Source of the DNA: Octopus bimaculoides
Taxonomy: Eukaryota
DNA: 64,000 nt
Direction: 5' to 3'
NCBI RefSeq assembly: GCF_001194135.2
Contig: NC_069000.1
Location: 18,438,573 to 18,502,572, forward strand
Under the pieces are notes generated by a model. That model ran no database searches, was not told the DNA's origin, and worked only from the letters and a program-made list of their open reading frames with translations. Below, one piece after another: positions 1 to 64,000 of the stretch (its first letter is position 1; each line of letters begins with the position of its first letter). A program made the translations under genes and the position numbers.

Positions 1-224
1 AGAATAGTTTCATTTTTAAAGTGAAAGTATTTGACATGAGTGTTTTTTGTTTCACTTTTGACACGTAATACTTAAATAGTGGAGGAGATATTATGTTGCT
101 GTGGGCTCGAACTCTGGAAGAAGTTAAAATTTTTTTTGACTAAAACACAACTGGAACCCTAAGTAAGGCATCTGTAAAATTTGAATGAAATTGGTTGCGT
201 AGTTCTCGAGTTTTAGGGATTCAC

Positions 225-259
<35 letters not shown>

Positions 260-285
260 TTCTCATTTTTATATATATAGATGAA
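1..285 (+). mobile_element. Helitron/Helentron-type non-autonomous element, 3' part
   Basis: aaattggttgcgtagtt...(CAGA)n...cattctcattttatatatataga end resembles HINE/DINE-type termini; family assignment from memory. Confidence 0.4.
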
Positions 286-1080
286 TGCATCCATCTTGAA
301 TAAATTACCACATTCTTCAATGTCTAAAAGCTAAGCTTGGGAAAGTTATTCTAGATCTGGTCTTTTGAGCTCGTCAACTGGATGTAAACATACTGAAGAA
401 GAGGCCAGCAGCTGAAGCAGTACGATGAACTGTATGGGTGGGGAGTGGATGGTAATGAGTCAAATTATTGACAAAAAAACAGTAGTGAGCATACGTAATG
501 GAAAAATTTGAAAAACACAAAGCAAATGGTGTGGAAAAATAAGGAAACACAGAAGGAGTGAATGTCAAGAGAGAAAAGAATGGAAATGGCAAATTTCATA
601 ATAGCTTGTCTGTCATGCTGTACAAGAGTTAAAGAGGGATAAAAGGGTAAAATTTACCCCATGACAAAGATTATCATCATGGCAACAACTGGTGTGAAGA
701 GAAAATCATCATCATTTAATGTCTGTTTTCTATGCTGGCATGGGTTGGGTAGTTTGACAGGAATTGGCCAAGTCAGTCCCTCCACAAAGCTTACAATATT
801 CTTGGAATGAAAAGGGCCAGAAGGCAGGTGACCATTGGTTGTGGAGGCAGCAAAGGCTGCTTCAAGTTGACAGCAGATCAGGAGGTGCAAACCCTGGAAG
901 GGGCACTTCTACCAGGGATAGTGCTACCTAGACAAAACTGGGGATTGATTAATCCCAGCTAGGTCATCTGAGTGAGGCCGTCTAATGTTGAGAGACCTAA
1001 AATACCTAACGAACCCAGGAAACATCAAACACAATGTGTCCAGGTGCATTACAGGATGATGTATGGAAAAGCATACTTAC

Positions 1081-1190
1081 TTCCATTGGATACTGTTTTT
1101 TGATTTCTTTTCTATTAACCCGATTCCTTCTAGAACATTTGTAATGTCATATATCCGTCGTTTCTGTCGCACAGCCAATGTGTCTGCAGC
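1081..1190 (-). CDS. E2F4/5: E2F4/5 copy A coding exon 2
   Basis: tgttacag|GCT...TGG AA|gtaagt; same 36 aa as copy B exon 2. Confidence 0.96.
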
Positions 1191-4100
1191 CTGTAACAGA
1201 AATTAAGAAAAGAAGAGTTACAAAAAACTTCAGTCGTATCACTGCTACACCACACCAGACCACACACCAACACCATTATAAACATTAGATATAAGCCAGT
1301 TAGTACCTATGTGGTGGTTGGCTGACTTGCTCCAACTAGCAGTCAAATCACCCACTTCCAAGTTAGAAAAAAAAAAACCCCAGGCAATGTGGCTGAGTTC
1401 CTTTTGAGTGTTGGGTCACATGGATCAAAGTCGCTGAGTTCCTTTCGAATGTTGGGCCTTTGGCATTATGTAGTGCTTGAGAAGAAGACCCATCATGCTG
1501 AGAACAATCGCAGTCGTGGAAGATATCAGTGTCATGCAAATGGTACCTGTGCTGGTGGCGCATAAAGCACCCATTACACTCTGAGTGGTTGGCATTAGGA
1601 AAGGCATCCAGCCATAGAAAGCCAAGCCAAATTCGACTGGAGTCTGGTACAGCCTTCTAGCTTACCAGCCCTGGTCAAACCGCCCAACCCATGCCAATAT
1701 GGACAATGGCTGTAAAAAAAAAAAAGAGGATGATTATGATGTGGACATGAGTTTCCTGCACATAGGTAAAAGGCATGATGATCACAACTGGAATGTATTT
1801 GATTGATCAGGGCTAAACAATACCACCTTCACATCTGGCAATAGGGGAACTTCAATGTGATAACTAAACCAGCTAGAAAAAGCAACCACATCTTACTTTA
1901 AACCTTTGAAAACCAACCTACCAGAGATTGTCCCTGGCTCTATGACAAATTTACTGTTTTAATGTGATCTAAATTATAATCTTCCATTGAAATTTTATGT
2001 CAGTTTGTTCCAGCCTCCAGCTCAATAATGAGAAAGTTAATTCCACTAAATTCTTTATTTATTTTAAAAATCAACTGAAACAAAAGCGTTATATGTCAAC
2101 AGAAATATGGCAACAAAAGGGTTAATCATACCCCACCCCTCATCTTAAAGGTCAGAGACAATGATCTGAGGTTAAACAAAAACAACAACAAACAACATTA
2201 TAGAACACTGTGATGAACAAGGTCAGCAGATAATGTAGTTGGTTATTGGTCCATAGGCTTTTGATTCAAATCCATGACAGGTATTTTGTCGTGTCTTTCA
2301 ACAAAAAGAATTAAGTTGTCATCAATTCATTTTAAGTTCTAAAATGCCAGAAATAGGCCCATCTTAGAAGAATATTACTTGGTACAGACTGGTGTTAATA
2401 TTTAGAAGAACCCCCTTCCTTCTGACAGTTTAACCCCTTGTCCACTAGCATGAAGTTAATCCCCCTCCTCTCCCGGGGTTAATAGTCCTGCAAGCTGTAT
2501 GGCAACCTCAATAGAGCAGATGGCATGAACAACCTGGACTCCGCTACCCATTCAGTCACATAAATTTGGACAACATACTAGCTGTCTACCAAAATCTGCA
2601 GTCAACATCTCTTGAAAAGGGTTTTATTACCCCAATACATACCCTGTTATTTCCCATAATCTTTTTCTTCTTTCCTTTCCTTCTCTTGCTTCCTACTCTT
2701 TGACTCTAAACCACTCCCACTCTATGCATATTTTGGATCTCACCTTGTGAGATTGGTTCTCTCAACTTTCTCTATATTTTGTTCTTTATTATTCTTTGCT
2801 ATTGACTTTTCTATTCAGTTGGACTCACCATTGTGTTGTGGCTGATTTAGGAATTTCATGCAGCAATGTAAACTTCATTAAAGTAATCTTAGCCTGATGA
2901 TTAGCTATACTGAAGAAAGTTCATTGTGCAACACTTGCATGAGCTTCAACTAGTTAAGAAATGCATATAGCTTACATTTTACCTATTCCACTCTTTCAGT
3001 TTGGAATTTTAATCCCATTTTTAGCACTATTAGTTGCTAACAGTGTATAGAAACTATCTGCTTGACAATTTTTTTTTACAATTTCAGTTTGGGAAAATGC
3101 ATGTAACCCTTGATGCCAATAAATAGTTATTGATTGTGTCTTACCATATACTGTCCATTTTTTCTCAATACTAACCACCTACTGCTTGAAGCTTACAAAT
3201 TTCCTACATTTGGATCCCTGGATCGTATACAGACGCAGACACACACACATGTGTATGTAATTAAATGAATGTCAAATGAACAGGATATTACATAATGAAC
3301 TTCATTAGCTTACAGCTGTTTCTGTTATGAGATACAGTGCACTGAAGGCTAAGTGCTTGTGCATCACCTTATAGCTTCATTGGAGCACTGCATCTTATAA
3401 CAGGAACAGCTGTAAGCTAATGAAATTCATAGCATAATTTCCTCTTTCTTTATTAATTTAATTCCTTATTTATTTAATTATTTAATAGTTGTACTCAACT
3501 AATGCTTTAGTCTGAAGCATATGTATACTGAGTTCTAACACCAGGCTATTAGTATTGCTATGCCTCAGCAAAACATCAAATATATATATATATATGTAAA
3601 AGGTTGAAGAGGAACACATGAGTAGATATATATGGAAAAAAGACAAAGTAGAAAATGTTAAAATACTTTTATAAAGAACATTACAGAACCGGTTTCGATC
3701 CTTGAGATCTTTTCAACAGTAAATATGAATAATAAATTTTTGAAAAATTATTGAAAAATTTAATTTTGGTAAATTTAAAAGAAAAGTCTTTTTAAAGACA
3801 TATTCGTATAGTATGCAGCTGTTACTTGAATACTATACAAATATGTCTTTAAAAAGACTTTTCTTCTAAATTTACCAAAATTTAATTTTTCAATAATTTT
3901 TCAAAAATTTATTATTCATATTTACTGTTGAAAAGATCTGAAGGATGGAAACCGGTTCTGTAATGTTCTTTATAAAAATATTTTAGCATTTTCTACTTTG
4001 TCTTTTTTCCATATATACACACACACTCATATACACATGTATGTGTGTATGTATGTATGAGGCAAAGCTATAAATATAATCAAGTTACAAGTATTAAACG

Positions 4101-4274
4101 ATTAACGCAATACTACACAACCACCACCACATTCACTACCACTACTACCATTAGCCCCATTTCCACCACTGCACCACAGCCATTGTATCTATCAGACCGT
4201 GTGTTTTATGCAACTGTTACCGTTGTTGCTGTGGCTATACAATAGGAAGGGTAGAGAGAGAGAGAGAGAATGAA

Positions 4275-4306
<32 letters not shown>

Positions 4307-7300
4307 GAGGGAGGGGCAACTGGCTGTGGTTTGTTCTGAGTTTTATTTTTTTTTTAACAGACAGATTATGATTTTGTTTGGAACCACGTGTAGTAAATAT
4401 TTGCAAGCAACCACACACACGCACTATAACATTGATCTGCTCGTACAGTTTGTGTATGTTGTCATACAATCTTGAATCAGGAAGCTAGTCTCTTGATAAG
4501 GTCAGCAACTTAACACATGGTCGCTTTATCATGTTAGCGTAAACAACCAATTCCAACCCTCAAAACACCCCACCATCTTTAAAAAAAATTGGCTTATATA
4601 GTCCTTGATATGACGGAATGATCACGGATGGAACGCCTTTCCTTATAAGTTGCTGAATCAAGGCTGATTTGAGACTAAACAGTAATTTATTCTGATTTAC
4701 AATGAAATTAAAACTAAAAAAAAAAGATTTTTATGCCTGTTTATCTATCTGGGTCGTTAAAGCAATTACCATCATTTTCTCGGAAAGCCCTGCCGTATAA
4801 TGCTCACGTCGTACCTGCCATCTTAAAATCATATTGCGAATACGAAATATAGTTCTTAAAATTTTTATAACTTATAAAGCACGGAGACCTTATCCATAAG
4901 TCCTATAAATCTTAGGGGCCCAACTTTAATCAATGTATGTTATGTCTGGTAGTCAATAAAATAAATATTATAAGCCCCACTACATTGATTTATGCAGGAG
5001 CCTAATGCAGCTAAGACGGCCTTAATTATGATAAATGCTAAACATGATTTTGTTGTGGAATTATTTCTGTGTATTTGTAGAAGTTACCCGATAAAAAATG
5101 AATTTATTTTACTGTTTTATATAACAATTACCGATTTTTTTTTTAATGAAGTATACTGTATTAAATGGGCAATGAAAAATATCTAAAAACTGTTGTTACA
5201 CGGTGTCGAATGGATATAACGTCACAAACGGAAAAAAAAATCCCACAATTTGAATTTTAATAAAGTCCCATTTTACTTCCTGACACAAATATCTTGTTAC
5301 TAATCAATGATTTGACAATACAGTATGATAACACAATATAATGGTCTTAATAGTATGTGGGAAATAATATAATGTTTTATTCTATAAAATAATATTTGAA
5401 GATAATGTGCTTCAACTGAAACTTATTCTTGTGAATTTTTTTCCCCACTAGATTCAGTTAGTATACCATGGTGATTTCTCTTACATTTCTTATTATAAAT
5501 CGAGATATGGAAATAATTTCATACGTGTGTGTACTCCGAATGACTTGTGAATGGAACAATGAACGCACCTAAAATAATATCAGAAACAGTTGTAAGTCTA
5601 CGATGCACAAATAAATGTAAAGCCAATTATTTATGCCTTTTCTTGTACACACACACATAGAGAGAGTGGGGGACGACAGATTTCAATGTTTTGTTCTATT
5701 TGTTAAAAGTCTATTGAAAACAGACAGCCTGACGTAGATACACATTTTAAAAATGATACAATGATATGATTGCGCAGTAACCATTTTCTGCAGACATATT
5801 TCCGGAATTAGCGCGCCAAAACGAAGACATTTGATTTTTACCAGTACGTTGTAATTAGCAGAACCATATACACGTTCGCTTCTAGGGGTCAACATCTTGT
5901 ATAGGATTCTGAGAATTATTACTTGCGGTTCGCGCTGAAGAGGAACAGATTTTCTCGGTAAGAGGATTTTAATTCCGAAACCGGTCCGCGAATAACAATG
6001 TTTTAATTTTATGTATGTAATTTTCAGTCTTGCTCGCTTACGGTTTGGTATTTCGCTGAATTTCTTTTGAGAACTATTAGGTCTTAGCAGACACAACATG
6101 TGGTCTATTTCTAGCACATTAAATGTCCACTTTACTGGTCATATATATATATGGGAGAATGTACGAAAAAACAACAACAGACGAGGACAGGTGGTGTAAA
6201 CAACAAAAGGATGTATTAGTATGACGCTCGGGAATACGGAAAGTCTTTAACGTTTCGAGCTACGCTCTTCAACAGAAAGAATACGGAGACAAGGAGAAAA
6301 ACACGGAGAAAAAAAATTGAATAGTGTTCAGTCAACGGTCAATCATATATATATAAGATCCCCTTCAATCGTGAATGACCATGTGATGCACCTAGAATGT
6401 TCCCCTCCGAGGTACAAGTCCGGGCAAGGTTGTTCATAAAAGACCAGTAGTCGCCCTTGCATACTTGCCTCTCCTCTCTGTGCCACTGATGTTATTCAAG
6501 GGAAACGAAAAGGCCGATACAGCTTGGCACCAGTGACGTCGCAACTCGTTTCTACAGCTGAGTGAACTGGAGCAACATGAAATAAAGTATCTTGCACAAG
6601 AGCACAACACGACAAACAGCTCAGTCCGGGAATCGAACTCACTGCCTTCATGATTGTGAGCCCGACGCTCGAACTACTGAGCCATGCCCCTTCACATAAC
6701 ATTTAGATAAATCATTAATTTATAACAAAAGTGTTAGATGTGTCGAAGTGTAGTAACGAAGTAAGAACAGTCAAAACTGTTTTCTTTGATGTTATCAACT
6801 CTAAGGATTNNNNNNNNNNNNNNNNNNNNNNNNNNNNNNNNNNNNNNNNNNNNNNNNNNNNNNNNNNNNNNNNNNNNNNNNNNNNNNNNNNNNNNNNNNN
6901 NNNNNNNNNNNNNNNNNNNNNNNNNNNNNNNNNNNNNNNNNNNNNNNNNNNNNNNNNNNNNNNNNNNNNNNNNNNNNNNNNNNNNNNNNNNNNNNNNNNN
7001 NNNNNNNNNNNNNNNNNNNNNNNNNNNNNNNNNNNNNNNNNNNNNNNNNNNNNNNNNNNNNNNNNNNNNNNNNNNNNNNNNNNNNNNNNNNNNNNNNNNN
7101 NNNNNNNNNNNNNNNNNNNNNNNNNNNNNNNNNNNNNNNNNNNNNNNNNNNNNNNNNNNNNNNNNNNNNNNNNNNNNNNNNNNNNNNNNNNNNNNNNNNN
7201 NNNNNNNNNNNNNNNNNNNNNNNNNNNNNNNNNNNNNNNNNNNNNNNNNNNNNNNNNNNNNNNNNNNNNNNNNNNNNNNNNNNNNNNNNNNNNNNNNNNN

Positions 7301-9208
7301 NNNNNNNNNNNNNNNNNNNNNNNNNNNNNNGGAATCCTATGATGGATATCTCTTATGTGTTTAAATGTACATTGCATTTATATATATATATATATGAAAA
7401 ATAAAAACATGGCAAATGTTTTTATTGTTCATTCCCTTCGAAATTTATCCCTAATAGGGGTTGGGATTTTAGCTGTTCCTTCTAGCGTGCAAGGAATCCT
7501 ATGATGGATATCTCTTATGTGTTTAAATGTACATTGCATTTATATATATATATATATGAGAGAGAGAGAAATTAAACTCTACACTAGTATTCTGTATTGA
7601 GTATTACATATGAAAGCAATCCACTTCGACTGAACATATATCAGGTCATCCTATAAGTAATGTCCGGATTTTAATAAGGAAAACAAGTGATCAAATCTTA
7701 CATTTAAATGAAACTTAATTATCAATATAGTTTCCATGATTATCCATGACGTCTTTTCATGTACTCGTAAGGTCTTTAATCCCAATAGTGAAAAACCTTT
7801 TCAGCTTCGAAGAGAAGTACTCTGAAAGGTTAGTTTCGACTTCTTTCAAGAGTTAACTCATCCAAATGATTCTGTAAACTATGGAACAAATGGTAATTAG
7901 AAGGAGCAAGGTCTGGGGAATAAGGCAGACGAGCAATTTTCTCCAAGTCAAGTTCCTCGATCTTCTCTGATGTGATCTTTGCAGTGTGGGGTCTTGCATT
8001 GCTCTGATGAAACACCACTCCCTTTCGATTCACTAAAGCTGGCCTTTTTTTCTTCAAAGCAGCGTTCAATTACTCTAATTGCTGACAGTAGACTTGAACA
8101 TTGATTGTTGCATTAGTTGGCAGCAACTCAAAGTGGATGACTCCTTTGCAATCCCACCAAACAGAGAGAAGGACCTTCTTCGCATGGAGTTCTCTTTTCG
8201 ATTGTGGTTGGGCCTTTTTTCCTTCACCAAGCCAATGGGTACAACACTTAACATTTTTTTCTCACAGGTCACCAGTCTGTTCAAAAAGGGCGAGATTAGT
8301 TCACGAGAACGAAAAGAAGAGATGCCACTCGGGATTTGCAGTTGGGTTCAGACAAATCACGAGGCACCCATTTCCCGAGTTTTAGGACCTTTCCACACCG
8401 TTGAAGATAGCAGTGAACAGTTGTATGGCTTGAACAAAGCTTGCTTGCCAATTCTTCAACTGAAACTGCATGATCTTTTCCAAGTTCTGCCAAAAGGAGC
8501 TTGTCATCAAACTCAATTGAACGTCCTATTCGGATCTCATGTTCAAGGCTGAAATCTCCACTTCTAAATTTTACAAACCCTCTTCTGGAAGGTCTTTCAT
8601 TCTGGCATTCTTCTCCATAAGCTGAGTGAATATTTCGAGTCACTTCAGTTACAGAGTTCCCTTTCTTTAAACTCATAAAGCATTATGTGCCTCAAATGTT
8701 CCTTAGACACTTCCATGTTTAAAGAGCTATAATTAGTGAAATTTCAATTAGATTATGCTGCAAAATGAAATTTAATTAGTTTAAATATGTCCAAATACAT
8801 ATTTATACTCCTCAGTATATCGCGAGTTTCTGCGGCCGATGGGTATTTATATTTTTTAGATTTTAATTATTTCTGTGGTAAAATAAGCATTTTCACGCCT
8901 AAAAATTAATAAATAAAAATACAATACAGTGCTGCATTGTATAACACATTAATTAAAATATATTAAAAGAAAATACGTAGTGTACCATAGATGAGTTAAC
9001 AAAGAATCGTACATACTGTATGGAAAACGAAACTCGGAATGGGAGTGTGTGGTGTTGTTTTGCATTTATAATAAAATAAATATATACAAATTACAAAAAT
9101 AATTTTTAAAAATATACAGTACAGTACTGTTTCTACTTCGCGAATTTTCACCAATTGCAGAGCGTTTTGGAAAATAATACCCGCGATAGTCGAGGGATTA
9201 CTCTGTGT

Positions 9209-9257
<49 letters not shown>

Positions 9258-9492
9258 CCCGCGCGCACGCACACATACTTACCTCCCTCTTGCACTCTCC
9301 TGTCTTAGAAAGAACTTTTCCTCCATCCCTTCCCCTTCCAGTCCTTCCACAATATAACCTCGTGGACATCGGTGGCGATTTTTTTTTTCCTCCGTTTTTC
9401 CCTTCTTTGGACTTTCCTTGTTTCCGACGAAGAGCTCCGCTCGAAACGTCATATTCTCTCTCTTTCCTTTCCCGAGCGTCTANNNNNNNNNN

Positions 9493-9530
<38 letters not shown>

Positions 9531-11600
9531 CTAATAAAACCCTTCCACAGATATCGGCTATCACAAAATTGAAAAGTGGAGATGCTTTTTCACTGTGCCA
9601 CTCGAATCATCTGAAGATCCACAAATACCCATGACAAATATCAAAGAACGGAGTTAGCAAAGTTATTAAAATGATCTGCTAACTCCGCCAGTGACACGTA
9701 GAAGGGCACCCGTGCCAGTGACTCTGTAAAGTGATTGGCGTTAGGAAGGGCAGCCAGCCGTAGAAACCAAGCCAAAACAGATGACTTCAGCCTGGTGCAG
9801 CTCCCCGGCTTACTAGCTCCAGTCAAGCCGTCTAACTCATACCAGCATAGAAAACAGACATTAAATGATGATGATTTTATATAAATACATATATATGTAG
9901 TCGAGGAAAAATGTCATGGAATAAAAAGTCAGATTAAAAGGCCATACTAAGCTTCCATAAATTCCTGATTTAATTGCTTGTTTGTGGTTCTTGTTTCTTT
10001 GATAATTGATATTTTCCCGATTAAGTGTAATGGCATTAAATCAATCGTGTTGTCATTTTGAACAAGCCGTGTATATTTATCGCTAGTTAACAAGAAACTT
10101 GCTTTTCTTTTCGCTAATATTTATGATATTTAAATAATGAAATTTGACAGTTTTATTATATTTCCATTCACCTTGTGTGTGTTAAGGCACGCACGCATAT
10201 ACTACTAGTTAGTTTGATAAGTAGCCAACGCACGACACTTACAGCCCTTGGGTCACTCTATCGCTATTACTAAATATTAATAAAAATATATATTCATATT
10301 TTGAGTTCTATTTTTCCTGTTTGCATCACCTATATATATATGTATATACATACATAAACATATGCGTGCGCGCACACAAACGTTACATAAACACATGCAG
10401 TGTCCCCATAAGAAAGGAAATATTCAAACTTTTCAATTTACAAGCCACGTGGTAGTATTATATATGTAGTGAACGTCCGTCTATATAAGCTCATGCCTAT
10501 GTGAATATTTCGTCAACAAATAAAAGCAAACCAAGATCTGTTTACTTAAAAATATTAGTGACTTAGAAAGAAGGGGGGAGGGGGTATTGTTTTTGTTTCT
10601 CTGCATATTTTTGGCAACAGTGAACTCGTTTCTTTAAATCAATGTCAATGAAATGGTTGGTGGGGGGTGAATTGGAGCAATGGTTGCTTAGCCCCAGGTC
10701 AGCTCTGATACTGCAGACATACGTTTAAAGCCGTTTCCAACCGTGACCATCACCTGTCAGACACAATGTACCTAGGACTACGTTATCCACTGTATTCCTT
10801 TTTTTGCTTTTCAAAGGAAGCAGAATATGATTTGAAGATGGGTTTGGCTGCTATTTCTAAATGATGTAGTGAACCTACACGCTCCTTTCAGACTCCCTTG
10901 TTGGACCGATCGGTAGTGATTATGATGAGTGGTGATAATGAGAGAGACGGTAACGACGTGGTTGTTGTTTAGCTCAGGGGTTTTCAAACTTTTTGACTTG
11001 CGGACCCCTTTATATTTCAGGCTTTACCTTAGGGACCCCTTATAAACGCTTATGAAATTTATACATAAATATTTGCTTAAAATAACATATATTTTTACAT
11101 TTATTTATTTAACAGTATTTAACAAAATAGGTTTATTGTCAATTAAAAGATTTCGATTAAAAAACATATATAAAATCAAATTGCCCATAAAAAGTATTTG
11201 CTGTCCACGGACCCCGTCTTGTCCTTGCGGACCACAGTTTGAAAACCCCTGGTTTAGCTCCAGGTCAGCTTTGATTGAGTAAGCCTATGATCAAAGTCAT
11301 TCCATATTTGATCGTCCTGTTTCTTTGGGACTATCTTAGACAACTTAATGCTATGTCTTCCCTTTTAATAGACAGTAAGGTGAGTTTTAAAGGAGATTTG
11401 GCTACTCTTCTTAGCAAATCGACAAATCACGTACAGGATCTAAAAAGTAGTGGTACTATTAGCAAACGGTGGGGTATAACAGTTTACATGAACACGCAAC
11501 CATTGTGACGAAGCTGGGGGTTGGAAGTAGGGGTGACGGTGGTCGTGGAGGTACCGTTGTTGTTATTTCTTGTTATTGAAGTTGCGCCACGTGATGTAGG

Positions 11601-11634
<34 letters not shown>

Positions 11635-14600
11635 NNNNNNNNNNNNNNNNNNNNNNNNNNNNNNNNNNNNNNNNNNNNNNNNNNNNNNNNNNNNNNNNNN
11701 NNNNNNNNNNNNNNNNNNNNNNNNNNNNNNNNNNNNNNNNNNNNNNNNNNNNNNNNNNNNNNNNNNNNNNNNNNNNNNNNNNNNNNNNNNNNNNNNNNNN
11801 NNNNNNNNNNNNNNNNNNNNNNNNNNNNNNNNNNNNNNNNNNNNNNNNNNNNNNNNNNNNNNNNNNNNNNNNNNNNNNNNNNNNNNNNNNNNNNNNNNNN
11901 NNNNNNNNNNNNNNNNNNNNNNNNNNNNNNNNNNNNNNNNNNNNNNNNNNNNNNNNNNNNNNNNNNNNNNNNNNNNNNNNNNNNNNNNNNNNNNNNNNNN
12001 NNNNNNNNNNNNNNNNNNNNNNNNNNNNNNNNNNNNNNNNNNNNNNNNNNNNNNNNNNNNNNNNNNNNNNNNNNNNNNNNNNNNNNNNNNNNNNNNNNNN
12101 NNNNNNNNNNNNNNNNNNNNNNNNNNNNNNNNNNNNNNNNNNNNNNNNNNNNNNNNNNNNNNNNNNNNNNNNNNNNNNNNNNNNNNNNNNNNNNNNNNNN
12201 NNNNNNNNNNNNNNNNNNNNNNNNNNNNNNNNNNNNNNNNNNNNNNNNNNNNNNNNNNNNNNNNNNNNNNNNNNNNNNNNNNNNNNNNNNTATATATGTA
12301 TGTATGTTTGTGTGTCTGTGTTTGTCCCCCCACCATCACTTGACAGCCGATGCTGGTGTGTTTACGTCCCCGTAATTTAGCGGTTCGGCAAAAGAGACCG
12401 ATAGAATAAGTACTAGGCTTCCAAAGAATAAGTCCTGGGGTTGATTTGCTCGACTAAAGGCGGTGCTCCAGCATGGCCGCAGTCAAATGACTGAAACAAG
12501 TAAAAAAAAAAAAAGAGTATATATATATATATATATATTACACATACACGTATATTCTATGGATAGGAAGTTATGATGACACACTGACACTCAACTCTGG
12601 CTGCACAGTTCCTTATAGCAGAAACAGTTGTAAGCTAATGAAGGTAATGACGTAACTCTAGTTCTTATATCATTCATACAGACAACCACACATATACACA
12701 CACTAGCACCTCATGGTGACCCTACAAAGGGCCCAGCAATTCAAGTTGACAGCAGCATGGTAGCTAAATCAATTAACGACATGAAGACAGGGAAAGCTAA
12801 AGTATCATCAGAGATGTTTGAAATAGCTGCTGAGGTGGTACACATGATTATCACTAAAATAGTTAAATAATTTATACAGGCGCAGGAGTGGCTGTGTGGT
12901 AAGTAGCTTGCTTACCAACCACATGGTTCTGGGCTCATTCCCACTGTGTGGCACCTTGGGCAAGTGTCTTCTACTATAGCCTCGGGCCGACCAAAGCCTT
13001 GTGAGTGGATTTGGTAGACGGAAACTGAAAGAAGCCCGTCGTATATATGTATATGTATATGTGTGTATGTTTGTGTGTCTGTGTTTGTCCCCCCAACATC
13101 GCTTGACAACCGATGCTGGTGTGTTTATATCCCCGTAACTTAGCGGTTCGGCAAAACAGACCGATAGAATAAGTACTAGGCTTCTAAAGAATAAGTCCTG
13201 GGGTCGATTTGCTCGACTAAAGGCGGTGCTCCATCTTGGCCACAGTCAAATGACTGAAACAAGTAAAAGAGGAAGATGTCACACCCAATGATTTGCGTAA
13301 TAGTATTCGTCGTAAATTGCAAAAGGGTAAAGGAGATACTTTGGAGAGAAGAAACAGAAGGAGACTCAAACTACTGAATCAGATTATGAAGGTGATGCAG
13401 AGAGTCACAGCACACAAGTGATCTGTAACAAAGTAGACCTAGCAGAGATGCAGTTTGACTCTGGGCCCAGAAGAGGTACCACAGATGCAATATTACTAGT
13501 GAGAGAACTACAAGAGAGACTTAGAAAAGGTATTTCACAGGGTACCACATTCAGCAATCTGGTGGTCACAAAGTAAACTACATGTAGAATAGTGGCTTGT
13601 GAAAACTGTACAAACTATATACAAACATGCAACTGTTAGCATATAACAAATCCTCATTCAGATCTCATCCCAATGCTGGATATCCAAGAACGAAATGAAG
13701 GGCAGATTTTTAATCCCATACTCACCCTGGTTCCAAAAAGGTATAATATATCTATGTAGAGCAAATGTAGACTGAGACACAGGGGTCCTGGATGGACTGA
13801 CAGAATTTCACGTTTATTATTACAGACGGTCCTACAGAGGAGTTCAAGACTGGTTGTCCATAGGAACCCCTGTATGCTGATGATCTAGTTCTCATAATTG
13901 AATCTATTTGGGAATTACAGAGGAAAGTACAGGCACAGAAGTTAAACCTAGAATTGAGAGGCCTCAGGGTATACTTAGCAAAAAGTGAATAAGAAAGAAG
14001 TCATGACATTGGTATCTTCAAGGAAATGGCCTTCCTCAATATGCATAAAAGGGGGTAGGTGTAAACACCATATGCTATACTCAATGTAAGCTATGGACAT
14101 ACAAGAGGTGTAGTGGAATCACAGGCAAACAAAGAGAAAATAAGTTTCATATATGACTGATGCACTAAGAGCAGTATGTGTTATGAGCACAGCAAAAAAC
14201 AGATTCTCTTATATACCCAGTTGGCTCACTAGAAGTAGCTTTTGTTACCTAGATGTAATTAGCAGGAGAGGTACTTAACTAAAAGTATAGTAACCAGGGT
14301 AAGAACCAGTTGGGAAAAATTCAGGAAGCCTCTACTGGTGCTGGCAACAAGTATTTTCCTTTAAAGTGAAAAGTAGATTGTATGATGAATGAATTAGAAC
14401 TGTGATGCTGCATGGTAGTGAGATATGGGTCTTAAATACACAAAACATGAAAAGAGCTGCAGAGAAATGAAGCTAGCATGCTCCGTTGGATGTGAAGTGT
14501 AATTGTGCCTGAACAACAAAGTGCAAATTTGTTGAGAGCAAAACTGGGCATGAGACATGAGAGGAATCCAATGATGTGTGCAAGAAAGAAGACTACACAG

Positions 14601-17600
14601 GTTGTTGTTGTTGGCACTCCGTCGCTTACGACGTCGAGGGTTCCAGTTGATCCGATCAACGGAACAGCCTGCTCATGAAATTAACGTGCAAGTGGCTGAG
14701 CACTCCACAGACACGTGTACCCTTAACGTAGTTCTCGGGGATATTCAGCGTGACACAGTGTGACAAGGCTGACCCTTTTGCATTACAGGCACAACAGAAA
14801 CAGGAAGAAAGAGTGAGAGAAAGTTGTGGTGAAAGAGTACAGCAGGGTTCGCCACCATCCCCTGCCGGAGCCTCGTGGAGCTTTAGGTTTTTACGCTCAA
14901 TAAACACTCACAACGCCCGGTCTGGGAATCGAAACCACGATTCTATGATCGCGAGTCCGCTGCCCTAACCACTGGGCCATTGCGCCTCCACAGGTATGGA
15001 CAAGTGATATATATGGATGAGGACAGTTTCACTAAAAAGTGCGTATTACTTAATGTGGATGGGACCTACAGAAGTGGAGGAACCCAGGAAGGTATAGGAC
15101 AAAGTGGTAAACCTCATGCAGAAGACAAAGGACTGATATAACTGGCAATATGCAGTTCTCAAGAAGACACACTCATCTCAACAAAACAGATTCTGTAAGC
15201 ACAATGTGTGTGTGTGTGTGTATGAGTGCATATGCACAACTGCTTCTCACACACAAAAATCATACCCTGACTGCCCAATTCACTAAAGACATTACCACTA
15301 CCCACCATCTCTCTAACAGCACAATTCTGTTATTGTATTTAAATGTGACTAGAACTGCACACTTCATCAGCTTTTTCCTGATACCCCCTTATCTTTCTTA
15401 ATATAGAAAACCAGTTTCCATCTACCAAATTCACTTGCAAGGCATTGGTTGAACAGAGACTAGAGTAGAAAATACTTGCCCAAGGTGCTACACAGTATTT
15501 AATTCAAGAGTTTCAAAGAACTTGGTATTTCTATGGCTTACTTGCTCCTCCTCAGGATATAGTTGCCACTGGCTCAAGTAAAACTCATTAACCTTTCACA
15601 GGCTTTTTTTTTCTGAGTGGTGGGAGTAGTTCAATCTTGCCAAATGCTAACAGATCCTCCTCAGTAGGGAAAGACTAGTCGGGGCTTAGTTAAGTTTGCT
15701 AACTACTCGACCATGAGCACGTAGCTAGCACTGAATTACCTGGTTACCAGTAGTAAGGTTCTAAGACAGTTGCAGTATTGCAAAACATGAGAACATGCTA
15801 AAGAATACAGAATCCATCAAAAGTAATTATACCATACATTTGTGGACTTCCAAACAACTTTTGACAAGTTAAGAAGAGAAGCGTTGAGGTGTATCATAAA
15901 TAAATACAATATCCCAATGCATCTAATCAGAAAACTGTAAAAGCTATATGAGGAAAGTATTTGTGCAGTTCTAAACAACATAAAGGTTAAACAAGCAAGT
16001 GTGTAAGACAGAGCTGCCCCAAAGGGCTTAAAAATCTTTTCAATTTACCTAAATAAATTACAATAGATACACTATATAGGAGGGCACAGTAAAGACTGAC
16101 GGTAGAATGATGACAATGTAAGATTTGCTGTGATATTGCTGATTTATAATAGCAGATTCTAAAGACAAATTATCTGATGTCGCAAAGAGGCTAGGATAAG
16201 ACAAGGAAATCAATTGTGAAAAAAACCAGGTCATTGTGACAGGAGAACAACACAGAACAATGGTACCAGCATGGATGCAGTTAAAATCAATGACATTCAG
16301 TCAGAATCAGTGGATGCATTCATGCAAAATCAAGATAAAGACACAAACTGCAATAGCAACAACAGAATTAGCAAAGGAAATGAGCAATATTTGAGCAGTA
16401 AGAACATTGCAATGAGTGACAAACTAAGACTAATGCAATCTATGATGACTGCATTTGTATTGTATGGATGTGAGATATGGACGTACATAAAAACATTGAG
16501 ATGGAATTATCAGCATTCAAAACGAGATGTTTTTACAGAATTCTTGGCATTACATGGTAGGGTTGCTGGTACAACCAGTCAAACTTGGAACAATTTGATG
16601 TGATGGTTAGGGAGAGAAAACTAATAGAAACTGCAAAACGGAAAACACTGTAGTGGTTCTCTCACATCAGTAGGATGACAGGATCGTCTGCAGAAATAAG
16701 CATGTTTGGTAAAAATGGAAGGTAAACAGTGAAGGCAACCAAGAAGAGGCTTGTTCGATGATTTTGAGATATGAATTATGATGAAATCCTCAGAGATATG
16801 AAGAAAGGAGTGGAAAACATTGCTACAAAATTCAAGTTTTTCAATAGTAAAAGTGCTTTGGGAACAACCTGTGTGTAATAAAGACTCTAACAAAAATTGT
16901 ACGCTTATCAAACAACTATTGGAAAGAACAGAGAAACTAATTTAATTAAAATCAGTAGACAATAATTAAATGCTTTGCGGTATTTAGTTTCTTCTTTTTT
17001 TTTACGTTCTAAGTTAACTTGGGTCAACTTTGCCTAAGTACGTTTCCGGGTTCAATAAATTATGGGCAACATTAAAATGTGTGATTTTGTATCCAAATAA
17101 TAAAGTGGAAAATATCACTACCATTACAAAAATCAAAATACAAGGTCAAGGTAATCTTTACTTAAAGCGGCGTCAATTAACAGGAAACTAACAACATCGG
17201 AGAATGTACAAAATTTATTAGGCTTTTGTACAAATTTACTTATTATTGATTAAATGAAACGGACAACAAATCGCATCTTTTCGAAATTCATCTTGACTAA
17301 GTCACTACAATATAGTGCAAATGTATTTATTTAAATTTTATAACTCCATTCATAATTTTCTCTTACAAATAAATAACAGAATTTTTGTTTACTTTTCAGT
17401 AATGCTAGCTTCACAAATTAAATAATAAATAATAAACAACCGATTTTAAGAGTTTACGTATTCGTTTCAGTCATCTAGAGTAGCGAAATTTTTTTTATAC
17501 ATTCTTCATCATTACTGGGCTTCTTTAATTGACGCCGCTTTAATTAAAGATTTCTTGTTGAAGAAAGTAACCTTTTAAATCGACTGAGTATCTTACTGGT

Positions 17601-18786
17601 ATCTATTTTACAGAGACATCAGGAAAGAAATAAAGTATACAAAATAGACTATCTAAAGAGCAGCTTCCGCATCCTTGGGATGGATGTGAGGACTTTTCAC
17701 AAATCCCGTAAGGTTGCTGCGAACACTCTTCCAAAATGTATTGCTGTTCCCATGCTTTATCTAAAAATCTTTTGTCAAACACCTGCCACTTTCATCTACA
17801 TAAGGATAGACGAGTCAACGGGGAGCCTGTATCACCGCTCGACCTTCTAGAAACAGCATCCCTTAATCACATCTTACTCTCTGGAAAAAGAAAAGAAAAT
17901 GAAGGGCATGTAATTAGAGATACACTTTAAGAATATAAGAGACGGGATGGCTAAGGAGGGGAAATCTTTTTATCAGAGATGTGACCTGGAGTCTGATATA
18001 CAACGACATCTTAAGGGTACCTTGGAGCCAATGAGGGAACCTTTTAGCGGTCATTCCACCTGCTAGAAATACCTGCTAAATATACACCAAATCAAATTCT
18101 ACTGTTTTAAAAAAAGGAAAAGAAACGTAATATAGTCTTAGAGATCCTAAAAAGGCAAGAAGGCCACGGCTGGAATTCCCTTAATCAGGGATCATCTACG
18201 ACTAAGACAATAACATTAGGGTATCCTTATAGTTTTTTAAGTGAACATAAATTTCTATTTTCGTTTTTGCGGTGGTTCACAGGCGAACTCAGGGAGTAGA
18301 ACAAAACCTTAACTGTTATTGATAACTATTAATAAACAAAACAAAAAGATAAAACATGGAAACACTGAAGAAAAATAAACTGCAAATTATATTTGTATTT
18401 ATATCGAGACTTATAAAATGTGTACAGAGTTCCTTGTGCAAGGAAATACCTGCTGAAATAGTGTTTATTTGAATTTAAATTATTCGAAAAATTAAACGGG
18501 AACCTGTCGTTAACAGTCGGAAATAATTCAAACGGAGGACAATTTGAAATGGATCACCGTTATTCGCAAGAATCGAAACAAGTTTTATTTGTTGTTTTTC
18601 CTAATTTTTCGGTTATTTTTTAAAATTTAAATTCATAGTTTTTCTTTAACGTATATTTGTTTTATTTCATCTGTTTATGTCACAGAAACAAACAAGTTAT
18701 GACCTATTTCTATGAATGAGTGTGTATACGTGTGTGTGTGTCTGTGTGTATATATAAATATATATGTGTGTGTATACATATACATA

Positions 18787-18817
<31 letters not shown>

Positions 18818-19087
18818 CTTACTCATACACTACAAACATAGACAGCCTCGCACATTTTCATATAGATCGACACACAAAATCATTAAACATAATGCATCAG
18901 TGTACGCACTCATAAACACACACATATGTGTATATGCGTGTTACATATATATAAATTGTTAACTCACCACTTTCAAATCAAGTACTCCATCTTTGGCTTC
19001 CTGTAATAAAGATACGAATTTGGTGGTGAGAAGTCCAAGACTCTTCTCGTGTCGACTGGGTGTGGTGTGATCGGTTGCAGCCATCAT
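1081..19087 (-). CDS. E2F4/5: E2F4/5-family transcription factor, copy A (5' part; exons 1-2 only, continues beyond position 1)
   Basis: Exon 1 19087-18968 and exon 2 1190-1081 join in phase 0 across a 17.8-kb GT-AG intron to give [76 protein letters not shown]. Confidence 0.93.
1380..1745 (+). mobile_element. SINE-like repeat, (GAT)n-tailed family
   Basis: Contains aaaagcaccca...aggaagggcatccagcc...ccaacccatgcca; related copies at about 9690-9880, 21660-21770, 23150-23735, 35710-35945, 36650-36830, 40512-40592, 46550-46745, 49985-50230 and 51990-52130. Confidence 0.75.
3296..3430. repeat. Short foldback element
   Basis: ttcattagcttacagctgtt...aacagctgtaagctaatgaa inverted arms of about 50 bp. 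Confidence 0.75.
3627..4017. repeat. Near-perfect 391-bp palindrome (188-bp arms, 15-nt loop)
   Basis: 3627-3814 is the reverse complement of 3830-4017 with few mismatches; loop gcagctgttacttga. Confidence 0.95.
5771..5821 (-). promoter_or_regulatory. E2F + ETS motif pair inside intron 1 of copy A
   Basis: TTTTGGCGCGC (minus, 5811-5821) next to palindromic TTCCGGAA (5800-5807) in a locally CpG-rich, repeat-free stretch. Confidence 0.4.
6140..6345 (-). mobile_element. (TA)n-flanked Penelope-type repeat with minimal hammerhead-like motif
   Basis: Minus strand TCTTT-CTGTTGA-A-GAGCgtaGCTC-GAAACGT-T-AAAGA. A related copy in the opposite orientation at about 9380-9480 shares gaagagc..gctcgaaacgt and cccgagcgtc. 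Confidence 0.5.
6358..6695 (-). mobile_element. tRNA-derived SINE
   Basis: Minus-strand head with A-box-like tggctcagtag and B-box-like gagttcgattcc. Confidence 0.7.
7639..8700 (-). mobile_element. Decayed Tc1/mariner transposon (frameshifted transposase)
   Basis: ORFs 8676-8296 (HTH region, LGKWVP), 8284-8075 (RLVTCEK, decayed xVTGDEKW) and 8069-7830 ([21 protein letters not shown]); terminal repeat caggtcatcctataagtaatg at about 7641. 5' boundary uncertain. Confidence 0.92.
8805..9205. mobile_element. Tigger/pogo-like MITE (degenerate)
   Basis: Right end cgcgatagtcgagggattact with a partially matching left end ctcctcagtatatcgcg. Confidence 0.45.
10975..11251. mobile_element. hAT (Charlie-like) MITE, 277 bp
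   Basis: TIRs CAGGGGTTTTTCAAACT / AGTTTGAAAACCCCTG; perfect 8-bp TSD GTTTAGCT (10967-10974, 11252-11259). Confidence 0.92.
12291..12515 (+). mobile_element. SINE 3' half (5' part in gap)
   Basis: Near-identical to 13050-13270. Confidence 0.85.
12879..13270 (+). mobile_element. Full-length tRNA-derived SINE (octopus OK-like)
   Basis: gcaggagtggctgtgtggtaag...(TA/TG)n...aaatgactgaaacaagtaaaaga. Other copies: about 20100-20450(-), 23020-23150(-), 24635-24750(+), 26845-27160(+), 34330-34706(-), 37785-38228(-), 42150-42300(-), 43930-44095(-), 50800-51099(-). Confidence 0.88.
14601..14992 (-). mobile_element. tRNA-derived SINE (octopus OR-like), young copy
   Basis: Head TGGCCCAGTGG (A box) and GGTTTCGATTCC (B box), (CAA)n tail; a related older copy at about 48370-48655(+). 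Confidence 0.85.
15760..16930 (+). mobile_element. Second decayed RTE-like LINE fragment
   Basis: Remnants of FVDF..FDK, VRQ(G/S)C, RFA(D)DI and a C-terminal GR-K-W-DD-like segment; heavily disrupted. Confidence 0.7.
17147..17557. mobile_element. Inverted-repeat-bounded element (MITE, family undetermined)
   Basis: ttaaagcggcgtcaattaa / ttaattgacgccgctttaa plus about 15 bp of further imperfect IR; no clear TSD. Confidence 0.65.
18968..19087 (-). CDS. E2F4/5: E2F4/5 copy A coding exon 1
   Basis: 40 codons; [30 protein letters not shown] is identical to the recalled vertebrate E2F4 segment; donor GTG|gtgagt. Confidence 0.95.
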
Positions 19088-19382
19088 TCAGCAAAAGCAC
19101 CAACCGTTTGGTTGGACGAATAAAACAGCACACTGGGTACAGCAACAACCAACACCACCACTACCTCCGCCACCATCGTAACACCACTATATTCTCCTCC
19201 TCCTCCTCTCTGGCTGCTGTTGTTCCTTCTCCTTCTTATCTTCCTCCCTCCTCTTTCTGCTTCTTTCGCTTATGCTGATTGTTACTGCTGCTATTGCTGG
19301 ATACTTACTCCAGCACACCTTGCGGTGTTTATACACCTTGTAGAACTGACACACAAACACATACGAGATGTGTAGCATACTG

Positions 19383-19641
19383 GGGTACTACTAAAGCAGC
19401 ACGGTCCCGAACGCGCAGTCGCGCAGTCGCGCGTCCGCGCTAGCTAGTCTTGAGTGGTCGATCCTAACCCTAACCCTATCCCTATCCGTAACCCTAACCC
19501 TGTCCCTAACCCTAACCCTATCCCTAACCCGCGTGTGCAAATGAATACGTGTTTAGGGTTAGGGTTAGGATCGACCACTCACGACTAGCTAGCGCGGACG
19601 CGCGACTGCGCGTTCGGGACCGTGCTGCTTTAGTAGTACCC
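19383..19641. mobile_element. MITE with about 90-bp TIRs, internal telomeric (CCCTAA/TTAGGG) arrays and 6-bp TSD
   Basis: GGGTACTACTAAAGCAGCACGGTCCCGAACG... mirrored at the right end; TSD ATACTG (19377-19382, 19642-19647). Confidence 0.92.
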
Positions 19642-21269
19642 ATACTGAATGCAGATAGAAATATAATGATATATATATTTATATGTACGCACAGATATAA
19701 AGTAATAGTCATAATGAGAGTTAACCCTGGTTGATCAGACTTGTGGTTAAAAGCAATCCAACCGTGACTATCTCGTCTGTTTGTATATCAGTAACGAACG
19801 AATCGTTCTGTAATTAAGACAGTATAGCGTGATTTGAGAGAGATTTAGTTGCTATTACTAGCGTCGGTGAAATATACATCCACTGTGAAATACACATCGA
19901 TATATGAACTCACACGTGTTCACACACACACATACACGCGCGCGCGCACTAACTATATCAAGTTCGGGTAGATGCTGGTGTACTGAATGACATACACAAT
20001 AATTTATGATGAATCGAAATTTTGACTCTTAGAGAAAGAAAACAAAAGCCTAATGGCGATCGCAAATGACTCTGAAGTAAATTAGAAACAAATGTTATTA
20101 TTTTACTTGTTTCAGTAATTGGACTATGACCATGCTGGGGCACCGCCTTATAGGGTTTAGTCGAACAATTCGATGCCAGTACTTGTTTTTTAAGTCTAGC
20201 GCTTATTCTGTCAGTCCCTCTGCCGAACCGCTATGTTAAGGGACGTAAGCAATCCAACACCGGTTGTCCAAGAAGTGGTAGGAGATAAACACAGACACAC
20301 ACATAGATGTATACATACACGCACATACACTCACGCATACACATATACACACACGACGGGCTACTTTCTGTTTCCATCTAACAAAACCACTAAGGTTTTA
20401 GTCAGCCCATGGCTAAAGCAGAAGACATTTACCTAAGGTGCTGTACGTGTGTACTGCATTAAATATATCATCACCAACTTGAATTATTTAAATTTATGCC
20501 ATTGGCCCTCTTGAGTTATTTCCCTTAGCTCACTTTTTTTTTGTTATTAAACAATATATACTGGCCAAAAATCTACATAGCCGTTTTACTCTCTCACTGA
20601 TGAATCTAATAAGACCAAAACAATATCCAAATCTCTCATCTTGCTTGCTAATAAGTTTTAGGTTTTCCTCCTAAGAATAAACATTCAATTTACAGTGAAA
20701 TTAATCTATAGTTTCTAGAAATAATTTTTCCCTTTCTGTGTCACTAACAATTTCTGCAATGCCTTTTGTTTTTGTTTTTTGTTTTTTTTTCAAACTAAGA
20801 TATAAATTTCAATTCATTAAAACTGTTTTTGCATGTAATCACCTATATGAATTACCTAAATTCATTCCAATGGACCATTTTAGTTATTTCCCTTAGCATA
20901 CTATTTATAATAATCTACTATTACTATACATAGATAGAATGAGACACTCACTGTCCAATGACACCTTTATCTAAGATAGCAGAGTGTAATTTGAGGGAAT
21001 TTGGTTGCTGTCACAAGCAGGACAAATGACTCTGAGTAGAGTAGTGACAGTCGTATAGGTTACATGTGCACACACAAACACATGTAGTACGACACTGGTA
21101 TATGAACAGAGACTAACATTTACACAAGCAAATGAAGGTACTGCCATTGCATTCTATCATTTTGTTAAAAAAAAAACACTGCCATGGCTCCCATACTATC
21201 TCTTAACAAGGAAGGGCACACTAGTTTTCTCTGCCTTTGAAAAGTAGGAGGGTCTCAGCCAAAATAACT

Positions 21270-21495
21270 TTAACCCTTTAGCAAGCAAACCAGCTATATC
21301 CAGTTCAAATATTCTACTTGGTTTTTGCTCAATCTGACTATCCAGCTTTCCACACTAACACTACAATATATTTATGAAACTTCACATCCCTTCATTGAAA
21401 TCTCAAAAGCTATGAGATAATGCATGCTTAGTTCAAAACCATGTGAATAAATTAGCATTACATTTGATAAAGTAATATGAATACTAAGAGGTTAA
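21270..21495. mobile_element. piggyBac-like MITE (TTAA-CCCTTTAGCA...TGCTAAAGGG-TTAA family)
   Basis: TTAA|CCC terminus; related copies at about 40481-40796 (with a SINE tail inserted), 42919-43132, 47305-47497 and 48150-48275. Confidence 0.65.
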
Positions 21496-22714
21496 TGACA
21501 ATTCTGTTGGGATTACTTTTAACCTGGGGTTGAATAAAAACAACACTGTATAAATACCATTTGAACAGAGAAACACATAAACATAACATAAATAGGAACA
21601 AACAGTTATATATGTATCCCTGTAGTTATATTTATATCTTTGTGTGTGTTTGTAGTGAATCGTCATCATCATCATTTCATGTCTGTTGCCCATGCTGGCA
21701 TGGGTTGGACGGTTTGACCAGAGCCAGCAAGCTAGGGAGCTGCACCAACTTGCCAGCTCTTGTCAAACCATAGTATACATAATGTGCTTATGCATCATTA
21801 TGTATGTATATATACAGACATCTATTATAACATGACCATGCCAGTTAGATGAAATTGATACGAGAAAATATAGTTTGTATGTATCATCATTGTTTAAACA
21901 TACACTTTTTTATGCTTACATGAGTCAATGCAAATTCCTTGAGTCAGATGTTCTTTATGACTAGACACTTTTTCTTTTGTGAATTTTCACTTTTTTTTTC
22001 CAAGCAAGGTAATATTTTCCTTTGTCCCTTAAACATGAATAATGCAATGACTGGACATATTTTCATGGATTACTGCAAACAAATGATATTGCTTGTATAC
22101 TAATTATGTTTGCTTACAATTAATGTGTGTGGCCATACTGAATTATTTCTCATATCTCATTTTCATTTCATCTATGCAAATTATCAAGGCCATAAATGGT
22201 TTCCATTCTTTACTCTCATCTGCAGAAGAATGTTTTCTACTCAAAGTGTTTCATCAACTGAAGAAACAGGACAATTGTTATACTGATGATGCCTATAGAC
22301 ATGGGTCCACAACTTTTCCCTTGTCTTAGGACAATCACAATTTTCTGCTTAATGGCATGTCAATTTTAGAGAATTTTTGAAATTATCTCCCTTCCTCATT
22401 TAAAGTTAGTACCAGTTGCCATCAAGCAACTTGGTCTACCATCTCTGGAAGTGGATATAATTTCATTAAATCAATTTATTTTGCATATTATTTAATATGT
22501 CTATATTCATCTTTGTTACTCAAAAACACACCACTCACAGATCATTAATATGCGGATGGACAGACAGATGGCTGTTTGTTTGTATGCATGTGTAGGAAAG
22601 TGGTTATACACCATTAGGTGTACTCTGCTTTTGTACATTAAATTTCTTGAAGAAACAACGGAACGCAGATCTGAACAACACAACAATATTTATTTACAGT
22701 GGAATTCGGCTCAC

Positions 22715-22956
22715 GCTTGGAGGGAATTTGGTAGCTCGTCGCCTCTGGTTACTGAGACGCCGTCAATGAAGTTCGTGGTTATTTGTGTAGCTCTAGTGCT
22801 GGAATGTTGGAGAGAACTCTGAGGGACGTCTAGGCTCGACGGAGATCAGCGAACGAAGAGAGTGAGAAAAGGCGCCAAAGCTGGGTGTCGAACTCCACGC
22901 ATGCGCATGAGATTCTTCCTGTATTCCTTCCGGAACTAGTCCCTGCGCATGCGTGG
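22715..22956 (-). promoter_or_regulatory. CpG-rich promoter-like module with candidate first exon, 3.6-3.9 kb upstream of copy A ATG
   Basis: E2F site TTTGGCGC (minus, 22872-22879); 13-bp perfect inverted repeat of NRF1-like ccacgcatgcgca (22895-22907 and 22944-22956); ETS CTTCCGG (22927-22933); donor AAGC|gtgagc at 22715. Confidence 0.5.
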
Positions 22957-23154
22957 ATAAAACTCCGGACATTGAACATATAACAGTCGTCTGCTATAGG
23001 TGTCACTACACATGTATCTGTTAGGTTTCTTTCAATTGCTGTTCACCAAACTCATTTGCTCTGTCCAGTGCTATAATAGAAAACACTTGTTCAAGGTGCC
23101 ACAGTTGAATTAAACTCAACTGGTTGGGAAGCAAACTTCTTAACCACGGCACAT

Positions 23155-23560
23155 AAAATATACCATTTGAGTATGGTCGTTGCTAGTGCTGCCTGACTGG
23201 CTCCTGTGCCAGTGGTATGTAAAAAGCACCATTCGAGCATGGTAGTTTCCAGTACTGCTTGAGTGGCTTCCATGCTGGTGACACATAAAAAGCAACATTC
23301 GAGCATGGTCATTTCCCAGTGCCGCCTGACTGGCTCCCGTGCCAGCAGCACGTAAACAGCAGCATTCGAATATGGTTGTTGCCAGTACCACCTGATTGGC
23401 CCCATGCTGGTGGCATGTAAAAAGCACCATTCGAGTGTGGTTATTGCCAGTGCCGCATGACTAGCCCCTGTGCCAGTGACGTGTAAAAAGCACTATTCGA
23501 GCATGGTCAATGCCAGTACCATCTGACTTGACCCCATGCCAGTGACACATAAAAAGCACC
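23155..23560 (+). repeat. About 66-bp tandem array (6 units plus a partial) inside a SINE-like repeat
   Basis: attcgag-like anchors at 23165, 23231, 23297, 23364, 23429 and 23495. Confidence 0.9.
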
Positions 23561-23894
23561 CACTACACTCTCAGAGTGGTTGGCGTTAGGAAGGGCATCC
23601 AACTGTAGAAACCTTGACAGATCAGATTGGAGCCTGGTGCAGCCTCCTGACTTGCCAGTCCTCAGTCAAACCATCCAACCCATGCTAGCATGGACATGGA
23701 AAGTGGATGTTAAACGACGACAACGATGATGATGATACATATATATATATATCAATTTTGTTTTTCATCCTTTTGTAGGGGATAAAACAAGTACCAGTTG
23801 AGTACCAGGATCAATGTAATTAACTTCACCCCACTCCTTAAACTGCTGGCCTTGTGCCAAAATTTGAAATTATCATCATCATCATTATTATTTG

Positions 23895-24100
23895 AAGGTG
23901 GCAGAATCAATAGTACACCGGGCAAAAAGCTTAGCGGCATTTCATCTGTTTTTGCATTCTGAGTTCAAATTCTGCTGTGGTTGACTTTGCCTTTCATCCT
24001 TGTCAGGGTCAATAAAATAAGTACCAGTTGAATACTAGGGTCGATGTAATCAACTTACCCCTACTCTGAAATCACTGGCCTTGTGCCAAAATTTGAAACC
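23895..24100 (+). mobile_element. SINE with Nin/Deu-like central domain
   Basis: gagttcaaattc...ttgcctttcatcct...gtcaataaaataagtaccag...ggccttgtgccaaaatttgaaac. Related copies at about 29215-29340, 30630-30820, 30910-31040, 33400-33625, 39000-39200, 49490-49690, 56600-56760 and 61680-61880. Confidence 0.7.
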
Positions 24101-25242
24101 ATCGTTATTATTATTATATGTACACATACACGCACACTTACAAAGAAAAGCAACATAGCTGTTTCTATACACACATACATACACATTTATAAATAGCATT
24201 ATTGTAACTTACTGAGATTTAGAAAATCAGATAAGTTAGAACTCATTTTACTATTCACTTTACATGCAGTAGGTGCCCATAGGTATTATTTTCCCAGTTA
24301 TTCTTTTAATATATCCTGCCACTCAAGATAATTCACTTAACTCCTATATCTACCCTGACCATTGACAGTAACGTTGAAACTATATACTTCAATAAGCTCT
24401 AATAATACTGAAAAATATTCAGAATATCACTGTCCTGACTAATATGGCACCAATTTTATTTAATTTATTCGAATTTGTTTAACAATAAGAAATTCTTATT
24501 GTTTTCCCTTACACCACACTATATATTCTATATGTATTGCAAAATAATACATTACGGAGCTTTTTTTTATGAATACTACTGGATTGCTTGAGTCTATATA
24601 TTGTGACTTAAATACATATATATATACACACACAGTGCAAGCAACTATGTGGTACTAATTCCAGTCCCACTGTGCAGCACATTGAGCAGGTATCTTCTTG
24701 TATTGCACTGGGCCGACTGATACCATGTGAGTGAAGTTAGTGGATAGAAACTCATTATGTATGTATACATACATACATACATACAGAGATATACATACAC
24801 ATATTTTACATCCTTACAAAGCAGTGATAATCAAAATACAGGTGTATATTTACTTTTTACACACTCCTGTTAAGAATGCAAAAAGCACTTGGTACAGGGT
24901 TGTTTCAGAAATAAAATTTGCTTTTAGTAGACTTATGTATGCAAAGACACATCAAACTGAGCCAGGAACAGTGTTGACAAATCACCAAACAAAACTCCTG
25001 TGCCAAATGCCTCTCATTCTGTACACATTTTTATCTTGATCCTTGCTACATTGTGTACATATACTAAATTCCAGATTGGCAAGCCAAGTGTAGCATGGAC
25101 CAACAAACATACTGATTGCTAGTTTACACACACATATACATTTTTGTCAAGGAACAAAAGTTACGGCTTGGTTTTAAATGACTAAAAAGGCAAAATTACA
25201 TCAAAGCAATCAGCTGACATTATTTGGAGATTAGCTCAACAC

Positions 25243-25274
<32 letters not shown>

Positions 25275-25344
25275 GGTAGGTAGGTAGGTAGATGAGGACA
25301 GCATACTTCTGTATGCAAAAGGCATTCACTGTGGTATTTTGTCT

Positions 25345-26212
25345 TTAACCCTGGTGGAACAAAATCCAATCATGACTGTTGAGGAACTAGCAGAGAAACT
25401 TGGAATTGGTCATTCAACCATTTATCAACACCTGCATGCCATCAGAAAAGTTAGAAAATTGGGTCAATGTGTTCGTCACAAACTTTCTAAGTCTAATCAC
25501 ACATAGAGAGTGAATATGTTCTCTTCTTTGCTATCACGTCTCATGAATGAACCTTTTTTGGGGCTGAATAATGACTGGTGACAAAGAACAGGTTTTCTAT
25601 AAAAATATGACGTGTTGAAGACAGTGGGTAGGGAAAGGAGAAACACAAGTACCCCAGGCTAAACAAGGTCTTTATCCATATAAGGTGTTATCTGTTTGGT
25701 GAAGGTTTAGTCCACTTTGAACTTTTAAACTTAAACCAAATGACAACAAAGGAGATCCACTGCAAGGAGCTGGAGTGGCTTAAGTCAGCACTAGAAGAAA
25801 AATTACCATCTTTGGTTTCAAGACGAAAGGTGTTCTTCCATCAGGATAATGCTCGGCCACATACAGCAAGGATGACATTCTAAAGGCTGGAGCAGTTTGA
25901 ATGAGAAACGATGCCCCATCCACCATATTCACTAGACATTGCCCCAATCTGATTATCACTTATTCCGCAGTCTTCAAAATCATTTGGATGGAAAAAGTAT
26001 GAATTCTGTAGACAAGGTCAGAACAGCACTGGAGGAGTATTTTTCATCACAGACAAGTGGATTTTGGAAGAGGGGCCTTGCAAATCTACCAGATAGATAG
26101 AACATTGTAGAAAATGAAGGAGAGTATATTTTAGATTAAAAGAGAACTTTATCTTAATTTTGAAAAAGAAAAAAGTGTAAAAAAACCACATTATTTATGG
26201 GATGATCCAATA
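25345..26212 (+). mobile_element. Decayed, 5'-truncated mariner transposon
   Basis: TVEELAEKLG, IMTGDK, HQDNARPHTA and HPPYSLDIAP remnants; right TIR aaaaaaccacattatttatgggatgatcca followed by TA. Confidence 0.9.
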
Positions 26213-27787
26213 TATATATATACATATATAAACACACACACACACACACACACACACGTGGCACTCACACCAGTGAGATCAGTGATATTCAGCCAGTTAA
26301 TTTTGCTGTATAAAGGTCATTGTAGTTGCAGCATATATAAAGCAGGGCTGTGTTTTAGTAATATTCAACAAGCATGTTTCGGGGAATAGAAGGCATTATA
26401 GTAAATGTATAAGAGTAAGAATTGTGGTGGTGTGTAACAGTGATAGTTATTGAACTAATTCAGAAGTGATATAAAGAAGTCAGATGGAGACAAGATGCAA
26501 TACCATGTTGATCTTACAACCCATATTGTGGACTTTACTGTCAGAGATGAATTATGAGGATTTTGCAATTTCTTGCTGAATAGCCAGCACAGATTTGTTT
26601 ATAATGATCAAATATTTGTGGTGTACATTAGCTCTCTCTCTCCCATTAAATCGACACGGCCTGTACAGGTGCACAATGTGCCACAAGTCAGATGAAGTGA
26701 TGGCAGAGCAATGCACGTTGAAGTGTTGTACTCAAGAACAAAACACGGTACCCAGTTTTAGAAATAGAAACTACAATCTTGCAATCATAAGTGCAACACC
26801 ACAAACACTAGGCTATGATCTCTCAGTCAAATGATACTATAGATGCAGGCATGGCTGTGTTGTAAGAAGCTAGTTTCCAAACCACATGGTTCTGGGTTCA
26901 GACCCATTGTGTGACACCTAGGAAATGTCTTCTATTTTAGCCTTTTGAGTGGATTTGGTAGGTAGAAACTGAAAGAGGCATGTATGTGTGCATGTGTATT
27001 TGTATCTCATCACTGCTTTTGGTCTGTATACTTCCTTATAACTCAGCAGTTTGGCAAAAAGAGACCAACAGAATAAATACCAGACTTCAAAAAAAAAAAA
27101 AAGTTCTTGGTGGTGTTCTTCAAGGCAGTGCCCCAAACTGCTGTCCTCATTCACTAATAAACTAGCAGTTAATCTCAACCAAAATTAATCCACCAAATTA
27201 TTCTCAGTTATTTTTAAGCTTTCAAAATAAGCTTCATTCACTTTCACACATATTTACACAACCTCTTAACCATTTTTTTAATCCATCTTCTAAATTGTTC
27301 AGTGCTGAATTGAACACTGCCCAAATCTCTCATCTCATCATCAGTCTAATGACTGAAACAGAGAAAAGATAGACAGGTAACTATAATAAAGTTAAACAAC
27401 CATCAATAGACAAATTAACAATTTTTTTTCCCTTTTTATTTTTAATTCAAATAAAAATACAGTCACTTTTTTTGTTCTTGGTTATAAATACTGAATCTTT
27501 ACACCAAAAATTTAAATCATATTGTTTTTTTTTTTTCAATTTTATTTTACAAAAAACATGTAAATGATAACTACACTCTTGAATTACAAGTGTATAGTGT
27601 ATGTGATAAACAAGATTATATAGCCATACCTAAAGGTTTCATGCAACCAGATTTCATTGGTAGACTATAAATCAGTGAGCTGAAAATGAAAGTTTCATGG
27701 TCACATGCATACACATACATGTGTGTGTGTGTGTATGGATGTATACAATAAGTGTGTGTGCTGTGTGCACATAAGTGAGACATTGAG

Positions 27788-27845
<58 letters not shown>

Positions 27846-30800
27846 AAATACTATAAAAATACATGTAATTAAATGAAATGCATATAATGCACTTTAAAAA
27901 GGTCTTCAAAAAGTAATTCGGAAAATACTTTGATCATATGCAAATATATGTATGCGTTTGTGCACGTTTTTTTTGTGTGTTTTTTGTCTGTCAGGAATTC
28001 AGAGAAAATAAAATGTATCCGTTTTATTTTCACATTAAAAATTTTATGAAACAAGAAGGCACCAAGATTGTAAGGTGTGTGTGTGTGTTTGTGTGCATAT
28101 GAGTTTTATTTTACCAAATGAGTTCTCTTTTGTTGTTTTTATGTTCTGCAATATTTTAATAAATTCAAATATTAGCAGATGCAATTGTTTGAAGTAATAT
28201 ATATATATATTATTTTTTGCCTAATTAGTTTGATGCTGCCTTCTTTTATAATAATTCATGAAGTGAAAATGAAAACACTTGGTTTATGTTTTTTTGCGGG
28301 GATTGGTAAAGGCAACTAAAAAATATGTTTAGGAATCACAAAAAAAAAATGATAGCTGCCATCTGTATGAAAAACAGACAAGTTAATGTTATAATATTTA
28401 ACCTTCCCTTGAATATATTTCTAGTGAAATTAATAATGAATTTGGAGGGATTCAATAAAAGAACACTTTCATTGTTAAGCTGGTGTTGGAGACAAAATAT
28501 TTTTACCACACACACACACGTGTGTGTGTGTGCATATATATAGATAAAATTCTTTAAGTAGAACTCATTTATTTATTTTAGGCAGATGATTAATTCCATC
28601 AATACCCAGAGTTTCTCAACGAATGCAATCATTTAAGAAAAACTTGTTACATTATTGCACTTTGTCAGAAACTTAATAGTGACGAAGTGAATCATTAGTT
28701 TAATAAAAATTATATATTACACGCACACAAAATATATCTATACACACACACGTGTGTGTGTGTGCATATACATGTGTGTACATGTCTAGACATAACAATG
28801 ATATCAAACACTCAAAAGTACCGATTGACAAAGTATCAGCCATCAATATATTTTAGCTTGTTAACATATGTGTACGAGTGTAGACCACATAGATATTGAA
28901 AAAGAAAAATTAATTTGGGAGCAATTTTTAAAGCTATATAAAGACTATAGCAGCCCTGTAGTATTGCAAAAACTTAAAACAAATAATAATTTCTGCAGCC
29001 AGGCAGCAAACCTGTAAGAGTAGCAAAGACAATAATAACAAAAAAAAATGCCACCTGTCATGTATTTAAAAATGAAACAATTGCATTATTTATTAAATTT
29101 GCCCTCATAACTCAGTAAACATAAAGTTATAAAAAAATAAAAAGTGGTTTATTATAACATAATAGTAACTGTTAACAAACTTTTATTAGTTTTGCCCACT
29201 GCTAATAATAATAATAGGCACAAGTCCAGAAAATTTAGGGAAGGAAACAGTCAATTATATCAACCCCAGTACGTCACTGGTACTCAGAAACTTAAGAGCT
29301 AAAATTGACCTCAGTGGAATTTTAAAGTAGAATGTAAAGAACCAGAAGAAATGCTGCAAAGTATTTTGTCCAATATTCTAACGATTCTACTAATCCACCA
29401 CCTTTCCAAAAATAATTCTTTGTAATATAGGCACAAGGCTAGCAATTTTGCTGGTTGGAGATTCGTTAATTTTAATTGGTCCAGTCCATGACTGGCACTT
29501 AATTTTACCAAATCTGGAGATATGAAACGCAAAGTTAACCATGGCAAAATCTGAACCCAGAACAATAAATTCACTACTTTATAATTAATTTCAAAGATTG
29601 GCACAAGGTCATAAAATTCAGTGACAGCAAGAAACAACCAATGCAACTGACCCCCCCCCTACTCCCACCCACATCAACCCTGAAAGGGTAAAAAGCAAAA
29701 GCCAGCCTTGGTAGCATTTGAACTCTGATCATAATCATCATTTAATGACCATATTCCATGCTGGCATGGGTTGGACTAAAAGATACCACAAAATTGACTT
29801 TTTACTGCCTTTCACAACAGTAACAATTTTTAAAACAGGCCCACAACAATTAAGGAAAGGGGTATAGTGGATTTTTATTGATTTCCACTCCAACAAAAAG
29901 AGGAGAATCAGAGGAGGATCTGAAATCAGAACACAAAGAGACTCATCTCACTAAGGCATTTTATCTGATGCTCAATTCTACCAATCCAATAACAATCTCT
30001 CACATTTGCAACAGTCACTAATTCGAAGTAAGTTAGCGTTTACTGGGCTGGACAGTATATTATTGGTGCTTGTTTTTTATTCCTACCATGGCACCAACAC
30101 CATAATCACAACACAATTCAACCCTCTTGACTGTCGTTGTGATTGCCATCATCATTAACATCGTTTTTACATCCATGTTTTCCATGCTAGCACAGTTAGG
30201 AAGGGATATTTTTTTGAGGTAGTGTTTTCTGGCCAGATGTCCTTTCTGATACAAAACGTTTTAGTCACTTTTTACAACACTCTGGGATAAAGTGTTCCTA
30301 TTTTAAAAACCAAAGATACACTGAACATTTTTACTGAAATTACATTAAAACCTCCATTACATAGTAGTTAAGGTTATATGGAGCAAACTCCTTAACCACA
30401 TGGGTGAGTATGTTTTACAAGTGATATATATATATATGTTCATATGATGATATCTCCACAATGTGTTGATGAGATAAACATGTAATCGCTACCAAAATAT
30501 CAAGAGATTTCTCCCCAAAGGTCTATAGTAGACTCCTTATGGATCGATCTCCTTGGTTCTATATCAAAAATTTAAATGAGAGTTTTGATATATATATATA
30601 GTAGTTAGTAATTATGCATTAGCAGTCATGCAGGGCAAAATGCTTAGCAACATTTCGTCTGTCTCTACATTCTGAGATCAAATTCCACTAAGGAACAACT
30701 TTGCCTTTCATCTTACCAGGGTCAATAAAATAAGTTACCAGTTGAGAACTGGGGGCCCAATGTAATTGATTTGCCTCCTCCCGCAAACTTGCTGGCCTTG

Positions 30801-31245
30801 TGCCAGAATTTGAAACCAATAATTAATTAGTAGTATTAACATTGCATCTCCTGAGTAATAATAGGACTTGAAATGTTTCTCAAATAATTTCTAACATAAA
30901 CAGAACCATACTTCAGTCATTCTTTATTTCATTGATCCTTGAAGGAAGAAAGGCAATGTTGACTTTAGCAATATTTGAACCCAGAACATAAAAAAAGGCT
31001 GCAAGGCATTTAATGTGATGCTTTAGTAATTCTACCAATCTGCCATACTGAGAAATAATAATTACAAGTAAAAATAAATGAAAGATAAAGAAAAAGTAAA
31101 ATGAATAATTAAAACTGTGATGACATGGGTGGAATATTTTGTGATCTATGTGGTATTTTAAACCCTGAGAGTGAGCAGTATGATTCCCTTGGATGAGGAC
31201 AATGGTAAAGACATCTTGACAATGTCTTTAATAAGATCCCTTTTC

Positions 31246-31300
<55 letters not shown>

Positions 31301-31568
31301 GAAGAACCACTTTTCACCATTACCATCACTGCTCTATACCTACCATTGGAAAAGAGATATTGAAATGGTGAAGAGGAAGAGGAGCATACAAACCTATTTA
31401 TAAAGATAGGAATGAACATTTATATGGAATGGTGTGATAACTGTGATGATGACAGTGAGAATAGTGGTGGTGATGGTAGTAGTAGTTGTAGTAGTAGTAA
31501 TAGTAGGCATAAGTGGCTGTTGAAGATATGTTTTAAGAGGTGAAGAGAAGAGACAAATGCCTGAGGTA

Positions 31569-58890
<27,322 letters not shown>

Positions 58891-59581
58891 GTGTAACTGC
58901 AGGCGAAAGCACCACGATAAATTGGGTTGTCGGCGCACAGTACGCTGGGTAGATCCTCTTTATCTCGTTTTCGTCCCTACCTTTTTTTTTTTTTCTTTCA
59001 CTAATATGAGCTGTTGCAATTTTTTGCTTCTTCTCTTAACCCTCACTTTTCTTTATTTGCTTCTTATTTCTTTTTCCTTTTACTTATTCCTCCATCTTTT
59101 CTTCTCTTTCTTTTCCCAGTCGTTGTTGTCTTTCATTTCGCCTTCATCCTCACTCCCATTATCACCTCTCTCTCTCTCACTTTTTGTTTTCCTTTCCTGC
59201 TCTCATTCTTTCTTTCACTCTTACTCTTTTATTTTATTCCCTCCTTCTTTTACTTATAATTGCTTTTTTCACTCTTCCTCCTCCTCGTACGTCATCTCCC
59301 CTTCGTTCCCACTCCAGTGATTTTTAAGTTTGTCACCTTTTGTTTGCCTTTCTTCCTTTCATTTTTCTCTCACACATATTCCTCCCTTTTTACACTACTT
59401 TTTTCTCGTCGTTATCGTTCTTCTTCCTTTTCTCTACTGTCATAATTCCTCTTTCTTTCTTTTTCTCTCTCCCTATCACACTCTTTATCTCATGCTCCTC
59501 CTCTTTTTTGTTATTTTTTAACTCATCTTTCTTTCTATTATTACCGCCGGTTCTCCCCCTCTTTCTTTCATTCATACTTAC

Positions 59582-59750
59582 CTTAGAAGAAAGAGCATGA
59601 GGTGAAGGAGAAGTTGAAATAGTAAAGGTAAATGAGATAGAGAGAAGCGTAGAGGAAAAAGAAAGCTAAGCAGACAACGAGAAAACCACTCACTCCGTAC
59701 TTCTCTCATTCTTCTGTCTCCTGCTGCTGCTACTCTTTTTCTTTCATTCA
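59582..59750 (-). other. Candidate non-coding 5' exon of E2F4/5 copy B (5' end undefined)
   Basis: Consensus donor TAAG|gtaagt at 59582/59581 pairs with the acceptor 6 nt before the ATG (58896), defining a 685-nt purine-rich intron. Confidence 0.5.
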
Positions 59751-62700
59751 TATTTTTCTTACTTCTCCTGATGTCTGTGTATATGTATTTCTTCAGAAGT
59801 ATACTAGTATGTGTGTGAGAATGCTTATATAAATATGCATGCGTATTTAGAGAGTATGTGATATATCTTTCCTCTTGGGTGTTTTCATTAATAATCCAAG
59901 CCTTCTCTTCCTTTTTACGAGGCAACTTCAACATCGTCACTCCGACATGCCTCATATGCAGCAGCCATATATATCCCTCAAAGGTTCTTTTGCGGGAACC
60001 ACATGGTTTTAAATCCAAAATCTTGAAATCGGTAGTCACTTGATAGAGTGATTCTAAAACATACTAATGAACCGGCCGTTCTCTTCACCCTTCCCCCCCC
60101 CCTTTTTACTGGGGAAGGGATCAATCCAAAACCTTAATAACTTTGATTTTGCGGTCCATGACATACACTAGAGACCATTTATTTCCAATCCGATTCTTAC
60201 TGATACAGCCAGACCAGCATTGTGTACAAACTTTTGTGACAATCCTTATTTACTACTCAAGTTCAAACCAACAAGGAAGTCTATAGCCAAGCTTGCTAGA
60301 AAAAGCAAGCAAATCTCCTTCTAAGCGCACCCCACTGTATTATCAAAAGAAGGACACATTAGATAACGTGGACCTTATCAGTGTCGGATTTAGATGAACA
60401 GAGGTTACTTCATTTGTGAGGCCCCTATTTACAGGCTGTGATGGTGTCAAATTCATTATACCCTTTCGCCGTAGGCCGCCTAGATTTTGAGGCACAAGTT
60501 CTCGTACAGTTTCTGAAAAAAAAAAAAAAAATAAATAAATAAAGACACTGGATGGTTACGGCTGGAACGCATCTGATCATCATAGGTCTATTCATGCTGG
60601 TCGATACGGAATTACGGGTATATCTACCTCCTGCCATGATTTGTTTGTTTTCCTAGCATGTAATTACTTTCTTTAATTCTCTTTCGTCTCTCGATAACGA
60701 GTGTAACGATGTTGAGAAATGTGAAGGTTACTATTATTGATCAACACTGATCCAGCACACATACGATAAAAAGCATTCCATACGTGATTATTCCATCATT
60801 ACTTTCAACGATTTTGTATCCAAAGTGTTCTTCATATTTTCAAACGGCAGGAAGACTTTTTTTTAACTGCTGTTTCTAGCAGTTTGAGTAACCATATAGA
60901 AGCACTAGCGTGTGTGTGAAACGTAACTGGTTTTTATGTTGATTTGGTTTTATTCTAATCTACAACACAAAGTGTCAGGCTATTAAATAATTTTCTTTCT
61001 ATTTCTCTAATTGCTAAATGACTCCGGACTTGACTTTGATCAACATCAGTAGATAGTCTTTTACTTACAAAATATTTGGTAAAATGTAAAGAAAGAAAGA
61101 AAAAAGACAAAGGCCATGAATACAATAAGCCAAAGGCATTTGTTTGAATTTACTGCAAACAAAAAGTGAATATTTTCCCCCAAGAAAAGTACTATATGAT
61201 TAAAAAAAAAAATTTGGAAATCGTTTATGTAAATATTTTTAAAAGGGTGTCAGGGGATTATTTATATTACAAATGGGTCGCAATGGTAAAAAGTTGAGAA
61301 TGCTTCTTTTTTATTTCTTTTTCTGCAAACACAGAACCTTAAATCTTCAGATATGTTAAATGAGGAGGAACTACTCCAGTGTTTCTTATGACTTTGACAA
61401 CGATTACCATAGACACTGACCCAAGAAATAGATTTTTTTTTATGGTAATGTATTTAGGGTTCGTAGACTAGAAGGTAAAAAAAAAATTTAATCTGGGATA
61501 ATATATATTTGACATTCAATCGAGTGCGTACTGTTCCTTATTGTTAAAAACTTAAGGACGGCCTGAATGTGGAGCTGTGACCTTTAAAATCTGTTTTCGT
61601 GTCTTCTGAAAAATGTCATTGCTGATGCCCTACGCTCACTAATTTTCTTCTTTTCTATTGAACTAATTGTTTCTAATTTAGGTGCAAAAGCCATCAATTT
61701 TAAAGGGGTTAGTGGAGTATATTGATCCCCGTACTTAACTGGGACTTTATTTTGTCATACCCAAAAGGATAAAAGGCAAAATGTGACCTCGGAAGGATTT
61801 GAACTCAGACTATAAAAAGACGGATTCAATGGCACACGGCAATTCTTCCAACGCTCCAATGATTCTACTAATCCACCGCCCTATATCATTCTAATAATGA
61901 TAATTTCTAACACAGGTTTAAAGCCGTGAATTTGATGGGGGGGGGGGGCTAATAGACTGAATCAACCTCGTCCCTTAATCGGTACTTTATTGACCGCGGA
62001 AGAACTTTATACAAATGATTTCTAAAACATATTTAAAGCCCCACGATTTGGGGCGTAGTCTATTAAATCGATCCGTGTACTATATTTTTATTGAACTTTG
62101 AGGAATGAAACGAAAACATTCGACGTTGGTTAGATTTCAACTCAGAACTTCAGTATTATAATTATATCCCTTTGGACATAATTAACTACCAAAAAGCCAT
62201 TTTTACTGATACTTGATTCTTCAACTCCACAGCTCTAGGCTTTAGGCACAAGGAAGAGATAGACTTGTATTTGTTGTTGGTTAGCCAAAAATCAAGCGTG
62301 ATCGAGCAGACATGTGATCAATAGCATTCCAGCTGTGACTACACCATCTTTCCTTGTTTCAGACAGCAGGGTGTGTGGTTTTAAAAAAAGATTTGCCTAT
62401 TATTTGTAGCAGGTCAAACGACCACAAAGTCTCTCTGACTTGGACTGCCGGGAGTTATAGAGTTTATTGAAGCAAACGTTACTGGACGGATAAAAAAGTA
62501 ACTTCATACAGCAATCAATCTGTGTTCGAGTATTACGTGAATATATTCATCAAATATATTTTTCAGTTGAACAATATTTTTTTCAACCTAGGCCGACTTT
62601 GCCTTTTAATCTATCTGGGATTATTGAAACAATTAGCAATAGTTCTACATACTAAATACATGTATGCTATATGTAATATAGTAATTTGAAAAACCTTTAG

Positions 62701-63039
62701 TAGAAACGTTTAAGCACTTTTGACAACACCATTGGTTTGGTTCTGGTTTTTAAAGCCAGCTGGTGAAAGCAATAAAGATACTTTAGTCTTAGAGTTCCAC
62801 AACCAAGCAAGTTTTACTCAGCTGACATGACAAAGAGAGATCAATGTGTGTGTGTGTGTGTGCCACTTTCACCCTCCCTTTTAAAATGTGAGTATTCAAT
62901 TGACTACTCTTCCTTGTGTCAGCCAGTATGACATCTCAATATCTACGATCCATTGACCATTCTGCAAAATATTTTTTTCAAAATTGTTATAAAAAGGTAA
63001 AAACAAAATGTTTTAACATATTCATCTCTATACCTTTGA

Positions 63040-63425
63040 GTTTGTTGGACTGTTGATACTAACTTTGGTCTCCCAGTAGAATGGCTCTGAATGTTACACG
63101 GAGAGCTCATTTAACCAATGAGCAGCTTTATCAAGATCTATCCAAAGTGACTGAGAAGATTCAGCAGAGAAGAATGAGAATTGCTGGTCATTGCATCAGG
63201 CACTCAGAAGAACCTGTGTGTCAACTGGTCTTATGGCAGTCAGTTGAAGGAAGAATCAGTAAGGGAAGAAAATGGCTAACCTATGTGGAGAACTTGCTTC
63301 AGGACAGTGGAATGGCAAATATTGACAAATTAAGAGCATGCATAGGGGACTGTGGTGGGTAGTGTGCTCACATGAAATCATTGAAGCATCCAGGAGATTG
63401 GCAAAACTAGACTAAACTAAACTAA
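63040..63425 (+). mobile_element. RTE-clade LINE 3' fragment
   Basis: HLTNEQLY...IQQRRMRIAGHCIRH...LVLWQ..GRISKGRK..TYVENL and an (ACTAA)n tail. Confidence 0.85.
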
Positions 63426-64000
63426 GTAAATTTAACCCGTAACATTCCTGTTTAACATGCCTGTCTGACCTTTAAGGTCTCTGGTCTGAAAATAACTTCC
63501 TCTTGTCCAACCACCAGTTTCAAGGTTCTCTCTATCATTCTTTGACTAGTCATAAAAAGAAACTAAAAACAAAAAATTTTTAATCAACTAGGAAAATATT
63601 TCACAAAGCAGCTGGCTTACATGAAAGATTTGAGCGACTCAAAACATTTTTTTGAAAATTATTCCTCACTGATGATGAGCTGATTTGTTTTAATTAATAT
63701 TAAAACTGTTTGGACAATTAACTTCATCCTCAAAGTTAATACATACATGCATGCATGTATGTATGTAGTTCCAGACTGGATTTGAAAGAAGAAATTTTAT
63801 TTCTAAAGAAGGAATAGTCTGCGATTTCCTTACCCATGAAGATAGTGTTTGAATCCAATTTGAAATCATGTACGTATTCAGTAATATTAAATCTGAAAAT
63901 GAATAGTGATCAAACCAACTGAAACATCATGTAAATCATCAAATATTGTAAATATTTAGCTGAAAGAAGAAAGTGTTGATTGTGAAAAATGTATAATTAC

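Follow-up and report, generated by a model that had tools for sequence, protein, structure and literature searches.

A short exon 2 tract of tandem E2F4/5 paralogs in octopods has very probably been homogenised by recurrent interlocus gene conversion

The window, a stretch of 64,000 nucleotides with 100% identity to Octopus bimaculoides chromosome CM046620.1, contains two E2F4/5-type genes arranged in tandem, head-to-tail, both on the minus strand (Table 1). Gene B is complete in the window and gene A is represented by exons 1 and 2 only. Exons 3-9 of gene B (span 31569..40412) showed AG/GT at every junction, and its coding sequence translated exactly to the annotated 368-aa protein (P0123), a product for which exon 2 is required. 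Gene A exons were mapped from O. vulgaris; exon 5 of the O. bimaculoides gene reaches into an N gap. An intronless copy of gene A with exons 2-9 joined is present in the O. bimaculoides assembly (scaffold LGKD02062228.1) and confirmed the exon 2/exon 3 splice junction of this gene. Each gene has one copy of exon 2, preceded by an intron of 16-18 kb. In gene A, this exon encodes 36 residues plus K, which belong to the winged-helix DNA-binding domain and include the RRIYD motif.

Table 1. Genes, exons and similarity tracts in the O. bimaculoides window (positions in the window).
Feature	Position	Strand	Basis or remark
Gene A, conserved E2F4/5 ortholog (XP_014780551.1)		-	
Gene B, diverged paralog (XP_014780553.1)		-	
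Candidate conversion tract, gene A copy	1075..1233	-	~43 nt of intron 1 (acceptor side), exon 2 and donor GTAAGT; BLAST A vs B
Gene A exon 2, 110 nt	1081..1190	-	AG/GT splice sites and translation
Candidate conversion tract, gene B copy	42327..42483	-	BLAST and alignments
Gene B exon 2, 110 nt	42333..42442	-	2 synonymous changes vs gene A copy
Gene A exon 1	18968..19087	-	encodes 40 residues
Gene B exon 1	58771..58890	-	encodes 40 residues; 34/120 nt differ vs A
Gene B exon 3	40412-40255	-	mapped from O. vulgaris ortholog
Gene B exon 4	38939-38824	-	mapped from O. vulgaris ortholog
Gene B exon 5	36484-36260	-	mapped from O. vulgaris ortholog
Gene B exon 6	35314-35221	-	mapped from O. vulgaris ortholog
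Gene B exon 7	34259-34173	-	mapped from O. vulgaris ortholog
Gene B exon 8	32975-32931	-	mapped from O. vulgaris ortholog
Gene B exon 9	31720-31569	-	mapped from O. vulgaris ortholog

Both proteins matched E2F_TDP (PF02319; 92-94 bits, cut-off 25.7), with RRIYD present, as well as E2F_CC-MB (PF16421; 94 and 108 bits, cut-off 33.9), and matches to the E2F4 and E2F5 CC-MB structures 5TUU and 5TUV were obtained. Their nearest named homologs were all E2F4 or E2F5. Residues 9-81 of gene A are identical to the human E2F4 DNA-binding domain (PDB 1CF7) at 71 of 73 positions. Only 10-13 residues precede the DNA-binding domain in the octopus proteins; a cyclin-A-binding N-terminal region is a feature of E2F1-3. 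Near the C-terminus, the sequence ...DDSEGVCD(L/F)FDVPLL contains a putative pocket-protein-binding motif, and a C-terminal EGVCD(L/F)FDV motif, which would be shared with E2F4/E2F5, occurs in both octopus genes. Relative to the E2F4/5 subfamily, copy B is altered in the deeply conserved part of the DNA-binding domain encoded by exon 1, where one 13-residue segment has been changed to another, and also in the dimerisation region.

A first-pass annotation of the window had reported that exon 2 is almost identical between the two genes, while exon 1 is strongly diverged, and all of its counts were reproduced. Exon 1 of A and B differs at 34/120 nt and 10/40 aa, with different codons at 16 of the 30 positions where the amino acid is the same. 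In exon 2, only 2 of the 110 nt differ, and neither change alters the protein (ATT/ATC and ATC/ATT, both Ile codons). As had also been stated, similarity reaches ~40-43 nt into the acceptor-side intron and ends just past the donor, 6-7 nt downstream of the GT in O. bimaculoides; the intron part of the tract has 4 mismatches and one 2-nt indel. A BLAST self-comparison matched 1075-1230 to 42327-42480 (95.5% over 156 nt), and a more sensitive search extended the match to 159 nt at 95%, thereby recovering the previously annotated coordinates (Table 1). Outside the tract, alignment of A and B introns gave 42-50% identity, which is the chance level.

The restriction of this similarity to exon 2 was statistically clear. 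Among codons for the same amino acid, 3/37 differed between A and B in exon 2 (split codon counted), the corresponding count for the remaining exons being 82/175 (Fisher P=4.7e-6), and the longest run of identity between A and B falls in exon 2 (permutation P<5e-5). Exons 3-9 of gene B were 76-82% identical to gene A where alignable, none of them with raised similarity. When the complete loci were compared by BLAST in three species, no further A/B conversion tract overlapping an exon emerged, other exon matches being in the same 76-82% range.

The comparison was extended to O. vulgaris, O. sinensis, Argonauta hians and the cuttlefish Acanthosepion, so that one decapodiform and four octopod species from three lineages were sampled. 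The octopods sampled share the tandem order of B followed by A, with the exon 2 copies 22-59 kb apart, whereas the cuttlefish shows one E2F4/5 gene. B-type proteins were retrieved by protein search only from O. vulgaris/O. sinensis, O. bimaculoides and A. hians. Outside exon 2, comparison of A with B yielded pS values of 0.69-0.81 and dN values of 0.25-0.29. In exon 2, pS was lowest in Argonauta (0.04, with 0/110 nt differing), followed by O. bimaculoides (0.12, 2/110) and O. vulgaris (0.24, 5/110). Between Octopus and Argonauta, 10-15 of the 110 exon 2 nucleotides differ, all synonymously (pS 0.40-0.57), and octopod copies differ from that of Acanthosepion at 12-17/110. Ortholog dN/dS was ~0.04-0.05 for both genes, which shows that both are still under purifying selection.

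Per-exon trees followed the pattern that gene conversion predicts, with exon 2 grouping by species and the other exons by paralog. Exons 1, 3, 4, 5 and 9 singly, as well as all exons other than exon 2 combined, yielded A and B clades (bootstrap 70-100%), each of which contains Octopus and Argonauta. In the exon 2 tree, Argonauta A joined Argonauta B at 100% bootstrap and the Octopus A and B copies were intermixed. Site patterns in O. vulgaris and Argonauta agreed with this topology: exon 2 showed 10 species-type and 0 paralog-type sites, against 18 and 118, respectively, in the other exons (Fisher P=1.5e-8). The sole paralog-type site in the exon 2 column set is the exon 3 base of the split codon. 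The tract is 158-160 bp long in all three genera. Within a genus, its intron part shows 1 mismatch per ~39-44 nt between paralogs (Argonauta; O. vulgaris); between Octopus, Argonauta and Acanthosepion, this part is unalignable.

A neighbour-joining protein tree (290 columns, exon 2 left out) was used to date the duplication. In this tree, in which both octopod branches are long, a clade of A and B excluded the cuttlefish gene with 95% bootstrap support. Sequence comparison thus places the duplication after the octopod/decapodiform split and before the split of Octopus and Argonauta, and on the same basis the paralogs have since diverged to synonymous saturation outside exon 2. Ages can be expressed only relative to this saturation of silent sites. 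Evidently, at least one overwriting of the tract between the copies has taken place in Octopus, and another, very recent one in Argonauta. Of the 'recent or recurrent' conversion proposed in the first-pass annotation, recurrence was borne out, while 'recent' requires qualification for O. bimaculoides, in which divergence within the tract is about equal to neutral divergence between O. bimaculoides and O. vulgaris. The case for a conversion after the split of these two species is thin: one species-pattern site (exon position 42) points to it, ObimA and ObimB group with a bootstrap of 32%, and the four Octopus exon 2 copies form a near-star with 2-5 differences.

Conversion had further been credited with keeping the RRIYD segment the same in both proteins. 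This consequence was not supported. The 37-aa exon 2 peptide is identical in 85 of the 126 metazoan E2F4/5 proteins examined and 100% identical to human E2F4 in PDB 1CF7; because it is conserved across metazoan E2F4/5 in any case, purifying selection alone suffices to keep the segment. Conversion is visible at silent and intronic sites only.

Several other explanations for the exon 2 similarity were considered. Gene B exon 2 lies on a 3.2 kb contig between two N runs (41349-41737 and 44949-45319), as might be expected if assembly of the O. bimaculoides scaffold, which is rich in gaps, had misplaced, collapsed or duplicated the contig of one exon 2 locus. However, 7 positions distinguish the two copies of the tract, the flanks of the two are unrelated, and these unique flanks match their orthologs in the gap-free O. 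vulgaris assembly (ObimA/OvulA 92.4%; ObimB/OvulB 92.6% and 92.2%). The two-locus arrangement is also found in O. sinensis and A. hians, four assemblies in all, and the annotated gene B protein needs exon 2. Misassembly, a possibility raised in the first-pass annotation, is contradicted by the orthologous flanks (~92%) and by the presence of two loci in other assemblies, and was rejected as having virtually no probability. A-to-I editing is common in coleoids, and it is conceivable that the demands of splicing enhancers, of codon usage or of an RNA duplex that serves such editing froze the acceptor flank and the silent positions of exon 2, so that the paralogs never diverged there. Exon 2 is short and sits behind a long intron, and between genera 27-38% of its same-aa codons differ, as compared to 46-47% in other exons (P=0.03-0.38); its silent sites may therefore evolve somewhat more slowly between genera, as a mild component of constraint. 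The first-pass annotation had identified invariance of these sites between distant species as the alternative to conversion, but the Octopus-Argonauta pS of 0.40-0.57 and the differences of 10-15/110 and 12-17/110, all silent within octopods, reflect normal divergence. Moreover, the intron flank of the tract is unalignable between genera, when O. bimaculoides is compared with O. vulgaris the divergence of exon 2 if anything exceeds that of the remaining exons, and RNA folding of the tract was no better than that of shuffled sequences (z = 0.01, -0.92 and +1.85). Nucleotide-level constraint as the cause of the similarity was rejected on the between-genus divergence and the insignificant z-scores, and is considered very improbable.

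Near-identical tract borders in all genera would be simply explained by a single conversion in the common ancestor, and independent, lineage-specific duplications would likewise dispense with recurrence. Such scenarios are highly improbable: grouping of the other exons by paralog across genera and the conserved tandem order indicate that the duplication was single and older than the genera, and a single ancestral conversion predicts A-B distances within species at least as large as the 10-15 differences between genera, whereas 0, 2 and 5 were observed. In addition, ten silent sites, like the intron flank over its whole length, are specific to each genus yet common to both paralogs. Conversion templated by RNA or cDNA, in which a spliced copy would act as donor, could be suspected from the intronless gene A copy and from the tract ending within 6-9 nt of the donor site, but in every species the tract takes in ~40 nt of the intron before exon 2 and, after it, the donor GTAAGT(AGC), neither of which a spliced template can supply. 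This mechanism was rejected because the tract contains intron sequence, and its probability is negligible. Somewhat less remote, but still improbable, is that homogenisation was selected, or driven by a local recombination hotspot, rather than a neutral by-product. Homogenisation of the same ~160-bp island in lineages whose silent sites are saturated outside it would fit this proposal; conservation of the peptide across Metazoa, without a paralog to convert from, argues for conversion without a gain at the protein level. No signature of GC-biased conversion was seen (tract GC 35-38%, window 36.5%), and comparison of RNA folding with shuffles identified no structure or motif in the tract.

Recurrent interlocus (non-allelic) gene conversion between the tandem, same-strand E2F4/5 paralogs, confined to an island of ~160 bp, is therefore very probably the correct explanation. 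The old duplication with a ~160 bp conversion tract, as put forward in the first-pass annotation, is supported by the per-exon trees and by the divergence of exon 2 between genera, and our verdict is that at least two independent conversion events are required. Overwriting extends from exon 2 into the neighbouring introns, by ~40 nt on the upstream side and 6-9 nt on the downstream side. A possible mechanism starts from the 37-residue segment encoded by exon 2, which would tolerate no amino-acid change across animals, leaving only ~25 silent sites to drift. This protein constraint would keep the copies alike enough that homologous repair could still act across the 22-59 kb separating the two loci. 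Every conversion would then reset the silent sites and drag along a short adjoining stretch of intron, past which there would be no homology into which tracts could extend. The loss of homology past the tract would account for the borders being almost identical in three genera. Conversion would thus be a neutral by-product of constraint at the protein level, not the keeper of RRIYD identity. We infer both that homology has been kept by constraint and that one island with fixed borders has persisted. A stronger version of recurrent conversion, which we regard as unlikely, holds that the island has been a single, long-lived unit of concerted evolution whose borders were in place before Octopus and Argonauta diverged and have not changed since, maybe aided by a local hotspot or by selection for a homogeneous recognition exon. 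If so, octopod repair would convert efficiently on at most 160 bp of homology across 22-59 kb, and the borders would have been held over a span in which silent sites elsewhere became saturated.

Interlocus conversion between tandem paralogs is well known from the human gamma-globin genes HBG1/HBG2, the red/green opsins and RHD/RHCE. It has also been described for human segmental duplications (PMC3790853) and for HMA4 copies of Arabidopsis halleri, in which it results in mosaic divergence of tandem paralogs (bioRxiv 10.1101/2025.10.29.685298). As in known cases, the octopod paralogs are in tandem, in the same orientation and tens of kb apart; a short segment is concerted at silent and flanking non-coding sites while the remainder diverges, and the tree of that segment follows species while that of the remainder follows paralogs. 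In contrast to those cases, the octopod paralogs are saturated at silent sites, indicating an old duplication, the island consists of a single 110-nt exon plus ~50 nt, and the same borders recur in genera with unalignable introns. Exon-level gene conversion in sodium-channel paralogs of Taricha newts is argued to spread adaptive substitutions (PMC8476164). Both systems involve conversion limited to a part of the gene in old paralogs and detected across species; in octopods, however, conversion of E2F genes changes no amino acid and looks neutral.

The literature searched contained nothing relevant on E2F gene conversion or octopus E2F duplication and, to that extent, interlocus conversion has not been reported earlier for the E2F family or for this animal group. 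The process is known and this clean example of it reveals no new mechanism. Its interest lies in a clear and well-delimited case of an old gene pair that evolves in concert at the scale of an exon, in a group in which interlocus conversion has hardly been described. In practice, inclusion of exon 2 would make per-gene dS estimates or whole-gene trees of these octopod paralogs misleading. The analysis also documents an octopod-specific tandem duplication of a repressor-type E2F, and the altered DNA-binding and dimerisation residues of copy B may be of interest to researchers studying the cephalopod cell cycle.

The window matched part of O. bimaculoides chromosome CM046620.1 (assembly GCA_001194135.2) in reverse orientation with 100% identity. 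Two E2F4/5-type genes were identified by tblastn with an E2F4 query and subsequent mapping of annotated orthologs; they lie in head-to-tail order on the minus strand. Gene B was complete within the window, with AG/GT at every junction and a translation exactly equal to XP_014780553.1. Gene A started ~12 kb downstream of gene B; its exons 3-9 lay left of the window and were taken from locus L007. Both products contained an E2F_TDP winged-helix domain and an E2F_CC-MB domain, and residues 9-81 of gene A were identical to the human E2F4 chain (PDB 1CF7) at 71 of 73 positions. Exon 5 of gene A, which lies beyond the window, enters a gap; for this reason XP_014780551.1 has 311 aa, as compared with 348 aa for its O. 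vulgaris ortholog. In gene A intron 3 (L007 23517-23628), the 3' 110 nt of exon 3 (L007 23135-23296) were repeated ~385 bp downstream with 96-99% identity, reflecting either a local duplication or an artefact of the gap-rich O. bimaculoides assembly. The unplaced scaffold LGKD02062228.1 (L009 1509-2266) carried an intronless copy of gene A, from the last 42 nt of exon 2 to exon 9; virtually identical to the genomic exons, it confirmed the gene A splice junctions. This copy, which the annotation lists as XP_052834238.1 ('E2F4-like, partial'), represents either a retrocopy of very young age or contaminating cDNA in the assembly. Two interspersed repeat families, probably SINE-like elements, showed no relation to the exon-2 tract.

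Features of the two E2F4/5-type genes and their surroundings, in window coordinates
Feature	Position	Strand	Basis or remark
Gene B exon 1	58890-58771	-	ortholog mapping
Gene B exon 2	42442-42333	-	ortholog mapping
Gene B exons 3-9	down to 31569	-	ortholog mapping
Gene A exon 1	19087-18968	-	ortholog mapping
Gene A exon 2	1190-1081	-	ortholog mapping
14-nt motif ACCCAGYGTRCTGT	19125-19138, 58937-58950	-	~40-50 nt upstream of start codon, both genes
N runs (six)	6810-7330, 9483-9492, 11635-12290, 41349-41737, 44949-45319, 51100-51333		2,181 N in total
Interspersed repeat family	12291-13272, 34329-34754, 37780-38228, 50796-51099	both	75-94% identity; introns and intergenic space
Interspersed repeat family	1564-1717, 23550-23700, 35756-35945, 46545-46750, 49976-50163	both	75-94% identity; introns and intergenic space
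Tandem repeat, 6-nt period	52214-52329, recurring 55960-56020
Tandem repeat, ~66-nt period	23150-23560

The first-pass annotation had proposed an old duplication in which exon 2 was homogenised by gene conversion, and all of its counts were reproduced. Exon 1 differed between A and B at 34 of 120 nt and 10 of 40 aa, with 16 of the 30 same-amino-acid codons different, whereas exon 2 differed at 2 of 110 nt, both within Ile codons. A BLAST match of 159 nt at 95% identity (window 1075-1233 vs 42327-42483) confirmed the extent of the tract. Before the exon, similarity covered ~40-43 nt of intron, a part with 4 mismatches and a 2-nt indel, and after the exon it stopped 6-7 nt past the donor GT; beyond the tract, the introns aligned at chance level. 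Same-amino-acid codons differed in 3 of 37 cases in exon 2 (the third being the exon-3 base of a split codon) and in 82 of 175 elsewhere (Fisher P=4.7e-6).

A protein search with gene B recovered the A and B paralogs from O. vulgaris and Argonauta hians and just one E2F4_5 gene from the cuttlefish Acanthosepion pharaonis; O. sinensis A was located via a cluster listing. Octopod sampling comprised three lineages. Concatenated exons of the models translated exactly to the annotated proteins. The B-then-A tandem order was common to O. bimaculoides, O. vulgaris, O. sinensis, and A. hians, with exon-2 copies spaced 41, 57, 59, and 22 kb apart, respectively. Without exon 2, Nei-Gojobori estimates for A vs B were saturated at silent sites in each species (pS 0.69-0.81; dN 0.25-0.29). 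An ortholog dN/dS of ~0.04-0.05 indicated that both genes are constrained. For exon 2, A vs B pS was 0.12 in O. bimaculoides, 0.24 in O. vulgaris, and 0.04 in Argonauta (2, 5, and 0 raw differences per 110 nt).

In neighbour-joining trees, built on short alignments, exons 1, 3, 4, 5, and 9 singly and the pooled non-exon-2 sequence grouped by paralog (bootstrap 70-100%), the A and B clades each holding Octopus and Argonauta. Exon 2 behaved as conversion predicts: Argonauta A and B joined with 100% bootstrap, and the Octopus copies were mixed. Four-taxon site patterns, counted with O. vulgaris and Argonauta, gave 10 species-type and 0 paralog-type sites in exon 2 (110 nt), as against 18 and 118 in the other exons (Fisher P=1.5e-8). 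In a protein tree without exon 2 and with nine outgroups, the cuttlefish gene fell outside the A+B clade (95% bootstrap), so the duplication is probably specific to octopods and predates the separation of Octopus from Argonauta.

These comparisons demonstrated that silent and intronic sites were homogenised within the limits of the tract, and that this happened repeatedly in separate lineages. A minimum of two independent conversions is needed, one for each of the Octopus and Argonauta lineages. The Argonauta event is very recent, as only 1 difference was found in 158 nt. The four or five Octopus exon-2 copies were 1-6 nt apart in a near-star pattern, with no site splitting A-types from B-types and one species-specific site (position 42). 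In O. bimaculoides, A-B divergence within the tract was ~0.08 for silent sites and ~10% for the intronic portion, close to the neutral divergence from O. vulgaris (pS 0.07-0.08, introns 7.5%), which places the last Octopus-lineage event around that split. Of the 'recent or recurrent' conversion originally suggested, recurrence thus held, and the O. bimaculoides event was not strictly recent.

The intron part is the most telling detail of the case. In Argonauta, the ~39 nt preceding exon 2 (ATATCATATAATATTGCATCAYATCATATTATATTTCAG) were common to A and B with one mismatch. In Octopus, A and B likewise had the matching ~44 nt (…TTTTTTTAACCCTTCTCTCTTAATTTCTGTTACAG) in common, and the Argonauta, Octopus, and cuttlefish versions were mutually unrelated. 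A conserved splicing element was ruled out, since the piece is genus-specific yet common to paralogs with otherwise unalignable introns. The tract spanned 158-160 bp in each of the three genera, its borders lying at ~-39 to -44 and +6 to +9. Argonauta B intron 1 (L004) contained a 35-nt acceptor-side piece of the tract twice (18911-18945 vs 19093-19127), the second copy lying 182 nt upstream with 2-3 mismatches as a local direct repeat.

Synonymous constraint, under which orthologous exon 2 would be just as invariant at silent sites between distant species, was not borne out: Octopus and Argonauta differed at 10-15 of 110 positions, every one silent, so exon-2 silent sites do change with time. 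Mild silent-site constraint may be a component. The same distances excluded a single ancestral conversion, as within-species A-B distances (0-5) were far below those between orthologs of the two genera. Misassembly of an exon-2 locus could be suspected from the position of B exon 2 on a 3.2 kb contig flanked by N runs; however, the flanks of each O. bimaculoides exon-2 locus were ~92% identical to those of the corresponding ortholog in O. vulgaris, whose assembly is gap-free, and the two-locus structure was found in four assemblies. Conversion from a spliced template was excluded by the intron sequence within the tract, although the intronless gene A copy does exist. An RNA duplex serving, for instance, A-to-I editing was not supported, as tract RNA folded no better than shuffled sequences (z = 0.01, -0.92, +1.85).

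The 37-aa exon-2 peptide was identical in 85 of the 126 E2F4/5 homologs examined and had at most 2 mismatches in all but one, a partial protein. Such invariance would leave only ~25 silent sites free to drift, so that the copies would stay at least ~90% identical and persist as a substrate for homologous repair. Every event would reset the clock and bring along the adjoining ~40 nt of intron; lack of homology in the flanks would prevent tract growth and account for the constant borders. Conversion would then be a by-product of constraint, and the earlier proposal that it keeps the RRIYD segment the same would not be needed. No GC excess was found in the tract, and thus no sign of biased conversion.

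Outside exon 2, copy B (window 58771-58890, minus strand) had replaced residues in parts of the DNA-binding domain, covering 19 positions, that show no change between octopus A and human E2F4. The coiled-coil region of copy B (exons 3-4) showed many changes, and B-specific exon-1 residues were kept between Octopus B and Argonauta B. This pattern of substitutions suggests a stable, altered gene B function rather than decay. The upstream motif ACCCAGYGTRCTGT also occurred in both O. vulgaris genes and in Argonauta A, which suggests that it may have been retained as a promoter or 5'UTR element. The two genes had another short block in common, GGTGCTTTYGC.

Concerted evolution confined to a segment of tandem paralogs is already well known, including in globin, opsin, and RH genes. 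Octopod E2F4/5 resembles in this respect the tandem HMA4 copies of Arabidopsis halleri, which show mosaic divergence (bioRxiv 10.1101/2025.10.29.685298). The literature searched yielded nothing on E2F paralog conversion or an octopod E2F4/5 duplication. Mechanistically the case is unsurprising; the octopod E2F4/5 island is a neat, unusually well bounded, and old example from a little-studied clade.
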